From: Escherichia phage ph0011
Sequence record: OP557969.1
Length of the DNA: 64,000 nucleotides
Direction: 5' to 3' (one strand)
In this document: one piece after another, positions 1-64,000 of the stretch
Layout of the letters: the number at the start of each line of letters is the position of its first letter
Numbering within the stretch: the first letter of the stretch is position 1
Notes under the pieces: model-generated
What the model was told of the DNA's origin: nothing
What the model saw: only the letters and a program-made list of their open reading frames with translations
Databases searched by the model: none
Program-made: the position numbers and the translations under genes

Positions 1-746
1 GGACGTTTATCAGGAGCACTGTAAGGGAAGCTCAATCTGGAGGTTTGTGATTCAGAGTCGGTTCCGATACGGATATCTTTAAATGTAGCAGTGCTATTAA
101 TACCAGTTACGTTAGCACCAAAAGTTACCGCACCTTTTTGATTAGATGCACCAGTAACATTCAATGTTTCAGCGTTTAAATCAGAAAGATTAAACTCGCC
201 ACCTAGTGTACCACTAATATTCACATCTTGAAACTCAGCAGTGCCAGTACTAGTAATGTCAGTTGCGGTAATAGTTGTAATTTCTGCGGAATTGGAAGTA
301 ATTTTATCAAAAGCAGCGGTTGTACCAACCTCAGCAGATAAGTCCCCTTTAAGTGTTGTTTCTCCCACAACTTCTAAGCTTTTTACTTTAGTTGATTGTA
401 GTGTGGTTGAACCAGCAGTTTGTGAAAAATCACTACCCACCGACACAGTACCGTTAAACGTAGCACTTGAATTGATTGTTACTGTATCAGAACCACCATC
501 TGCACTGCCGATTGTGGTATTTCCAGTAATATCAAGGCCACCACTTAATGTTGCTTTACCACCAACATCTAAAGTAGAGTTGATGATAGCTGTTTCAGTT
601 TCAATAGCAGTAAATGTTGCGTTTGCAAAAGAGATACTACCATCTACTCTTAGGTTATTCTTGATTACTGCATTACCTTTGACTAATAGATCCTTACCAA
701 CTGTTCCAGCACCAGTAATATCTAAGTCAGTTTTTATTGAGTACAT
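1..746 (-). CDS. Tail fiber-like protein, N-terminal 248 aa only (gene continues past window start)
   Basis: Hand translation of the reverse strand from ATG at 744-746 is open to position 1 (MYSIKTDLDITGAGTVGKDLLVKGNAVIKNNLRVDGS...), T/G/S/N-rich beta-repeat composition typical of fibers; RBS GGAGGG 5 nt upstream. Forward ORF 241-798 is its antisense artefact. Confidence 0.6.
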   Translation of the reverse strand, partial: MYSIKTDLDITGAGTVGKDLLVKGNAVIKNNLRVDGSISFANATFTAIETETAIINSTLDVGGKATLSGGLDITGNTTIGSADGGSDTVTINSSATFNGTVSVGSDFSQTAGSTTLQSTKVKSLEVVGETTLKGDLSAEVGTTAAFDKITSNSAEITTITATDITSTGTAEFQDVNISGTLGGEFNLSDLNAETLNVTGASNQKGAVTFGANVTGINSTATFKDIRIGTDSESQTSRLSFPYSAPDKR

Positions 747-862
747 TTATACCCTCCGTTGGAGCCTTGTTAATATGTATATATTTAGTTTAATTTAACT
801 GATATCCAATATTTTATAAAATAAAAAACCAGACTTATTTGAATAAGCCCGGTTTAATTTTA

Positions 863-1759
863 TTACTTACCAGAGATAACAATCTTCCCACTGAATGCAA
901 CATCAGAAGTAAAGATCACGTCACCAGTATTGCTAATTTGTGTATCAGTTATTACCAATTCAAATGGTGAGGATGCAACACTACCAGGTGTTTTATTTGC
1001 ATAAATCGAAACATACAAATTGTCTGGTGATTGTTTGTGTTCAGATGCTGAAATCGTGATGATGAACACATCGTTATTAGAAATCCAATCTGCTTGGTTT
1101 ACTAATTTACTATAAGGTACTGTCATTGTTGTTGCTCCTATAATGTTTACTTTAACATTTGCATAATCTGTAATTTTACCAATTACATCTATTGTGATAT
1201 CACCAGTGCCGCTTACTACTACAGAGGTTTGAAATACGGAATCCAATGTTATACTACCATGAGGATCACCCTGTAGTTGTACCATGATATCAGGACCACG
1301 CCCATGTACAGATGCTGGAAGGGTGTATGTGTAATGGTCGGTAGTATCTGAAACTAATGTAAATGAAGATACTGGTATAGTTTCAGTTGTTACATATGGA
1401 CTATCAGTTTCATGTGAACTACCTTTGAATGATTTCCAAATACCAAGATCTTTAATATAAATTTGAAGAACATTAGTTTCATCAACTAAAAAATACAAAT
1501 CACCATCTAACCCAATAGTTTCATCCGGTGCACTGGTTCCACGCAAAATACCAGAACTCCCACCACTATGTGCGTTTAGATATCCTAACGTAACCAGGTG
1601 TGTGTCAGCGGTCGGTTCACCTGCTGAAATTGGAAGAAGTTTTGTTCCTGAGTAGTTTTGTATTTGCACAACACTACCATTTGTGGTAATCTGTGCACCA
1701 TTCTTCCCAAGAATGAAGGACTTCTTCATGGTTCCTTCTAAATTAGAAAAAACTGCCAT
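863..1759 (-). CDS. Tail fiber / receptor-binding protein (298 aa) with conserved N-terminal anchor domain
   Basis: ATG at 1757-1759, RBS AAGGAGA; first ~110 aa (MAVFSNLEGTMKKSFILGKNGA...) paralogous to N-terminus of adjacent 713-aa ORF; C-terminus divergent. Confidence 0.6.
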   Translation of the reverse strand: MAVFSNLEGTMKKSFILGKNGAQITTNGSVVQIQNYSGTKLLPISAGEPTADTHLVTLGYLNAHSGGSSGILRGTSAPDETIGLDGDLYFLVDETNVLQIYIKDLGIWKSFKGSSHETDSPYVTTETIPVSSFTLVSDTTDHYTYTLPASVHGRGPDIMVQLQGDPHGSITLDSVFQTSVVVSGTGDITIDVIGKITDYANVKVNIIGATTMTVPYSKLVNQADWISNNDVFIITISASEHKQSPDNLYVSIYANKTPGSVASSPFELVITDTQISNTGDVIFTSDVAFSGKIVISGK

Positions 1760-1775
1760 TTTAATTTAATCTCCT

Positions 1776-3917
1776 TTATGGTAGGGTTATGTACGTTACT
1801 GGTTGGGCGGCTTTTAATGATGCACCAGCGGCAGTTGCTGTTATGATGGGATCTGCAATATCAATTCTATATACGTTATTAACAACATATACTGCACGAG
1901 TTATATACGTTTTCAAATCATCACCATTTTCTCCAGCACCAGATATGATGATCTCAGTTCCCGCCGCTTTTGCATATTGGTTATCACCCCATGACACACC
2001 CAATGCTTCTATGTACGTTTGTCCTACTACCGTTTGTCTAATTGTGTCATATTTTCCAAAAAATGAACCACCCACTGTTACAATATATTTTCCACCTGAT
2101 TTTTTATGTATAATCGTTCCTTCTGGGAAGTATCTTCCACCAGGGAAAGTATCATATGGAATATAATATTGTTCAACTACAGGTATTAGAACTGGGCCAC
2201 GATGACCAGTACCGTCAATAGCAGTTGTTACTTTAAAATTATTAGATGATTGGTCGATTCTATCTACGTACATTTTAGAAAAACTATATTTTGAAACATT
2301 ACAATCATCTTGAACAACACAGTTAGTCCAATTAGTATAAGTATATTTAGAGCGAGTATACATTCCCCCACCCTCACCTTCAGTGGAAAGGTGTTGTCCT
2401 ATTACATCTAATTCTTTTGTTCTGATATCACTAAACTTAGATGAAGATGGTAGACCACGCCAAAGAATTTTAGAACAAGTGATATTACTTAATTCTGTAC
2501 TATTCAGCCAATTATCAGAACCAGAAGTATAAACGAATACGGAAGACTCTGGTATATAGAGATTGGAAATTTTAAAGTTTCTAGGTGGTCCAGCAAATCG
2601 ACCAGCAGTTACCCCCCAGTTAATAGATACCATACGGTTTGTGATTGTAGGATCATTAAGTAAATGTCCGGTTAAACCATCAATTACAAACTCTTTTGAG
2701 CCATAAGTTATCACACCAGCAGTTGTTAATCCAGTACCAACTGAAATTAGAGATGATGGATACACTTCGTTATCAAGTATTTTAAAGTCCATTCCCAATT
2801 CAACATGGATACATTGTCTAACATTATAAATTCTATTGTTCTTAATAACAAAGTTTCTAACGTATTGGGTATCAGGTGCATCCAGACCATAAGGACCAGA
2901 ACCCGCAACACCAATACCGATACCCCAGTTTGAAAGTGGGATTGGTGCATCTGAACCATCAACGTTTTCAATGATATTACCTTCGATTACAAAACCATCA
3001 GGATAATGTGAGTTAATAACGTTTAATTCTATTGCATCACCATATATATCATGAATATGGTTGTAAGAATAACGCCCCACTTTCATTTTCTCACCAGTTC
3101 CTTGCTGAAGAACGCCATATTTACATTTGGTCATTTCATTAAAGCAAAAATCTATTGTTCCTGGTTGGGTCATACCTTGCATCAAAAACGCGGCAGTACT
3201 GGTAATGTTTACAAATTTATTAAAATAAAATTTACCATCCCCACCAAAGAATTTCAAATAACATCCAGTAAGTGTGGTGAATTGAATTTGTGAATTAATA
3301 ACGGATATCATAGTACCACCATTACCAGTAATAGTGCCACCAAACCAAGTTACATCTTCCAAATATACTGCTTTTTTGATACGATAATTACCACCTGCTT
3401 GAATTTGTATTTTATTTTCTTTGGCATAAGTTGCACACAAATTTACAGCTTCAGTGTCATCGGTTTCCCCATCTCCTTTCGCACCAAATTCTTCTGGTGT
3501 TATATAGAACTGTGCTTGTTGAACTGTGCCACCAGTAATAAGGCCAATGAAATCACCACCATTTTTACTTGATAGTACTTTTTTATTAATGTATAGTGAT
3601 TTAATCCATGTGCCATTTGTTTTTACGAAAATATCAACAATACCATCTTCATCAATTTGAAAATAAGTGTTATTGTTTTTTCCAATATCACCAGACGGTG
3701 GTTGAACGCCAAATAAGGCATTTGGATTATCTTCAAGGTATCTAACATTAACTGCTGAATCTTGGTCTGATGGTGTTCCTATCTTTAGTGGTAGAAACTT
3801 TTCACCGAGATAATCTTTTATCGATACGGAATCATTGACGAAATTTATCGAAGCACCATTTTTACCCAATATCATTTTTGGTTTCATGGTTCCTTCAAAA
3901 TTAGAAAATACTGCCAT
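1776..3917 (-). CDS. Tail fiber / tailspike-like protein (713 aa), possible beta-helix depolymerase-type C-terminal part
   Basis: ATG 3915-3917 with RBS AAGGGGGTG; N-terminus MAVFSNFEGTMKPKMILGKNGA shares domain with 863-1759; long G/N/T-rich body. Confidence 0.55.
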   Translation of the reverse strand: MAVFSNFEGTMKPKMILGKNGASINFVNDSVSIKDYLGEKFLPLKIGTPSDQDSAVNVRYLEDNPNALFGVQPPSGDIGKNNNTYFQIDEDGIVDIFVKTNGTWIKSLYINKKVLSSKNGGDFIGLITGGTVQQAQFYITPEEFGAKGDGETDDTEAVNLCATYAKENKIQIQAGGNYRIKKAVYLEDVTWFGGTITGNGGTMISVINSQIQFTTLTGCYLKFFGGDGKFYFNKFVNITSTAAFLMQGMTQPGTIDFCFNEMTKCKYGVLQQGTGEKMKVGRYSYNHIHDIYGDAIELNVINSHYPDGFVIEGNIIENVDGSDAPIPLSNWGIGIGVAGSGPYGLDAPDTQYVRNFVIKNNRIYNVRQCIHVELGMDFKILDNEVYPSSLISVGTGLTTAGVITYGSKEFVIDGLTGHLLNDPTITNRMVSINWGVTAGRFAGPPRNFKISNLYIPESSVFVYTSGSDNWLNSTELSNITCSKILWRGLPSSSKFSDIRTKELDVIGQHLSTEGEGGGMYTRSKYTYTNWTNCVVQDDCNVSKYSFSKMYVDRIDQSSNNFKVTTAIDGTGHRGPVLIPVVEQYYIPYDTFPGGRYFPEGTIIHKKSGGKYIVTVGGSFFGKYDTIRQTVVGQTYIEALGVSWGDNQYAKAAGTEIIISGAGENGDDLKTYITRAVYVVNNVYRIDIADPIITATAAGASLKAAQPVTYITLP

Positions 3918-3929
3918 TGTGACACCCCC

Positions 3930-5057
3930 TTAAATATTATCTTGAATAGGTTGGACCGGAGCTTGCCACGAAAGAGTACAAATAATTTCCATTTTACCAT
4001 AAGGACTGTTATTAACTGAATCATTGAATACACATGAAATAATTTCATCTACATCTGAAACTTCATGATTTGTTTCATTGACGATAAAACGCATCTGGTT
4101 ATTAATATCAAAGTAGGTTGTTGGTGCAATTACGGTTCCACCAATATTCTCGTTTGCTTCACCACCAAATCGAACAAACATATCAGTTACTGGTTGTGAA
4201 TAAGGTTGTAAAACATTTACATCTATATTAGAAACTACATATCCAGAAGGACAAGTCCCAATAACTAATAGAGCATTAGTCCATGATCTATCAATAACGT
4301 TTCTAATTGTTACAGTATCTTTGCCTGGTGCACCCGGTTCACCTTGCTTACCTTGAATACCTTGTGGACCTTCTTTACCACGGAATAAAATACCACTACT
4401 CCATTCTTTTGATGGTGGGGTGGTAGTTGTTACTTCATCCACATAATAAAGCTTACCATCAGTGTTGTTATAGAAACAATAATCAATTGGGAGGTTTTCA
4501 ATACTTGGAAATTGATCACCACTATCGTCAATATGAAAACGACCACGTGGACCTTGCTCACCACGGAAAGGAATACCATCACTCCATGTAGCTGTTACTT
4601 TTTGATAAAAATATAGTTTACCATCTTGTGTATTGTAAAATGTATAGTTATCAAAAAGACCAGAACTTGGAAAAGTAGTTCCTGCACTATCGATATGAAA
4701 AGGCTTACCAGCTTCACCAGTATCACCTTTACCAAATTCAACACTAGTCCAAGTACTGGTTTCTTCTTGTGCATCATTTGATTTAAAATACAGAGTACTT
4801 GTGTTATTTGCCAAACTAAGATAGCACCAGCCAAGCGGTTCACCAACTTTAAATTTATCAGATGGAACTTCAAAACCAATCTCATTAGGATAAAAGTTTT
4901 TACCGTTCTGACCATTTTGTCCCACAACAAGACCGAGATCTTGAATTGTATTATCTGTATATGTTACAATTAAATGACCAGCATTATTAATAACTAGACT
5001 TTTGATGCCTGAGTTATTACATGAACCACTGGACCCATTGTTAAATGTAATTGTCAT
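3930..5057 (-). CDS. Tail fiber protein with collagen-like Gly-X-Y segments and ~50-aa tandem repeats (375 aa)
   Basis: ATG 5055-5057, RBS AAAGGGAAA; GEQGPRG and GKEGPQGIQGKQGEPGAPGKD triplet runs; three repeats of the pattern DGKLYF...W..G.PFRG.QGP.G.FHIDD.G..FPS. Confidence 0.6.
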   Translation of the reverse strand: MTITFNNGSSGSCNNSGIKSLVINNAGHLIVTYTDNTIQDLGLVVGQNGQNGKNFYPNEIGFEVPSDKFKVGEPLGWCYLSLANNTSTLYFKSNDAQEETSTWTSVEFGKGDTGEAGKPFHIDSAGTTFPSSGLFDNYTFYNTQDGKLYFYQKVTATWSDGIPFRGEQGPRGRFHIDDSGDQFPSIENLPIDYCFYNNTDGKLYYVDEVTTTTPPSKEWSSGILFRGKEGPQGIQGKQGEPGAPGKDTVTIRNVIDRSWTNALLVIGTCPSGYVVSNIDVNVLQPYSQPVTDMFVRFGGEANENIGGTVIAPTTYFDINNQMRFIVNETNHEVSDVDEIISCVFNDSVNNSPYGKMEIICTLSWQAPVQPIQDNI

Positions 5058-5104
5058 AATATTTCCCTTTTATGAGTGAATGTCATATACCAATATTTAT
5101 CAGT

Positions 5105-5120
5105 ACGAAATACATTTCGT
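5105..5120. promoter_or_regulatory. Perfect 7-bp inverted repeat (ACGAAAT-AC-ATTTCGT) in divergent intergenic region, candidate operator
   Basis: Read directly from sequence; lies between minus-strand fiber gene start (5057) and plus-strand gene start (5167), next to ATAAATA-type motifs on both strands. Confidence 0.35.
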
Positions 5121-5166
5121 CACCATTAATAAATAAATGAAAGTTCACTACTAAAAGGGCTTAACA

Positions 5167-5664
5167 ATGGCATTAAGATCAAAAAACTTTCTTTTTAAAA
5201 GAAAAACAAAAGATGGTTCATGGCAAGATTTTCCTGAATCTGACAGTTGGTATCCAGCCCAATTGGATTATCAATGGAATGAACAAACATTACCACTACC
5301 AAGCGGTGGATATTATGGCAGCACTACAGGTTTGCATACCATTTCATTTACACTACGTAATTTCATTGGAAGAATTTATGTATTAGCAACATTAGCCAGC
5401 AATCCAACAGATGATGATTGGTTCCCAATTAAATTCACTGAAAGTTGTAAATATTATCTAGAATTTACGGATATGGTTATTTTAAATCCAAACGGTGGTG
5501 ATTTGATTAGACAACAAGGAACTACCGGAACATTTGCAGAAACATTAACAGGTAACTTTACATATCTTAAAGTTGGTATTGACCGAGATTATATCAGTAA
5601 GTACCCGTCTGATGTACAAAAAAGTTTAGCAGGTAAACTAGAACAAATTTTAATTAACTACTAA
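5167..5664 (+). CDS. Hypothetical protein (165 aa), first gene of plus-strand three-gene island
   Basis: ATG with RBS AAAGGG 7 nt upstream; no recognisable motif. Confidence 0.5.
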   Translation: MALRSKNFLFKRKTKDGSWQDFPESDSWYPAQLDYQWNEQTLPLPSGGYYGSTTGLHTISFTLRNFIGRIYVLATLASNPTDDDWFPIKFTESCKYYLEFTDMVILNPNGGDLIRQQGTTGTFAETLTGNFTYLKVGIDRDYISKYPSDVQKSLAGKLEQILINY

Positions 5665-5673
5665 GGATTAGAA

Positions 5674-6282
5674 ATGAAATTAGAAGCAGAACAACCAAAA
5701 CTATTTGTTAAAGGTCATGTCCTAATTACTGACGTTACTGATCCATCAAATCAAAAAATCGTTTTAGATAAATCTAACGCTATTCACCCAGAAAATATGA
5801 GTACTGCAATTGCTAATGCGTTAGCATACAATCAAGATAGTACCAGTATTCCTATTGGTTCAATTAGCGAAATGCGTTTTGGTAATGGTGGTACTGTAGT
5901 GTTAAGTACTGGGCGAGTCACGTACAAAAAACCACGCGTGACTTCCTTTGGTGGATTGTATTCACAAACATATTTAAAAAAAATCAACCCAAGAATTTCT
6001 GCTGGTATTGATTCACAGTATAATAACATCACAACAGTTCATATCCCAGGACAATCATATACTGATATTGTATGTATTTGTACACTTGGTTTAGGTGAAC
6101 CATCAGACCAAGGTGTAAGTTCAGGTACAAGTATGGATGGTACATATGTATTTGATGAATTGGGGTTATATACTGATGGTGATAGTGGTATTCCATTGAC
6201 ACATATCATTTTTCACCCAGTTGAGAAAAGTGCTAACCGTGTGTTACAAATTAAATACACAGTTCGTGTACAACTACAATAA
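5674..6282 (+). CDS. Hypothetical protein (202 aa)
   Basis: ATG 5674 with RBS AAGGA; tightly packed after previous stop; no recognisable motif. Confidence 0.5.
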   Translation: MKLEAEQPKLFVKGHVLITDVTDPSNQKIVLDKSNAIHPENMSTAIANALAYNQDSTSIPIGSISEMRFGNGGTVVLSTGRVTYKKPRVTSFGGLYSQTYLKKINPRISAGIDSQYNNITTVHIPGQSYTDIVCICTLGLGEPSDQGVSSGTSMDGTYVFDELGLYTDGDSGIPLTHIIFHPVEKSANRVLQIKYTVRVQLQ

Positions 6283-6294
6283 TGGGGTCAAATT

Positions 6295-7395
6295 ATGAGT
6301 GTAAGTTATACAATTTATAGAAGCAATGGTAGTGTTTATGCTACCATTCCAAATAATGTCATATTGGGGCCAAACCAACCAGGAAGTAACCCAGTTCCGT
6401 TGAATTTCGTCGGAAGAAATAAAGTAAGTTATGGACAAGCATGGAATGAAAACTTTTTACATTTAGTTGAGAATTTTAGTTCGGCTTCAGCACCACGCGG
6501 TAATGTGAACGGTCAACTATGGTACAGAAATGCTGGCAGTACTGGTGAATTATTGATATCATTGGTTGACAATGCTAGACAACCATCAGATGTTGTGAGT
6601 GAAGCTGAGTGGGCGTCTATTCCAATGATTTCTGTGTTTAATACCGTACCAGATGGTGAAAATAGTGTTATGGGTCGTATGGTATTAACCAGTAATGGTG
6701 ACTCACTTCGTGTATTAATGAAAAATAAAGAATGGCGTGAAATTCAAACATCACGCCCTGAGAATAAAGAATATACATCATTATTGGATATTAACTATGA
6801 TAATGGTAAAAAATATATTGAGTTTACACAAAATAATAGTACCAAGCCACTAGCATATTTTAACTTAGGAGGAACGTCACAAGTCGATACTAACAACTGG
6901 ACAACAGTAACTAACGGAACTGGTGTTTTTGAATTTGGTAGTAACTATTTCTATGAATTAAAAATTATGATTAGAGAGGTAAGCGATTCAACAGGTGAAA
7001 TTGTATCAGTTCCACATAATTCAAAAACATTTTTAATCAAAGGTCAATTTTATGTAGATAACCAAGGTACGTTTGTCCCTGGTTCTGTGGGTGCAAGTCA
7101 AATGCCAGACCCCCGCAGGATTACACATCTAGAAACCATTAAAGATGTCATTACCAGTAGTCGCCCGAACTGGGATGTGAACATGGTTATCAATGATGTA
7201 GATCCATCACTACCTAATCCAAACGGCACATCTAAAGCAGATTATGAAAACTGGGTTATTAACTCATTGAACTCTAATAAAAACTTGGGATTTAGAGTTG
7301 ATGGTAGTATTAGCAATCTTGCACCAGGTGAATCTGTGAAATTACAAGCATCAGTGTTGTTAAACATTACAGGTATTCCAATTATTGGTGTATAA
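6295..7395 (+). CDS. Hypothetical protein (366 aa), possibly virion or fiber-associated
   Basis: ATG 6295; G/N/S/T-rich composition similar to the fiber proteins; followed by bidirectional terminator. Confidence 0.45.
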   Translation: MSVSYTIYRSNGSVYATIPNNVILGPNQPGSNPVPLNFVGRNKVSYGQAWNENFLHLVENFSSASAPRGNVNGQLWYRNAGSTGELLISLVDNARQPSDVVSEAEWASIPMISVFNTVPDGENSVMGRMVLTSNGDSLRVLMKNKEWREIQTSRPENKEYTSLLDINYDNGKKYIEFTQNNSTKPLAYFNLGGTSQVDTNNWTTVTNGTGVFEFGSNYFYELKIMIREVSDSTGEIVSVPHNSKTFLIKGQFYVDNQGTFVPGSVGASQMPDPRRITHLETIKDVITSSRPNWDVNMVINDVDPSLPNPNGTSKADYENWVINSLNSNKNLGFRVDGSISNLAPGESVKLQASVLLNITGIPIIGV

Positions 7396-7400
7396 AAAAA

Positions 7401-7422
7401 GGAGCCACATGGCTCCTTTTTT
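7401..7422. terminator. Bidirectional intrinsic terminator
   Basis: Stem GGAGCC/GGCTCC with ACAT loop, A-run upstream and T-run downstream; sits between convergent genes 6295-7395 (+) and 7421-7885 (-). Confidence 0.75.
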
Positions 7423-7885
7423 AATATCTATATGGTAAACTATTGACAAACTGTGTACCTTCACGTATACTTTCCCATAATGAGTAAAAATCTTTCATCA
7501 AGTTTGTGTTAAGCAATGTGTTTTTTGCACCAGGGTGTAATGGTTTAGGCCACGAGCCGATTTTAACCCATGCATATCCAGAGCTTTCATGATTTAATGT
7601 TGGTATAAACTCATTCTCAACTACGATAACAAATGAATAATATTTAAATTTACCATTTTTTGTACAAAATACATCAAATGGTATAATATCAATAATATTT
7701 GGTATTGAGTCACCTAACTCTTCTTTAATTTCTCTCATAAGACCTTGTATTGGTGTTTCGTCGCGTTCAAGCTTTCCACCAACAAATGCCCAATTGTTCG
7801 AATAGGTACTTCTTTCAGAACGTAAATTTAACATCATATGTCCGGTACTTTTTGATAAAAATATAGCACCAACAGCTTCATTCAT
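7421..7885 (-). CDS. NUDIX hydrolase (154 aa)
   Basis: Nudix box GKLERDETPIQGLMREIKEELG fits Gx5Ex7REUxEExG; ATG 7883-7885 with RBS AAGGAGGTG. Confidence 0.85.
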   Translation of the reverse strand: MNEAVGAIFLSKSTGHMMLNLRSERSTYSNNWAFVGGKLERDETPIQGLMREIKEELGDSIPNIIDIIPFDVFCTKNGKFKYYSFVIVVENEFIPTLNHESSGYAWVKIGSWPKPLHPGAKNTLLNTNLMKDFYSLWESIREGTQFVNSLPYRY

Positions 7886-7897
7886 AACAACACCTCC

Positions 7898-9241
7898 TTA
7901 TTTGTCAGTGAAAGTTATTTTCCAATATCCTTGACGATAAACTGGCATAATACTTTTATGCCATTTAAATTTACCATTGTATCTATAATAACCATTATCT
8001 TCGTTGTTATAAATGTAATTACGCACAGTTGATGGGTCAATTAATTCAGCACCGTCGTTGGTAATTTTAAACAAATAATTCGAAGGAATTTCAGTTTCTT
8101 TGTAAATGATGTTATGCATACTGTTATTTACGTAATATTGTTCAGGTATTGCATCAAAAAGAACTGAGCTTTTTTGGACAAATCCATGAATAGTATAATC
8201 AACTGTATAGTTGCTACTATCAAGCTGAACGATAATTTTATTTGCATCTTCATCTTCACCATATGAAGAAATATAGCCTTTGAGTGGATTATCTTCTTCG
8301 ATTGATTGTTGAAATTTAATACCGACTTTTTTATCATCAAAATTGGGTTCCAAATATTTAAGATATTTTTCCCATGAGTATATACCACCATTAGGGGAAA
8401 CATCGGACAATGACTGACTAACTAAAGTTAGTTGATATGTATCTGGTAAATTATATAAAGAATTAGTTATCTCTTCAACTTTAATACATAAGTTTTTTGG
8501 TGTAAAGACATCAGTGATAATATCCGAATAGTCAGACATTTCAATGTCAAATTCATCACGAGCACCTTTTATATTAGTAGTGATCTGTTGAATCAATTTT
8601 GGTTTTTCAACAATAGCTGGTAAAGAAAACCATATTGTTGTTTCAAATGTCAATACCATAATGTCTAAATCTTGGTCAGTTCCTTGTGGAAATCCACGTG
8701 TAGAGAACTGACAATCAATCAACTCTACATCACTTAGTGATGTCCAATCCAACGGGTTTTCAGATAACTGAAGTTGAATACTCGGTGAAAATAAAGTTGA
8801 AATTTGCTCAAATAATTCCATCTTTGTTTGTATTTGAGTTACCCAGATATTCAAATCAAATGTAAATGTCCAAGGAACTGGGTTATGTCTTACGATTTTA
8901 TATTGTGAATCGAGTTCTTTTTTGTATTCATTAATGGCAGGTGATGTGTTTGTTCCCATAACTAATGTTTCATTCGCATTAGAACGTATACTTTTACGAT
9001 CCAGCTTTAGTTGATTAACACTGATTGTCATAATTGGTGCAGATGGAAGAACATTTTCACTATTACCATTGATAATTGCAGCAGCCATTCTTGATATATC
9101 CGCATAACGACATGGAACCTTTTTATATTTTGGGTTCCCATCAGCATCAACACCATTTTGTACTTGAAATTCACCAAAAACTCTGATAAGATGTTTCAGT
9201 ACTCTGCGAAATTGGCCGTCATAATAATAATCTATTTTCAT
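7898..9241 (-). CDS. Tail completion / sheath stabilizer-like protein (T4 gp15-like, 447 aa)
   Basis: N-terminal pattern YYYDGQFRRVLKHLIRVFGEFQVQ...YKKVPCRYADISRMAAAI resembles the T4 gp15 N-terminus as recalled from memory; ATGA overlap with upstream gene; position next to baseplate/fiber genes. Confidence 0.4.
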   Translation of the reverse strand: MKIDYYYDGQFRRVLKHLIRVFGEFQVQNGVDADGNPKYKKVPCRYADISRMAAAIINGNSENVLPSAPIMTISVNQLKLDRKSIRSNANETLVMGTNTSPAINEYKKELDSQYKIVRHNPVPWTFTFDLNIWVTQIQTKMELFEQISTLFSPSIQLQLSENPLDWTSLSDVELIDCQFSTRGFPQGTDQDLDIMVLTFETTIWFSLPAIVEKPKLIQQITTNIKGARDEFDIEMSDYSDIITDVFTPKNLCIKVEEITNSLYNLPDTYQLTLVSQSLSDVSPNGGIYSWEKYLKYLEPNFDDKKVGIKFQQSIEEDNPLKGYISSYGEDEDANKIIVQLDSSNYTVDYTIHGFVQKSSVLFDAIPEQYYVNNSMHNIIYKETEIPSNYLFKITNDGAELIDPSTVRNYIYNNEDNGYYRYNGKFKWHKSIMPVYRQGYWKITFTDK

Positions 9242-10731
9242 TCTGTGTCCTTATGTATACGATAAGCTGTATTTGGTTTAACTGCGTCATGTAATGGAAC
9301 TTTATTATCACTATTTACGAACTTAGTAAGTGCTAAATCTGCACCTTCCCACGGTTTTCTACCACCGTAATCAAAAATAACCCATGAATTCTTAGTTGCA
9401 TTGAATTCCCACAGTGTAACTGGTGTATAATCAGTACGGTAAAAGTAATCACCATCAACTGCATCAGTAGGGAACATGTTTCCTTCTGGAACTGTACCTC
9501 TTGCTGGTGGGATTTTAGGGCGATAATCCTGTTGTGCATCAATATTTCCATATACACAACTTGATGTGAATGGGTCATTGACGTAAGTTACTTTTGGTTC
9601 GCCCCATTTACCATCATTGTACTGAAAAATGTGTGGTTCTTTATAAAAAATACAAAAATCTTCAATATCTTTTGGTGGATTTTCACTGGTCGTGTATTCA
9701 ACATCACAATTTAACCATTTTTTAACACTTTTATCGTACTGGTATAGTGTATACCCAGTTACATCTACATCATTCTCTTTAAAGAAGAAATCACCATCCA
9801 TAGGTTTCTTAGGAAAAACGGTTCCACGCTTGACTTCCAGTGAAATCCATGTATCATTATCGTATTCTTTAAGTATTGGGTATGTTTTTTTCAAAAAATA
9901 CATACCACTTGCAGGTTCTTCGGGGAAATCATATCCATTAAGCATATACTTTGACAAATCAACAGTATCACGACGGTCATCATACAAATGCTCGTTGGTA
10001 TAATGAATATAAGGCACTTCATCATCAGCTTGCATAATGATACGATTCATAATATCCATTTCATTACTATAGTTACTGTTATCAGATGTACCATCATCAG
10101 TGTTACCATTACCATTATTTGGATCATTTGGGTTATCAGGGTAATTGTTGTTTCCTAGTAAGTCGGAGTACTCAGGAGAGTCAGTCAATGGCTTTACTCG
10201 AAGTTTATAAATGTGATGTTGCCAAGTAACAGAGTAACCTTCTGCTGTACGAAACGCATCTTGGACCACATAGAAGCGATTCAGACCAGAATCTTTACCA
10301 AGAACATCATAATCACGTAAATTTGGTAGTTCAATTACATCACCAGGCATGATTTTTCTACCCAATCGTTGCATCATGGTATTGTAGTGGATTGTAATGT
10401 CCATCGTGTTGAAATTAAAGAACAAACCTGGAATTTTCAAGTCAGGTGTTGCTTCTTGAACTTGATAGACACAACTTAGTGTGATTGCTTCAAGATTATA
10501 GTTTCTATTTGGGGTGTCTCCAAAAATTAAATCACCAATACTTGACACAACCGATCCAGAAGATGTATAATCACCGCCATATGATAAGTCTTTGTTATCT
10601 GCAACTTGTTTTGGGCCGACATAAGCGTAAAGCCACATGTCAACACCACCAATGTTGTATTGTTCAGCAATGGCAGAGTCAATGAACTTGTAATCATTGG
10701 TTCTACCTTTTTTCCACATTCTATATGTCAT
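9238..10731 (-). CDS. Hypothetical structural protein (neck gp13/gp14-like by position, 497 aa)
   Basis: ORF-track start at 10743 is TTG; ATG at 10729-10731 (MTYRMWKKG...) has RBS GGAGA 5 nt upstream, so start moved. Internal repeats DGDYFYRTDY / DGDFFFKENDVDVTGY. Confidence 0.45.
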   Translation of the reverse strand: MTYRMWKKGRTNDYKFIDSAIAEQYNIGGVDMWLYAYVGPKQVADNKDLSYGGDYTSSGSVVSSIGDLIFGDTPNRNYNLEAITLSCVYQVQEATPDLKIPGLFFNFNTMDITIHYNTMMQRLGRKIMPGDVIELPNLRDYDVLGKDSGLNRFYVVQDAFRTAEGYSVTWQHHIYKLRVKPLTDSPEYSDLLGNNNYPDNPNDPNNGNGNTDDGTSDNSNYSNEMDIMNRIIMQADDEVPYIHYTNEHLYDDRRDTVDLSKYMLNGYDFPEEPASGMYFLKKTYPILKEYDNDTWISLEVKRGTVFPKKPMDGDFFFKENDVDVTGYTLYQYDKSVKKWLNCDVEYTTSENPPKDIEDFCIFYKEPHIFQYNDGKWGEPKVTYVNDPFTSSCVYGNIDAQQDYRPKIPPARGTVPEGNMFPTDAVDGDYFYRTDYTPVTLWEFNATKNSWVIFDYGGRKPWEGADLALTKFVNSDNKVPLHDAVKPNTAYRIHKDTE

Positions 10732-10773
10732 ATTTGTCTCCAAAATAATTCGGGTATATCTTTATTTACCATG

Positions 10774-10801
10774 TAGACAAACCATAAGAATGTGATATAA
10801 T
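10774..10801 (+). promoter_or_regulatory. Sigma70-type promoter with extended -10 (TAGACA-N16-TGaTATAAT) upstream of the ClpA-like gene
   Basis: Hexamers read directly; ~40 nt upstream of ATG 10840, which has RBS GGAGA. Confidence 0.5.
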
Positions 10802-10839
10802 GTTTGTTAATTAGAGTGACGTGAATCACAGGAGAATAC

Positions 10840-13128
10840 ATGAATCTTACTCAATTGTTCAAAAAAAGCGACGAACTAGCAACATCCCTAGGTCATACTT
10901 TCTTGACTATTGACCATGTGAGTGCTACAGTACTGACTATTGATAGTATCAAGGGCGTGTTCGAAGAAATGAACATCGATGCTGACAAATTGCATAGTCG
11001 ACTGATGAACTATCTTAAAAATACAACGGTTCCAAGTGCACCAAAAAGTACACTCGATGAAGATGCTAATCGCACTTCACTTCTGGTGAACCGTGTTGTA
11101 CATGAGCTTTCGAAAAAATCAGTCATTGAACAACTAAAAAGTGATGATTTTTCGATTGATGCATATTTTGTTCTATTTGAATGTTTATCATTCCCAAACA
11201 CTGCACTTGAAGCTGCTTTGAAAGAAGAAGGCGTTAGCTGTACCGAAGCTGCTCGTGCACTACAGAAACACGTTGAGGCACTGGAAAAGGGTATCAACCT
11301 TCAAAGTATCAATGACGAACCTACTGGAGATAAAAAAGTGGCTCAACCACAGCAATCATCTAAACAAAAAGGTTTAGCAGACTATACAACAAACCTAACG
11401 GCACTTGCAAAAGAAGGCAAACTAGACCCAATGATTGGTCGCCAAAAAGAGCTATCTGCATTGATTGAGACTCTTGCTCGCAAAACCAAAAAGAATGCCA
11501 TCCTGACTGGTGAAGCTGGTGTTGGTAAAACACAAATCATCGACGGTCTTGCACAAGCAATTGCTGATGGTAATGTACCAGAGCACTTAAAAGATGTTGA
11601 AATTCTTTCCCTAAATGTTGGTGCGTTGACTGCTGGGACTAAGTATCGTGGTGAATTTGAGGAACGTATCGATAATTTACTAAAAGAACTAAAGAAACGT
11701 GAAAACACAATTGTTTTCATTGATGAAATCCATATTATGGTCGGAGCAGGTTCTGCAAGCAACGGTTCAATGGACATGAGCAATATGCTTAAACCAGCAC
11801 TATCACGTGGTGAGATTCGTGTAATTGGTGCAACAACATACGAAGAATATCGTAAAAACATCGAGAAAGATAGTGCATTGACTCGTCGTTTTATGAAAAT
11901 TGATGTTGTTGAACCGTCAATCGATGAAACTCGTGAAATTGTGAACGGTCTTAAATCAACTTATGAAAAATTCCATAACGTTGAGTTTACAAAAGATGCA
12001 ATGGATGCAGTAATTTCTCTCAGTGAGAAGTTCTTGAAAAATAAACACTTCCCAGATAAAGCAATTGACCTAATGGATGCTGCTGCTGCGAAAGTGCGTT
12101 CACGTGATAATAATAGTAAACTAATTACAGAGAATTTGATTCAAGAAGTTGTTGCTGGTATTGCTAACTTGGATATCAACGTGGTTGCATGTACAGAAAG
12201 TGAACGTATGCGTAATCTACCAGATGCACTACGTTCACGTGTTTACGGACAAGAAGAAGCGATTCAAAAATTGGTTGATAATGTAATGGTTGCTCGTGCT
12301 GGTCTACGTGATAAGTCGAGTGTTCAGGGTGCTTTTATGTTTGTTGGTCCGTCAGGTACTGGTAAAACAGAAATTACAAAAGCATTAGCTGAAGCAACGG
12401 GTTCAGAGCTTGTTCGTTTTGATATGTCTGAGTTTTCTCAAGAACATACTGTTTCAAAACTAATTGGTTCCCCTCCAGGTTATGTTGGTCACGATTCTGG
12501 TAATGGTTTGCTATTGGATAAGATTGAGCAGTTTCCTAATGCCATTCTACTACTCGATGAAATCGAGAAAGCAGATCGTAAAGTACTACTAACCTTCCTA
12601 CAGGTTCTGGACGAAGGACGTTTGACTGGCTCACAAGGTAAAACTGTTTACTTCAATAACGTAACTGTTATTATGACAACCAACCTTGGTGCGGCTGATT
12701 CAACAAAGCGTAGTATTGGGATGAGTGGTAGTGAAAGTGCACAAGACAAGGCAATTAAAGCATTCTTACCACCAGAATTCATTAACCGTATTGACAGTAT
12801 TGTTACGTTTAATGAACTAAGTAGTGAAGCAATTGACAGTATCATTGATAAATTCATGGGAAGTTTGAATGAACAAGTTAAACATCGCAACGTAAAAGTT
12901 TCACTAACGAAAGCTGCACGTGGATGGCTTGCAAAAAATGGTGTTCAGGTAGGTATGGGTGCACGACCAATGAAACGTACAATTGAACAAAACATTCGCG
13001 TACCACTAGCGAAGGAAATGTTGTGTGGTTCACTGGTAAATGGTGGTAACATTACATTTGATGTTATCAATGACAAACTTGGTATTAAACCAAAACGTAC
13101 TAAAGCAGTTGAAAAAACACTAGCTTAA
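10840..13128 (+). CDS. ClpA/ClpB-family AAA+ unfoldase (two-ATPase-domain Hsp100, 762 aa)
   Basis: D1 Walker A GEAGVGKT and Walker B IVFIDEIH; D2 Walker A GPSGTGKTE and Walker B LLLDEIEKA; GYVGHDSGNGLL; SIGM tripeptide loop where ClpA carries its ClpP-docking IGL loop; ClpA-like length. Confidence 0.9.
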   Translation: MNLTQLFKKSDELATSLGHTFLTIDHVSATVLTIDSIKGVFEEMNIDADKLHSRLMNYLKNTTVPSAPKSTLDEDANRTSLLVNRVVHELSKKSVIEQLKSDDFSIDAYFVLFECLSFPNTALEAALKEEGVSCTEAARALQKHVEALEKGINLQSINDEPTGDKKVAQPQQSSKQKGLADYTTNLTALAKEGKLDPMIGRQKELSALIETLARKTKKNAILTGEAGVGKTQIIDGLAQAIADGNVPEHLKDVEILSLNVGALTAGTKYRGEFEERIDNLLKELKKRENTIVFIDEIHIMVGAGSASNGSMDMSNMLKPALSRGEIRVIGATTYEEYRKNIEKDSALTRRFMKIDVVEPSIDETREIVNGLKSTYEKFHNVEFTKDAMDAVISLSEKFLKNKHFPDKAIDLMDAAAAKVRSRDNNSKLITENLIQEVVAGIANLDINVVACTESERMRNLPDALRSRVYGQEEAIQKLVDNVMVARAGLRDKSSVQGAFMFVGPSGTGKTEITKALAEATGSELVRFDMSEFSQEHTVSKLIGSPPGYVGHDSGNGLLLDKIEQFPNAILLLDEIEKADRKVLLTFLQVLDEGRLTGSQGKTVYFNNVTVIMTTNLGAADSTKRSIGMSGSESAQDKAIKAFLPPEFINRIDSIVTFNELSSEAIDSIIDKFMGSLNEQVKHRNVKVSLTKAARGWLAKNGVQVGMGARPMKRTIEQNIRVPLAKEMLCGSLVNGGNITFDVINDKLGIKPKRTKAVEKTLA

Positions 13129-13136
13129 AAAACAAA

Positions 13137-13162
13137 AGGAGAGCATTTTGCTCTCCTTTTTT
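13137..13162. terminator. Bidirectional intrinsic terminator between ClpA-like gene and giant ORF
   Basis: Stem AGGAGAGC/GCTCTCCT, loop ATTTT, flanked by A-run and T-run. Confidence 0.8.
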
Positions 13163-13163
13163 A

Positions 13164-16100
13164 TTACTTAACTATTAATATTTTTTGAATATCATTACCA
13201 CGAACTCGTAGACTGTTAGTATACACAGAAAGGTCTATTGTATAACTATTTTGAGTATAACGTTTAAACTTATCATAACCGCCCAAATTAATTCCGTTGA
13301 AAGAATATGTAGTATCATGTTTGAAATCGTGTTCTGCACTGTACATTACTCCACGGAGTAAGTTGTTTGTATTTCTAACTTCAACTTTTTCATATCCAAT
13401 CGATATAATGTCACTCTTGTTAGCAGCGGAGCCTGATAACACATTATTTCTAACATTATAATGGCTTACGGAAAGAGGTTGTGCTACATAAGTTGTGTTT
13501 TCTTCACTAATGGTTGTTATGTTAGTGATGGTAGCGTCAGCCACATCAATATACATACTATCAACCATTGGATATTCATACACCCACACACCTTCATTAT
13601 TTTTTGTCGGTTTGATATCTTTCGCATCATATTCAATCACGTTAATTTCTAAACAATCCGGCATTTTAGTTCTTACTAATTCACTAAGAACACCTTCCCC
13701 TGTAATTGGTAGATTATAACCGTTGTCTATAGTAATACCATCATCATTAAATATTTCATTTGATACAACCCAAACATCAACATCATCAGGTGTTACTCCG
13801 TCATTATACTTACCACCATTTAAAGTAGTATCATAAAAAACGTCATAATTAATCACATCAATGGTGTAATTTCTGTTTTGCTCATATAATTTAATATCAC
13901 CCTTGGTAAATTCTGGGTCAGCAAATGTTCTAACACGAACAATGTTCAATGCAAGATGTTGTACTGGCTGATTCAGTTGTCCAAGTGTGATGTTATCATA
14001 TCGAAGAACATTACCAGAACTATCAACCAACTCAATCGTTTCTTTTCCTGTAGTTCTTACAGTGAATAGAATAGGAGTTGTATTATGTTTGATATTAGAC
14101 ACACGTAATATGGTTTCCCATGTACGATTTTGATATCGAATAAAATCTTCACCATCCGGTGTGAAAATCATCACCTTATCACCATCAGATAAGTCACTGT
14201 CAACGATTTCAGCCTCAGTTAAGCTATTAATAGAACGTACACGATAGAAATATTTTTCTTCAAACGGTGATGCCGTTTTATTAATATCATGTTCAATCTT
14301 AGCATATGAAGGAATACTAACAATTGCTTCTGTATGTTTATATGGGTTGATAATTGCCATACCCTCGGTTTTATATCTGCTATTATTACGCAATTGCACT
14401 AGTGATTCAGTATCAAATCCATAACCATCAACAGTGAATCTAATATGCCCAACTGCACGACTAGCTGGATTTATTTCAGATATATCGATAATATAAGGAT
14501 CAACTTCATCATCTTTAACTTCCCATTTGATAGCTGAAGTTTGTGATTCTAATGCAAGGTTGTCAAATGCATTCATATCATTGAAGAACTTAGCTTCAGC
14601 AATACTATCAATTATATATTGATAATCCGAATACATAGGGTTATTTTGATCTTGTGGTAAATCATCTAGATTTATTTCAGCAAGTTTAATCATTTCACCA
14701 TTAGTAATGAAATAATCTTCCATGAAATCATCAATACTTTTATCATCTGGTATACTTTGGTATTCACCATTGATATTTAAGTAGACATGTTTTCTTGGCA
14801 TCATAGTAATAGCATAGATATCAATAGGTGTTTTTGAAAGAATTTCTTCTGCTTTTTCATACATATCAGCAGAGTCTTTATCAAACAACCCTCTCATGGC
14901 TGCCAGTACATGGACCGCATCGGAATAGAAACGTGTATCACCACCAATTTCATCATAACGATAAACATATACACCGTATTCAACTTCAAGTTTCACTTTA
15001 ATATCATGTTCAGATGCATCTGGATATTTTTCTGTAATAAAAGAAATATATTTTTCATATAATTCTTTACTTATTTCAAAATATCCATAGTTATAATCAT
15101 TACTTGAAGAAAAACCTAATGGTAGTCTAGTACTTGGGTTATCATTATAAACCAAACCACTAAATCCACAGCCAACCTCATCATGAATCTTATCATCACT
15201 GATATCTTTATAAAGTTTCAAACGGTTTGCTAATGTATTGTACTGAACATAGTGTCGAAGGTCAGTAAACATTTCATTATGCGTTGATTCGTTATAAATG
15301 CGTTCAAGTGTAGCAGTAAATTCATCAGTTGCTTCTAAATCATCAGCATGTTCTTTATACCACTGGTTTACACCATTTGCAGTTCCTAGTGTTACATCTA
15401 ATTCTGGATAGTACGTTTGTAATAGATACGCATTAACCAAGTCAAATGATTGTTCATTATACACAGGGTAAGAATATATATAACGTTGTAATTCATAGGT
15501 ATTAACAGAATCTTTTTCATTTGATTGATACTTATTATTAACACTAATCAACTCATTAATGTTTGCCAAATCTTTATTCGGTTTACATTGAATATTATCA
15601 TAATGCATAATAATATCAATTTCTTGAAATCTTCTATTTGGTGCAATAAAATCACTAGGCAGAGAACCTACTTTCTCCCATTTTTTAGTGGTTTCATTAT
15701 ATTGAGCGTACTCATAATCCCAAATATCCTTTTCAGTTTTAACCCACGAACCATCAACAAAAATATACCCATTAGGATCTAAATCATTACAAAGACCTTT
15801 GATTAAGTCATCATCAGACGTTTTTTGTTCTATCTGTGAACGGATTTTTGTACGATATGGTTTCACCTCTTCAAAGTACTCAACAATTTGGTTAATCAAA
15901 TTATCATTTGAATAGTTTTGTACCAAAGATTGTTCCAAACCAACAATATAGATATAGGATGTTTTAAATACCCAATCAACAACACCCTGTTCTACGTGTA
16001 CATATTTGACCATATCAAAAACAATTTCACTTTGGTGTAAATCGAAAGAATTTTTTAGCAAAGCAAGTGCTTTTCTAATATTAATTTCACGATTACTAAG

Positions 16101-19100
16101 TGAACCGTCCTCATTATGAACATTATAATCTACATAAAACAAATCGTTAAGCTCAATAGTACTACGTTGTCGCCCAATAGCTTTCCAATAAATTGAATCA
16201 CGTGATTGAGATTTGATATATAAAGTCCAAATGTTTTCACTATCTGTGACTCTAATTATATCACCAACTTGATAGTTTTTAGCATTTGCTTCTTCTAAAC
16301 TTATCTCTTGGATGTAAGCAGTTTTGCTATCATACCCAACATCATACCAATCTGCATAAGACCAGTATTGAGTCATATCTAATGATGTTCCGAGTGATTC
16401 AACATAATCCGATTGCTTAATCATTTTATGTTGTCCTTCACCTTTATTTTCTAAAGTTATAGTAACAACACTACCTGCATTAGCTGGACTATTCATTAAC
16501 TGAATATATCCGTTTTCATCGAAGTGAATAAAATAAACAGCACTAGTTGATAATGGAGTCGGTAGATAACCGCTAGAACTTAAAATAACAGCGTCATTTT
16601 CTTTAAATTTATCCTTTTCAACTGCAATTACAAGTTCATTATTATAAGTTAATACACGGAACGAAACCTCATTAGGGTTAACTTCTGTAGTTTTAACATT
16701 AAACACATCTTCCATAACAACACTATTAGTAGTTATGTTTTGTGATCTATAATAATTATTTGCACTTTCTACAAAGTTTCTACGTGCCTCTATTATATTC
16801 TGGAACCAAGTTTTATTAGAGCCTAAACCAGTGTCAACTTCTGGATATAATAAATCTACAACCTTACCTGACTTCGTAGTTTCTTGACCAATTAGAGAGT
16901 TCCACATAGAGTCCCAAATTAGTGGGTTAAAGTTGTAACTTTCACCCTCTTTGCAAAGTTGATATTGGTCATGTTTAACAACTTCTGTATTGTCCATATA
17001 GTAAGAAATAGTCAAAACACTAGTATCATCATTAACTTCAAACTGCATATTACTAAGAATAAAAGAGTTTTCATTAATTGGTGCGAACCAAGGAATGTTC
17101 AACTGTGATGGATCTTTAATAATACGTGCAATGTCAGTACATGATTTTGTTCTGGTATGAATAGGTGGTACATAAATTGTATCACGTACCCAGAAATAGT
17201 ATTTTGTTACATAACTGTCAGTGGAGCTATCATATTCCAAAAATGTACTATAATTATCTTCAAGTGCTGTTCCACTTGGAAGATACATATTATTATTTTT
17301 GTTTTTCTTAGCAACATCTTTACAGTACTTATCCCAGTTATATGGTTCTACTGGTGAACAAACCCATTCCAACACATCAATAGTACTATGTGGCAACAAA
17401 CGACCCCAGTTGTAACGTTTATATTCATTGGTTGCGTCAATATCAACATTTCCATCTGCATCATAAATGGCACGAGTATAATCCAAATAAAAAGCGGTGC
17501 TAGTGTTCCACCATACTTGACCAACTTTTTCAGCACCCCACGCCTGAACCAATTCGCCATTGCTATTATATTGAGCAGGGTCGATTGGTGAAGTATATGT
17601 TACGTTTTGCATTGCTGCACCAGGAATAACACCATTAATTGGGTCATAAACATTTAGATATAATGCAGTAATGTTTGTACGTTCATCATATGTAGTTGGA
17701 CGTTCAAACAAAGTACTTTGTGGTGCTTTAAAACTATATTTTTTATCAATATATGCTTGACGCTCTTCAGTACTCACAAAACGCGAAACATAACGATACA
17801 AACGAGGGCGTGTATCTGGGTCAGTAAATTCGATATTAATTGAAGTATCAAATGGAACCACCATAACTTTGGAATCATCCCCAGCAGTATAATATTGACT
17901 TTCTACTGTTAAAGTATCTGGCATAAAGTTAGTTTCGTCCACAAAATAATAGTAATCACCATCTTCAAGAGGGATATCATCAGATAGAGTTACTTTACAG
18001 AATTTCTCAGCGTAAACATCTGTGGTTTCGATTGGTGTAATAGAAACCATTTTAACATTAGTGTCAATTAATTCAAAAATGTTCCATAACCCATTTCCAT
18101 CTTTGAACATCCATACTGATTCAGGATTTTCACCTTTACCATTGATATACAACATACGGTCATTGAATGCAGTACTGAAATCTTTCGTAGTATAAGATAC
18201 TTCATCTAATGTAACTGGACCAATATCAGGCAGTTGGATGTGTTCACTTCTACCACTACGCATTGGGAAAGAGAATTTACCATTTGGACGAGTAATCCAT
18301 TGTGGGTCTTTTCCTTGTTCACCAAAGAATACAATATTGTTTCCATTACCATTTGATGTTGCATTTTCATCAAAAGACATCATTTGTGGCTGCTGCTTAA
18401 ATTGGTCATTAATCAATTTAAATTGAAGGTTTTTCTTTCCATCGATGTTACCATATGTACCAACTTTAAACGCCCATTCTTGTAATGCTTTATATTCATC
18501 AGTATCATAGGATTTAGAAACACGAAGAACACGTTCTAAAACTTGGTTTGTACCTTTGTCATGAATAAATCCTTTATAGAAATCAACACGACTTACATCA
18601 CTACTAATCATACGTTGTAGATAATCACGAGATTGATAACCAATCAAATGGCTAGACAATTCTTGTAATTGTACATCGCTAACGGGATGTTCATTGTCAT
18701 AGTAATGTTGAAAATCTGTTACTAGAGTTTCAAATGATGGTATTGTACCAGATTCCAAAATAATAAAACCAGGTGCTTGTAATCTACCAGTCCATGAACC
18801 AGTAATGTACCCATACATTTTAATTAGTTCCTGGATAGAACCATAAGTTGGTTGATAGATATAATCACCAAAAATAGTCTTATCATCAAATATAACAGCA
18901 TGTTCATATGAACACAAACTTAAGCGGATTAATGCAATACGCTTATTAGAATCGGTTGTTCTAACAGTGAATATATTACCAATACGTGAAGTTTCGATTT
19001 CATATTGACGAATACCTTGGTTATTATCATCAAGCAATGACCACACACCACCATTATTTTGTGTAATAGACTGTACTGAACCAAAATCCGAACCAAACTT

Positions 19101-22100
19101 AGCATTTGCAGCACTTGGTGTACAAGAGATAAATTCGCCAGTTACCAGAGGACTCTGACTCCATATCACAAAATCTTTAGCAATAGTGTGCCAATCTTGC
19201 TGAATACCATCTTGATTAACATCTTCGAAAATCCAGCCATGTTCTTTAAGATACTCACCATATCCACAAATAAAAGTGTATACTTCTTGATAACTATTGA
19301 AAATAGTCCCATATTCAATAGAAGCCTCAGACTTCCATTCATTATAATGAACAATATTACGGTTTTCCAATTTAAGAGTTACTTTTCTTCCATTTTTTAC
19401 TGGAAGTTTATATTTAAATTTCGCACCAACCAAATCATATCCATCAATTTGATATGCACTACCATTCCATGTAATTTTGATGGCACTCATCTGTTCATCG
19501 CGAATGTTATTCGAACGCACCAGACCAATCGTTTGGTTTTCTTGTGAAATAAGACCAAATGATTTAGCGTTGAATGTTAATTGATCTGCTTTAGTAAAGC
19601 CACCAATTTTATGTCCCACATTTACGTAAGACGAACGTACAACATCTCCATATTTTGTAGTAATATTTTTATTTTGATACATCAAATAATCACTAACAAA
19701 CATTTGATATCCAATTGTTCTTGTGTTATCTTCACCATGAACAGTTGTGTTTTTATCAAAATTCACACGATTGCGGGTATCCCCGTACAGAAATTGTTCA
19801 CCAGTGGTGATAATTTCTTTCAAATTGTCATTACGGGTATCCCAATAATAGTTGGCAAATTGTGCAGGTTTAGCTTTATACAAAAGTAACATTTGGTCAT
19901 ATGCAAACAATGTGGTGTTCATATACGTAAATTCCATATCACCCATGTCGCCATACGCCCAAGGTTCTGCTCGGTGAACTAAAGATCCAGACACTAATCC
20001 TAAAACTTCAGGAGCAATATACTCAACCACACAAATATCTACACCGGATGATGTTTTATTTCCAGTTTTAGTAATTTTAAATGGTTGTACACCAAATCTT
20101 TTATATTTGTCATACTGACCACGGCGGTCGCCATATAAAATTGTCCCAGTACTACTATCGCCGATTGTATCATTTACATCCCAAAGTCCACTAGGAACCA
20201 AATCACCTTGTTCATCAGTTACAAGTGCCTCATATACATAAACTACATCACCATCACGTTCACCAACTTGGACAGCGGTTGGTTCATACTCTTGGTTCCA
20301 CCAAGTAGGACGTTGTGTAAACCCAAACATTTCCCATGGATGTGTAGCAGGGCGATATGTACCATATTGATCAGTATAGATTGCACGCCATGAACCACGA
20401 GCAGGAATTTCAGTACTTTTACCATCAACAACATAATAGGTTCCAGTATAGTTCCATGTTCTCCAGTTATTAGGATCATAATCATGTGTACTATTACTAA
20501 TACCATTAGATGCAGTGAAGTTAATATAACCACGTAATAGAAGTGTTTGTTTTTCTTCTGCACTATATTCAGTTTTTGTAAAATATGGTGTAGGGAAAAG
20601 ATCATCACTATTCAATACAGGGACATAATCAACATCTTTGAATTTATTGTCAATACTATTGAAAATTCTATTTTCAAGTTCATATACAACATCATCCATT
20701 TTATCAACACCATTGATAACACGGTATGCTTTAGAAATAATACCAGTATGGCTGATATTATAATAGCTAGGTTTACTACCAGCAGTTAGGAATGTTGCTT
20801 TCTCAGGAACGTATGCTTGTAGAATACCTAAAAACTGTGGAGTTGGTGGTATAAATGCACGAATAAGACCAGATGTACTACCCACATTGTCATAATAGAA
20901 TGGGAATGAACTATCACGACCCATATTAATAGTTGCCAAAATAGAATCAACGATGTTAGCTGCACTATTTTGTAAAAAGTTAGTTGGGTTTTCATTGTAC
21001 ATTCTAAGCATTTGTGTATTAAATTTATTAATGAATCTGAAATATTCAGATTGCATAAACATAGTTGCTTCAAATAAATCAATATCTTCATTTGCAGTAT
21101 GAGCCATCAATGGGAGCATAGAAGCTTCATTTTGAATAATTTTAGTTCCTACTCCATTATTCACTAATCCCTTAGCTAAACGTTCTTCATAATCGTTGAA
21201 GTCATCAGCATAACCACTAGTGATATTCTGTTGAATAATATCCTGAAAATGAAGAGTATAGTCTCCTTGATTAATATATATAATATTGGAGTTATATGGG
21301 TTATTTTGTAAGTTAATTGGAACTTCATATGCACCTAATTCTTTATCAGGTGTTACAGTACTGCTATAAGTTCTAATTTGAATAACAGAATCATCATCCA
21401 ATTCAACACTGTTATCGATTGTGATACTTTGCACTTGACCTTTTAATACATTCTTGGTATATTTGGAGATATTAACACCATCAACAACAACTTCAATAAT
21501 ATCAGAGTCATTGTCTAAAACTTTTTGTGCCAATTCAAAAGTATGGTCATATTTTAAAACCTGAATACCATCACCACTAATTTGATGCCAGTCCAAATAT
21601 GTTTCACGTTCAGCTTTATAGTACTGATATGTTTTATCAACTTCGATGACATATGCATACATACCCTCGACTGGTTCTTTAAACAGTTCCATATCATAAA
21701 CAGAACTAAAGACTCGATACATATCAGTACGTTTGACTTGAGGTGTCTGTTTTACAAATTGTTTAGAGAATTCTTTTGAACGCACCCAATCAGTTTGAAG
21801 ATTCATTTTATTATTTTCATCAATGATGTTATAATAATACAAACCACCGATTTCAACTTCAACACCAAGATGGTCATATGTATAACGTTGTGATTGTAAA
21901 AAGTTTTCATAAGTGTAATAGTTATAATCACCAAGTTCAATGTTATACCCATATACACTATCAGCCGCGTAGTTATAGTTGATTTTAAATCCAAATAATG
22001 GTGAACCTTTAAATGTACTGGATGGGTACGTGGTGCTGTTATCTAGTTTGATTCCATTACGATCATAAAGTTGGAATTGAGGAAAGACGTTAACACTTGG

Positions 22101-23165
22101 CTTCGCCTGTGCACGAACCCATAATGTTCCATTCCAATACATAGAATTATTGCCGTACTCATTTCCTTTTGTGACCAAAACTACGTCACCATTTTGTGGT
22201 TCACCACTTGGACGGGACTCAGTTTCTTCATTTGGATCTAGTGCTAAGCCATAAACGCGTGTACCATCTTGCATTTTTTTAACATACACTTTATAAATTC
22301 TATTGTTTTCACCATCATTACCAATACTGGTGAATAGAATACGCATACCATCTTGTGGAATAATACCATCAATGCGAATACCGCTATTGACATCTTTTTG
22401 AATAATATCTTCAGGTTTGATACTATCAGAAAAAAGTTCAACTGTTCCACGGAATTTTGTACCGTAGTTAATTAGCTCGATATTTTTATTATATTCGATA
22501 ATTGGTGCACGAGCACGAATAAAACGAGAATCTTGCATTAGCTCTTCAGTCAAGATAGAACCGTCTTCTAGTGTTTCACCTAAAGTATACCAAAAGTTTT
22601 GCAAAGACCATGTATTACCATTAAGTGCTCCACGTTCCATTACAATGTAATCAGGTGTAATGATATTATAAGAGTTTTTGGTATCCCAAAGATACGAACT
22701 AAAATTGTTCATTTTATTTGGGTTAATTGCAGGAGTCCATGCATAAAACTTACCGTTAAATAAACGACTTTCATTATCGGTTAGTGCTCCGTAATGACTC
22801 ATGTATCCAACAAGATCATCATAAAATTGAATTGAACGAATTGTTGAATCATCATTTTTAGAGACATAAGCAGTGGACAACTGATATAGTTGACGTGCAA
22901 CAGAACTTTCATGCAAGAAGATATTACCAGCGGCAGCCGGAGAACCCATGTCACCAATATAACCGTCAACCAATTCGTTTTCAGCCGGATTAAACCATTG
23001 TTGAATAACATCATCACTGACTTTTTGAATATCTTCTAAGCCTTGCATCCACTCAGGCAATCTTTTGATAAAAAGCTTTTTCTGTACTGCTTCAGCCATC
23101 TGTGTAGGTTGAAACTTAAAATTATTAGTCATTTTTTCTGGACTCCATATAATTCGTTCATTCAT
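13164..23165 (-). CDS. Giant virion structural protein (3,333 aa), likely fused baseplate-wedge/fiber protein
   Basis: Uninterrupted 10-kb ORF with ATG 23163-23165; Y/N/D/T-rich; sits in the slot between gp6-like and neck genes where T4 has gp7-gp12/wac; own terminators on both sides. Confidence 0.6.
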   Translation of the reverse strand: MNERIIWSPEKMTNNFKFQPTQMAEAVQKKLFIKRLPEWMQGLEDIQKVSDDVIQQWFNPAENELVDGYIGDMGSPAAAGNIFLHESSVARQLYQLSTAYVSKNDDSTIRSIQFYDDLVGYMSHYGALTDNESRLFNGKFYAWTPAINPNKMNNFSSYLWDTKNSYNIITPDYIVMERGALNGNTWSLQNFWYTLGETLEDGSILTEELMQDSRFIRARAPIIEYNKNIELINYGTKFRGTVELFSDSIKPEDIIQKDVNSGIRIDGIIPQDGMRILFTSIGNDGENNRIYKVYVKKMQDGTRVYGLALDPNEETESRPSGEPQNGDVVLVTKGNEYGNNSMYWNGTLWVRAQAKPSVNVFPQFQLYDRNGIKLDNSTTYPSSTFKGSPLFGFKINYNYAADSVYGYNIELGDYNYYTYENFLQSQRYTYDHLGVEVEIGGLYYYNIIDENNKMNLQTDWVRSKEFSKQFVKQTPQVKRTDMYRVFSSVYDMELFKEPVEGMYAYVIEVDKTYQYYKAERETYLDWHQISGDGIQVLKYDHTFELAQKVLDNDSDIIEVVVDGVNISKYTKNVLKGQVQSITIDNSVELDDDSVIQIRTYSSTVTPDKELGAYEVPINLQNNPYNSNIIYINQGDYTLHFQDIIQQNITSGYADDFNDYEERLAKGLVNNGVGTKIIQNEASMLPLMAHTANEDIDLFEATMFMQSEYFRFINKFNTQMLRMYNENPTNFLQNSAANIVDSILATINMGRDSSFPFYYDNVGSTSGLIRAFIPPTPQFLGILQAYVPEKATFLTAGSKPSYYNISHTGIISKAYRVINGVDKMDDVVYELENRIFNSIDNKFKDVDYVPVLNSDDLFPTPYFTKTEYSAEEKQTLLLRGYINFTASNGISNSTHDYDPNNWRTWNYTGTYYVVDGKSTEIPARGSWRAIYTDQYGTYRPATHPWEMFGFTQRPTWWNQEYEPTAVQVGERDGDVVYVYEALVTDEQGDLVPSGLWDVNDTIGDSSTGTILYGDRRGQYDKYKRFGVQPFKITKTGNKTSSGVDICVVEYIAPEVLGLVSGSLVHRAEPWAYGDMGDMEFTYMNTTLFAYDQMLLLYKAKPAQFANYYWDTRNDNLKEIITTGEQFLYGDTRNRVNFDKNTTVHGEDNTRTIGYQMFVSDYLMYQNKNITTKYGDVVRSSYVNVGHKIGGFTKADQLTFNAKSFGLISQENQTIGLVRSNNIRDEQMSAIKITWNGSAYQIDGYDLVGAKFKYKLPVKNGRKVTLKLENRNIVHYNEWKSEASIEYGTIFNSYQEVYTFICGYGEYLKEHGWIFEDVNQDGIQQDWHTIAKDFVIWSQSPLVTGEFISCTPSAANAKFGSDFGSVQSITQNNGGVWSLLDDNNQGIRQYEIETSRIGNIFTVRTTDSNKRIALIRLSLCSYEHAVIFDDKTIFGDYIYQPTYGSIQELIKMYGYITGSWTGRLQAPGFIILESGTIPSFETLVTDFQHYYDNEHPVSDVQLQELSSHLIGYQSRDYLQRMISSDVSRVDFYKGFIHDKGTNQVLERVLRVSKSYDTDEYKALQEWAFKVGTYGNIDGKKNLQFKLINDQFKQQPQMMSFDENATSNGNGNNIVFFGEQGKDPQWITRPNGKFSFPMRSGRSEHIQLPDIGPVTLDEVSYTTKDFSTAFNDRMLYINGKGENPESVWMFKDGNGLWNIFELIDTNVKMVSITPIETTDVYAEKFCKVTLSDDIPLEDGDYYYFVDETNFMPDTLTVESQYYTAGDDSKVMVVPFDTSINIEFTDPDTRPRLYRYVSRFVSTEERQAYIDKKYSFKAPQSTLFERPTTYDERTNITALYLNVYDPINGVIPGAAMQNVTYTSPIDPAQYNSNGELVQAWGAEKVGQVWWNTSTAFYLDYTRAIYDADGNVDIDATNEYKRYNWGRLLPHSTIDVLEWVCSPVEPYNWDKYCKDVAKKNKNNNMYLPSGTALEDNYSTFLEYDSSTDSYVTKYYFWVRDTIYVPPIHTRTKSCTDIARIIKDPSQLNIPWFAPINENSFILSNMQFEVNDDTSVLTISYYMDNTEVVKHDQYQLCKEGESYNFNPLIWDSMWNSLIGQETTKSGKVVDLLYPEVDTGLGSNKTWFQNIIEARRNFVESANNYYRSQNITTNSVVMEDVFNVKTTEVNPNEVSFRVLTYNNELVIAVEKDKFKENDAVILSSSGYLPTPLSTSAVYFIHFDENGYIQLMNSPANAGSVVTITLENKGEGQHKMIKQSDYVESLGTSLDMTQYWSYADWYDVGYDSKTAYIQEISLEEANAKNYQVGDIIRVTDSENIWTLYIKSQSRDSIYWKAIGRQRSTIELNDLFYVDYNVHNEDGSLSNREINIRKALALLKNSFDLHQSEIVFDMVKYVHVEQGVVDWVFKTSYIYIVGLEQSLVQNYSNDNLINQIVEYFEEVKPYRTKIRSQIEQKTSDDDLIKGLCNDLDPNGYIFVDGSWVKTEKDIWDYEYAQYNETTKKWEKVGSLPSDFIAPNRRFQEIDIIMHYDNIQCKPNKDLANINELISVNNKYQSNEKDSVNTYELQRYIYSYPVYNEQSFDLVNAYLLQTYYPELDVTLGTANGVNQWYKEHADDLEATDEFTATLERIYNESTHNEMFTDLRHYVQYNTLANRLKLYKDISDDKIHDEVGCGFSGLVYNDNPSTRLPLGFSSSNDYNYGYFEISKELYEKYISFITEKYPDASEHDIKVKLEVEYGVYVYRYDEIGGDTRFYSDAVHVLAAMRGLFDKDSADMYEKAEEILSKTPIDIYAITMMPRKHVYLNINGEYQSIPDDKSIDDFMEDYFITNGEMIKLAEINLDDLPQDQNNPMYSDYQYIIDSIAEAKFFNDMNAFDNLALESQTSAIKWEVKDDEVDPYIIDISEINPASRAVGHIRFTVDGYGFDTESLVQLRNNSRYKTEGMAIINPYKHTEAIVSIPSYAKIEHDINKTASPFEEKYFYRVRSINSLTEAEIVDSDLSDGDKVMIFTPDGEDFIRYQNRTWETILRVSNIKHNTTPILFTVRTTGKETIELVDSSGNVLRYDNITLGQLNQPVQHLALNIVRVRTFADPEFTKGDIKLYEQNRNYTIDVINYDVFYDTTLNGGKYNDGVTPDDVDVWVVSNEIFNDDGITIDNGYNLPITGEGVLSELVRTKMPDCLEINVIEYDAKDIKPTKNNEGVWVYEYPMVDSMYIDVADATITNITTISEENTTYVAQPLSVSHYNVRNNVLSGSAANKSDIISIGYEKVEVRNTNNLLRGVMYSAEHDFKHDTTYSFNGINLGGYDKFKRYTQNSYTIDLSVYTNSLRVRGNDIQKILIVK

Positions 23166-23183
23166 TTGATTTATTTATTAGAT

Positions 23184-23207
23184 AAAAAAGGCGTTCCGAA
23201 GAACGCC
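23184..23207 (-). terminator. Intrinsic terminator (minus strand) between 1,153-aa baseplate gene and giant ORF
   Basis: Stem GGCGTTC/GAACGCC with CGAA tetraloop, followed by T-run on the minus strand. Confidence 0.7.
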
Positions 23208-23214
23208 GATATTA

Positions 23215-26200
23215 TTAAGAACCGATATTAATATTACTTTTAGCTAATGAGTTAACTATTTGAACATTTTCAACCGATGCAGTACTCAAGAATATTTGGT
23301 CCGAGCGTGAAGGTATTTCAAACAAAGAACCAAATTTGGAATTCGGATTTTGTGCAACTATAACAATTGTACTAATATGTCTTCCTAGTTGGGAATGTAT
23401 ATAAGTACATAAATCGGTATAATAGAAACTTTCACCAAAATCCCAGTTATCAACATTAAAATATTCATTCGTTAATGCTATCACATTTTGACGAATTTCA
23501 TCATCACTCATCGTGCTATTTGGTAGCTTAACAACTTTAAAATCAGCTTTATAATCTTCCGCAGCACTGTTCCCAAATAATGGTAGATACTCTGCACTAT
23601 GCCAGATAATACTATCACTGATGACTATTTTTTGTTCGACATCTTTGAACATATTTTTCAATTCAACTGATGTTGGAGGCTTCGGCATACTTCCAACTGC
23701 ATTATTTTTTAACCACACATCAACTTCAGTTTTGTATGAGTTTGTTAGTACATACATATCAATTAGGTTTGTTCTACTAGGATCAATACGGTTATCATCA
23801 GGTGCATAATGTTTCCAATGGAAATCTATACTGGTACGAGCATTCGTCTTAACCGTATATTGCGATGTAACATCTTTATAACCATAATAATCCAACTTCT
23901 GATTCTCATCAGCATTAGTACCCATGTTATTAATTGAACGATAAAACGCAAGTTCAGGACTAATAGTTCCGGTATCATCGGAATATGTCAAATTACTGAT
24001 TAATTGCCCCAAACGATCATTGTTATTACCAACAGTTTGTTCAATAAAATAATATTTACCATCATATTTAAAACACACTAAGAATCCAGAGCCTTTACTA
24101 TACAATCCACTCAATGTGTTAGAACGAATTGCATTATTTCGTACAAATTCGGTTCTTTTATATGTATTAGGTTCAGCTAATGCTTGTTCCATCGTATAAG
24201 ACCATGACGTATCCAGTAGTGAGAATGTATCATTTGGTAATGACAGTACTGAAATTGTAAAATCATTATTTTCCTTGAATATCAATATACCACCGTATTT
24301 TAATGCATCAGAACCTGACCATTCTGGAACAATATCTTTAAATTGATTCGGTTCCAATGGTATACCATTACTATCTACTTTTCTAGAGGTGACAATAATA
24401 CGAGAACCATCCAGATATCCATTTTCTTGCTGTATTGTGTCATAAATTTGAAAATCTATATTACTTGTTAGACCTGAGTTACTTGTGCTTGTTGTGTTGG
24501 ATGATAAAATTTCAATTTTATCACTTTGAACTGTACCAGAACTAATATCAGTTATTTTTTTGGATGAAACGAAATAGAATTTGACTTTATTACCACCAAC
24601 AAATATATATTCAATACCATTTGCATCAAATTCCCAGGTTTCTGCTGTATATTTAACGTTTATTACAACTAAAACTTCGTGACCATTGTAAACAATAGTA
24701 TCATCATTTGTACTAATTTCTACTGGAACCCATGAAGTTGTTTCTTTATCATGAACAATAACAAAATCAGTTTTTTTATCAAGCATTGCAGAAATAGACT
24801 GAACCTCAACCGAATCAAATCTTGTTCTATATGGTAATATATAATCAATTGCTTGCATTTTACTAGAAACTGGCGTACTTAATACATAAAACCCATTATC
24901 TAAAACACTAATAACACTTGCCCATATAGTTGTTGTAGAGTTGGAGAACTTAATTAAAGTGCCAACCTGATACGAATTATATACTGTCCCAGATGATCCC
25001 ATGATTCTTCCATATGTATTGGTAGTATAATTCGAATTATAAACAGGTGTCCATGATTGTTGAAGTTCAATTCCAATAGTATTTGGTGGATATGCTTGAT
25101 AACGTTGTATCACAGCATTTTCACCAATTAGTGGTTGAATATTGTCAATTACGATACTGGCATTTGTTTTTGTAGTTGGTAGTAATAAAGATTTATTAAA
25201 TTTAGTATTTTCTTTATATAATGCACCATCATCACTAAAAACATCAGTATTTTGATATTTTCCAGTAGGGTCATTAATATCAATGAATCGAGACTGTCCA
25301 CTATAAATTCTATTAATAGCTTTTGACTTAAGTACAGTGTTACCTAAACTGAGTGGAGCAATATTATAATCTTCACCATTAACAAAACGGTTTTGTGTGT
25401 AATACATTTGTGGTGCTCGTGCTTTAATTTGCTCAATAGTCTCAGCACTTTGTGCACGATCTGATTCGTATTGTAATGAAAAGCGTACATCTAGTGTGCT
25501 TGATTCATAACTGGATTGTGTTTTAGTACGATACGTATATTTTACACTTTTATTTTGAATTTCTGACGTTTTGATGTTATATGTTTTACCATTACTAACA
25601 CGATACCACACACGGAATGTACCACGCGGAACAACACCACTTCTGGAATCTGGATATTTAATTGTTATTTGATCTTTATCACGAGTTGTAACTGCAAAAA
25701 TTGTTTTAAGCTGGCGATTGACCGTGTTGTATGCAATACTTTCCATGGATGGAACTTTTGTCCATTTGGTACGAACAATACCATCTTCATTGATTTCTTG
25801 TACCCAAACATCAGTTTCATTTATGTTATCAACGTTTACCTCTTGTATTCTATTTTCTTCACGAATATTATATTGGTAATCTTGATATGTCAATGTTCCT
25901 TGGATAAAATACACAAAAAAACCAGTATTTGGTGAACTGAATCCATTACCATCATTTTGGTACACAATATATTTTTGCTCTTGTGGTTCTGGATGTCTCT
26001 CTTCAACACCAACAGATGTAATGTCAGGGTTAACCACTTCAAATGTCATTGATTCACCATTAACAGTTGCAACAAATGGTATACTTGGAGCACTCATAGG
26101 AATAGTATTCATTCGATAAAGCTGACGTGACACCCCATTGACATCAATACGTTTAACTGGATTACCGAACTGATTAGTACTAACAAATGAACTATTCATA

Positions 26201-26676
26201 ACAAGAATAAAGTTTTCATACCAATTCGCATCCATTGGGTCGTTCCAACGAATAATTTTATCTTTTAATGATTCATTAAAACTATTACGAACATCTTGGT
26301 TTGTTTTAATTTCTGTTAATTTTGCTACTGCACGACCTGGATATGAGCGACGTGGTGTATACGAAATCATTTTGGCTAATTTTAGAACCGATGCACGGCG
26401 TGTAGCAGTATCTAAGAAGTTTTCACGCGTGTTCAAATCCATACGAAATGCCAAGTTCTGACCCAGCATTGAAATGGTATCAAGAATAAAAATAAACTGA
26501 TCGTTTTCAATCCAGTCATTAAATGAATCAGGATACGTTTGACGCAAATAATCAATCATACTCTGGCGAATAGTATCAAAGTCAAATGCCGTGAGATTGA
26601 TTTTATAAAAACTTTCATATACTTGTGTCCAATCTTCACCACTATATAAATTTGATTGCCTTTTTTGTTGTGACAT
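23215..26676 (-). CDS. Baseplate wedge protein, gp6/J-like by position (1,153 aa)
   Basis: ATG 26674-26676 with RBS AAGGA; directly downstream of the gp25-like gene, as in the conserved W-J baseplate order; no motif verified. Confidence 0.4.
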   Translation of the reverse strand: MSQQKRQSNLYSGEDWTQVYESFYKINLTAFDFDTIRQSMIDYLRQTYPDSFNDWIENDQFIFILDTISMLGQNLAFRMDLNTRENFLDTATRRASVLKLAKMISYTPRRSYPGRAVAKLTEIKTNQDVRNSFNESLKDKIIRWNDPMDANWYENFILVMNSSFVSTNQFGNPVKRIDVNGVSRQLYRMNTIPMSAPSIPFVATVNGESMTFEVVNPDITSVGVEERHPEPQEQKYIVYQNDGNGFSSPNTGFFVYFIQGTLTYQDYQYNIREENRIQEVNVDNINETDVWVQEINEDGIVRTKWTKVPSMESIAYNTVNRQLKTIFAVTTRDKDQITIKYPDSRSGVVPRGTFRVWYRVSNGKTYNIKTSEIQNKSVKYTYRTKTQSSYESSTLDVRFSLQYESDRAQSAETIEQIKARAPQMYYTQNRFVNGEDYNIAPLSLGNTVLKSKAINRIYSGQSRFIDINDPTGKYQNTDVFSDDGALYKENTKFNKSLLLPTTKTNASIVIDNIQPLIGENAVIQRYQAYPPNTIGIELQQSWTPVYNSNYTTNTYGRIMGSSGTVYNSYQVGTLIKFSNSTTTIWASVISVLDNGFYVLSTPVSSKMQAIDYILPYRTRFDSVEVQSISAMLDKKTDFVIVHDKETTSWVPVEISTNDDTIVYNGHEVLVVINVKYTAETWEFDANGIEYIFVGGNKVKFYFVSSKKITDISSGTVQSDKIEILSSNTTSTSNSGLTSNIDFQIYDTIQQENGYLDGSRIIVTSRKVDSNGIPLEPNQFKDIVPEWSGSDALKYGGILIFKENNDFTISVLSLPNDTFSLLDTSWSYTMEQALAEPNTYKRTEFVRNNAIRSNTLSGLYSKGSGFLVCFKYDGKYYFIEQTVGNNNDRLGQLISNLTYSDDTGTISPELAFYRSINNMGTNADENQKLDYYGYKDVTSQYTVKTNARTSIDFHWKHYAPDDNRIDPSRTNLIDMYVLTNSYKTEVDVWLKNNAVGSMPKPPTSVELKNMFKDVEQKIVISDSIIWHSAEYLPLFGNSAAEDYKADFKVVKLPNSTMSDDEIRQNVIALTNEYFNVDNWDFGESFYYTDLCTYIHSQLGRHISTIVIVAQNPNSKFGSLFEIPSRSDQIFLSTASVENVQIVNSLAKSNINIGS

Positions 26677-26743
26677 AATTTATTCCTTTAAATCAGTAAA
26701 GTACTAGTTCAGTACTGGGAATTATATAGAAATATTTATTCAA

Positions 26744-26773
26744 AAAGAAAAGCACCCCGAAGAGTGCTTTTTT
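26744..26773. terminator. Intrinsic terminator hairpin downstream of gp25-like gene
   Basis: Stem AAGCAC/GTGCTT with loop CCCGAAGA, A-run and T-run on either side. Confidence 0.6.
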
Positions 26774-26778
26774 AATAT

Positions 26779-27174
26779 CTACAAAGACGATACTGAATAT
26801 GTTGCCATTCTATTATTACTTCTTGCATCAAATACAATAGAAAGTTCCTCTACAGTATTCAATACTACATAATGCAATACTATGTTCATTTGATATCCAT
26901 ATTCTATCCTTGAAATTTGTATTTTTTTAAGATTCAAACGTGGATCTAAAGAAATAATCCTTCTGGCATCTGCTTCCAAAAGGTTCATAGTATTATAACC
27001 TTCCAATTCAAACAACAAATCCCATGCAATAAAACCATAGTCTGCATCAAATGCCCTTTCGCCTTTTTTTGTATTGAAATGGTTCATTAAATCCTGACGA
27101 ACCAGTTCAGTATCGTACAATGTTTCCGTTCTACCCACAACTGGTGTGGAGAAACCTTTAAAAACAACTGCCAT
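26779..27174 (-). CDS. gp25: Baseplate wedge protein, gp25/GPW family (131 aa)
   Basis: KGERAFDADYGFIAWDLLFELEG matches the gp25 pattern G.R.FDP.FG..L.D.LFE; size typical; RBS AAGGA. Confidence 0.7.
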   Translation of the reverse strand: MAVVFKGFSTPVVGRTETLYDTELVRQDLMNHFNTKKGERAFDADYGFIAWDLLFELEGYNTMNLLEADARRIISLDPRLNLKKIQISRIEYGYQMNIVLHYVVLNTVEELSIVFDARSNNRMATYSVSSL

Positions 27175-27187
27175 TGTCTATTTCCTT

Positions 27188-27676
27188 TTATACGGATTCG
27201 ACGATTCGTGCCATCTTTTCCGCTCTAGAAGTGGTTTGTTTATACCAGGTACTATCACGCAATTCTTTACCAGCAGTTTTATAATCAGCATTACCCAATG
27301 CGGTCATTGCTTTTTTAAATTTCAAAACTTTGGCTTTGCCCATTTGGAACACCATCATCCACAAAACACGCTGTACTTGTACTGGTGCAGTCATGCCAAA
27401 TTGCTCATAAATTGATTTTGCGTCATTGTACGCGGCCTGAGCATCTTTAATAAGAAGTTGTTCAGCTTGTTCTTCAGTTAAGCCATTTTTGAAGTTTTCA
27501 CCAGGAAGAACTAAATGACCATAACCAATAGTATCAAGTCCCAAGCTATCTTTATATACCCAAAACTTATCATTTTTAAAATAACCAAGTTTTTTCTGAT
27601 AAGCAATAGTTCCTTCAAATTCTTTGATTTCATTAAAAAATTGCTCATCTGTATTTTTAATTTCCCATTTACTCAT
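27188..27676 (-). CDS. T4-type lysozyme (GH24), free-standing, probable endolysin (162 aa)
   Basis: Catalytic-triad context EFEG...KDSLG...DTIGYGH, plus MVFQMG and W..QT..RA blocks typical of T4 lysozyme; RBS AAGGA. Confidence 0.85.
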   Translation of the reverse strand: MSKWEIKNTDEQFFNEIKEFEGTIAYQKKLGYFKNDKFWVYKDSLGLDTIGYGHLVLPGENFKNGLTEEQAEQLLIKDAQAAYNDAKSIYEQFGMTAPVQVQRVLWMMVFQMGKAKVLKFKKAMTALGNADYKTAGKELRDSTWYKQTTSRAEKMARIVESV

Positions 27677-27692
27677 AAAGACATCCTTATAT

Positions 27693-27700
27693 TATTTATA
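27693..27700 (-). promoter_or_regulatory. T4-late-promoter-like TATAAATA (minus strand) upstream of lysozyme gene
   Basis: Exact TATAAATA on minus strand, 17 nt upstream of the lysozyme ATG; gp55 homolog encoded in window. Confidence 0.35.
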
Positions 27701-27712
27701 GTACTAAAATAT

Positions 27713-30376
27713 TTATTGACATGCCTCTAAACGACGAGCCATTAATTCAGCACGGCGTGTTGTTTGACGATACCAAGCCGAATTTCGTATTTGAGCAGCA
27801 GCTTGTTTATAGTTTCCTTTGGCTAATTCAGACAACATGGTCTTAAATTTAAGGACACCCCCTTTACCCATCTGGAATACCATTTGACATAGAACTTGTT
27901 GTGCCATGTAAGGAGTTTTCATGTTATATGATGCATAAATTGCCTTAGCATCATAAATTGCTTTACTACTGTCTCTAACAAGCATATCATTGGCTTCTTG
28001 TTCAGTTATACCTGACGAAAAGTTCTCACCGCTAACAATTAAGTGACCGTATCCAATAGTAGGGAATCCACGACTATCTAAGTAACGCCAGAATTTACCA
28101 TTACGGTAATATCCTTTTGCTTGTTGATATTGTATTGTACCCTCATATTCTTTTAATTCCGAAATAAACTGAGCATCACCTGGGACGATTTTCCAATCTA
28201 TTGCTGTTTTATCTACGTTACCAACATTATATGTAGGTTGTTCAACTGGCGTTGATGATACACTTCTACGTTGTGTTCTTCTTTTGCGTGGTACATGTCG
28301 TGAACCACGCTGAGAATAACCAGTCCCAATTGTTTTAATTTTAGTAGTTACTACTAATTCATCACTATCTACTGACGGTTGCACAACTGCTTGCGGTGAC
28401 GATTGATTAGTTGCTTTTCCAGCAATCAAAGTTTTATTAGCTGCATCTGCTCCAATTCCAGTTTGTGATGCATAGAACAATCCCGGATCAACTGAACCAC
28501 TAAACCCAAGTACATTTGCAGACGTTACACGTATTTCAAATTGAATAACACCTTTAGCTTTACCTATAACTTGTCCTTTTTGAACAACATCTTTATTCAA
28601 TAAATCAGTTTGAATATTATAAAATATAGATTTATATCCAGATTTGTGTTGTATTAAAATACCACCATTAGTGATTGCAACAACACCACCATCTGGTGCA
28701 ACAACATCACCTTTGCATTGTATTTCCCATCCAGAACGATCTGCTTTTCCACCGTTTTGTGTTGGAATACCTTTCCCCCAGTAACCATATTGGCGAATTG
28801 TCCCACTACATGGCATATACATATGTAAACCTTCATATGTGATACTATATCCAGTCATTCCAGCATCAGATACCATCAAATCTTGTGTTTGTACTTGTTC
28901 TGTTTCAGGTGTATAGTTAATAAACTGTATAGCTTCAGTTTCTTGAGCTTCTGGAATTTCTGGCGTAACATCATTAGCAGGTTGTGGCTGTACTGGTGAT
29001 TCACTTGAAATCTTCCCACCGCCTTGTCTCGGTGGTTCAACAGTGCTACCATGTTTTTCTGCATTAACCCAAGCAGAAATGTCATGAATGTGTTCATTTA
29101 GACCCGTAGATGGTGTTTTAAAGTTAGGAGCAGTAAATTCAGCAGTCCCGCTGTTTCCTCCACTGTTAACAGTCAATGTTTGACCACCACCGCTAATTAT
29201 TGCTGATGATGAACCAATTAAATTTGCGGAAGTAGAAGCAGATATAGATGCATTTGAACCTGCGGTAATATCAGTACTACTACCACTTTGCATACGCAAT
29301 GATGCAGCAGTAACTAATCGGAGATCTGCACCAGAATTAACAACAACCTGACCACCAACTTTTGCATCAAGTGCACCAATTAAATCCAACTTAGTATTTG
29401 CACCAACACGTGCATTGAAATCTTGACCAGATTCAATATTATATGAACGACCAGCAATCATATTAATATCCTGACCAGCACGAATATTGATATTCTTATC
29501 ACAATGCATATCAATATCACCTTCACCTGTAAATTTTATGCGTGCTGTTCCGTCACGGTTAATTAACAGAACGTCGCCTGTTGCTTCTGACAGTAATAGC
29601 TGTGCACCACTGCGAGTTTTTATAACAACTCCTTCATTTTTACGGGAACCAACACGTGTATCGTTTACTGGGTTATTAAATTGTGTATCCTGATAACCAT
29701 CTGGATCTTGATCCCATGTAGGTGCGGTTAATTCCTCTTCAGTATATCCATCATCGATAATAAAACTATTTCCACGTGGTGACGACATACCATATACAGT
29801 ACTGGTTGTCTGGCGGGTGCTACTGCGATTAGCAAGACCTGCTTCTTCATCATATAAAAGGTTTTGTTTTTTCAAACCAGCAATGATTGGAACGTTTGCA
29901 TACTTATCTTGCATGTCTGTTGTGATTGTGTTACGATCATAATCAGTAACAGGGATAGGCATATCCGTTCCGCTATAACTACTAACTTCAGTTGCCATGC
30001 CTGGAACCATAGTATTCATGCGATGGTCATATACACAACCAATCCAATATGCCTGAAATGTACGTGCCTGTGCGAAAATCACAATAACAGTGCACCCAAC
30101 ATCAGGCGGTACAGCCCAGAATCCATAGCCTTTGGGATATTGACCATATGCATCGGCACTTGGAATACCTGGTGTTTTGCCAGCAAATGGTGACATATAT
30201 GATGCTTCAATCCATGATTCTTTGGAATTTTTATCACTTTGTGAACCTTGTATCCAAACTTTCAATTTTCCTGATTTAGTTGGATCTCTATTATCCATAA
30301 CCGTTGCTAACTGTGGGTAAGATGGGTCAAAACGACCCAACTGTTGTTGTGCATACTTTTTACTTGTATCTGCCAT
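27713..30376 (-). CDS. gp5: Baseplate central spike (gp5-like) with degenerate M23-like domain and C-terminal GH24 lysozyme domain (887 aa)
   Basis: N-terminal OB-like region, G/S/N-rich beta-helix repeats, M23-shaped block GWEIQCKGDVVAPDGGVVA...QFEIRV lacking the His ligands, and C-terminal lysozyme domain (EYEG...LDSRG...PTIGYGH...MVFQMG) ~55% identical to the adjacent free lysozyme. Confidence 0.8.
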   Translation of the reverse strand: MADTSKKYAQQQLGRFDPSYPQLATVMDNRDPTKSGKLKVWIQGSQSDKNSKESWIEASYMSPFAGKTPGIPSADAYGQYPKGYGFWAVPPDVGCTVIVIFAQARTFQAYWIGCVYDHRMNTMVPGMATEVSSYSGTDMPIPVTDYDRNTITTDMQDKYANVPIIAGLKKQNLLYDEEAGLANRSSTRQTTSTVYGMSSPRGNSFIIDDGYTEEELTAPTWDQDPDGYQDTQFNNPVNDTRVGSRKNEGVVIKTRSGAQLLLSEATGDVLLINRDGTARIKFTGEGDIDMHCDKNINIRAGQDINMIAGRSYNIESGQDFNARVGANTKLDLIGALDAKVGGQVVVNSGADLRLVTAASLRMQSGSSTDITAGSNASISASTSANLIGSSSAIISGGGQTLTVNSGGNSGTAEFTAPNFKTPSTGLNEHIHDISAWVNAEKHGSTVEPPRQGGGKISSESPVQPQPANDVTPEIPEAQETEAIQFINYTPETEQVQTQDLMVSDAGMTGYSITYEGLHMYMPCSGTIRQYGYWGKGIPTQNGGKADRSGWEIQCKGDVVAPDGGVVAITNGGILIQHKSGYKSIFYNIQTDLLNKDVVQKGQVIGKAKGVIQFEIRVTSANVLGFSGSVDPGLFYASQTGIGADAANKTLIAGKATNQSSPQAVVQPSVDSDELVVTTKIKTIGTGYSQRGSRHVPRKRRTQRRSVSSTPVEQPTYNVGNVDKTAIDWKIVPGDAQFISELKEYEGTIQYQQAKGYYRNGKFWRYLDSRGFPTIGYGHLIVSGENFSSGITEQEANDMLVRDSSKAIYDAKAIYASYNMKTPYMAQQVLCQMVFQMGKGGVLKFKTMLSELAKGNYKQAAAQIRNSAWYRQTTRRAELMARRLEACQ

Positions 30377-30386
30377 ATTTTATTCC

Positions 30387-32636
30387 TTAATCAACTATAC
30401 TATCTTGACGTTTAAGTGCACGGATTACAATTGCAGCTTGAATTTGTTGTGTGAAAGAACCACCTGCCCCAAAGTCATGTACAATTTTATTAACACGATA
30501 AATGGTTTGATTAAACGTAGTTGGTGTATTAATATCCAATACACCCGTGTTATCATTAATTGATACTACTGGTTGTAATTTAAGTAAAAGGTATGCTTCC
30601 GATGTTATATAGTTTGCTACATGATAATCATCTGGATTAATTTCCATATCTTCCCCATTAATTACTTGCTCTAGATATTGTAAGTACGAATAATCACTCC
30701 ATCCAAGCCAATATGGGTCACCAACAACTCGCATATCAAGTTTACACAAAAAAGGTCTATTATAATAGTTGTCACGTATTTTACGTCTATCCATTTCATA
30801 TGTACTACTGTTATCGTTTAATGAAGCAGATAGTGTGGTTTCGTTGTTAGTTGCTTCAGTTGGCATAGTGAATATTTGACCATATCGATGACCAACGCCG
30901 TCAGTACCTTCATCAGTTTCTTCATATGTGGAGACATAATCTTCAATATATTGTGGTAATACATTTACTTGATAATTATTATAACGATCCTGCTCTTCTG
31001 CATTTCCAACCTGCATTTGGTTTTTAGCTAATGTGTCAATATCATTTAATAAATCTTGCTGATCTTTGGTTAGCATACCACCCATATCACGTGTAACACG
31101 CAAATCGCTTGTTTTCGCCCATGCATCTGGTATACTATTATATTGTACACCTTGTATATTCAATTCTTGTGAGTTATGTGTACCTGAATGGTTTGCTACG
31201 TCTTGTATTGGACCAGGGTTGCGAGTAGTAGCTACAAAAAATTGCTGGTCAAATTTCAAATCCAAATCAAGTATCTCACTATTAAGTCCACTAAACTGAT
31301 AATTATAAGTTTTCATGTTTATTTTAGGTTTTTGATCAATAGGATCTACGTATTTTTCTGCGTTCTCAAAAAAGTACTCAAATGTGAAATTTTCTGGTTT
31401 CAAGTCAGATTCATGTACAATGTCACCTATTTTAAATTTAACTATGTAAAAAATTACTTTATAAACAGATGTATTACGATAATTATCAAAACCTATATAT
31501 TGTTTTATTGGTATAATATTAACAAATTGTCTTACACTAGTACTCTCATCCGCTTGTACAGTACAAGTGTCGATAACATCATCAATAATTCTTGATATTG
31601 GTGTGCTTGGGTTCCATGAAAAGTTTTTAGAACCTTGTGTTCCACTTTTAGTCGTTCCTGCTTCTGCCATTTGTTTTGAATCATAGTTGATAAAAAGATC
31701 TTGTAAATCAGGAGCTACTTTAAATTCAAAAAATTTACCATCGGATAATTCACCAAATTTATATCTTAGATAGCCATATTGTTGATCTGCCATTTGATTT
31801 AATTTATCTTCTAAATCAAAACAGAAATCACCAAAGTTTTCAGCCGTACAGTTAAATGGTTCTTTTAATGTCCATTCCATGTTGTCAACTAATGCTGCTC
31901 TATTATGAACTAAACTCATAGTATATAGCATAGTACTACCACTTTGTGATGCACTTGCTGTAATACTATTAATTTTTACAGACCATCTTCTCGTGGTTTC
32001 TGGTATAATCTCAGGTATTCCATTCTTATTAAAACCAACAAACTTTAACTCTAAGATTAAAGGTAAGTCCATGAATTTATGAAATCTAAGTTTGTTACTT
32101 AAAGATACTAATTCGTCATATAGACTCATACTGTTATTCTCAGACATATTAAGAACTGCGGTATTAAAACAATAATTCGTTGTCATTCCTGGTGTGGATG
32201 GTCCTGCTTGTGTCATTTGAACACTTGTTATATTATATTTTCCACTAACGCCACTTTCTGATATAACATAGCGTTGTACCTCTGCATCAGGGTAAAGCCA
32301 AAAGTTTTTGAAATCATCTTTATCTAAAGCAAACAGACAAAAATGCCAAGTTGGGTTGTCATATTTTAATAACTTATTCTCATATGGTATTACAAACTGA
32401 CTTAAATCCAAATCTTCATAAACTTGGTCCATTCCGGCACTTTGTGATGGTAATGACTCAACATTACTAACGTTTGCTTTATAATTATTTTTCGTGATAG
32501 TTTTTACATCATTTTGTAATGTATTGGCGGTGGCTTTCAAATTATCAAGTGAATTATTTGCAGTTGTTTTTGTCTTACCAGTGATATTTGAAATATCATT
32601 TTGAAAATTATCAACTGTACTTCGTAAATCTGCCAT
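30387..32636 (-). CDS. Hypothetical baseplate/hub-associated structural protein (749 aa)
   Basis: ATG 32634-32636 with RBS GGAG; position between gp53-like and gp5-like genes. Confidence 0.4.
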   Translation of the reverse strand: MADLRSTVDNFQNDISNITGKTKTTANNSLDNLKATANTLQNDVKTITKNNYKANVSNVESLPSQSAGMDQVYEDLDLSQFVIPYENKLLKYDNPTWHFCLFALDKDDFKNFWLYPDAEVQRYVISESGVSGKYNITSVQMTQAGPSTPGMTTNYCFNTAVLNMSENNSMSLYDELVSLSNKLRFHKFMDLPLILELKFVGFNKNGIPEIIPETTRRWSVKINSITASASQSGSTMLYTMSLVHNRAALVDNMEWTLKEPFNCTAENFGDFCFDLEDKLNQMADQQYGYLRYKFGELSDGKFFEFKVAPDLQDLFINYDSKQMAEAGTTKSGTQGSKNFSWNPSTPISRIIDDVIDTCTVQADESTSVRQFVNIIPIKQYIGFDNYRNTSVYKVIFYIVKFKIGDIVHESDLKPENFTFEYFFENAEKYVDPIDQKPKINMKTYNYQFSGLNSEILDLDLKFDQQFFVATTRNPGPIQDVANHSGTHNSQELNIQGVQYNSIPDAWAKTSDLRVTRDMGGMLTKDQQDLLNDIDTLAKNQMQVGNAEEQDRYNNYQVNVLPQYIEDYVSTYEETDEGTDGVGHRYGQIFTMPTEATNNETTLSASLNDNSSTYEMDRRKIRDNYYNRPFLCKLDMRVVGDPYWLGWSDYSYLQYLEQVINGEDMEINPDDYHVANYITSEAYLLLKLQPVVSINDNTGVLDINTPTTFNQTIYRVNKIVHDFGAGGSFTQQIQAAIVIRALKRQDSIVD

Positions 32637-32648
32637 GTGTTACTCCAT

Positions 32649-32963
32649 TTAGCCTATATTTCGAGTACCATTAAGATAGTTTTGTACTCTTTGATTTGCT
32701 GGTATTCTAATTGTTACCCCACTTTTAAAATTATATATTGGGTCTTCTCCTAATATGTCTGGATTTAATAATGCAAAGATATAATATAATCGTTCATTTC
32801 CGTACATTTCGTATGCCAAACGCCATGGTTGGTATTCATATTTCAATGGTATCTCATAAAAATCATCAGTATCAGCCGGAATGATATCACGTGGTAAATT
32901 ATACCCAAGATACCATGTTTGTTTCACCTTAGCATAAGGTGAGTATTGACTATAGTTGGACAT
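32649..32963 (-). CDS. Baseplate wedge protein, gp53-like with LysM-like fold (104 aa)
   Basis: RLAYEMYGNERLYYIFALLNPD resembles the T4 gp53 segment ELANAIYGNPQLYWVLLMCN (from memory); RBS GGAGG; 1-nt overlap with upstream gene. Confidence 0.45.
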   Translation of the reverse strand: MSNYSQYSPYAKVKQTWYLGYNLPRDIIPADTDDFYEIPLKYEYQPWRLAYEMYGNERLYYIFALLNPDILGEDPIYNFKSGVTIRIPANQRVQNYLNGTRNIG

Positions 32964-33694
32964 TAAATAAATCCTCCGTTGCGTAATAGTTCACCTCGCT
33001 TAAAAGCATTTAGGTTGAAAGTTTTAGTCATATAATCGGAAGTGGGTTGTTCTTCAAGCTGTATCATAACCGATATTTTTTGTGGAACCCAAACCTCATC
33101 TTGTGGGTTCATATACCCAGTACTTCTAAGTTGTTCGAAGAATTTCCTACTATCCATATCGGATAAGTTAAATGTACTGTCACTACTATTCAAAGGAACT
33201 TGAATATAAGAAACATCATTTGGATATGTAAAATTATAAGATTTTAAAATAACAGGAATATCATTATATGTATATCTCCCATACCCACTTAAAAGTAAGA
33301 TTGGTGGTGGAGCACCTGCAATTGCAAGTTCTGGGTTATTCGCTGCCGCAGCTTGTCTACCAAAATCCATCAATGAAACTGAACGTATAAAATGGATACA
33401 TGCTAATGTGTACATAGCTTCTGCTGCGGTGTTAGCATAAAACTCACCCTGAATGGTGAAAACAGTATTAGATGTGTTCTTATAGTTGTTATAGTTACTG
33501 TTGGTATGTATCGGTGACTGTGTTTCATACTGAATTGACCTTTGTTCAGTAATTATTGGTGTTACAGTCCATACCAACCCATTAGTTGGACGCAGAAACG
33601 AAAGTAGTGTGGGTTCAGAACTATCTCCGAAATCTCCATATACATAGTTAGCACCTGCGGCTTTAGGTCGTAATCGAATTCTACGATCAATCAT
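32963..33694 (-). CDS. Hypothetical baseplate/tail protein (244 aa)
   Basis: ORF-track ATG at 33709 has no RBS; ATG at 33692-33694 (MIDRRIR...) follows GGAGAA with 8-nt spacing, so start moved. Confidence 0.4.
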   Translation of the reverse strand: MIDRRIRLRPKAAGANYVYGDFGDSSEPTLLSFLRPTNGLVWTVTPIITEQRSIQYETQSPIHTNSNYNNYKNTSNTVFTIQGEFYANTAAEAMYTLACIHFIRSVSLMDFGRQAAAANNPELAIAGAPPPILLLSGYGRYTYNDIPVILKSYNFTYPNDVSYIQVPLNSSDSTFNLSDMDSRKFFEQLRSTGYMNPQDEVWVPQKISVMIQLEEQPTSDYMTKTFNLNAFKRGELLRNGGFI

Positions 33695-33738
33695 TTTTTG
33701 ATTCTCCATAATAAGGGAACATTTGATGTATTTATGGG

Positions 33739-33767
33739 TGGGACAAACTGGTTCTTAGTGCTATAAT
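33739..33767 (+). promoter_or_regulatory. Extended -10 sigma70-type promoter (TGcTATAAT with weak -35 TGGGAC) for gp55-like gene
   Basis: Read directly; ~58 nt upstream of ATG 33825. Confidence 0.45.
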
Positions 33768-33824
33768 AACATTGATGGTACAAGGATTGTACCTATTGGA
33801 TTAGAACATGGAGAGTGTAACACA

Positions 33825-34664
33825 ATGACAAGTAGACCAAAGCGTAAAAAGTATCTCAACAATGCAGATTTACTTCGTGAAATACAAAAAAGTAAGATTT
33901 CATACTGCTGGTTATTAGATAAATCATATAGTATGTATGATTATATTGTCTTTCATGAATCTGAAATCACGGCTGAGTTACTTGAAAAAGCTAAAGCAGC
34001 ACGAATTAAAAGACTCAACAATGAAATGCTTGAAAGTATTCGTGCAAAGGAAAACATGAGTGCAAAAAAAGCAAAGGAATATGCAGAAGAGAATAATTTA
34101 GTTATTACTGACGTTCCAATTGATGAAGTTGTTATTCGTGTTATTACTGATGAACACATTCCACCAGATACTAGAGTTAACTTTGAACCATTCAAGCATT
34201 ATATTGTGGATAATGAAGGTATCCTTTATGAAGTTTGTCGTTCTCACTGGAAAGGTGACCTAGAAACAGGTGAATTCTGCACTATTCACGGTAAAATTAC
34301 TAATGAATTGGGTAAAATGTTCATTAAACTTGCAGAGGAAATCTCACACAAATCTAATTATAGAAACTATACTTACTTAGATGAAATGATGGGCGATGCA
34401 AGAATTCAATTAGTTAAAAATGCACTACTCTTTAAAGAGAGTATTCTTTATAAAAAAGATAAACCAGCCGTACAATTAAATCCTTTCTCTTACTATACAT
34501 CGTTTGTTAACAATAGCTTTCGTTCTATTTTGAATAGTGAGAAAAATGTTCGAAATATACGTGATGATTTACTCGAAATGCATGGTTTTACACCATCACA
34601 CACACGTCAAATTGAAATTGAATTGAACATGATTGAAAGGAAAAATGAAGATGGCTCTATTTGA
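33825..34664 (+). CDS. gp55: Late-transcription sigma factor, T4 gp55-like (279 aa)
   Basis: N-terminus KKYLNNADLLREIQKSK matches T4 gp55 KYNYVNNKELLQAIIDWK; second block ELGKMFIKLAEEISHKSNYRNYTYLDEMMGDA matches gp55 region 2-like segment; conserved 55-47-46 gene order. Confidence 0.75.
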   Translation: MTSRPKRKKYLNNADLLREIQKSKISYCWLLDKSYSMYDYIVFHESEITAELLEKAKAARIKRLNNEMLESIRAKENMSAKKAKEYAEENNLVITDVPIDEVVIRVITDEHIPPDTRVNFEPFKHYIVDNEGILYEVCRSHWKGDLETGEFCTIHGKITNELGKMFIKLAEEISHKSNYRNYTYLDEMMGDARIQLVKNALLFKESILYKKDKPAVQLNPFSYYTSFVNNSFRSILNSEKNVRNIRDDLLEMHGFTPSHTRQIEIELNMIERKNEDGSI

Positions 34665-35682
34665 TAAAGCAATTACATTCACTGATATTCACTTGGGATT
34701 AAAGAATAACAGTAAACAACACAATGAAGATTGTTTAAACTTCATTAAATTTATGATAGATGAAGCAAAAAAGAATAATATCAAAGTTTGTGTTTTTATG
34801 GGAGATTATTTTCATAATAGAAGTAATATCAACATTCAAACACTAAACTATGGTTTACAGATTCTTCAACTACTGAATGACAATTTTAAAAAAGTATATT
34901 TTCTTGTTGGGAATCATGATATGTACCATAAGAACAAACGTGATATCACAAGTATCAATATGGCTCAAGTATATGAAAATATCGAGTTCATCAATGAAAT
35001 CACAACATTTGACGATTGTACATTCATTCCATTTATGATTGAAGATGAATATAAACTATTACCTCAACTAAAAAGTAAGTATGTTTTCGGTCACTTAGAA
35101 TTACCAGGGTACTTACTTAATAAGATGGTAGAAATGCCAGACCATGGGAAAGAAACCGATGGTTCTTTTAGTGGTTGTGAATATGTTTTTAGTGGGCATT
35201 TTCATAAAAGGCAAGCAAAAACAACATCTAAAGGAACTCGTGTTGTTTATACTGGTAATTGCTTCCCACATAATTTTTCCGATACGTGGGATGATGCAAG
35301 AGGTGTAATGATTCTCGAACACGATAAAGAACCAATTTTTAAATCGTGGGATAGTGCACCAAAATATCGAACATTCACACTTTCCGAATTATTGACTGAC
35401 CCCAGTTATTATCTTCAAGATAATACAATTTCTAAAGTTCAAATTGATATATCAATAACAACGGATGAGATTAGTTTTATTCGTGATACTTTTACTAAAC
35501 TATACAACATTAGAGAGTTTAATGTTGTAACAAGTAAACAAAATGTATCAGAATTAATTGAAGATGGTGTCAATTTTGAAAGTACTGAATCAGTTGATGA
35601 GATTGTTTTACAACAAATCATGGAAATTGATTCACCAATGTTTGATAAAAATCTTCTAATCCAAATTTACAGATCATTATAA
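34645..35682 (+). CDS. gp47: Recombination/repair nuclease subunit, SbcD/Mre11-like (T4 gp47-like)
   Basis: Calcineurin-like phosphoesterase motifs DIHLG, GDYFHNR, GNHD; ORF-track start 34633 is TTG; ATG 34645 or 34651 (MALFDK) more likely. Confidence 0.85.
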   Translation: MKMALFDKAITFTDIHLGLKNNSKQHNEDCLNFIKFMIDEAKKNNIKVCVFMGDYFHNRSNINIQTLNYGLQILQLLNDNFKKVYFLVGNHDMYHKNKRDITSINMAQVYENIEFINEITTFDDCTFIPFMIEDEYKLLPQLKSKYVFGHLELPGYLLNKMVEMPDHGKETDGSFSGCEYVFSGHFHKRQAKTTSKGTRVVYTGNCFPHNFSDTWDDARGVMILEHDKEPIFKSWDSAPKYRTFTLSELLTDPSYYLQDNTISKVQIDISITTDEISFIRDTFTKLYNIREFNVVTSKQNVSELIEDGVNFESTESVDEIVLQQIMEIDSPMFDKNLLIQIYRSL

Positions 35683-35690
35683 GGGACTAT

Positions 35691-37838
35691 ATGCTAAACA
35701 TTACACGTATATCTATGCGAAACTTCTTTTCATTCGGTAATGCACCACAAATTATTGAATTGAATAGTTCTGACATTTCATTAGTACTGGGTCAAAATAA
35801 TGATGCAGTTATTGAAGGTGGTGACAGTTCTGGACGACGAAATGGTGTAGGAAAAAGTGCAATTATTCAAGGATTAGTTTTTGGATTATTTGGAAAAAGT
35901 ATTGGGAATGATATTAAAATCCCTAACTTAGTTAATAAAACTAATGGGAAAAATTGCGAAGTTGTGGTAGAGTTTGAAAAAGACGGTGTGCAATATATTG
36001 TTGAGCGTGGGAGAAGTCCCACGTATTTCAATCTTGTTACTTTAGGTAAAGATGACAAAATTGAAGATGAATCAAGGGGTGAAAAGAAAGACACTCAAGA
36101 AGATTTGAATGAAATTCTTGGAATATCTCAATTATTATTTGAACATATTGTAGTACTGAATGCAAACGTTGAACCTTTCTTGGCGTTATCCACACAAAAA
36201 CAACGTGATATGATAGAAGAACTTCTAGGTATAACACAGTTAACAGAAAAAGCCGAAATATTAAAGGAGATGTACAAGGATACTAAACGCTTAGCAGAGC
36301 AAGAAAAGTTTAAAAATGAAACAGTTGCTGCAAGTAACGAACGTATTCAAAAAAGTATTGAGGTTCTTCAAGAACAGGCAAACCAATTTGAGATCGATAA
36401 AAGTAATAGAGTAGCGAAGTTAAATGAAGAGTTGAATATTTATAAAACGTTCGACTTCAATGAACTCTATAAAGCTGCTGAAGAGAAAGAGAAAGCTCTT
36501 ATTCATAACACAAAGCGTAATGAAATAGAACGCCGTGTACAAGATTTAGCTTTAAAATTTGATGCATATGACCGTGAGATTGAATCATCCAAACGTGCAC
36601 TAAAACTAAGCATTGATAAACTAAAAACTATTGATATTAGTGCTGAGTTGGAAAATCATAATGAACTAGAGATATGGAAACAGTTAGAAGACATTCTTAA
36701 AGAGAATAATAACCAAAAACGTTTCAAAGAGCAAAAGCTAAACTCACTAAAAGTTGCATTAAAAGGGTATGAATGTTCAATTAATGCTGAAATTGACAAA
36801 TTATCAACCGTTGAAAATAGTAAATGTCCACTTTGTATGTCAGAATTGGAACATAATGAACATACTTCTTCAATTAAAGATAAAATTCAAAGTACTATTG
36901 ACGATCTTCAAGCCAAAATTGACAGTTCTTCTTCTGAAATTGAGATTTTACTTAAAGAAATTGAGAGTATTGAGATTTTTGATATGCCACCTAAGCCTGT
37001 GACATATTATAATACACTTTCAGAAGCACAAATGCATGAACATAAGCTTCAAGAATTGATCAAAAAGAGTGAAGAAGAGCCAATAAACATCTATGCAAAT
37101 GAACTTATGTCATCATATGATGAACTTAACTCATATGAACTAATGGAAGTTCCAGATACATTAAACAAATATGAAGTTAAAGAGTTGGAAATGACCGTAA
37201 ATTCATTATCACAGCAATTAGATCGTGAATTGAAGACTACTAACACATTTATTAGTCAAATTAATACCCTGAAGACTGATTCTTTAGTACCAATCGATTA
37301 TAGTGACTATAATAATCTTGATAAAATGTCAAATCACCAAGATTTCTTGGTTAAATTACTTTTAAACAAGGATTCTTATGTCCGTAAACGTATTATTGAG
37401 CAAAATATCTCATATTTGAATACACGACTTCAGTACTATATCGATATGTGCGGTTCTGAGCATAATGTTGTGTTTTTGAATGATTTGAGTGTTGAAATTG
37501 AGAAGAGTGGGCAGTACTTTGACTATAAACAGCTTAGTCGTGGCGAGCGTACAAGGGTAAACATTGCTTTATCATGTGCTTTCCGTGATACATACGAGTC
37601 ATTATATCAAAGTATCAATCTAATAGCACTAGATGAAGCTTGTGATGTTGGTCTTGATTCAAGTGGTGTAGTTAAAGTGTGGTCAATCTTCAATGACATG
37701 GCTGCTATCAGAAATAAAAATGTATATATCATCTCTCATAGAGAAGAACTAGTTTCTAAGACTGAACATATACTTAAAGTAACTAAAGAAGATGGTTTTA
37801 GTACTATAAGTTACTGTACAATTGATGATATCTATTAA
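35691..37838 (+). CDS. gp46: Recombination/repair ATPase, SbcC/Rad50-like (T4 gp46-like, 715 aa)
   Basis: N-terminal Walker A GRRNGVGKSAII, central coiled coil with zinc hook CPLC, C-terminal signature LSRGERTRVNIAL and Walker B LIALDEACDVGLD. Confidence 0.9.
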   Translation: MLNITRISMRNFFSFGNAPQIIELNSSDISLVLGQNNDAVIEGGDSSGRRNGVGKSAIIQGLVFGLFGKSIGNDIKIPNLVNKTNGKNCEVVVEFEKDGVQYIVERGRSPTYFNLVTLGKDDKIEDESRGEKKDTQEDLNEILGISQLLFEHIVVLNANVEPFLALSTQKQRDMIEELLGITQLTEKAEILKEMYKDTKRLAEQEKFKNETVAASNERIQKSIEVLQEQANQFEIDKSNRVAKLNEELNIYKTFDFNELYKAAEEKEKALIHNTKRNEIERRVQDLALKFDAYDREIESSKRALKLSIDKLKTIDISAELENHNELEIWKQLEDILKENNNQKRFKEQKLNSLKVALKGYECSINAEIDKLSTVENSKCPLCMSELEHNEHTSSIKDKIQSTIDDLQAKIDSSSSEIEILLKEIESIEIFDMPPKPVTYYNTLSEAQMHEHKLQELIKKSEEEPINIYANELMSSYDELNSYELMEVPDTLNKYEVKELEMTVNSLSQQLDRELKTTNTFISQINTLKTDSLVPIDYSDYNNLDKMSNHQDFLVKLLLNKDSYVRKRIIEQNISYLNTRLQYYIDMCGSEHNVVFLNDLSVEIEKSGQYFDYKQLSRGERTRVNIALSCAFRDTYESLYQSINLIALDEACDVGLDSSGVVKVWSIFNDMAAIRNKNVYIISHREELVSKTEHILKVTKEDGFSTISYCTIDDIY

Positions 37839-37848
37839 TAACAGAAAA

Positions 37849-37870
37849 GGGGGCTTATGCTCCCTTTTTT
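37849..37870. terminator. Intrinsic terminator after gp46-like gene (also downstream of minus-strand gene 37948-38442)
   Basis: Stem GGGGGC/GCTCCC (one G-U), loop TTAT, T-run TTTTTT. Confidence 0.7.
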
Positions 37871-37947
37871 ATTATCATTATATCTATTGTTTCCATACAT
37901 CCTACATTGAACTAGATTTTGTAAGATATAGGATTGGTAATGTGTTT

Positions 37948-38442
37948 TTATTTTGTATCTCTTTTTACATCAACCATGTTTAATTTACCGTCCTTAATTA
38001 GCTTTCTAGCTTGTTTTACACGAGCAGTAGTGTTGCTACCAGGGACGACACCTAACCCTTCCAGAATTGCGTTTTGCTGCGTTGCTGGAAGCCTTTTAAA
38101 CTTATTCACATCTACTGTTAGTGCTGTGTGATGTATCACTTGCTCTTCTAGTGGGATGTTGTTGTTCTTTTCAAGATAATCTGCCAGATTTCTTAGAACT
38201 TCATGTAAAGGCATATCAGTTAAATGCTTTCCATATCGGTTCCATGCGTTGGAAACTTTACCTTCAAATGCGTTTATTTCATTCTGTAGAACTTCACGAC
38301 AGTGTTGGTTACCATAGTGGTAGTGATCCAGTACTGGTTTAGTTATTGGTTCCTTAATTATAGGATCAATTCCTTTTTGCTTCTTTAGTAATTCATTACG
38401 ATAGTTTGCAGCTTCTTTACTATCTTTTAATCTTTTCTTCAT
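37948..38442 (-). CDS. Endonuclease VII-like protein (Holliday-junction resolvase family), atypical (164 aa)
   Basis: LDHYHYGNQHCREVLQNEINAFEG resembles the endo VII core HLDHDH...N..EG; the N-terminal CxxC zinc pair of T4 gp49 is absent; RBS GGTGGGG. Confidence 0.45.
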   Translation of the reverse strand: MKKRLKDSKEAANYRNELLKKQKGIDPIIKEPITKPVLDHYHYGNQHCREVLQNEINAFEGKVSNAWNRYGKHLTDMPLHEVLRNLADYLEKNNNIPLEEQVIHHTALTVDVNKFKRLPATQQNAILEGLGVVPGSNTTARVKQARKLIKDGKLNMVDVKRDTK

Positions 38443-38534
38443 AAATCCCCACCAAACTAATTTTTATAAAAATATTTATGAGTTACATTAGAGAACAATA
38501 ATTATGTGTTTTTTGATAAATAAATTTAAATTAT

Positions 38535-38564
38535 TTGAGACAACTTTGAAGTTTGTGCTATAAT
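38535..38564 (+). promoter_or_regulatory. Near-consensus sigma70 promoter TTGAGA-N18-TATAAT in ORF-poor region
   Basis: Hexamers read directly at 38535-38540 and 38559-38564; no plausible coding gene downstream before the terminator at 39017-39040. Confidence 0.5.
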
Positions 38565-38570
38565 GTTTGA

Positions 38571-39040
38571 TGTAGTAATGACAATCCTGTTGAATGCAGA
38601 AATGCATATAAATTAGAACCTGATCCTATCGAAAATGTAGATGGCAGATGAGCAGTTCAACAGTGCGATGAGCAGAAGAAACCCGTCAGAAGTGGGCATA
38701 GTTTGAACCCCTCACGGCAATGCGGCTCAATAAAGAACTCCGATAAGCACACAGAGAGTTCCTAGATAGACATATAAGGAATCACACCTTACCAGATTTG
38801 CTAAGGGAGTTTATTAATTGATTTTAATAAACAGCCTGAAGTTTGATTGTATAGACTTTCAGGTGAGTGCTGGGATGAAAAGACCAGTGACCGTTGCATA
38901 TGACCGTGATAGGGAGAAACAGAGCAACCCGCTTCCGTTTGTGATTGATCATTTTTACAATATAGATCCGTCCAAAATTCACGATACAATAAATGCTGAA
39001 ACCATCAGCGTCAAGAAGAGACTTAATTGTCTCTTTTTTA
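38571..39040 (+). ncRNA. Candidate non-coding RNA of unknown class (~470 nt)
   Basis: Bounded by the promoter above and an intrinsic terminator; largest non-coding gap in the window (~850 bp); only short or terminator-crossing ORFs; local hairpins and a 9-nt direct repeat GATGAGCAG x2. Confidence 0.35.
39017..39040 (+). terminator. Intrinsic terminator (plus strand)
   Basis: Stem AGAGAC/GTCTCT, loop TTAATT, followed by TTTTTTATT. Confidence 0.55.
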
Positions 39041-39251
39041 TTACTTTCATTCCCCTGTGGGGGGATGAAAATGTCCTCAACAAATCCCGTCAAGTTTTAA
39101 ATCTTTAAAAGTTCTTTCTAAATTAATTTAATGAAATGAATATGAGTTACGTAGTAACGAATATTCTTCAGGTAACGAATGAAATGAGTTAGCTGAATCC
39201 AATATATTAAAATTAATCTTTCATAATTCAATTCAAATAATTCTGTAGTTT

Positions 39252-39281
39252 AAAAACAAAAAACCAGCAACAATGTGCTGG
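39252..39281 (-). terminator. Intrinsic terminator (minus strand) downstream of gene 39294-39503
   Basis: Stem CCAGCA/TGCTGG with 6-nt loop, followed on minus strand by T-rich run (TTTTTTGTTTTT). Confidence 0.7.
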
Positions 39282-39293
39282 TAATTATGTGAT

Positions 39294-39503
39294 TTAGTGC
39301 TTCTCGTTTTGTTTTTTAATTTTCTTATTAAAAGACTTAACTAATAAGTCTCTATCTATTAAAGGCATATTAAGAAGTGTTCCATAGTCAATATTATCCA
39401 TATAAACAGAACACTCCATTAGTGCTTGTTTGATTTCTGACTTATTCAGTTCTATCTCCCTTATGACTTCTTGTATTTCTTCAGGAGTTGACTGGAGAAG
39501 CAT
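39294..39503 (-). CDS. Hypothetical small protein (69 aa)
   Basis: ATG 39501-39503; 1-nt overlap with upstream gene; terminator downstream. Confidence 0.45.
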   Translation of the reverse strand: MLLQSTPEEIQEVIREIELNKSEIKQALMECSVYMDNIDYGTLLNMPLIDRDLLVKSFNKKIKKQNEKH

Positions 39504-40339
39504 TACTCGAAAAAATGACTAGGATCATATTTTAGTCCATCAATTTCCCATTGATGATTACAGTTACTACATTCAACTTCCATAGTATGGGAGACACCAA
39601 TCTCAAGTACTTCATCCATTTTTTCACGAATTAGTTTAAGAACTCCCTTCGATTGTTGACCGAGCCATTCATTAATAAATTCCTTTTCAACTACTTCATC
39701 ACCGTCTGGTGTTATAATTTTTGCAATAACTCCACCAATCATATCAAAATTAAGTTGAGCCATACTTTCAAAAACTTCTGAAAATATTTTTACTTTTTCA
39801 TCATTGTCAATATCAGCAGTTTCAAGAAACTTGGTTTTTTGTTGTTCGTTGAACATGCGTTCTGCAAAAGATGAATATTCTTTCCATGTAAGTGGTTTAA
39901 ATTCCAAACGTAGACCGTTATCCAAATCAACAGAAGGAATTTCACTAAATGATTTCGCAGTTTCAAGTAGATATGATAGATTACGCTCAAAGCGTCCCTC
40001 TTTTTCACATTCAGGACATACTACGTTAATGTCATATGTTTCTTCTTTCGAAGCAACTTTAATTGCAATAAGAAGCATTTCAACGTCATTTACATATAGT
40101 TCATCTGCATCAATTACATTCGGAACACAGTTCTCAATCACACGTGATACTGCATCACCATTTAGTAGCATATCTGGTGTATTCAGTGTCATTTCATCAC
40201 GTGCACTACGTGCACAAACTCCGCACTTGACACCTTTTGGTCCTAGTACTCCATCTTTATAAGGAATAACGCCGTTTGTAACCAACTTAGTACTGATCTC
40301 TTCAATTTTAGTGTACTTAGCAAGTGGATTCATAGCCAT
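39503..40339 (-). CDS. Hypothetical zinc-finger protein with three CxxC pairs (278 aa)
   Basis: ORF-track N-terminal 35 aa look like translated AT-rich intergenic DNA; ATG 40337-40339 (MAMNPLAKY) has RBS GGAGA; motifs CGVC, CPEC, CSNC. Confidence 0.5.
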   Translation of the reverse strand: MAMNPLAKYTKIEEISTKLVTNGVIPYKDGVLGPKGVKCGVCARSARDEMTLNTPDMLLNGDAVSRVIENCVPNVIDADELYVNDVEMLLIAIKVASKEETYDINVVCPECEKEGRFERNLSYLLETAKSFSEIPSVDLDNGLRLEFKPLTWKEYSSFAERMFNEQQKTKFLETADIDNDEKVKIFSEVFESMAQLNFDMIGGVIAKIITPDGDEVVEKEFINEWLGQQSKGVLKLIREKMDEVLEIGVSHTMEVECSNCNHQWEIDGLKYDPSHFFE

Positions 40340-40462
40340 TTTGTTAAATCTCCATGTAATAAATGTGTTTGTAGTATTTATAATACTAAAAACAAACAAT
40401 TTTTTTATATTATATATAGTTTCATAAATATTTCTATAATACATCTATTAAAAGGGAATGTT

Positions 40463-42664
40463 ATGGCTGGAAATACAAGTGATTACCTACTACAACAGTT
40501 GGTTAATCAAACTAAAGATAACAATGATAGCTTGAGTGCTATACGTGAGTTATTGGCTGAAAATATAAAAAATGACAGAAAGAAATCCGGTTCTAAAAGT
40601 AGAAAACATAACGAAAGAACTTCATCTGGTTCTGGGAATCGTGGTTCTAAAGCTAATAATGTAGGTGGTGGTAAAGAATTTGGTAAAATATTCAAATCAT
40701 TATCATCTGAAGTATCAAATGTTGGAAAAACAATGATGAGTACATCTGCTAACGTCAGCAACGTTGTCAATTCACTGGGAATGAGTGCATCTTCATTTGC
40801 TGGTTCACTGGCAATGATTCCTGGGCCAGTTGGTGCAGCCGCTACTGCTTTTAAAATGGTCGCTGACGTTGGTATGGCAGTATATAATGTATTAAACGCA
40901 CAACTTGAAGTTTATAATAGAATAAACAGTGCTGGTGTTGCCCTATCTGAAGGTTATGGTTCCATATTAAAAGGTGCAGGTGCATCAATGATGAGTGTTG
41001 ATGCATTTGGTGAAGCATTACAAACACATAGTTCCGTTGTTGCACAATTGGATGGAGCATATGGTGATGGTGTTTCCACCTTTGGTAAATTATTGGGTAC
41101 TGTACAACAGGCACAAAATCAATTGGGTTTATATGGAGTTTCACAAAAAACACTAACTGATTTAACTGCACGTAATATTAAATTCCAAAAGCAATTTGGT
41201 GGAAGAGAAATGTTACGTAGTATGGATCAAGCAAAAAGTACTGAACAGTTTATCATGAGCATGACTAAGTTCAGTAAAAGTATGGGTGAGTCGGTTGATG
41301 CACTATTAAATAAAACACAAAACTTAGATAAATCATTAGATACACGTTCAATGCAAATAGCATTACAGAACTATTCTGGGCTATCAGGTAAAGCAGCAGT
41401 CGAAACGTCAAAAGCATTTAACGAAGCTGCTGCGAGTATGGGTGATGCTGGTGCAGATTTCCTACGTTTAATTTCACATCGTTTAACCATTGGTGGTGTA
41501 CCAGATGATTTATTGACTCCAGTACTTAATCAATTTGCTGACTTAGGTGAGAACTTGGTACGTAGTGGTGTTACTGATTCGCAAGAAATTCGCCGCCAGC
41601 AGATAGAATTTGTTAAAAAGAACAAAGAATTAATAAAGCAAGATTTATTACATCAGATTAATTTAGGAAACACTACTGCTGCAATCTTCAACCAACAACT
41701 ACTCGATATGGAAGCTGCGATAAACGATCCTAAGAGTCAACCAGCAGATAAATTAACACAATTCACTGATAGATTCAACAGATGGATTAGTAAAGAGTTT
41801 ACTGGACCATTTAATAAAATGTATGCAGATACACAAAATTCTATTGCGGATTACCTTACTGATATTGCTGATAGTACTGATGGTGCATGGGAATTCATCG
41901 GAAAGTTAGCACTTGATGGTTTTGGTTTGGTTCCTATTGCGAAAGATGCCGTTGTGTATTTGGATAGGATCGGTGGTGAGTTTGAGCAGTGGTTAGAAGG
42001 GTTAGGTACTGAAATTTTTGGTAGTGGATATAATAAAGTTTCAGAAGCATTCAATAGTTTTATGAATAACTTAATGGATTTACCTGGAAAACTATGGGAT
42101 TCTGTAAAAGGTTGGTTTGGTGGTTCGAAAGATAAACCAAAAGTTGATAATAATTCAGTCACCGATGGAGTAGAAAAAGTTAATAGCTACTTCGAAGATA
42201 AAATGAATTCATTTGGGGATTATATTTCCAATTCATTTGACCATTTTTTGAAATGGAATTCAAGTAGGAACTTTAAACAACCTAAACCACTTGATGGTTC
42301 AGTTGCAGAAAAACTTATTGGTACTGGTATTGATAGTAAACCCACAACAACTACTAGAATCGAAAAATCTGAACACGTTGCTCCGTATGTTACCATTACA
42401 CCAAAAACTTTTGATAAGTCAGCATGGGGACCGAATGAACCGCCAGTTCAAGCTCAACCGGACGATAATGAGGCTATGAAAGCGATGATAAATAATGGTA
42501 GTAGTATGGCAAATATTAATAATAATGCCACAATATCAGAAGATATGAAAGAGTTACTTAAAAAACTTGCTGATGTTAACGAGCAATCACTATCTGCTGT
42601 ACAACAGACAAATAACTATCTAAGAACTATCTCTGAAAACACTCAAGGTGAGAGAAACAGTTAA
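40463..42664 (+). CDS. Ala/Gly/Ser-rich helical virion protein (733 aa), possibly tape-measure-like or ejected internal protein
   Basis: RBS AAAGGGAA; low-complexity basic N-terminus, long helical A/G/S/Q-rich body; immediately upstream of portal gene. Confidence 0.4.
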   Translation: MAGNTSDYLLQQLVNQTKDNNDSLSAIRELLAENIKNDRKKSGSKSRKHNERTSSGSGNRGSKANNVGGGKEFGKIFKSLSSEVSNVGKTMMSTSANVSNVVNSLGMSASSFAGSLAMIPGPVGAAATAFKMVADVGMAVYNVLNAQLEVYNRINSAGVALSEGYGSILKGAGASMMSVDAFGEALQTHSSVVAQLDGAYGDGVSTFGKLLGTVQQAQNQLGLYGVSQKTLTDLTARNIKFQKQFGGREMLRSMDQAKSTEQFIMSMTKFSKSMGESVDALLNKTQNLDKSLDTRSMQIALQNYSGLSGKAAVETSKAFNEAAASMGDAGADFLRLISHRLTIGGVPDDLLTPVLNQFADLGENLVRSGVTDSQEIRRQQIEFVKKNKELIKQDLLHQINLGNTTAAIFNQQLLDMEAAINDPKSQPADKLTQFTDRFNRWISKEFTGPFNKMYADTQNSIADYLTDIADSTDGAWEFIGKLALDGFGLVPIAKDAVVYLDRIGGEFEQWLEGLGTEIFGSGYNKVSEAFNSFMNNLMDLPGKLWDSVKGWFGGSKDKPKVDNNSVTDGVEKVNSYFEDKMNSFGDYISNSFDHFLKWNSSRNFKQPKPLDGSVAEKLIGTGIDSKPTTTTRIEKSEHVAPYVTITPKTFDKSAWGPNEPPVQAQPDDNEAMKAMINNGSSMANINNNATISEDMKELLKKLADVNEQSLSAVQQTNNYLRTISENTQGERNS

Positions 42665-42675
42665 GGACGAAAATA

Positions 42676-44415
42676 ATGAGTTGGAAACGACATATGACAA
42701 TGGGAAGGTCTAAATTATCGACCATCCCAAATCAGTCCAGTAATAGCAATAAATCAACGGGAACTAAAACAAATTTCGCTTCCTATCTACCAGTTGTATA
42801 TAATGGATTGGCAAATCGCACTGAACGTTATAGTCAGTACGAGCAAATGGACCAAGACCCTGAAATTAGAACTGCATTAAATATCATTGCTGACTTCTGT
42901 ACACAAAGTACTGAAGACTATGGTTTGCCATATAAAATTAAATACAAAGATGATATTGGTGATACAGAAGTAACTACAATTGAAGACCGTTTGGATGCTT
43001 GGACTGAACAAAATGATTTTAAAACACGAATGTATGAAATTGTACGTGGTCTTCTTAAATATGGCGACCAGTTTTTTATTCGTGACCCAGAAACATTTGA
43101 TTGGTATTGGGTGAGTCCAAAAAACGTTGAACAAGTGTTTGTTAACGAAGCTACTGGAAAAACACCAGTAATTTATTACATACGAGATGTGTCATTGAAC
43201 CTGAAAGATAAGGTTTTTAGTAACCTACAAGTAGGATTTGATAAAACAGCTTATCCTGGTGCGATCCCTACAACAATGGGTGGGGGTGGTTCAGTAGCTG
43301 CGGGTGGTGCGTCTGGATTTACCAGCCAAGGAAATACTGCTGACCCATTCAGTACTAATGGACAATTGGACGTTATTCCTGTTGGTGCAGAACACGTAAT
43401 TCATCTAACACTAAATACAGGACAAGATGGGGTATGGCCTTTTGGAACAAGTATACTTGAGGACGTATTTAAAGTCTATAAGCAAAAAGAACTTCTGGAA
43501 GATAGTATTATAATTTATCGTGTACAACGTGCACCGGAACGTCGTGTGTTTAAAATTGATGTTGGTGATATGCAAGCACACCAAGCAATGGCTTATGTGG
43601 AAAGATTTAAAAATGAAATCCACCAGCGTAGAATACCTTCGAACAAAGGTGGAAGCACTTCATTGATGGATGCTGCATATAATCCATTAAGCATTTTAGA
43701 AGATTACTTTTTTCCACAAACTTCCGAAGGTCGTGGTTCTGATGTCCAAACACTACCTGGTGGTGATAACTTGGGACAAATTGATGACTTACGTTATTTT
43801 AATAATAAATTGATTCGTGGTCTTCAAATACCAGCTTCATATCTACCACAAGGTCCAGATGATGGCGGTGTTTCGCTATTTGGTGATGGTGCTACACAAG
43901 CTATGGCAAGTGAATTGCGATTCAATAATCAATGTATGCGTTATCAGCGTTTGGTTGCAAAACACTTTGATGCTGAGTTTAAAAGATTTATGGTTAAAAA
44001 TGGTTATAATATTAGTACTTCATCTTTTGAGGTTATAATGAATCCACCTATTAACTTGGCTTCTTATCGTAAAGCAGAGTTGGATGCTAAATTGATTAAC
44101 ACCTATCTTCCTCTTAATGACTTGCCTTATATGGCTAAACAAACAATTCTTGAAAAAATGGGATTTTCTAAATCTGATATTGTCAAGAATGAACAATTGT
44201 GGTTACAAGAAAATCCACAAGATGGTTCCCAACCTACTGGTGATGAAGAAGAATCCGCAGGTTTGCAGTCTGTTGGTATTGACGCACCAAATGACCCTGG
44301 TATGGATCTTGGTATTGATGGCGATGGTAATTTGGAAAGTGCTGATGCAGAATATCAAGAACAACAAAGTGGAAGTGACGGTTTTGACCCGAATAATTTA
44401 GGCAATTCTTTTTAA
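42676..44415 (+). CDS. gp20: Portal protein, gp20-like (579 aa)
   Basis: Size, acidic C-terminus and position upstream of prohead core, gp21, gp22 and gp23 homologs (T4 order 20-67-68-21-22-23); RBS AAGGA. No motif verified. Confidence 0.6.
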   Translation: MSWKRHMTMGRSKLSTIPNQSSNSNKSTGTKTNFASYLPVVYNGLANRTERYSQYEQMDQDPEIRTALNIIADFCTQSTEDYGLPYKIKYKDDIGDTEVTTIEDRLDAWTEQNDFKTRMYEIVRGLLKYGDQFFIRDPETFDWYWVSPKNVEQVFVNEATGKTPVIYYIRDVSLNLKDKVFSNLQVGFDKTAYPGAIPTTMGGGGSVAAGGASGFTSQGNTADPFSTNGQLDVIPVGAEHVIHLTLNTGQDGVWPFGTSILEDVFKVYKQKELLEDSIIIYRVQRAPERRVFKIDVGDMQAHQAMAYVERFKNEIHQRRIPSNKGGSTSLMDAAYNPLSILEDYFFPQTSEGRGSDVQTLPGGDNLGQIDDLRYFNNKLIRGLQIPASYLPQGPDDGGVSLFGDGATQAMASELRFNNQCMRYQRLVAKHFDAEFKRFMVKNGYNISTSSFEVIMNPPINLASYRKAELDAKLINTYLPLNDLPYMAKQTILEKMGFSKSDIVKNEQLWLQENPQDGSQPTGDEEESAGLQSVGIDAPNDPGMDLGIDGDGNLESADAEYQEQQSGSDGFDPNNLGNSF

Positions 44416-44438
44416 ACATAAATAATATTGTATAAAAG

Positions 44439-44468
44439 TGAGGGTGAAATTAAACCCTCATTTATAAT
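44439..44468 (+). terminator. Hairpin with weak T-tract after portal gene, possible terminator or attenuator
   Basis: Stem TGAGGGT/ACCCTCA with 8-nt loop, followed by TTTATAAT. Confidence 0.4.
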
Positions 44469-44488
44469 GCATATTTCAAGGAGATTGA

Positions 44489-44716
44489 ATGTTAAAGGAC
44501 ATCTTTGAATCTAGCAGTGATTCAATGTACGACCCTGAAGATGATCAGAACGTATATAAAATTACTGATTCCAGAAAACCGAAACTGACATTACAAGTAC
44601 TAAACAATTTAAGAAAGTATCGTGAATTTAAAGCACATGAAGAACAACGCCGCAAAAATGTGGTTGCAGTTGTTTATGCCGCTGCACCATCTGGTGACGG
44701 TTCTGGACTAATGTAA
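44489..44716 (+). CDS. Small hypothetical protein (75 aa), prohead core candidate by position
   Basis: RBS AAGGAGA 5 nt upstream; sits where T4 has gene 67. Confidence 0.4.
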   Translation: MLKDIFESSSDSMYDPEDDQNVYKITDSRKPKLTLQVLNNLRKYREFKAHEEQRRKNVVAVVYAAAPSGDGSGLM

Positions 44717-44817
44717 GTTAAAAATCGCACTTTTTGAAGCTTTTAAAAAAGGCGATTTTATTCAGTACTAAATAATATCATACTTTATACGAATATAATA
44801 TATCTATGGAGGATATA

Positions 44818-45654
44818 ATGGCGAATTTAAAACTACTACAAGAAGCAATTGCGGCGTTTGCAAATGGCGAGCAAGATATTGCTGATAAAAAAATGCGTAA
44901 GTATTTTGTTGAACAAGCACAAGAAATTAACAAAAAGCTAGAAGAAAGCATGGAAGACGAAGAAAGCATTGAAGATGAAGACGTCGAAGATGAAGAAAAG
45001 CTTGATGAAGATTTTGACGTACAACCAGATGCAGGTCTTAATGCAGAAATCCAATACACCCTTGGTGAAGAAGATGAAAGTGCAGAAGACGAAGTTGAGA
45101 TTTCTGCTGATGCAGATGCCGATGGTGAAGATGATGTTGATGTTGATGTAAAAGCAGATGCTGAAGTTCCTTCTGAAGATCAATGGGAATCAATTCAAGA
45201 TGCTTTCCGTGGTCTACAGCAAATGTTTGATGAAATTGGTGATGGTGAAGTTGACCTAGACTCCGATGAAGAAGTCGAAGATAGTGAAGAAGAAGTTGGT
45301 GTTGATGGTGATGATGAATTCGCTGATATTGAATTTGGTGATGAAAAAATCGGTGAATCATTCAAACTAGAAAAAGTTGCACCAGTTGATAAGAAAGAAA
45401 AAGCAGGAACTCATACTAAATCACCAGTTGCACCAGAAGCTAAATCACCAGTAGATGGTGTAGAACCAGTTAAATTCGCTAAGAAAACTGATCAAGCACC
45501 ACTAGTTGATCTTGATGATAAATCTGTTCTACCAAAAGATAATCTAGATCTTGGTAAAAACGCTCGTGGTGAAATGAAAGATGTCAAAGAACCAAAAACT
45601 ACTGCATCTAAGTCCAAATCACCACTAAGCAAAGCACAACCTAAACTAAAATAA
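44818..45654 (+). CDS. Highly acidic Asp/Glu-rich protein, prohead core / internal head protein candidate
   Basis: ATG 44818 (MANLKLLQEA) has RBS GGAGGA; the ORF-track ATG 44806 lacks one; long D/E runs; sits between portal and gp21 protease where T4 has gene 68. Confidence 0.5.
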   Translation: MANLKLLQEAIAAFANGEQDIADKKMRKYFVEQAQEINKKLEESMEDEESIEDEDVEDEEKLDEDFDVQPDAGLNAEIQYTLGEEDESAEDEVEISADADADGEDDVDVDVKADAEVPSEDQWESIQDAFRGLQQMFDEIGDGEVDLDSDEEVEDSEEEVGVDGDDEFADIEFGDEKIGESFKLEKVAPVDKKEKAGTHTKSPVAPEAKSPVDGVEPVKFAKKTDQAPLVDLDDKSVLPKDNLDLGKNARGEMKDVKEPKTTASKSKSPLSKAQPKLK

Positions 45655-45674
45655 ATATCTGAAAGGAGATCATT

Positions 45675-46298
45675 ATGAGTAGTATGATTCGTGAATGGTC
45701 TTCATTCAATGATTCTAAAGTTGTTTTGGAACATCGTGATAATGGATTTGGTGGGCGTGATTGCTATCTTCGTGGCATTGCTATTCAAGCTGACCAACGA
45801 AATTTGAACGAGAGAATTTACCCTTTATCTGAAATTACAAGGGCAGTAAATAACATGAACCAGCGTTTAGCTAAAGGTGAAAGCATTCTTGTTGAATGTG
45901 ACCATCCAGAAACATTAACTATTAATCTGGACCGAGTAGCAGCAATGATTACTAAGGTTTGGATGGAAGGTGCTAATGGTATGGCAGAAATCAAATTACT
46001 TGATACTGCACATGGTCAAAATATCCGTAAAATGCTAGAGGCTGGTGTGAAACTTGGTGTAAGTTCTCGCGGTTCCGGTAACGTTGATTATAATGGAATA
46101 GTTTCTGATTTTGAAATTATCACTATTGATATTGTTGCTCAACCTAGTGCTCCAGAAGCATACCCAACAGCGGTATTTGAATCTCTGATGAGTAAGTACG
46201 GATCACCTTGTAAAAGTTCTAAAAAAATCACTGAATCTAAAAAGGTAAATAACTTAGATTCCGAAATATACGATTTTTTCAAGAAATTAAAAGGTTAA
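45675..46298 (+). CDS. gp21: Prohead core protease, T4 gp21 family (207 aa)
   Basis: YLRGIAIQADQRNLNERIYP, HPE...KLGVSSRGSG and QPSAPEAY blocks align with T4 gp21 (YIEGIFMQAEVVNRNKRLYP, GWIPGVSSRGLG, GPSAPDAW); RBS AAAGGAGA. Confidence 0.9.
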   Translation: MSSMIREWSSFNDSKVVLEHRDNGFGGRDCYLRGIAIQADQRNLNERIYPLSEITRAVNNMNQRLAKGESILVECDHPETLTINLDRVAAMITKVWMEGANGMAEIKLLDTAHGQNIRKMLEAGVKLGVSSRGSGNVDYNGIVSDFEIITIDIVAQPSAPEAYPTAVFESLMSKYGSPCKSSKKITESKKVNNLDSEIYDFFKKLKG

Positions 46299-46309
46299 CA
46301 TTTTAAAAA

Positions 46310-46317
46310 TATAAATA
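46310..46317 (+). promoter_or_regulatory. T4-late-promoter-like TATAAATA upstream of scaffold gene
   Basis: Exact TATAAATA, 47 nt upstream of ATG 46365; same TAAATATCTG context recurs at 45652. Confidence 0.4.
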
Positions 46318-46364
46318 TCTGTATATTGAAGTACAGATATTTCAGTACTTAAAGGAGAGAACGA

Positions 46365-47480
46365 ATGTCTAAATTAGAAAAGCTTCTAAAAGAATCATCT
46401 CTTTCTGATGAGGCAAAACAGCTAATTCAGGAAGCATGGAATGAAGAAAAGAATACACTAGCCGCAGAGATGCGTGAAGAAATGAAAGGTCGTTACCAGC
46501 AGGATTTGGCTGAACTAACTGAAGGTTTGAACACTATGGTTACTCAAGTCATTGCTGAAGAAATGGGTGCTGTATATGAAGAGAAAAAACGTCTTGTTGA
46601 AGATCGTGTAACTCTACGTAAAACACTAAGCAATTTCTCTGCGTTTTCGAACTCTGTATTGGCAGAAGAAGTTAAACAAATGCGTAAAGAACGTAAGCAT
46701 CTTCATGAATGTATGGGTAAATTTGTTAATTTTTCTAACGGTATCCTAGCAGAAGAGCTAAAAGAATTCCACAATGAAAAACGTCAACTAGTTGAAACAC
46801 GTGTAAAACTACTTGCTGAAGGTTCACGTCAAATTGCTGAAGCTCGTAATAACTTCATCAAACGTACATCTGAAAGTGCTGCTAAATATATTGCAGAGAC
46901 AACTCAGAAGAATCTATATGCGTTGAAACAAGATCTAGTGGAAGCGAAACAAAATATGTTTGGTCGTAAAATCTTTGAAGCATTTGCTCAAGAATTTAAT
47001 GTCAAACAATTCAATGAAAATTCATTGCTACGTTCACTAACTGAAACAATTAAATCTAAAGAAGATGAAATTGATCAAGTTAAGCAAGAACTACATGAAA
47101 CTGTTAATGCGGTCAAAGCTGCTAAAACTAAACTACGTATTATGGAAGATGCACAAGCCCGTAATGCGATTATGTCTGAACTAGTAAAACCACTAACAGC
47201 ACAGCAAAAACAAATTATGGAATCCCTTCTAGCAACTTCACCTACTGAAAAGCTTAAAGAAGATTTCAATAAGTACCATAAGTCAGTACTTAACGGTACT
47301 AAAGTAAATGAATCTGCTACCACTCGTCAAGCAGTTCAGTCTTCCGCTAAGAAAACTCTTGCAGAAGGTAAAGTGATCACTGGCAACCGTCAGGCTATTG
47401 TTGAAAGCGAAGAAATGACCGCTGACGATATGGCATTCCTAAAAGAACTTGATGTTCTTTCTGGTATCAATAAAAAATAA
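46365..47480 (+). CDS. gp22: Prohead scaffold protein, gp22-like (371 aa)
   Basis: Coiled-coil E/K/A/L-rich sequence; between gp21 and gp23 homologs; RBS AAGGAGAG. Confidence 0.7.
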   Translation: MSKLEKLLKESSLSDEAKQLIQEAWNEEKNTLAAEMREEMKGRYQQDLAELTEGLNTMVTQVIAEEMGAVYEEKKRLVEDRVTLRKTLSNFSAFSNSVLAEEVKQMRKERKHLHECMGKFVNFSNGILAEELKEFHNEKRQLVETRVKLLAEGSRQIAEARNNFIKRTSESAAKYIAETTQKNLYALKQDLVEAKQNMFGRKIFEAFAQEFNVKQFNENSLLRSLTETIKSKEDEIDQVKQELHETVNAVKAAKTKLRIMEDAQARNAIMSELVKPLTAQQKQIMESLLATSPTEKLKEDFNKYHKSVLNGTKVNESATTRQAVQSSAKKTLAEGKVITGNRQAIVESEEMTADDMAFLKELDVLSGINKK

Positions 47481-47518
47481 ATATTTTAAAGCATTTTAAT
47501 AATCAAATTTTTCAGTTC

Positions 47519-47526
47519 TATAAATA
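47519..47526 (+). promoter_or_regulatory. T4-late-promoter-like TATAAATA upstream of major capsid gene
   Basis: Exact TATAAATA, 46 nt upstream of ATG 47572. Confidence 0.45.
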
Positions 47527-47571
47527 ATAACATACTGAAAAACGAATATAACATCTTTAAGGAGATATATA

Positions 47572-48747
47572 ATGTCACAACTACTAAATGAATCCAAATG
47601 GGTAGCAGTAAAAGAGAAACTAGTTGAAGGTCTACAGGGTACTCGTAAGTCTGTAATGGAAACTGTTCTTGATAACCATCGTAAAGTTATGCTAACTGAA
47701 TCTGCAACTTCTGGTGCAACTACTGCTGGTAACATCGCTACTCTAAACAAAGTGATTCTACCAATTATGCGTCGTGTAATGCCAACTGTTATTGCGAACG
47801 AAATTATCGGTGTTCAACCAATGACTGGTCCAGTTGGTCAGATTCACACCCTACGTGTGCAATATGCTGATAATGCACCTGGTGTTATTGCTGGTGAAGA
47901 AATGCTTTCTCCATACAAAATTGCAAAATCCTACTCTGGTGAACTAAATTCTGATAATAGCAACCCACAAGCTGCTCCTACTAGTCAACTAGAAGGTACT
48001 ATGGGTCGTCGCGTAAATATCCGTATCCTACGTGAAACTGTTGAAGCGAAATCACGTCGTCTATCTGCACGTTGGACTGTTGAATCTGCACAAGATGCAC
48101 AATCTCAACATGGTGTTGATGTTGAAGCTGAACTAATGGCAGCAATTGCACAAGAAGTTACTGTAGAAATCGACCAAGAACTACTAAGCCGTCTACGTGC
48201 ACTACCAGGTGCTGCTGCTGTAACTTATGACCAATCTAAAGTTACCGGTGTTGCAACTTTCGTAGGTGATGAACACGCTGCTCTAGCTACCCTAATCAAC
48301 CGTCAAGCTAACGAAGTTGCTCGTCGTACCAAGCGTGGTGCAGCAAACTGGGCCGTTGTTTCCCCAACTGCTCTAACCATTCTACAGTCTGCAACTACTT
48401 CTAGCTTTGCACGTACCACTGAAGGTACTTTTGAAGCACCAACTAACGTTAAGTTTGTAGGTACTCTAAACAGCACCATGCGTATCTTTGTTGATACCTA
48501 TGCAAGTGATTCTGAAGATATCCTAATTGGTTATAAAGGTAATGCTGAAACTGATGCTGGTGTATTCTATTGCCCATACATCCCACTAATGGCATCCGGT
48601 ACTGTTATGGACCCTAACACTGGTGAATTGGTTACAACTTTCCTAACTCGTTATGGTTACGTACAATTGACCGACAGCACTTCCTCTCTTGGTAACGCTG
48701 CTGACTACTATAGCAAAATCGCTATCAAAAACGTTACTTTCATGTAA
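47572..48747 (+). CDS. gp23: Major capsid protein, T4 gp23 family (391 aa)
   Basis: Blocks IIGVQPMTGPVGQIHTLRVQYA, VEAKSRRLSARWTVESAQDAQSQHGVDVEAEL and GYKGNAETDAGVFYCPYIPL align with T4 gp23; RBS AAGGAGA. Confidence 0.9.
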   Translation: MSQLLNESKWVAVKEKLVEGLQGTRKSVMETVLDNHRKVMLTESATSGATTAGNIATLNKVILPIMRRVMPTVIANEIIGVQPMTGPVGQIHTLRVQYADNAPGVIAGEEMLSPYKIAKSYSGELNSDNSNPQAAPTSQLEGTMGRRVNIRILRETVEAKSRRLSARWTVESAQDAQSQHGVDVEAELMAAIAQEVTVEIDQELLSRLRALPGAAAVTYDQSKVTGVATFVGDEHAALATLINRQANEVARRTKRGAANWAVVSPTALTILQSATTSSFARTTEGTFEAPTNVKFVGTLNSTMRIFVDTYASDSEDILIGYKGNAETDAGVFYCPYIPLMASGTVMDPNTGELVTTFLTRYGYVQLTDSTSSLGNAADYYSKIAIKNVTFM

Positions 48748-48790
48748 TTATAATCGATTTAAAAAAATAATCAAGAAATTAAAAACAAAA

Positions 48791-48818
48791 AGGGACTCTG
48801 ATGAGTCCCTTTTCTTTT
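48791..48818 (+). terminator. Intrinsic terminator after major capsid gene
   Basis: Stem AGGGACT/AGTCCCT, loop CTGATG, T-run TTTTCTTTT. Confidence 0.8.
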
Positions 48819-48889
48819 ATCTAAATATTGACAAACAGTACTGAAACATGTTATGCTTATGTAAATATAGTAACTATAGAGGAATTTAA

Positions 48890-50488
48890 ATGCTTGGTGA
48901 AATCAAACAGTTTTTGAAGACGAAAAAGTTAAGAGGTGTAAAATCTGCACTTCAAGCAAAACCATTATATGTTGATTACTTAAAAGAAATTTATGGTGAT
49001 ATCGAACTGAATGTTATCATTTACATGGTATTGAATGATATTAAAGAAATTCCAAAAGCAAAATGTGGTAACGATGTAAAGTTTGTTAATTTAATTGAGG
49101 GATTCAGTGACAGATGTAATCTACCGTTTCAGGGAAAAAATAAATGTAAAGTTTGTTCTGTAATGATTTCTGAAAAAAGAAAAAGTACATACAAGAATAA
49201 AACTGGGTATGATAATCCCGGACAGAATCCAGACGTTCGTGACAAGATGTCAAGAACTAATATTAATCGTTACGGAACTACTGTTCCCCAGCAGACCGAT
49301 GTTGTCAAAAAACGTTCAATTGAGACAAATCTTCTTAAGTACGGAGTTGAACATCCCTCAATGTTGGAAGAAAACAAAGAGAAACGCCAAAAAACTGTTT
49401 TTGAAAAGTATGGTGTAGATAATGTACTTAAAACTACACATAAACGCCTTGAAGAACGTTATATGAATTTCAAGAAAAAATATGAATATTCTGGAAAATA
49501 TACATTACTTAGTTCAATTGAAGAGTATGATTCTTCTGTTAATGGTGTTAAAAGTATTCTTTTATGGAAATGTAATACTTGCAACAATACTTTCAATAAA
49601 GTTGCACCGTGTTTAAGATGTCCTAAATGTGAACCATACTCTTCCAGTACTGAAGAAGTTGAATTATATGAATATATTTCATCAATCTATGACGGTGTAA
49701 TTATCCAGAATAGTAGGAATATTATCACAGGTAATGAGATTGATATTTTCATTCCAGAACTGAAACTTGGTATTGAGTTCAATGGTGAGTACTGGCACAG
49801 AGACGAAGTGCGTGGTAATAATTATCATCAGAGCAAATATATTCGTATGAAGGAAAATGGCAACAAACTTATTACTATATATAGTAATGAATGGCGTAAT
49901 AAAACTGACATCGTTAAGCGTAGATTAAAAAGCATTTTAAATACTGATAATAGAGTGTACGCTCGTAAGTGTACTATCGGTTTAGTTCAGAATGATGTAT
50001 GTGATGAGTTTTTGAATACATATCATATACAGGGTAAGTGTAGTTCTTCGATTCGCGTAGGTCTGTATTTGGAAACAGAACTTGTTGCAGTAATGACATT
50101 CGGTAAACCAAGATTTAACAAAGAATATGAATATGAACTACTCCGTTATTGTTCCAAAGATACAGTGGTTGGTGGTGCTTCAAAACTGTTAAAATATTTC
50201 GAAATTACACATGTTCCAAAATCTTTGATATCTTATGCTGATATGAATTGGAGTTCTGGTAATCTATATGAAGCAATTGGATTTCAATTTGTTGAAATGA
50301 CGAAACCTGGATATTTCTATTATGATAAAAAAACAGAAACCACATATTCCAGATACCAATGTCAAAAGCAAAAACTAATATCAAAGTTTGGATTTCCTAA
50401 CACAATGACAGAGAATGAAATGACACGATCACTTGGTTATTACAAAATATATGATTGTGGTAATTTAGTATATAAAAAAGAATACTAA
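48890..50488 (+). CDS. Multi-domain freestanding nuclease, homing-endonuclease-like (532 aa)
   Basis: N-terminal CxxC pair, three ~21-aa repeats ending in [RK]YG, zinc ribbon CNTCN...CLRCPKC, Vsr/DUF559-like PD-(D/E)xK core IDIFIPELKLGIEFNGEYWH, C-terminal domain with GGASKLL motif; inserted between capsid gene and fiber module. Confidence 0.6.
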   Translation: MLGEIKQFLKTKKLRGVKSALQAKPLYVDYLKEIYGDIELNVIIYMVLNDIKEIPKAKCGNDVKFVNLIEGFSDRCNLPFQGKNKCKVCSVMISEKRKSTYKNKTGYDNPGQNPDVRDKMSRTNINRYGTTVPQQTDVVKKRSIETNLLKYGVEHPSMLEENKEKRQKTVFEKYGVDNVLKTTHKRLEERYMNFKKKYEYSGKYTLLSSIEEYDSSVNGVKSILLWKCNTCNNTFNKVAPCLRCPKCEPYSSSTEEVELYEYISSIYDGVIIQNSRNIITGNEIDIFIPELKLGIEFNGEYWHRDEVRGNNYHQSKYIRMKENGNKLITIYSNEWRNKTDIVKRRLKSILNTDNRVYARKCTIGLVQNDVCDEFLNTYHIQGKCSSSIRVGLYLETELVAVMTFGKPRFNKEYEYELLRYCSKDTVVGGASKLLKYFEITHVPKSLISYADMNWSSGNLYEAIGFQFVEMTKPGYFYYDKKTETTYSRYQCQKQKLISKFGFPNTMTENEMTRSLGYYKIYDCGNLVYKKEY

Positions 50489-50516
50489 AATACATTATTG
50501 AAACAAGGAGGTTTCG

Positions 50517-50867
50517 GTGTTAACTGTATATATTTTTAAGAAAGAAGAGTACTTAAAGAGTCAGTACTCTAAAATTGAGATTAACGTTCCCTATGGAACA
50601 TTGGTTGGTTATGACGAATCTAGCGAAACCTTGTTTTATAATGATGATAAACTTGACTATAGCATTGATTCATTTATTGAAGATATACTTGATAGTAATA
50701 CAGAAGATATGTTGTATGAAGAATACTTAGATGCGTACAGAGAACGTATGTCAAAGTTACATGCTGATGCTCCAGTACTAAACATTACGCAAAAACCTTC
50801 TGAATTTGAACCACATAATCCGTTTCAACGTTTAATTGATATTGGTTTAAAATTCACTATTAATTGA
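50517..50867 (+). CDS. Hypothetical acidic protein (116 aa), GTG start
   Basis: GTG at 50517 preceded by RBS AAGGAGG with 5-nt spacing. Confidence 0.45.
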   Translation: MLTVYIFKKEEYLKSQYSKIEINVPYGTLVGYDESSETLFYNDDKLDYSIDSFIEDILDSNTEDMLYEEYLDAYRERMSKLHADAPVLNITQKPSEFEPHNPFQRLIDIGLKFTIN

Positions 50868-50906
50868 TAGATAAATATCTCCATATTAATGATGGAGATT
50901 GAATCT

Positions 50907-51215
50907 ATGTCACAAATATGTTATGTTATCATAAATTCTGCGTGGCCTGATTATGTTAAGATTGGGTTCACATCAAAATCCGAAATGACTGAGCGTTTGA
51001 GAACATATCAGACAGCTACACCTTTCAGAGATTTTGAGGTATACCATGAGGTGTATTTTGATGATGCACGTTTGGCTGAAAAAGAAATTCATAAAAGACT
51101 AAAGCAAATGAATGCAATTAGACAACCGAACACTGAGTGGTTTAAAATGTCTAAAAAGATCGCCGCAAACATTATTGACTCCATAAGGGATGATATGGAT
51201 AATGATATGTTATAG
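50907..51215 (+). CDS. T5orf172 / GIY-YIG-like domain protein (~102 aa)
   Basis: CYVIINSAWPDYVKIGFTSKSEMTERLRTYQTATPFRDFEVYHEVYFDD...EKEIHKRL...TEWFKMS fits the T5orf172 pattern; ATG 50907 has RBS GGAGA; ORF-track ATG 50889 is an alternative. Confidence 0.65.
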   Translation: MSQICYVIINSAWPDYVKIGFTSKSEMTERLRTYQTATPFRDFEVYHEVYFDDARLAEKEIHKRLKQMNAIRQPNTEWFKMSKKIAANIIDSIRDDMDNDML

Positions 51216-51255
51216 GAATAAATATAGTATATATTAATCATAAAGGGATTTATAC

Positions 51256-52869
51256 ATGAGCATAAGTTTTAATAACCCACTGGATACAATGACCAGTACT
51301 GGTGCTAATGGTTCTTTGGAACTAATAGTGCTTGGTGGTACACCAACTAACCCAAGACCTATTCGTTTTAATTCATCATCAGTTATTATGCCAGTAAAAA
51401 CATTACCGACTGGTGAACAAGGTGCAATGGTTTTTGATAGAAACGAATTAGTGTTAAAGTATCATAATGGTACTAGTTGGATTGCAATATACGACAATGA
51501 TACTATTTTAGAACCAATTAGGGTTTCGTTGGATGAAGTAAACAGAAAATTAAACTTAAAGGTTGAAAGTGTAACATACAGTAGTAGTTCTGTTCCAAGT
51601 GCAAGTATCAGTGGAACAAACTTAAACATCGTATTCCCTACTGTTTCTAGTGGTGGTGGTTCAGGGCCAACTGGCCTTTATACTTCACTTAAACCTGGTG
51701 TTATCACACAGTACGCATTGACTTCTGGTCAAAACGTTGCTAGTATACGTGAACAAATGTCTGGACAAACCAATGGTCAAAATGGACGAAATGGTTCGCA
51801 AGCTGCTCCATGGAAAACATCAGATGGATGGTGCTTTGCTGATGGTATGTGGTGGCAATGGGAAGGTGAAAATGGCACAGTTACTAAACAAGTACCAAAT
51901 CTTAACAGAAACGCGTATTTAAAAGGGATATCCACATCAGGGGTAACCAAAACGGATAGTGTTATTGGGAGCAGTGGTAACATTAGCGGAACTGTTTTGA
52001 GTGTAGCACAATTGCCTTCACATTCATTTAGTTTTAGCGGAAGAACTGATGCTGCTGGTCGCCACAGCCATAGTCAAGCACTAAAAGGTATGGACCGAAG
52101 TGGTCTAAATGCGTTAACATCAAGTAATGATAACGGTATACCAACAGTAATTAGTAACATTAATGAAGCACCAGACCATGTTCACTCATTTAGTGGAAAC
52201 ACAAACACACTTGGTGGGAATCAGCCACATTATCATGGTATCAGTAATGTTGATGTTGAGCACTTTAACGTGGCATATTTATATAACATTGCAGAATCAA
52301 ACGTAGCACTGAGTGAAAAAGTAGCAAATACGCGTTATGTACTGAAATCAGGTGATACAATGACTGGTTCTTTAACTATTGCCAACAGTGCATCTATTAA
52401 GTCTAATGATACATCATTAGTTCTATATTTCCGTAACGCAAGCGGCGGTGAACGTGCGGCTGTTTACCATAATTCATCAAACAACACGTTGCGATTACGT
52501 TCCGGTGGTGCTGAAGTAGCAGTAAACTCTTCAGGTAACTTGTCTGCTCCTTCATTAACTGTTTCTAATAATTCAGCTACTGTTGGTGGTAAAAATATTG
52601 TTCGCACTATCAATGGTACAGCGGCTGATGGTAATGGTAATGTTTCATTGCAAATTAATTCGAATAACGTACAAAGTATTCGTTTGAGTGCAAGAATTGA
52701 AACAAGTAAAATTCCAGATTCTTCATGGACATACGCACCTGAAGGTGCACTCATGGATGGTGTATGGATTTCAGTGAACGGTAGTTCAGGAACTCATTTG
52801 GAACGTATTAGCTATCGTTATATTCAAATGCAGGTAAATGGCAATTGGGAAACGGTACGACAACAATAA
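51256..52869 (+). CDS. Tail fiber protein (537 aa), partner of downstream Tfa chaperone
   Basis: RBS AAAGGGA; G/S/T/N-rich; immediately followed by tail-fiber-assembly gene. Confidence 0.55.
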   Translation: MSISFNNPLDTMTSTGANGSLELIVLGGTPTNPRPIRFNSSSVIMPVKTLPTGEQGAMVFDRNELVLKYHNGTSWIAIYDNDTILEPIRVSLDEVNRKLNLKVESVTYSSSSVPSASISGTNLNIVFPTVSSGGGSGPTGLYTSLKPGVITQYALTSGQNVASIREQMSGQTNGQNGRNGSQAAPWKTSDGWCFADGMWWQWEGENGTVTKQVPNLNRNAYLKGISTSGVTKTDSVIGSSGNISGTVLSVAQLPSHSFSFSGRTDAAGRHSHSQALKGMDRSGLNALTSSNDNGIPTVISNINEAPDHVHSFSGNTNTLGGNQPHYHGISNVDVEHFNVAYLYNIAESNVALSEKVANTRYVLKSGDTMTGSLTIANSASIKSNDTSLVLYFRNASGGERAAVYHNSSNNTLRLRSGGAEVAVNSSGNLSAPSLTVSNNSATVGGKNIVRTINGTAADGNGNVSLQINSNNVQSIRLSARIETSKIPDSSWTYAPEGALMDGVWISVNGSSGTHLERISYRYIQMQVNGNWETVRQQ

Positions 52870-52881
52870 GGAAATGTGCAA

Positions 52882-53391
52882 ATGCAACTAACTAATTTTA
52901 AGATGTACGATAAAGAAGATGGAAATCCAAATTCTTTGTATATGATGTCCGATGAAGGCATGGATTGGTATGAATCTCGTGGTCTGTTTGACATTAACAA
53001 AGCCAAATTTATGTATGATGCCAATGGATTGATAGTTTCTGCATCATATGACATTTATGATCTAGTACCTTTGGGGTTTAGTGTTTCTGAAATTGAGTAC
53101 GATGGTGACGTTAACAAACTTTATGGTATGATTTATGATGGTAAAACTATCAAGGAGTATGTAGAAACCAAAGAAGAAAAGATTGAACGTCTTAAGATTG
53201 AATTGGAAAAATTAAAATACTCTGCAATTCAACAGCTTGGGCATTTGAAAACAGCTATGGATCTTGAGTTAGCATCAGATGAAGAAGCTGTATTGTTTGC
53301 AAAATTAAAAGAGTATGTAACACAATTGTCGTCAATTAAACCAGTAGATATGGTCAAAAAAACATTTTCATTTCCAGTCAAACCTGAATAA
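52882..53391 (+). CDS. tfa: Tail fiber assembly chaperone, Tfa family (169 aa)
   Basis: SDEGMDWYESRG...AKFMYDANGLIVSASYDIYDLVPLGFSVSEIEYD and C-terminal LELASDEEAVLFAKLKEY resemble lambda/E. coli Tfa; ORF-track start is GTG 52876; ATG 52882 has RBS AAGGAAA. Confidence 0.7.
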   Translation: MQLTNFKMYDKEDGNPNSLYMMSDEGMDWYESRGLFDINKAKFMYDANGLIVSASYDIYDLVPLGFSVSEIEYDGDVNKLYGMIYDGKTIKEYVETKEEKIERLKIELEKLKYSAIQQLGHLKTAMDLELASDEEAVLFAKLKEYVTQLSSIKPVDMVKKTFSFPVKPE

Positions 53392-53432
53392 AAATTGAGA
53401 CAGCACTGAAATGTATGATACAATTTAGTCAT

Positions 53433-53464
53433 CTCACCAGCGGTGGTGAGGTGACATTTTTTTT
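53433..53464 (+). terminator. Hairpin plus T8 run after Tfa gene
   Basis: Stem CTCACC/GGTGAG with loop AGCGGT, then GTGACA and TTTTTTTT; the ORF-track start 53415 lies inside it and is rejected. Confidence 0.5.
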
Positions 53465-53489
53465 CAAAACAAACATGGAGAAATACAAA

Positions 53490-53792
53490 ATGGCTAAATC
53501 CAAAAAAGAAGTTAAAGTTGAAATTCGTGATCTAAACGATGAACAGCGTAAACGTCTCGGTGATGCACTTAACAACATCGTAGTCCAACTAACTTTTATC
53601 GATGATACTAAAGCATCTTTATCTGATTTTGTTTCTAGTGTTTCAGACGAACTTGGTATTGATGCATCCGATATCAAACAAGCGGCACAACGTATGTACA
53701 AAGGTGATTACTTTGACAAACAAAGTAAACTAGATAATATTGAAACTATTCTAAGTGTTACCAACAATCTTCCACAAGCAGACGATTACTAA
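53490..53792 (+). CDS. Hypothetical protein (100 aa)
   Basis: ATG 53490 (MAKSKKEVKVEIRDL) with RBS GGAG 9 nt upstream. Confidence 0.45.
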   Translation: MAKSKKEVKVEIRDLNDEQRKRLGDALNNIVVQLTFIDDTKASLSDFVSSVSDELGIDASDIKQAAQRMYKGDYFDKQSKLDNIETILSVTNNLPQADDY

Positions 53793-53815
53793 TTTGTAAT
53801 AAAATATATTAAATT

Positions 53816-53842
53816 GCCTCCATGGACGGAGGCATTATTTTT
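53816..53842 (+). terminator. Intrinsic terminator upstream of DNA polymerase gene
   Basis: Stem GCCTCC/GGAGGC, loop ATGGAC, followed by ATTATTTTT. Confidence 0.65.
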
Positions 53843-53871
53843 AACTTAATAAACGTAAGGGAATACTAACG

Positions 53872-56800
53872 ATGTATATCGATGCTTATATGGAACGTAA
53901 ACGTACTGGTGATATTCTTCATGTTGTTGAACGTAAAAATGGTAAACGTATTCTACGTGAATTAGATCCAGTATATGAATATTACGTTGAATCTCCCCAA
54001 GGTACACACAAAACTGTGTATGGTACAATGGCTAAACATTTTGAGTTTCAAACACAAGCTCAAATGAATAAAAGTGTAGAGCAGCACAAAAGTGAAGGTC
54101 TACGTATTTTTGAAAGTGATTGTAACATTACATTTAAAACACTAGCAAAAGAATATATGGGGAAAGGCTCACCGGACTTGAATATTGTTTTCTTCGATAT
54201 CGAGACTGATTTCCATAAGAAATTTGGCTATGCCCCGCCATCAGACCCATTCAACCGTGTAACAGCCATTTCCCTATATCAATCATGGACCGGAAAAGAT
54301 TATGTACTTACTTTACCACCTGATGATATGGAAATTTATGAAGCACAGGACATTGTTCGCAAACTAAATGAAGAAACAAACGATCCTAACAGTACTGTAA
54401 TTCTATATACAGACGAAAAGGAAATGTTTATGGAATTCTTTAGTTTAATTGATGATTCTGATATTATTTCAGGATGGAATAGTGAATTCTTTGATATTCC
54501 ATATATGATCAATAGAACTAAAAAAATCTTCAATGAAGCAACAACTGCACGTTGGTGTTTGTGGAATAAAAAACCAACTTCGCGTGAAGCCGATAACTTT
54601 GGAAAAATAGTTCAAACTTATGATCTGATTGGTCGTGTTCATCTTGACTACTTGGCATTGTATAAAAAACATGCTGGTCAGGTTGAACAATCTTATAAAC
54701 TGGATTATATTGCAGAAAAAGTAACTAAAGAAAATAAAGTATCATATGAAGGTTCACTAGATAAACTTTACAGAGAAGATTATATTACTTTCTTACGATA
54801 TTCCAAACAAGATAGCATTCTACTTAAAAAGATTGATGCAAAGTGTGACTACATCAACCTGCACAATCGCCTGGCACATAAAGAATGCGTTCTTATTAGT
54901 ACAACAATGGGTTCTGTTGCACTTATTGACACAGCTATTATTAACTTAGCACATGCACGTGGTGAAGTTGTTTTTAACAAAGCACCCAAAGATGATGTTG
55001 AGTTTGATCCTGAAATGGAATATTATGGTGAAGATGGAATTGATGGAGAAGAGAAAATCAGTGCAAAAGCAGCAGGGGCATGGGTACAAGATCCAGTACT
55101 AGGACTTGTGAGTGACCTTGGGTGTACTGACTTTAACTCACTTTATCCTACTGTCCTACGTACTTTAGGTATGAGTACTGAATGTATTCTTGGACAACTA
55201 CGACAAGATTACACAGATGCGTATCTTGCAGATAAAATCCAGGAACAGAAGAGCAAATCTAAATCAAAATCATTTGAACCTGATTGGACTGCTGCATGGC
55301 ATGGTTTGTTTGCCGCAGTAGAGTTTACAATGGTCCATGAAAAGTCAGAAGAAACATTGATTGTGGACTTAGAAGATGGTAGTTCCTTCAAAGCAACTGG
55401 TAAGGAACTATATGATATTATTTTTGCAGAAGATAGCACGATTGTTCTTAGTGCAAACGGAACATTGTTTGATAAATCTAAATCAGGTGTAATTCCAGAT
55501 ATTCTTACACAATGGTATTCTGAACGTAAAGCCCAGCAAAAAATGGTTATTGATTACAAACATATGTGTACGGATGGCTGGGAGTTTAATGGTCATGAAA
55601 AAGTTGAACCATTGCTATCCAACTATACACATGGAACTATGTTTAGAACCAATATCCATGATAACGATCCAGTATACTTACTTCGTAAAGAAATTGGTAA
55701 AGGACAATGGGATGAAGTTGCTAAGTTGATTGTTGAAAACGGCTTAATCCTAAAAGAAGGTCGCATTTTTTGTCCAAACGAAGAAAAAGAGTACTTTAAA
55801 CAGCGTAGTGCTTTCTGGAAACAGAACCAACAGATTCGTAAAATTCTTCTAAACAGTCTATATGGTGCACTATTGAACAAAGGTTCTCGTTTCTTTGATA
55901 AACGTTTAGGTCAATCTGTTACATTAACTGGTCGTTCAATGACTAAGCACATGGCAAGTCGTATCAATGAAATCACAACTGGTGAATATATCCACCACGG
56001 TGGTTCTGTAATTTACGGTGATACTGACTCCGTTTACTTTAGTGTGACACATTATCTGAAAGAACAAGGCATCCCATATAATTTATCAAAAGAAGAAATT
56101 GTTGATATGTATATTAAAATTGGTGAAGAAGTTGGTGAATCTTTCCCAACATTTATGCATGAAATGTTCAACACTGGTATTGAAAAAGGTAAGATTGTCG
56201 GTGCAGACCTTGAGATGGTTGGTTCCCGTGGATTATTCTTGAAGAAAAAACGTTATGCAATCTTGAAGTACTGGGAAGATGGCTTCCGTAAAGATATTGA
56301 TGGTAAACCCGGTGAAATCAAAGCAATGGGTCTTGAGATTAAACGTTCAGATACACCAAAATACATCCAGAACTTCCTAGAAGAGACACTAATTGCACTA
56401 CTGGTAGGTGAGAGTGAACAGCAATTAAAACAGCGTGTACGTGCTTTTAAAGATGTATTTAAGGACATGCCAGTATACGAAAAAGGATCACCAAAAACCG
56501 TAAAAAATTACACTAATTTAGAGGCAGAATATCAACTAACTGGTAAGTGTAAGGTTGGTCATGTTCTTGCTGGTATTCAATGGAATCGTCTTCGTGAAAT
56601 TTATGATGATAAAACAGTACCAGAAGTAACTGATGGAACAAAAGTGATTGTCTGTAACTTAAAAGATAACCCTATGGGAATTAAAGCTGTTGGTTATCCA
56701 ATTGACTGTGTTGAGTATCTTCCAGAATGGTTCTTGGAATTACCATTTGATACTGAAAAAATGGAAGAGATTGTCCTGACTAAAAAATTAGAGAATATTT

Positions 56801-56877
56801 TTGGTATTTTAGATATGGATATTGGTATTCATGAAAAAAGTACTGCATCAGTAAACAATGGATTCTTCACTTGGTAA
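53872..56877 (+). CDS. gp43: Family B DNA polymerase with 3'-5' exonuclease domain (T4 gp43-like, 1,001 aa)
   Basis: Exo I FFDIETD; motif A DFNSLYPTV; motif B KILLNSLYG; motif C YGDTDSVYF; RBS AAGGGA. Confidence 0.95.
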   Translation: MYIDAYMERKRTGDILHVVERKNGKRILRELDPVYEYYVESPQGTHKTVYGTMAKHFEFQTQAQMNKSVEQHKSEGLRIFESDCNITFKTLAKEYMGKGSPDLNIVFFDIETDFHKKFGYAPPSDPFNRVTAISLYQSWTGKDYVLTLPPDDMEIYEAQDIVRKLNEETNDPNSTVILYTDEKEMFMEFFSLIDDSDIISGWNSEFFDIPYMINRTKKIFNEATTARWCLWNKKPTSREADNFGKIVQTYDLIGRVHLDYLALYKKHAGQVEQSYKLDYIAEKVTKENKVSYEGSLDKLYREDYITFLRYSKQDSILLKKIDAKCDYINLHNRLAHKECVLISTTMGSVALIDTAIINLAHARGEVVFNKAPKDDVEFDPEMEYYGEDGIDGEEKISAKAAGAWVQDPVLGLVSDLGCTDFNSLYPTVLRTLGMSTECILGQLRQDYTDAYLADKIQEQKSKSKSKSFEPDWTAAWHGLFAAVEFTMVHEKSEETLIVDLEDGSSFKATGKELYDIIFAEDSTIVLSANGTLFDKSKSGVIPDILTQWYSERKAQQKMVIDYKHMCTDGWEFNGHEKVEPLLSNYTHGTMFRTNIHDNDPVYLLRKEIGKGQWDEVAKLIVENGLILKEGRIFCPNEEKEYFKQRSAFWKQNQQIRKILLNSLYGALLNKGSRFFDKRLGQSVTLTGRSMTKHMASRINEITTGEYIHHGGSVIYGDTDSVYFSVTHYLKEQGIPYNLSKEEIVDMYIKIGEEVGESFPTFMHEMFNTGIEKGKIVGADLEMVGSRGLFLKKKRYAILKYWEDGFRKDIDGKPGEIKAMGLEIKRSDTPKYIQNFLEETLIALLVGESEQQLKQRVRAFKDVFKDMPVYEKGSPKTVKNYTNLEAEYQLTGKCKVGHVLAGIQWNRLREIYDDKTVPEVTDGTKVIVCNLKDNPMGIKAVGYPIDCVEYLPEWFLELPFDTEKMEEIVLTKKLENIFGILDMDIGIHEKSTASVNNGFFTW

Positions 56878-56888
56878 GGAGTAATATT

Positions 56889-57038
56889 ATGGTTATTGTA
56901 AATGAAATTGAGCTAAACTATGACGAAGTAAATGATACTTTCACTAATGCAATGTTGAATATTACTGAAGAAAGTGTAAATGAGGCATGGGAAAAATATG
57001 TAGAATGGACTTCATTACAAGGTAAAAATGATGAGTAA
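56889..57038 (+). CDS. Small acidic protein (49 aa), not in ORF track
   Basis: ATG 56889 preceded by AAGGAG with 7-nt spacing; ends TAA 57036-57038, overlapping the next gene start by 11 nt. Confidence 0.4.
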   Translation: MVIVNEIELNYDEVNDTFTNAMLNITEESVNEAWEKYVEWTSLQGKNDE

Positions 57039-57327
57039 TATATATAAGCGTATTGGTGAAGTACTAGAAGGCAATGGTATCATCAATTCTGTACTAGCAT
57101 ACGATAATGATGAAGAAGTAGTTCTAATTGGTGCGGGTTTTACCCGTACTGGTTCTGTTGAAGTTGATGGCGAGATTGTTGATGTTTATACTCTTGTGAA
57201 AAAGCGTAAAGTTGTTTTTGTAGACGATGTGCATACATTAAAAGACTTAGAAAAATTACGCAATAAAATTGGCATGAGTTCTACAATTGATAAGCCTTAT
57301 CTTAAACGTTGGAACACAAAATTCTGA
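57028..57327 (+). CDS. Hypothetical protein (99 aa)
   Basis: ATG 57028 in overlap with the preceding small ORF; no recognisable motif. Confidence 0.45.
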   Translation: MMSNIYKRIGEVLEGNGIINSVLAYDNDEEVVLIGAGFTRTGSVEVDGEIVDVYTLVKKRKVVFVDDVHTLKDLEKLRNKIGMSSTIDKPYLKRWNTKF

Positions 57328-57333
57328 TAAAAA

Positions 57334-57370
57334 TGAGACAAGCACCATTTTTGAGATATAATGGTGCTTG
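57334..57370 (+). promoter_or_regulatory. Sigma70-like promoter (TGAGAC-N17-TATAAT) inside an 8-bp inverted repeat
   Basis: Inverted repeat CAAGCACC (57339-57346) / GGTGCTTG (57363-57370) brackets the -10 TATAAT (57357-57362); upstream of clamp-like gene. Confidence 0.4.
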
Positions 57371-57425
57371 TAGTAATCTGACATAAACACATTTTTGATT
57401 AACAAATAAAACGGAGAATTATATA

Positions 57426-58157
57426 ATGGATCTACGCAACGTACTACGTGACCTAGTTAACACCACCAGCAGCATCGATTTTTCTTGTATCGCAGTGAGT
57501 AGTGAAGACCGTGGTGAAGGACAACGTGTATATATGGAAGCGTATACAGATGACCGAACTCTTGTTATGCGTGCATATACAAAAGAAGATGTTCCTGAAG
57601 TTCAGGGTCGTTTTGGTCTAGGAAACCTAGGTCTTCTTCAGGGTCTAATGTCCCTTAAAACGTACAGTACTGAAGGAACTACCATTACATCTAATGTTAA
57701 AGATGGTTCAGTTAAAAGTTTAGGATTTAAATCAGAAGATGCAAGTACTACATTTATGGTACAAGCAGAAAAACTTATTCCAGTTCAACCACGTTTCCAT
57801 GAACAACCATATGACGTACAGGTTATTCCTAGTGCTGCTAAAGTTCAAGAACTAAAAAGTTTTTCTGGTGTATTCAAATCATTTAGTTCTCTCGTAACAC
57901 CATACACTGAAGGAGACACTCTATACTTTCATGTTGGTGAGAAAAACAAAAGCAATCACGTTGGGTCATTAGCTTTTTCTAAAACTGAAGGTGAATTGGG
58001 TCTTGGATTTGGATACAATATTGATCGTGTACTTCAAGCACTGTCCCGTGTATCTAATGCTGAATCTGTATCACTCGGAATTACCAAAACTGGTATGCTA
58101 AATGTAACGCTTGATACTGGTATTGCAGTATACAAATTTTACGTAACAGGTTGCTAA
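57426..58157 (+). CDS. Sliding clamp-like protein (T4 gp45-like, 243 aa)
   Basis: GRFGLGNLGLLQGLMSLK and S.DASTTF...L.PVQP segments align with T4 gp45 (VAIYDLNGFLGILSLV, STIFWPAADPSTVVAP) from memory; near the polymerase; RBS GGAGA. Confidence 0.5.
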   Translation: MDLRNVLRDLVNTTSSIDFSCIAVSSEDRGEGQRVYMEAYTDDRTLVMRAYTKEDVPEVQGRFGLGNLGLLQGLMSLKTYSTEGTTITSNVKDGSVKSLGFKSEDASTTFMVQAEKLIPVQPRFHEQPYDVQVIPSAAKVQELKSFSGVFKSFSSLVTPYTEGDTLYFHVGEKNKSNHVGSLAFSKTEGELGLGFGYNIDRVLQALSRVSNAESVSLGITKTGMLNVTLDTGIAVYKFYVTGC

Positions 58158-58224
58158 TATATATAACGGGGAATGTAATATTCCCCACTACTTAGTTTTA
58201 TTTAAAAGTAAAGGAATACAAAAA

Positions 58225-58431
58225 ATGCCATTATATACATATCGTTGTGAAAAAGAAGAATGCAAGCATAGCATTGAAAAAATTGTTAAAATTGCAAATC
58301 GTGATGAACCTCATGATTGTCCTAAATGTAATGGTGAAAAAACTATGAAGTTGGAAGTGTTCACTCCAGGTGATAAAGGTGCTAATCTTTATTTTCGTGG
58401 AAAATGGTTTGCAAATACTGGGGGCTACTAA
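58225..58431 (+). CDS. FmdB-type zinc-ribbon protein (68 aa)
   Basis: MPLYTYRCEKEEC...DCPKCNG: two CxxC pairs with the characteristic YxYxC start; RBS AAGGAA. Confidence 0.65.
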   Translation: MPLYTYRCEKEECKHSIEKIVKIANRDEPHDCPKCNGEKTMKLEVFTPGDKGANLYFRGKWFANTGGY

Positions 58432-58432
58432 T

Positions 58433-58732
58433 ATGAAAATTAAAATGATTAATGATTATGTACTTGTTCGCCAAATTGAAGCACAGAATAAAAGTTCTGG
58501 TGGTATTATTCTTGGTAATGTTGAACCACCTTGCATTGGTATGGTAATTTCAGTTGGGCCTGGTAAAATCTTACCTAATGGACAATTAGCAGAGCACAAT
58601 ATTAAAGAAGGTGATATGGTTGTATTTGGACGCTCTTCATTGAACACCCCACTCACTGAAGATCTTGGTGGTGGTGAAGATACATATTATGTAATGAAAA
58701 TTGAAGAGATTTTTGGTAAGAAAAATGGCTAA
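58433..58732 (+). CDS. GroES-like co-chaperonin (cpn10; functional analog of T4 gp31, 99 aa)
   Basis: MKIKMINDYVLVRQIEAQNKSSGGIILG...GMVISVGPGKILPNG...GDMVVFG follows the GroES pattern; ORF-track upstream start rejected, ATG 58433 used. Confidence 0.7.
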   Translation: MKIKMINDYVLVRQIEAQNKSSGGIILGNVEPPCIGMVISVGPGKILPNGQLAEHNIKEGDMVVFGRSSLNTPLTEDLGGGEDTYYVMKIEEIFGKKNG

Positions 58733-59450
58733 AAAGAAATTCATACCATTTTGGCTTGTCCCTGCACATTGGGGACTTTCTGGAAAAGCAAAAGAGATTG
58801 CCAAAGCATACTACTACAATGATGATTATGAAGCTGATATGAAAGTTGCAGAATTGACATATTTAACTCCATATGAAGTAGAAGTAGCACATTTAGATAT
58901 TAAAAAGAAATATAATGTAATTGGAGAACTTGAATATCTAATCGCAGTACTTGATGTGGACCTTAAATATTCTAAAATTACACGTGAACAGTATGACGTT
59001 AAAGTTCTTGATGCAAAATTAAGTACTGGAACTATTACTGAAAAAGAATATGACATGGAAATTATCGAGTTAATGCCAGACGGTGATGAAAAAAGGCTGA
59101 AGGCAATTGAATATGCATATCGATATGATGAAATCACACAAAGTGAATATTCTAAGGAAATATACACACTTCGTAAAGAGCCGTGGATTGATTTAGACGT
59201 GGTTCTTGACCCTGATACGAATGAAGTTGAGTTTGTGTTTGATTATAATGAGTATTTCTGGAAAAAGTTGAAGGCTGAAGGCCATCCAGGTAATGACGAA
59301 GAAGAGATTATTGATAATTTTGTTAGAGACTTAGGTCGTAAACTTGCCACGGATGATTTCAGTGATGATTATGACACAAAGTTGGTGAGTGCGAACGAAG
59401 GATTAGACAAGCTACCTGGTTTGCCTGAAGGTTTTCGTTCATATAGATGA
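58725..59450 (+). CDS. Hypothetical acidic protein with internal KEYD/EY repeats (241 aa)
   Basis: ORF-track start 58701 is TTG; ATG 58725 (MAKKKFIPFW) overlaps the GroES-like stop; followed by a strong terminator. Confidence 0.45.
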   Translation: MAKKKFIPFWLVPAHWGLSGKAKEIAKAYYYNDDYEADMKVAELTYLTPYEVEVAHLDIKKKYNVIGELEYLIAVLDVDLKYSKITREQYDVKVLDAKLSTGTITEKEYDMEIIELMPDGDEKRLKAIEYAYRYDEITQSEYSKEIYTLRKEPWIDLDVVLDPDTNEVEFVFDYNEYFWKKLKAEGHPGNDEEEIIDNFVRDLGRKLATDDFSDDYDTKLVSANEGLDKLPGLPEGFRSYR

Positions 59451-59455
59451 AATAT

Positions 59456-59487
59456 AAAAAGGAGAGCATATGCTCTCCTTTTCTTTT
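59456..59487. terminator. Bidirectional intrinsic terminator (near-perfect palindrome)
   Basis: GGAGAGCATATGCTCTCC flanked by an A-run and TTTTCTTTT; between convergent genes. Confidence 0.85.
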
Positions 59488-59493
59488 GATATA

Positions 59494-60183
59494 TTAAACC
59501 AATGCTGGGAGGTATTTGAATAGTTTAATACCGAAATCACCTGCTGCATCAGCGGCCTGTGAACGAAGATACACTTCAGTGACACCATCTTTTGCCAATA
59601 GCGGAACACCAGTTAGGTCATCGATTAGTAGGCGACCTTCTTCATATTCAGTACTTGGAACACCTTGTGGTGATTTGAGATCTTTATTAAAGACACTAGC
59701 ACGTTCAACAAGGAATGTGATAACAGAAGCATCATCAATGCTAACGCTACCAGCACTCATAACACCATCAGGTGCGTTGGAGAAACCAGTAACCGGAAAC
59801 GCTTCAGCACCACTTCCTGCAATGTTGGATGTGGCAATAACAACTGCACGCTGTTGCACAACGTCTACGATGCGTTTGACGTTGGTTTGTGCTGCATAGG
59901 ATGCATTGTAATCTGATTCTAGTGATTCTAGAACGAAAGCAGAACCATCAACACGCTTGATACCTTTATCATTTAGGTATGCTAGAATTTCTTCTGGGAT
60001 ATCAGTGTTTAGAAAACGTTGTAAACCTACATAAGAGGAAACTGCTCCTGTTACAAGAACGTTCACGTCACCAAGTTTACTAATAGCAATAGATGCTAGG
60101 GCGTTAGTACCACAAAAGTAACCTAGAATACGCTCAAATGAATACCCATTGATACGTTCAAAAGAAGTATTAGTATTTGACAT
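59494..60183 (-). CDS. Hypothetical protein, paralog A of a tandem pair (229 aa), probable late/structural gene
   Basis: Shares VVQQRAVVIATS...VFNKDLK blocks with the adjacent gene; RBS GAGAGG. Confidence 0.5.
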   Translation of the reverse strand: MSNTNTSFERINGYSFERILGYFCGTNALASIAISKLGDVNVLVTGAVSSYVGLQRFLNTDIPEEILAYLNDKGIKRVDGSAFVLESLESDYNASYAAQTNVKRIVDVVQQRAVVIATSNIAGSGAEAFPVTGFSNAPDGVMSAGSVSIDDASVITFLVERASVFNKDLKSPQGVPSTEYEEGRLLIDDLTGVPLLAKDGVTEVYLRSQAADAAGDFGIKLFKYLPALV

Positions 60184-60198
60184 AATATTACCTCTCTA

Positions 60199-60798
60199 TT
60201 ATAGTTGAACTGGAAGAGCAGCACGTACTTTAATAGCTACAGCAGTAGATGCACCTGCATCACCAACACCATCAGTTCCTTGACTTACGAAAGTTTTAGT
60301 ACGAAAAACTTTAGCTTGTGCAATAGATTTAGCTAGGTCAACAGTTGGATCAACTGGAGCAGGACATGCAGAACCTGGACGAACTTCTTGTTTATTAAAT
60401 ACGTCTTGACGTTCACAGATGAAAGTCAATGCAACAGAGTTAGCACCACCTTTAACATCAGTACCGCTAGTACCAAATGCAACTACGTTTGGGTTAGCAT
60501 TTTTAAAATCTTCAGGAATAACAACTTCTGCATCAAGAGCAAGTAGTGAAGTCGTTACAAGAACAGCACGTTGCTGTAGTAGTTGAGTAACCATGAATAG
60601 GTTATATTGTGCATTGCTTAGTGCAGTTTGATATGCATCAGCTTGAGCATCAGAACCATCGGACACAACTTTAGTAGTACCGATTTCAACATCGGCTGGT
60701 AGATCGATTACGATGGTTACAAAACCGTTGTTACCACCCCACCATTCGCGTGCAACACCAGACATACCATAGTTACGGTTAAAAGAATTAAGACTCAT
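60199..60798 (-). CDS. Hypothetical protein, paralog B of a tandem pair (199 aa), probable late/structural gene
   Basis: LLQQRAVLVTTS...VFNKQEV blocks; strong RBS AAGGAGA; ATAAATA-type motif 46-58 nt upstream on the minus strand. Confidence 0.5.
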   Translation of the reverse strand: MSLNSFNRNYGMSGVAREWWGGNNGFVTIVIDLPADVEIGTTKVVSDGSDAQADAYQTALSNAQYNLFMVTQLLQQRAVLVTTSLLALDAEVVIPEDFKNANPNVVAFGTSGTDVKGGANSVALTFICERQDVFNKQEVRPGSACPAPVDPTVDLAKSIAQAKVFRTKTFVSQGTDGVGDAGASTAVAIKVRAALPVQL

Positions 60799-60843
60799 GA
60801 AAATCTCCTTGTCAAATTTTGTGCAGGAACATCCTGCTTAAAG

Positions 60844-60920
60844 TTATTTATCAAAAAATATCATCAGCATTTAAATTTACTGAAATAATTAATGAATTTC
60901 TATGATATTATTTATCAAAA
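60844..60920. repeat. Two 13-bp direct repeats TTATTTATCAAAA (60844-60856 and 60908-60920) in divergent promoter region
   Basis: Read directly; the reverse complement contains GATAAATAA (late-promoter-like, minus strand); the second copy abuts the -35 of the RNase H promoter. Confidence 0.5.
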
Positions 60921-60950
60921 TTGGGAAAGTGCTTAATGATGTGCTATAAT
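60921..60950 (+). promoter_or_regulatory. Sigma70-type promoter TTGGGA-N18-TGcTATAAT upstream of RNase H gene
   Basis: Extended -10 TGCTATAAT at 60942-60950 and -35-like TTGGGA at 60921-60926. Confidence 0.5.
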
Positions 60951-60959
60951 TTTCAATGA

Positions 60960-64000
<3,041 letters not shown>

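Follow-up and report, generated by a model that had tools for sequence, protein, structure and literature searches.

The 532-aa gene that follows the major capsid gene of Escherichia phage ph0011 (OP557969.1) probably belongs to the Hef family of free-standing homing endonuclease genes (HEGs). It is borne by a self-contained cassette that lies after the capsid gene terminator and before the next gene. The 64,000-nt stretch of DNA that was analysed (the window) comes from an Asteriusvirus-like jumbo phage of the 121Q/PBECO4/Rak2 group, with 84-89% nucleotide identity to its relatives by megablast. An earlier note, made from the sequence alone, had read both this gene and a small T5orf172 gene two genes downstream as selfish insertions. 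For the large gene we concur, given full-length homology to Hef, a cassette composed of a promoter-like site, ribosome-binding site (RBS) and ORF, and a slot that in close relatives is empty, otherwise occupied or filled by a diverged Hef gene. The features of the locus are collected in Table 1.

Table 1. Features of the locus between the major capsid gene and the tail-fibre genes, in window coordinates.
Feature	Position	Strand	Remarks
gp23-type major capsid gene	47572-48747		upstream flank of locus
Intrinsic terminator of major capsid gene	48788..48813	+	hairpin AAAAGGGACTCTGATGAGTCCCTTTT plus T-run
Inserted cassette, ~1.7 kb	48820..50505	+	boundaries approximate, from alignments to empty-site phages
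Sigma-70-like promoter in cassette	48828..48857	+	putative; consensus match only
Hef-family homing endonuclease gene (probable), 532 aa	48890..50488	+	RBS AGAGGAA at 48878-48884
Zn ribbon 1	49052..49159	+	residues ~55-90; ligands C59, C76, C86, C89
Four 23-aa helical repeats (DUF7487)	49166..49441	+	residues 93-184, each ending [KR]YG
Zn ribbon 2	49556..49639	+	C228, C231, C244, C247; immediately N-terminal of nuclease domain
Vsr-like / EDxHD-type PD-(D/E)xK nuclease domain	49646..49939	+	residues 253-350
Mom-like GNAT domain	49940..50485	+	residues 351-532
116-aa acidic ORF, phrog_15724	50517..50867	+	GTG start, RBS AAGGAGG
T5orf172 (GIY-YIG superfamily) protein	50907..51215	+	probably 102 aa; longest ORF, from 50889, 108 aa
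Tail-fibre gene and its assembly protein	51256-53391		downstream flank; B-family DNA polymerase next

Our searches connect the 532-aa protein with the Hef family over nearly all of its length. The PHROGs family phrog_3339, annotated 'homing endonuclease', matches it full length (E = 5e-136), and Hef of the T-even phage U5 aligns with residues 37-529 at 31% identity by BLASTP (E = 7e-46). When 50,697 phage records were searched with the protein by tblastn, 969 places in 415 records were matched, including 'Hef-like homing endonuclease' genes of RaK2, K64-1 and Muenster, five places in PA5oct, and the U5 hef gene, which was recovered at 93% coverage. NCBIfam gave nothing useful for the 532-aa, 116-aa or 108-aa protein. 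Weak tblastn matches within the window at 34834-35058 and 36111-36314 were considered as paralogs and rejected as chance; the ORFs there are Mre11/Rad50-like. U5 Hef is cited as a homing endonuclease with cleavage in the nrdB region, and it is the only member for which site-specific cleavage and over-transmission in mixed infection are reported (PMC2988022). The 532-aa gene thus appears, from these comparisons, to be a further member of the family with an architecture already known from U5 Hef. The earlier note had called the domain combination uncharacterised, a view overtaken by U5 Hef itself, by the assignment of Hef-type proteins by Taylor et al. to the Vsr-like EDxHD family of the I-Bth0305I type (PMC3239194), and by published REase-Mom fusions (PMC7824862).

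The likeness to U5 Hef (Sandegren, Nord and Sjoberg 2005; GenBank AY262133) extends to the N-terminal Zn/repeat region, the Vsr-like nuclease and the Mom-like C-terminal domain, and both genes are free-standing and intergenic, beside an essential gene. However, the U5 gene lies between nrdA and nrdB and the 532-aa gene between capsid and fibre genes. The pairwise alignment shows no clear counterparts of Zn ribbon 2 in U5 Hef, which reads 'SYGNRRW' where the 532-aa protein has 'SYADMNW'. Elsewhere the family occupies the site between the genes of the two topoisomerase II subunits (RaK2) and a site between gp13-like and sheath genes, and in LIMEstone1 a Hef-family gene adjoins baseplate and tail-tube genes (PMC3296691). 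Free-standing homing endonuclease genes are usually found at such sites next to essential genes.

The earlier note had proposed to check the same locus in other phages, and here the slot proved polymorphic among close relatives. Homology between the window and the genomes of PBECO4 and fEgEco12 breaks off past the T-run of the terminator and is restored from the RBS of the 116-aa ORF onwards; these empty sites consist of a clean spacer of only ~35-45 bp with no remnants. The capsid gene terminator forms the left edge of the slot and is kept in relatives with and without an insert, and the conserved 116-aa ORF belongs to the resident locus and not to the cassette. In 121Q, vB_Ec-M-J and Turkey3 the slot is occupied by an unrelated 365-aa protein and in slurp01 by a 307-aa protein. 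In both types a DUF4379 Zn finger is accompanied by a T5orf172 match below threshold, and the 365-aa protein (121Q gp604) matches DUF723 and CapR as well. The architecture of the two types resembles the one described by Barth et al. for the T5orf172 HEGs of ICP1 (PMC10448857, PMC8263062). We also considered 121Q gp604 as a diverged Hef and rejected this, as it has no significant similarity and a different architecture. UE-S1 is the sole close relative with a Hef-type gene, at 63-66% protein and 69% DNA identity. Across 21 distinct isolates in which both flanks could be aligned, roughly 1 Hef-type, 15 Zn-finger-type and 5 empty loci were counted by locus length, with direct inspection of the three classes. 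The spacer downstream of the capsid gene is therefore a hot slot in which two or more unrelated types of gene have inserted. The earlier note had held that conservation of the genes in all relatives and a lack of endonuclease-family hits would speak against its reading; for the 532-aa gene we find absence from most close relatives, and endonuclease-family matches.

The cassette may also bring its own promoter. A candidate site in the window (TTGACA, 18 nt, TG-n-TATGCT) has 10 of 12 matches to consensus, although promoter-type consensus matches in the region as a whole are no more numerous than in shuffles. Promoter-like sites occur at the same place in UE-S1 (TTGACA-17-TATCAT) and 121Q (TTTACA...TATAAT), and no sigma-70-like site was found in the empty PBECO4 spacer.

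Hef-type copies at this position are not restricted to the closest phages. Copies with 98% identity are present in the same context on metagenomic contigs, and homologs with 46-52% identity (P0004-P0007) immediately follow the capsid gene in less closely related Rak2-like phages that have other genes downstream, a distribution that fits a Hef lineage specific for the capsid-downstream site. The same distribution could come from a gene that entered the slot in a Rak2-like ancestor, lost its mobility, and has since been inherited vertically with frequent loss or replacement, being kept for a benefit to the host phage such as the exclusion of co-infecting relatives. In line with this, the identity matrix of the HEGs is congruent with that of the capsid proteins and has the same topology, with copies in the same slot being 46-66% identical and their capsid proteins 74-100% identical. 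The dS of the HEG (1.6) is compatible with co-divergence, falling within the values of neighbouring genes (0.29-1.75); since those values are widely spread, noisy and near saturation, they do not tell whether the window and UE-S1 cassettes descended vertically or were acquired independently. Given the congruent matrices and a dS within the neighbour range, long vertical residence with occasional loss explains the association with the slot as well as repeated homing does. The gene is also not decaying, with a dN/dS of 0.18 over its whole length and of 0.30 in the repeats. Values of 0.10 for the nuclease and 0.14 for the Mom-like domain show both catalytic domains to be under purifying selection, and this across deep divergence. 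However, the empty sites are short and carry no trace of a lost gene, the slot is alternately taken by an unrelated HEG-like gene, which implies ongoing turnover, and the window and UE-S1 have 100% identical capsid proteins and yet a completely different spacer beside the cassette and HEGs of only 63-66% identity. We accordingly consider an immobile, long-resident gene to be quite improbable, and favour the reading of the cassette as a homing endonuclease element.

The second gene discussed in the earlier note, which encodes the small T5orf172 protein, presents another picture. The protein consists of a T5orf172 domain alone, over the Pfam threshold, and membership in this nuclease superfamily justifies the description 'nuclease-like'. 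All 33 detectable orthologs are likewise bare domains of 100-108 aa, and no attached DNA-binding module (Zn fingers of the CapR/DUF723/DUF4397 type or other) was found in the protein or in any of these orthologs. R30 and E77 are invariant in the alignment of the 33 orthologs, and by an analogy drawn without direct alignment we equate them with the Arg and Glu known as catalytic in Odn, a T5orf172 nuclease (PMC8263062). The gene is single-copy and syntenic, at 65-94% identity, in Asteriusvirus, Munch, CBB and XaC1, and is found in the same place in UE-S1, 121Q, PBECO4, fEgEco12, slurp01, Turkey3, vB_Ec-M-J, Munch and CBB. We observed no presence/absence polymorphism among close relatives, and the dN/dS of 0.02 equals that of the capsid gene.

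Could this small protein have landed between core genes as a free-standing homing endonuclease in its own right? Its superfamily and invariant Arg and Glu would allow it, T5orf172 HEGs often lie close to capsid genes (PMC10448857), and the gene is missing at the locus in the deeper relatives L015, L016 and L017. However, Zn-finger DNA-binding domains are attached in 87% of T5orf172 HEGs (PMC10448857), against none of the 33 orthologs here, and while the HEGs of ICP1 share with the window's 102-aa protein the T5orf172 domain and the conserved Arg and Glu, the latter has no DNA-binding domain and is fixed. Together with its synteny, its 65-94% identity and its dN/dS, these observations make a polymorphic homing gene very improbable. 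The claim of a selfish insertion is consequently not upheld for this bare domain, which occurs at this position in all close relatives as well as in other genera. It lies outside the Hef element and is a stand-alone nuclease domain of the GIY-YIG-like type, resident and strongly conserved in Rak2-like jumbo phages, possibly with the function of a structure-specific or recombination nuclease.

Turning to the architecture of the 532-aa protein, a four-helix N-terminal region (residues 1-50) precedes the first Zn ribbon. The sequence features listed in the earlier note are all present, but there are two Zn ribbons and not one, and four repeats of 23 aa where three of ~21 had been counted. Among 121 family members, the N-terminus varies between 13 and 231 aa and the repeat array between 0 and 13 units, whereas the nuclease (91-104 aa) and the GNAT domain (178-197 aa) are modules of constant length. 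This pattern suggests a fixed two-domain catalytic core on a modular array of [KR]YG repeats which presumably binds DNA.

For the catalytic domain we found a Vsr-like PD-(D/E)xK fold, in which E283, D285, E296, H303, H313 and K316 are kept in 118-121 of the 121 homologs. The structure of I-Bth0305I (PDB 3r3p) was a marginal match in a single-sequence PDB search (E = 0.014) and was matched at E = 1.5e-7 by the family profile. Aligned with I-Bth0305I, D285 falls on D196 (conserved in 119 of 121), N298 on N208 (Asn in 64 and Asp in 52 of 121) and H303 on H213 (121 of 121), and H313 takes the place of D222 and is His in 119 of the 121 Hef-family members. With a His as the last EDxHD residue, the active site of the Hef family differs from the characterised one of I-Bth0305I. 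The two also differ in setting, as I-Bth0305I is intron-encoded, has N-terminal NUMOD/HTH motifs and lacks a GNAT domain (PMC3239194).

The C-terminal domain, whose type had gone unrecognised in the earlier note, is a Mom-like GNAT domain. Its best structural match is Mom of phage Mu (PDB 8bv8), and a Mom-type helical insertion is present at residues 493-515. The Pfam Mom model (PF25680) scores the 532-aa protein at 14.5 bits (E = 0.028), under its gathering cutoff of 27.1, and is matched at E ≤ 0.01 by 29 of 54 family members (best 7.7e-8), while a PHROG Mom-like model matches the protein at E = 1.5e-8. Mu Mom 8bv8 was missed by sequence in both the single-sequence and the family-profile PDB search; Mom was recovered by structure and by profile-profile comparison only, and hhalign against Mu Mom alone gave a probability of 5%. 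Used alone as the query of an exhaustive search, the domain returned 16,659 cluster representatives, 12,913 of them at E ≤ 1e-10, and nearly all of the best 150 of these 16,659 are proteins of 400-1000 aa with the domain at the C-terminus.

Five residues of the domain (R359, H379, R419, G428 and Y460) are invariant in all 121 family sequences, and the GGASKLL motif, at the start of a helix placed at 429-441 in the AF2 model, is probably the GNAT cofactor loop. R111, S124, D149 and R151 are essential in Mu Mom (PMC13219725). In our alignment Mu Mom H58, R111, D149 and Y159 correspond to H379, R419, D451 and Y460, which are conserved in 121, 121, 98 (plus 21 with Asn) and 121 of 121 sequences. 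R151 corresponds to position 453, which is Arg in 67 of 121 and Asn in the 532-aa protein; S124 adjoins an alignment gap, so that its placement at either candidate, S422 or S431, is unreliable; and the equivalent of Y59 is Leu or Ile. That 'MN' for 'RR' at 452-453 is a recent inactivating mutation was ruled out, as 'YADMNWS' is a stable subclade motif with members down to 39% identity; the 'DMN' motif is found in 12 of the 121 family sequences.

Mom is a tRNA-dependent DNA aminoacyl-transferase (PMC13219725). In Mu it is a stand-alone protein of 241 aa made late under Com/Dam control (PMC13219725, PMC7261163), whereas in the 532-aa protein the domain is fused behind a nuclease. Iyer et al. (2021) read REase-Mom fusions of jumbo phages as restriction combined with protective momylation (PMC7824862), and the five 'momylating enzymes' that they name in PA5oct match our five Hef-family places found there by tblastn, proteins that GenBank, PHROGs and the Hef literature treat as homing endonucleases. 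Following that reading, the 532-aa protein would be a one-chain restriction-modification-like weapon, in which the Mom-like domain marks adenines of the phage's own DNA and the nuclease degrades unmodified DNA of the host or of competitor phages, the gene being kept for the benefit of the phage. The domain is Mom-like by sequence and by structure, most positions matching important Mu Mom residues are kept (H379, R419, D451 and Y460), the GNAT domain is under purifying selection, and nuclease and GNAT domain form the constant core of the family. However, nearly all close relatives do without the gene, multiple diverged copies lie in intergenic sites by essential genes in the manner of homing genes (LIMEstone, PMC3296691), the one tested member, Hef, has been reported to be a site-specific homing endonuclease (PMC2988022), and the R151 equivalent is missing in the subclade to which the 532-aa protein belongs. 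We therefore regard this explanation as unlikely, although it is compatible with homing and the two may apply together. In the literature searched we found no paper joining the Hef homing view with the REase-Mom view.

Under the homing interpretation that we prefer, homology, folds, conserved catalytic residues, insertion boundaries, slot polymorphism and selection are direct observations, from which we infer for the 532-aa protein cleavage, target location, homing and any DNA modification, and the steps might run as follows. If a co-infecting relative has an empty slot or another occupant in it, the Zn ribbons and the 23-aa repeat array would attach to DNA close to the slot, and the genome that has no cassette would be cut by the Vsr-like nuclease domain. 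Recombinational repair on the cassette-bearing template would then copy the cassette, along with flanking capsid and fibre markers, into the cut genome. An invariant domain under purifying selection must do something, and the most likely roles predicted for the Mom-like domain are to acylate or otherwise engage DNA adenines and so shield the element's own genome, or to help bind the target. A more specific and rather doubtful proposal is that the domain is active and acylates adenines at or around the protein's own recognition site, possibly by way of aminoacyl-tRNA as in Mu Mom. Modification-based self-immunity would be an attractive combination of the homing and modification views; the missing R151 equivalent counts against it in the subclade of the 532-aa protein, and we know of no Hef-type protein with DNA modification activity. 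Sandegren et al. are said to have seen Hef cut Hef-bearing DNA too, in vitro, in which case a mechanism of protection in vivo would be relevant.

These data correct the annotation of the locus in two respects: the large gene probably encodes a homing endonuclease that is Hef-like (EDxHD/Vsr-type) and carries a Mom-like GNAT domain, and the small T5orf172 gene is a conserved resident gene. They also indicate that two literatures describe one very large protein family incompatibly, as a 'Hef-like homing endonuclease' in one and as a 'momylase fused to a restriction nuclease' in the other. What remains of most interest is the role of the invariant Mom-like domain, which the recognition of Mom as a tRNA-dependent DNA aminoacyl-transferase makes directly testable in a homing endonuclease, and the slot as a test system, since its empty, Hef-occupied and Zn-finger-protein-occupied alleles are a natural one in culturable E. 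coli phages. If the Mom-like domain does modify DNA as proposed, a genome bearing the element would be protected from its own nuclease, which would cut co-infecting genomes that lack the modification. Hef elements would then be mobile single-polypeptide units that modify self and cut other, and the 16,659 cluster representatives with this domain would point to a very widespread and unrecognised source of DNA hypermodification.

In many relatives of ph0011 the slot behind the major capsid gene is occupied by an unrelated gene coding for a DUF4379 zinc-finger protein of 365 or about 305 aa. The 121Q and slurp01 versions of this gene also have a sub-threshold match to T5orf172, and 121Q gp604 has additional matches to DUF723 and CapR. 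The ORF of 116 aa beside the slot was kept in all relatives examined, even in phages without the T5orf172 gene, with its counterparts in Munch and CBB being 25-32% identical.

Features at the slot, in the Hef-family protein and in relatives
Feature	Sequence	Coordinates	Remarks
Acidic ORF, phrog_15724	window	50517-50867	116 aa; GTG start
Zn ligand shift in the 532-aa protein	window	49052-49159	residues 57-89
Hef-type CDS as annotated	UE-S1 (L001, ON568341.1)	1840-3498	552 aa
Hef-family gene	RaK2 (L014, NC_019526.1)	3474-5183	
gp604, DUF4379 Zn-finger gene	121Q (L002)	1895-2992	
DUF4379 Zn-finger gene	slurp01 (L006)	1582-2505	
DUF4379 Zn-finger gene	Munch (L009)	6354-7268	

Within the Hef family, position 57, usually Cys, is Ala or Ser in some members, and those members have gained Cys89 (18 sequences). 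A Zn ligand has moved from position 57 to 89 in these sequences, and a four-Cys site is kept. At the nucleotide level, the Hef-family copies of Klebsiella (RaK2-like) phages match the window at 50139-50606 (query 1252-1719) with about 67% identity; this match begins within the coding region of the Mom-like domain, from about residue 417, and by its reported coordinates extends beyond the stop codon of the 532-aa gene into the next ORF. The match to copies from Pseudomonas (PA5oct-like) phages is shorter and lies entirely within the Mom-like coding region, and no nucleotide-level match to either set of copies was found for the nuclease region of the gene. Among homologs retrieved with the Mom-like domain alone, P0241, P0243 and P0244 matched it in two separate stretches, which suggests that some representatives of 830-1040 aa carry either two Mom-like domains or one split domain.

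The Hef-family gene of RaK2 lies exactly between the genes for the two topoisomerase II subunits (gp39-like and gp52-like). In UE-S1, the annotated CDS starts 5' of a promoter-like TTGACA-17-TATCAT and its frame passes through this element. Translation probably starts instead from the GTG at L001:1903, which has GGAG upstream and gives a product of 531 aa that agrees with the homologous protein P0002 and with the N-terminus of the 532-aa protein.

Elsewhere in the window (34633-37838), a gene for an Mre11-like protein (Metallophos, 349 aa) adjoins a Rad50/SbcC-like gene (715 aa, Zn hook). The pair is a gp47/gp46-type recombination nuclease and has no relation to the Hef and T5orf172 genes. The start of a listed 125-aa ORF (53415-53792) falls within a strong terminator (53428-53455) and its PHROG match runs from residue 28 onward, so that translation probably begins at a Met at about 53490; the match, a weak one, suggests a transcriptional regulator.

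The longest ORF of the T5orf172 gene begins at 50889, but 5 of 7 aligned orthologs start at a Met whose codon lies at 50907, 8 nt downstream of a GGAG, and the protein is probably 102 aa long. Compared with UE-S1 and PBECO4, the gene (50907-51215) has a very low dN (0.03), and within the locus its dS (1.6-1.75) is the highest, while its neighbors, the fiber gene and the 116-aa ORF, have dS values of 0.65-0.93. This combination may be noise, given only 102 codons, or may reflect a separate gene history. The T5orf172 protein (50889-51215) also matched PADLOC models of candidate defense systems, PDC-S57 (E = 4.7e-17) and PD-Lambda-1 (E = 1.5e-5), because bacterial anti-phage systems employ the same nuclease domain.

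Follow-up and report, generated by a model that had tools for sequence, protein, structure and literature searches.

Small translationally coupled genes occur in phage replication clusters, an example being the 43-regA-62-44-45 cluster of phage T4. Asteriusvirus, the genus of the 121Q-type phages, consists of jumbo myoviruses of about 350 kb. The known DNA mimics, a class with which a small acidic phage protein may be compared, are mutually unrelated, so that membership of the class does not depend on similarity to one of them. A small size and a high acidity have been linked to DNA mimicry, and the helical dimer of T7 gp5.9 has been modelled over residues 1-49 (PMC9836394). The closest described gene is gene 611 of phage 121Q (YP_009102198.1), which codes for a 49-residue hypothetical protein and lies between gene 610 (the polymerase) and gene 612.

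The DNA analysed here (the window) is a stretch of 64,000 nucleotides from Escherichia phage ph0011 (OP557969.1). It has about 93% nucleotide identity to the Escherichia phages 121Q, PBECO4, phAPEC6, SP27 and others, about 81% to a second clade formed by fEgEco12, Ecwhy_1 and WPEC3/5, and 76-79% to A4, JNE01 and Turkey5. Judged by its sequence, the source is an Asteriusvirus-type jumbo coliphage. Directly behind the polymerase gene of the window, an earlier note had pointed out a short acidic reading frame. The explanation that best accounts for the observations, and that very probably holds as a whole, is that this frame is a genuine small gene that codes for a protein, belongs to the replication operon and is the orthologue of 121Q gene 611.

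The small gene and its orthologues

The features of the locus are collected in Table 1. The small gene ends with the TAA at 57036-57038, and its ATG is separated from the AAGGAG box by the seven nucleotides TAATATT, in agreement with the good spacing noticed earlier. The polymerase stop codon (TAA, 56875-56877) overlaps the box, which confirms the position claimed for the gene directly after the polymerase. The product, MVIVNEIELNYDEVNDTFTNAMLNITEESVNEAWEKYVEWTSLQGKNDE, has a mass of 5.8 kDa. It is indeed acidic, having 12 acidic residues (Asp and Glu) against 2 basic ones (both Lys) and a net charge of -10. In the same frame there is a 55-aa ORF opening at a TTG (56871-57038), which is below the 60-aa cutoff of the program-made ORF track. 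The statement that the gene was missing is thus true of that track but not of the public annotation, where GenBank and RefSeq records of relatives carry it as a CDS.

Table 1. Features of the polymerase-to-clamp region of the window.
Feature	Position	Strand	Basis or remark
Family-B (T4 gp43-like) DNA polymerase gene, 1001 aa	53872..56877	+	ORF; DNA polymerase in 121Q and other relatives
Shine-Dalgarno box AAGGAG	56876..56881	+	Read from the sequence; overlaps the polymerase stop codon
Small gene, 49 codons and TAA	56889..57038	+	phrog_29025 match, annotated homologues, dN/dS, codon usage, AlphaFold2 model
Likely Shine-Dalgarno box of the downstream gene, CAAGGT (codons Gln44-Gly45)	57018..57023	+	7 nt (57024-57030) before ATG 57031
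Downstream gene, 98 aa, NIYxRIGE...AGFxRTGS family, phrog_36847	57031..57327	+	Alternative start 57028 gives 99 aa
243-aa gene, sliding clamp in some relatives	57426..58157	+	phrog_12062; so annotated in fEgEco12 and Turkey5

The polymerase gene is matched by PF03104 and PF00136, as found with the identical gene on public contigs. The 243-aa gene has no Pfam or NCBIfam match, and its name rests on the fEgEco12 and Turkey5 records.

The start signal and the length carry little of the evidence for the small gene. AAGGAG followed by an ATG 5-10 nt later occurs at 11 sites in the window, of which seven lead into ORFs of 49 aa or longer and four into short ones; the box taken alone is suggestive of a gene and not decisive. 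A length of 49 codons is not significant by itself, because chance ORFs of similar size are common in DNA of 34.5% G+C, the window having many off-frame ORFs of 30-90 aa. Codon usage is more informative. Using a score trained on the 31 long ORFs of the window, the frame of the small gene was found to reach 0.83 bits per codon, compared with 0.69 +/- 0.21 for in-frame 49-codon chunks of the long genes. No off-frame chunk attains 0.83, and the other five frames at the small gene score between -0.1 and -2.1 bits per codon (the off-frame values including -1.6 and -2.1). The small gene also occupies a space between two genes that would be empty without it. An RNA element in place of a gene was rejected: in the whole 64-kb window no match to an Rfam family passes the gathering threshold, and the strand opposite the small gene carries no ORF of at least 30 aa.

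121Q gene 611, PBECO4 gp511 and phAPEC6 gp217c are orthologues of 49 aa that are 96% identical to the window protein, from which they differ at two residues (A21/E21 and I25/L25). They, too, lie between the polymerase gene and the 98-aa gene, and overlap the latter by the same 8 nt. An annotated CDS is also present in G17, fEgEco12 (46 aa), A4 (51 aa), and JNE01 and Turkey5 (47 aa), and at least 24 public contigs (from ENA, NCBI and Logan assemblies) carry a gene call for the identical protein, with unchanged start and stop. The match to phrog_29025 extends from end to end (residues 1-49 against profile positions 1-49 of 49; E 6.6e-36, 123 bits). The gene is therefore already public, its product being annotated as hypothetical in numerous GenBank and RefSeq records and grouped as phrog_29025, and is in this respect an ordinary finding. 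The order polymerase - small gene - NIYxRIGE-family gene is the same in 121Q, PBECO4, G17, phAPEC6, UE-S1, fEgEco12, Ecwhy_1, A4, JNE01 and Turkey5.

In the UE-S1 and Ecwhy_1 records the small gene is started at an upstream ATG inside the polymerase gene, giving 60 aa (1459-1641 of the extracted locus) and 65 aa (1732-1929), respectively. These starts are probably wrong, because the conserved Shine-Dalgarno box and ATG point to shorter products, of 49 and 46 aa.

The family is narrowly distributed. A tblastn search located one copy per genome, with no paralogue, in about 36 coliphage and Salmonella phage records. In a clustered collection of 5.8 billion sequences 15 clusters were matched, all belonging to the small-protein family, and a full HMM scan of 1.84 billion representative proteins gave six matches, all to stand-alone proteins of the same family, with no homologue outside the phage subclade among these representatives. 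The gene is absent from the more distant phages EJP2, Munch, RaK2, K64-1, GAP32, CBB and Hallingskeid, in which the family HMM scores at most 2 bits in all six frames of the polymerase-to-clamp interval. By these searches the small gene is an ORFan, confined to a single subclade of Asteriusvirus-like phages of E. coli and Salmonella.

In its layout the locus resembles the T4 cluster: a short gene lies between the polymerase and clamp genes, its Shine-Dalgarno box is inside the end of the preceding gene, and stop and start codons overlap. The resemblance does not extend to the product, which is not homologous to RegA, gp62 or any other T4 protein (no Pfam, NCBIfam or PDB sequence match), and the small gene is absent from most RaK2-like relatives.

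Conservation and selection

The homologous ORF was taken from nine relatives in four clades, namely 121Q, PBECO4, G17, UE-S1, fEgEco12, Ecwhy_1, A4, JNE01 and Turkey5. Conservation of the frame, on which the earlier note had made its proposal depend, was seen in all clades examined. In each of the nine relatives the ATG is kept, the polymerase stop is overlapped by a TAAGGA(G) box, and the frame stays open for 46-51 codons, the changes in length being in frame. In JNE01 only four codons are available upstream in the frame of the small gene, so that no earlier start is possible there. The small gene starts at ATG 56889, which has its own Shine-Dalgarno box.

Upon comparison with the window (Nei-Gojobori), the dN/dS of the small gene was found to be 0.135 for 121Q, 0.115 for UE-S1, 0.230 for fEgEco12, 0.228 for A4 and 0.181 for JNE01, with a dS that ranges from 0.12 to about 2.6 and is saturated between clades. 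These ratios resemble those of the adjoining 98-aa gene (0.07-0.28); the values for the clamp and the C-terminal region of the polymerase are 0.01-0.06 and 0.02-0.06, respectively. The amino-acid sequence of the small gene is under purifying selection. Ten residues (E13, V14, D16, L23, E27, A33, W34, Y37, V38 and G45) are invariant across the four clades.

The sole broken copy is that of phage CMSTMSU (MH494197.1, a record marked UNVERIFIED). Compared with fEgEco12 it has a 1-nt deletion in a run of G, which changes GCGTGGGAAC to GCGTGGAAC, as well as a 2-nt deletion at the end of the polymerase gene, and its polymerase is annotated as several CDSs. The deletions (1200-2230 of the extracted locus) fuse the small and downstream genes into an annotated 147-aa protein. 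This fusion was rejected as a true frame disruption in view of the G-run deletion, the status of the record and the fragmented polymerase; the disruption is most likely a sequencing error.

Conservation, dN/dS, codon usage, the phrog_29025 match and the existing CDS annotations all agree with the original suggestion that the length cutoff had hidden a real small gene. There is little doubt that the gene is real and translated.

The product and its possible roles

The acidity of the product is maintained while its sequence diverges. Despite identities of only 45-57%, the four clades have net charges of -10, -10, -10 and -12, and the window protein is more acidic per residue than the products of all 31 long ORFs. 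The proteins of the family have no cysteines and contain five to seven aromatic residues.

An AlphaFold2 model based on a 12-sequence alignment has helices at residues 3-19 and 27-44, with a mean pLDDT of 64.5 and a pTM of 0.38; the block of the second helix averages a pLDDT of about 88. The hydrophobic face of each helix points 177-178 degrees away from the acidic one. The model suggests, with modest confidence, a two-helix amphipathic hairpin in which V14, L23, A33, W34, Y37 and V38 are buried and the Asp and Glu residues are outside. Since a hairpin of 49 residues cannot bury so many aromatic side chains alone, dimerisation or docking on a partner is likely.

Searches of Pfam and NCBIfam with the small protein gave nothing above threshold. 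A profile search of PDB sequences yielded no hit with an E-value under 0.2 and no DNA mimic, and Foldseek with the AlphaFold2 model found no PDB match and only BFVD matches with E above 4. The statements on function made here are accordingly derived from charge, shape and gene neighbourhood. A literature search found no transcriptome, ribosome-profiling or whole-cell proteome for Asteriusvirus, and the small gene is not discussed in the fEgEco12 paper. The phAPEC6 virion proteome does not contain gp217c, as expected for a non-structural protein of 5.8 kDa. This absence is uninformative, because the protein is non-structural and trypsin gives only one usable peptide from it (YVEWTSLQGK).

Virion mass spectrometry of phAPEC6 (MK817115.1) does list the clamp homologue gp215c and the single-stranded-DNA-binding protein gp204c. 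One would not expect replication proteins there, and carry-over or packaging may account for their presence.

Most likely the activity of the acidic hairpin would consist in binding to a second protein, whether the hairpin is a dimer or is clamped onto its partner. Taking the gene as real, the role that we place first, at somewhat less than an even chance, is that of an accessory partner of a co-expressed protein of the replication module. The candidate partners would be the short-form downstream protein in the first place, and then the polymerase or the clamp. In favour of the first candidate are the constant adjacency and coupling of the two genes, and the restriction of the small gene to phages with the short form.

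Second in rank for a real gene, and possible though unlikely, is an inhibitor of the DNA-mimic type directed at a host DNA-binding or defence protein; some other role takes up the remainder. The corresponding alternative, which concerns the role only and leaves the gene real, pictures an anti-host or anti-defence hairpin, probably a dimer, that would imitate the phosphate backbone of DNA and thereby block a DNA-binding enzyme of the host, for instance a nuclease, a restriction enzyme, a glycosylase or an SMC complex, in the manner of T7 gp5.9, lambda Gam, Ocr and phi29 p56. It is suggested by the small size and the charge of -10 over 49 residues, by the persistence of that charge in diverging sequences, by the predicted helices with outward Asp and Glu faces, and by the restriction to one lineage and fast evolution often seen in counter-defence genes. 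The small protein is like T7 gp5.9, lambda Gam, Ocr and phi29 p56 in the features of such proteins, namely about 50 residues, strong acidity, a largely helical structure and surface Asp and Glu (PMC9836394, PMC3711442). The resemblance is in kind only. T7 gp5.9, an inhibitor of RecBCD and MukBEF, is a parallel coiled-coil dimer, whereas an antiparallel hairpin is predicted here. The small gene is found among the genes of a replication operon, coupled to those of the polymerase and of a conserved replication-module protein, and outside any early cluster for host takeover. Moreover, the small protein resembles no solved DNA mimic in sequence or fold, its best-conserved residues include A33, W34, Y37 and V38, aromatic and hydrophobic residues that suit a specific protein interface or core at least equally well, and acidity alone predicts weakly. 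Altogether we consider this alternative unlikely.

A recent, lineage-specific invention with a new activity, either as an inhibitor of the DNA-mimic type directed at a host nuclease or defence protein or as a small subunit replacing a lost C-terminal domain of the downstream protein, is a further and rather improbable reading. The second form of this idea touches on the organization of the distant RaK2-like jumbo phages, which have one gene between polymerase and clamp, coding for 138 aa in EJP2, 190 aa in Munch, 169 aa in GAP32, 170 aa in CBB, 167 aa in Hallingskeid, 120 aa in K64-1 and 90 aa in RaK2. That single gene is homologous to the 98-aa protein of the window through its N-terminal domain (NIYxRIGE...AGFxRTGS), not to the 49-aa protein. 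The small gene is found only where the downstream protein has the short form of 98-103 aa, without the AAYDPLSILxDY-containing tail of the long forms, and this association may represent a single evolutionary event.

Junctions with the neighbouring genes, and significance

The ATG of the small gene follows the polymerase stop after 10 nt in fEgEco12 and A4, 11 nt in the window and 121Q, 12 nt in JNE01 and 13 nt in UE-S1. Gaps of 10, 11, 12 and 13 nt correspond to frame offsets of 1, 2, 0 and 1 relative to the polymerase, and the Shine-Dalgarno box is kept throughout. Because the frame varies by clade, a conserved extension of the polymerase by readthrough or frameshifting was rejected. The arrangement argues for initiation at the small gene's own start, with ribosomes terminating at the polymerase stop probably supplying it.

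At the 3' end there are adjacent ATGs at 57028 and 57031 (57028-57033), and gene callers are divided between products of 99 and 98 aa for the downstream gene. G17 and UE-S1 have ATA where the window has ATG 57028, so that the conserved start, and most likely the true one, is 57031. The overlap with the next gene described earlier therefore exists, but its length of 11 nt needs ATG 57028; from the conserved start it is 8 nt (ATGAGTAA). The same 8-nt overlap is present in 121Q, G17, UE-S1 and A4, a 4-nt ATGA overlap in JNE01 and Turkey5, and a 1-nt gap in fEgEco12 and Ecwhy_1. The frame of the small gene relative to the downstream gene thus varies between clades as well, and the two genes always adjoin, whatever the type of junction. 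The CAAGGT of the small gene probably doubles as the Shine-Dalgarno box of the downstream gene, its equivalents in the same place being CAAGGAG in fEgEco12, CAAGGGG in A4 and TATGGGG in JNE01. Q44 and G45 are nearly invariant, for which this dual role may be the reason.

A terminator-like hairpin at 53815-53834 precedes the polymerase gene, none is found between the polymerase and the 98-aa gene, and promoter-like hexamers are present in the 98-nt gap before the clamp gene. These consensus-level signals hint that the polymerase, the small gene and the 98-aa gene are co-transcribed. Ribosomes would then translate the three one after another on a single mRNA, through coupling of termination and reinitiation.

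Such tight packing could also mean that the ORF is a mere translated spacer or leader, through which ribosomes that leave the polymerase stop reach the downstream start. Its own box overlaps the polymerase stop, its stop codon in every clade overlaps the downstream start or is at most 1 nt away from it, and the downstream box is inside its last codons, all of which a spacer would explain. A spacer would not explain why dN/dS is 0.12-0.23 with saturated synonymous sites, which means that the amino acids are selected, or why the ten invariant residues and the net charge are kept across the four clades. Neither is the ORF needed for coupling, because relatives that lack it place the downstream gene close after the polymerase, at 11-15 nt in Munch, GAP32, RaK2 and Hallingskeid and at 45 nt in EJP2. 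The spacer is accordingly a very improbable explanation.

Almost no weight is given to the idea that the ORF is not an independent gene at all, being a chance ORF (frequent at such lengths in AT-rich DNA), a C-terminal extension of the polymerase (in JNE01 and Turkey5 it is in frame with the polymerase, behind a TAA stop) or the detached N-terminus of a split downstream gene (as the 147-aa CMSTMSU annotation and the acidic N-terminal extension of the downstream homologue in RaK2 and K64-1 might suggest): chance is excluded by conservation, dN/dS and codon usage, conserved recoding by frames of 0, 1 or 2 relative to the polymerase according to clade, the CMSTMSU deletion destroys the most conserved helix, and the RaK2 extension is not detectably related, the family profile giving at most 2 bits in seven distant phages. 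The resemblance of …NELYEEYKKM… in RaK2 and K64-1 to NEAWEKYVEW was likewise rejected as a sign of fusion or splitting, the family HMM scoring -3 bits there.

Some other features of the window were observed in passing. The 125-aa ORF at 53415-53792, whose product weakly matches a transcriptional-regulator PHROG (phrog_639, E 3e-7), corresponds to the 100-aa gene 609 of 121Q, and phrog_12534 aligns from residue 28; it probably starts in truth at Met26 (53490). A strong hairpin with a T-run at 53428-53455 would with that start be upstream of the gene, and resembles a terminator of the preceding gene (52876-53391). The GroES-like gene 58370-58732 is listed from GTG 58370 (120 aa), overlapping a zinc-ribbon gene (58225-58431). 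In 121Q, G17 and A4 it starts just past the zinc-ribbon stop (99 aa), and public calls are of 95, 99 and 117 aa. Between the convergent genes 58701-59450 (+) and 59494-60183 (-), a perfect palindromic hairpin of 11-12 bp at 59456-59483 (AAAAGGAGAGCATATGCTCTCCTTTT), with T-runs on both strands, resembles a bidirectional terminator.

The small gene illustrates that real phage genes under selection are lost below an ORF cutoff of 60 aa, and that they can be recovered reliably with the help of the Shine-Dalgarno box, codon usage and cross-clade dN/dS. Its importance beyond correct annotation is little. If the product were a DNA mimic or a new accessory factor of the replisome, which is at most a reasonable guess, the family would add one more effector of about 50 aa to the micro-proteins of jumbo phages.

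Follow-up and report, generated by a model that had tools for sequence, protein, structure and literature searches.

Within the 64,000-nt stretch of DNA from Escherichia phage ph0011 that we analyzed (OP557969.1; hereafter, the window), two genes adjoin each other on the minus strand. Gene A (60199-60798) encodes a protein of 199 amino acids (20.9 kDa, pI 4.8), and gene B (59494-60183) encodes a protein of 229 amino acids (24.4 kDa, pI 4.6); the spacer between them is 15 nt. Both open reading frames lie exactly where an earlier, sequence-only reading of this DNA had placed them. That reading also held that the two proteins share conserved blocks, and the similarity is significant: BLASTP of A against B gave 34% identity over 80 amino acids (E = 1e-8), and the aligned stretch contains LLQQRAVLVTTS / VVQQRAVVIATS and DVFNK / SVFNK. 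In an alignment of 73 sequences that includes both ortholog groups, the homology runs end to end at ~26% identity. Twelve columns of this alignment are invariant (R8, G11, G22, N24, A63, N66, Q76, R77, V79, S84, E129, and R130, in gene A numbering), and 4 of the 12 fall within the first 24 residues. Relative to A, B has a two-helix insertion of ~30 amino acids (residues ~45-80). Judged by these alignments, A and B are true paralogs. A profile built from the 73 sequences identified no third copy of the family among the open reading frames of the window.

The window comes from an Asteriusvirus-like jumbo coliphage and represents a distinct isolate. The 1.8-kb region that contains A and B is 95.5% identical at the nucleotide level to Escherichia phage UE-S1 and ~89% identical to PBECO4, 121Q, phAPEC6, and other Asteriusvirus coliphages (~350 kb); gene A is 99% identical to a UE-S1 protein. 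The orthologs of A are 121Q gp618, phAPEC6 gp210, PBECO4 gp504, RaK2 ORF107w, CBB_271, and fENko-Kae01 CDS_301, and the orthologs of B are 121Q gp617, phAPEC6 gp211, RaK2 ORF106w, CBB_270, and fENko-Kae01 CDS_300. At the amino acid level, A and B are 95% and 90% identical to 121Q gp618 and gp617, 67% and 65% identical to RaK2 ORF107w and ORF106w, and 52% and 57% identical to CBB_271 and CBB_270. The pairs in RaK2, 121Q, phAPEC6, and CBB have the same gene order, synteny, upstream motif, and terminator as A and B, with no substantive difference. The sequence-only reading could not place the two proteins in a known family, but both belong to phrog_9326 ("virion structural protein"), which includes RaK2 ORF106w and ORF107w. 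(A matches profile positions 1-195 of 195 with E = 3.5e-86, and B matches positions 2-195 of 195 with E = 2.3e-83.)

By tblastn, the pair is present in 73 phage records: one Vibrio phage and, otherwise, RaK2-like jumbo phages that infect enterobacteria or Xanthomonas; 11 Klebsiella records carry the family. A search of 1.84 billion representative proteins gave only 42 clusters that match the A/B profile. So few clusters in all provide no bridge to a characterized family, and the sequence searches indicate that the family is small and specific to the RaK2-like clade. Neither A nor B has a match in Pfam at E ≤ 1, so we could not reproduce the "hemagglutinin repeat" label of phAPEC6 gp211. Two further candidates were set aside. 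P0145, a 1,054-amino-acid lectin/Ig-domain protein that matched the profile, was considered as a display fusion and dropped (hhalign 26%, and its gene lies beside RHS genes). A 267-amino-acid gene upstream of the pair in a metagenome contig (L009) was rejected as a paralog.

The pair lies between the gene for RNase H, on the side of A, and the genes for a 249-amino-acid structural protein and GroES, on the side of B. The order of A then B between these neighbors is also found in PBECO4, phAPEC6, 121Q, RaK2, CBB, and fENko-Kae01, and all of the 73 records with the family contain orthologs of A as well as of B, with conserved order and synteny, which bears out the earlier suggestion of an old tandem duplication. 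The same arrangement is kept in Vibrio phage 2.275.O and in a metagenomic contig (about 36-39% identity; 36-38% for the Vibrio phage), so the duplication is older than the radiation of the whole group. Vibrio phage 2.275.O (MG592671.1) has three tandem copies of the family at 1135-3206 (genes 488, 487, and 486); the third tandem paralog was identified with an hhalign probability of 97.7%, and the additional copy, which lies upstream, comes with a separate ATAAATA motif and hairpin.

The divergent intergenic region upstream of A (218 nt) holds two copies of TGATAAATAA, an element of the T4-late type. The proximal copy (60844-60853, minus strand, with ATAAATA at 60845-60851) is 53 nt upstream of the start codon of A, and the distal copy (60908-60917, minus strand, with ATAAATA at 60909-60915) is 117 nt upstream. 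The sequence-only reading had described ATAAATA-type motifs here as late-promoter-like, and their conservation agrees with this. Alignments with PBECO4, RaK2, CBB, and 13 further relatives show no change in the proximal GATAAATAA(C), although the DNA on either side has diverged. GATAAATAA is unchanged in the window, PBECO4/121Q, RaK2, CBB, GAP32, BF, Yen9-04, and metagenomic relatives, and in the relatives the proximal motif is always 52-60 nt from the start codon. The distal ATAAATA is invariant in a four-way alignment and lies at −117 to −128, or ~65 nt upstream of the proximal motif, in every Rak2-like relative examined. Independently, the CBB paper reports that ATAAATA precedes structural genes in CBB and GAP32 and that CBB has a gp55-like sigma factor. 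The annotation of fENko-Kae01 also includes a sigma factor.

The late genes of T4, with gp55-dependent TATAAATA, likewise have an ATAAATA core ~50-60 nt upstream of a structural gene. Compared to the T4 late octamer, 7 of 8 positions match: the consensus here is (T)GATAAATAA, with G replacing the first T. In contrast to T4 late promoters, the element upstream of A is followed by a conserved hairpin. We found no enrichment of the exact TATAAATA in the window (6 occurrences versus 10 expected). From its sequence and its conservation, we infer that the ATAAATA element works as a late promoter. An intergenic TTTTTTGATAAATAAATTTAAA at 38507-38530 (plus strand) closely resembles the promoter element of A and has no hairpin after it; this site may be a further late promoter.

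The hairpin is in the 5' UTR (GCAGG-ATGTT-CCTGC, 60823-60837, minus strand) and starts 7 nt past the proximal promoter element. RNAalifold predicted 6 base pairs from 13 relatives, and 5 of the 6 are supported by compensatory double changes: the stem is GCAGG/CCTGC, GTAAG/CTTAC, GCCAG/CTGGC, or CCAGG/CCTGG. All 5 core pairs are intact in the 13 sequences, and the loop varies in both length and sequence. Given the 7-nt distance from the element and the spacing of T4-late-type promoters, the mRNA probably begins with the hairpin or no more than 1-2 nt away from it; the predicted transcription start is at about 60838-60839 (minus strand). RNA structures at the 5' terminus protect transcripts, and this hairpin presumably stabilizes the mRNA.

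As the sequence-only reading had noticed, both genes have good Shine-Dalgarno sequences. AAGGAG precedes A (60805-60810, minus strand) and is conserved in all of the relatives, and GAGAGG precedes B (60191-60196, minus strand) within the A-B spacer. (Both were read from the sequence.) Because the 15-nt spacer is too short to hold a promoter, A and B are probably cotranscribed. A bidirectional intrinsic terminator (59456-59483, both directions), with a 12-bp palindromic stem that is flanked by runs of A and T, separates B from the convergent gene for the 249-amino-acid virion protein (58701-59450, plus strand); the UE-S1 record also has a terminator annotated at this position. There is also a sub-threshold Rfam match to the MicX sRNA at 59445-59644 (plus strand), which overlaps the terminator and, in antisense, the 3' end of gene B. 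This match is probably due to chance (31.7 bits versus a gathering score of 75, E = 3.4e-4).

The 249-amino-acid protein and a nearby 243-amino-acid protein (57426-58157, plus strand) have orthologs in virion preparations, although their genes sit among genes for replication and for chaperones (DNA polymerase, zinc ribbon, and GroES). (These orthologs include phAPEC6 gp215c, with 26% coverage, and fENko-Kae01 CDS_295 and CDS_299; RaK2 ORF105 is annotated as structural.) The two proteins match phrog_12062 and phrog_13349 and have no match in Pfam.

Are A and B abundant in the virion, as the sequence-only reading supposed? Published proteomics of their orthologs supports this. In RaK2, ORF106w and ORF107w were detected in the virion and described as "two distantly related proteins," and they are among the only five proteins named in the description of the virion gel (SDS-PAGE), along with the MCP, the sheath, and gp528 (PMC3622015). 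Both run at their predicted mass (PMC3622015), which implies that they are not cleaved. In phAPEC6, MS coverage was 69.8% for gp210 and 69.9% for gp211, as compared to 74.9% for the MCP and 68.0% for the sheath. In CBB, coverage was 91.3% for CBB_270, 56.4% for CBB_271, and 68.1% for the MCP. In fENko-Kae01, 55 spectra were reported for CDS_300, 40 for CDS_301, 106 for the MCP (a protein roughly double their length), and 31 for the sheath; the corresponding intensities were 1.5e6 for B, 1.4e6 for A, 1.8e6 for the MCP, and 3.3e5 for the sheath, on a strongly compressed scale that does not give absolute copy numbers (the per-residue intensity of the MCP is ~5 times that of the portal, where ~135 is expected). 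Per residue, the spectral counts in fENko-Kae01, which are also non-linear, are 0.25 for B, 0.21 for A, 0.27 for the MCP, and 0.035 for the sheath. Finally, gp617 and gp618 are annotated as "structural protein" in the 121Q record. Thus, as shown by four published proteomes of relatives, the orthologs of A and B are in the same abundance class as the MCP. In codon usage, A and B rank 2nd and 5th among the 44 open reading frames of the window in similarity to the MCP gene, a point in favor of a head role. (As the reference, the MCP gene is first by construction, and the other top places are taken by head-module genes.)

It could be argued that A and B are abundant late proteins that merely copurify with virions, such as an assembly factor or a soluble oligomer, or that they are low-copy parts of the virion that are overdetected by MS. 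The only purification of the fENko-Kae01 sample was ultrafiltration at 300 kDa, it contained many non-structural proteins, and both coverage and spectral counts saturate rather than rising linearly with abundance. However, the orthologs are found in virion preparations of five phages (RaK2, phAPEC6, CBB, fENko-Kae01, and, via the annotation of its record, 121Q) from independent laboratories, and in RaK2 they were identified by SDS-PAGE of virion proteins. We consider this explanation to be improbable.

If A and B are major virion proteins, then they could belong to the tail or to the head. The authors of the RaK2 study suggested that one of ORF106w and ORF107w might be the tail tube, based on size, propensity for beta sheets, and abundance (PMC3622015), and the sequence-only reading also listed "tube-like" proteins among its options. 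Tail tube proteins of myoviruses (T4 gp19/Hcp-like) are indeed similar to A and B in that they are 20-25 kDa, are present in high copy in a repetitive structure, and occur as tandem paralogs, but they differ in sequence profile, predicted fold, gene location, and abundance. In particular, the relatives have three tube paralogs that adjoin the sheath gene. In phAPEC6, gp275c, gp274c, and gp273c are directly downstream of the sheath gene and match tail-tube PHROGs (phrog_4542 with E = 5e-86 and 8e-80, phrog_13438 with E = 8.5e-227, and phrog_45 weakly), and their counterparts in fENko-Kae01 are annotated as tail tube proteins. A search of the PDB by sequence with the phAPEC6 paralogs found nothing, so their identity as tubes rests on the PHROG matches, their place by the sheath gene, and the fENko-Kae01 annotation. 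In the cryo-EM study of phiKp24, too, the tube gene adjoins that of the sheath, but we take this only as an analogy, since the 11 Klebsiella records with the A/B family do not include phiKp24. (The phAPEC6 paralogs, of 228, 258, and 364 amino acids, are in tandem at 1644-4307 on the minus strand of L006, from MK817115.1, and all three were detected in virions of both phAPEC6 and fENko-Kae01.)

The A/B profile is unrelated to these tube proteins (hhalign probabilities of 0.2% and 0.3% against gp275c and gp273c). The A and B genes are not adjacent to the sheath gene either: in phAPEC6 the pair maps to 129.6 kb and the sheath gene to 211.7 kb. The tube paralogs are also detected far less than A and B, with coverage of 9-30% in phAPEC6 and 4, 4, and 12 spectra in fENko-Kae01 (supplementary table of that study), or 0.02-0.03 per residue. 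On the same non-linear scale, the per-residue counts of A and B in fENko-Kae01 are 6-7 times that of the sheath. We therefore reject the tail tube as the identity of the pair. More broadly, one of the two could be the tube, or both could be a repetitive component of the tail that coats the sheath or anchors hairs, and phages of this group do bear unusual tail hairs and tail decorations; taking these variants together with the suggestion of the RaK2 authors, we view a tail role as very improbable, even more so than copurification.

To consider how A and B might fit into a virion, we built AF2 models of the monomers with the 73-sequence alignment. Both models are confident (pLDDT of 86.2 and pTM of 0.81 for A; pLDDT of 82.1 and pTM of 0.77 for B), and they share an order of elements: a strand, a ~26-residue helix, three strands, short helices, and a C-terminal strand. 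The model of B has additional helices at 51-58 and 63-73. According to these models, the fold is a ferredoxin-like alpha/beta sandwich around the one long helix. The N-terminal arm (the first ~15-20 residues) of both proteins has pLDDT below 50 and yet contains the invariant R8, G11, G22, and N24, so that ~20 residues are predicted to be disordered in the monomer but are conserved. Segments that are conserved but have low pLDDT are typical of parts that become ordered only upon binding a partner.

Searches with these models did not identify a known fold. Foldseek gave no match in the PDB with E below 0.18, the matches in BFVD were only members of the family and unnamed proteins, and searches of the PDB by sequence found no match for A, for B, or for the family profile. 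No tail-tube, Hcp, HK97, or known decoration fold was among the structural matches. As far as the models can be compared, the fold is an orphan among solved structural proteins of phages.

The location of the genes is more consistent with the head. In the window, the pair lies between the head module (42.7-48.7 kb) and the terminase (63.2 kb). The head module comprises the portal (42676-44415), a gp21-like protease (45675-46298), a scaffold-like gene (46365-47480), and the MCP (47572-48747). Between the portal and the protease is a 282-amino-acid "virion structural protein" (44806-45654, plus strand; phrog_15696). In fENko-Kae01, gene order and size single out CDS_283 as its counterpart, and no protein of that dataset is more intense (1.2e7, 131 spectra). 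The 282-amino-acid protein is a plausible candidate for a core or inner-body protein. Immediately downstream of the MCP gene is a 532-amino-acid HNH/homing-endonuclease gene (48890-50488, plus strand; phrog_3339, E = 5e-136).

At the other side of the pair, the open reading frame for the large terminase (63193-64000, plus strand) reaches a stop codon after 100 amino acids, exactly at the Walker A motif, where PBECO4 has TARQMGKTT. From 63455, in another frame, there is an intein-like sequence (Hint and LAGLIDADG) that is inserted in the P-loop of TerL. UE-S1 TerL (885 amino acids; LAGLIDADG_3 with E = 5e-11 and Hom_end) has the same insertion in frame, and TerL of PBECO4 and phAPEC6 has no such insertion. 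As there is one extra base near 63454 relative to UE-S1, the frame appears to shift where extein and intein meet, which might reflect either a sequencing error or a pseudogene.

If A and B are head proteins, the next question is whether they are inside or outside of the shell. They could form the inner body (91 × 18 nm), or a core on which the 350-kb genome is spooled, and perhaps be ejected with the DNA. The inner body of phiKZ consists of families of tandem paralogs, which speaks for this possibility. Also, the abundance of A and B is of the head class rather than the tail class, the genes are near the head module, and the large inner body seen in phAPEC6 and 121Q has no proteins assigned to it. 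Several observations argue against an internal location. First, this phage encodes a gp21-like protease, and in heads of the T4 and phiKZ types the prohead protease normally cleaves the core proteins. In contrast, the RaK2 orthologs have their full predicted size on the gel, and one of the CBB orthologs was covered to 91%. Second, both A and B are acidic (pI of 4.6-4.8), which, together with the lack of processing, is not expected of DNA-bound core proteins. Third, the 282-amino-acid protein and CDS_239 are even more intense in fENko-Kae01 and are better-placed candidates for the core. Overall, we think that an internal role is unlikely.

The alternative is that A and B are on the outside. Cryo-EM of phAPEC6 at ~10 Å showed a second, elongated protein layer that is present at the copy number of the MCP, and from cryo-EM of 121Q, also at ~10 Å, at least two decoration proteins were inferred on the T=28 capsid. 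The phAPEC6 paper describes the two capsids as alike at this resolution. These studies also describe fibers at the hexamer centers, a vertex protein, and the inner body, none of which has proteins assigned to it. We favor the outer layer over the inner body because A and B are of the abundance class of the MCP, are not processed, are acidic, have a conserved disordered arm, and are encoded near the head genes; in short, decoration is more likely than an internal role. Still, the authors of the phAPEC6 study were unable to assign the second layer by MS and remarked that the layer could be an additional MCP domain, which counts against our interpretation. We rate the assignment of A and B to an outer layer on the T=28 head, at the copy number of the MCP, as a serious possibility that falls slightly short of an even chance.

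This role would resemble that of known decoration or cement proteins (lambda gpD, T4 Soc and Hoc, Dec of P22/L, and the minor capsid proteins of phiKZ), which are small, are unprocessed, and have the stoichiometry of the MCP. These proteins sit outside of the HK97-fold shell, bridge capsomers at local symmetry axes, and dock with a terminal arm, and A and B might do likewise. However, searches of the PDB found no match in fold or sequence between A or B and the known decoration proteins. If A and B are decoration proteins, then their fold is new in that role, and they work as a paralogous pair.

We propose the following model. A and B make up a late operon of two genes in a jumbo myovirus of the RaK2/121Q type. 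The ATAAATA promoter is the probable start of transcription, which would proceed through the 5' hairpin and the strong ribosome-binding sites and end at the bidirectional terminator. The products would be head proteins rather than tail proteins and most likely build the elongated second protein layer of the T=28 capsid seen in 121Q and phAPEC6. There, A and B may pair with each other or fill non-equivalent sites, and the conserved N-terminal arm may dock onto the MCP or onto a neighboring subunit. The more detailed picture, of a heterotypic pair of ferredoxin-like paralogs with a fold that is new among capsid cement and decoration proteins, docked by their arms and highly expressed by means of the late promoter and the 5' hairpin, is a little more tentative than the placement on the outside of the head.

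The existence of the pair, its paralogy, its association with virions, and its abundance were already published for the relatives, and to that extent our analysis is a rediscovery. What we add is the rejection of the tube hypothesis, the orphan fold, and the conserved cassette of promoter and hairpin. This cassette could be a usable expression signal for engineering therapeutic jumbo phages. With the tube label removed, with confident models of the monomers, and with a specific density to which to compare them, the assignment of A and B to the second layer could be tested with one good map of the capsid. The heads of RaK2/121Q-type phages (T=28, ~135 nm) are among the largest known for phages, and the A/B pair is the most obvious candidate, among proteins as abundant as the MCP, for bracing that shell.
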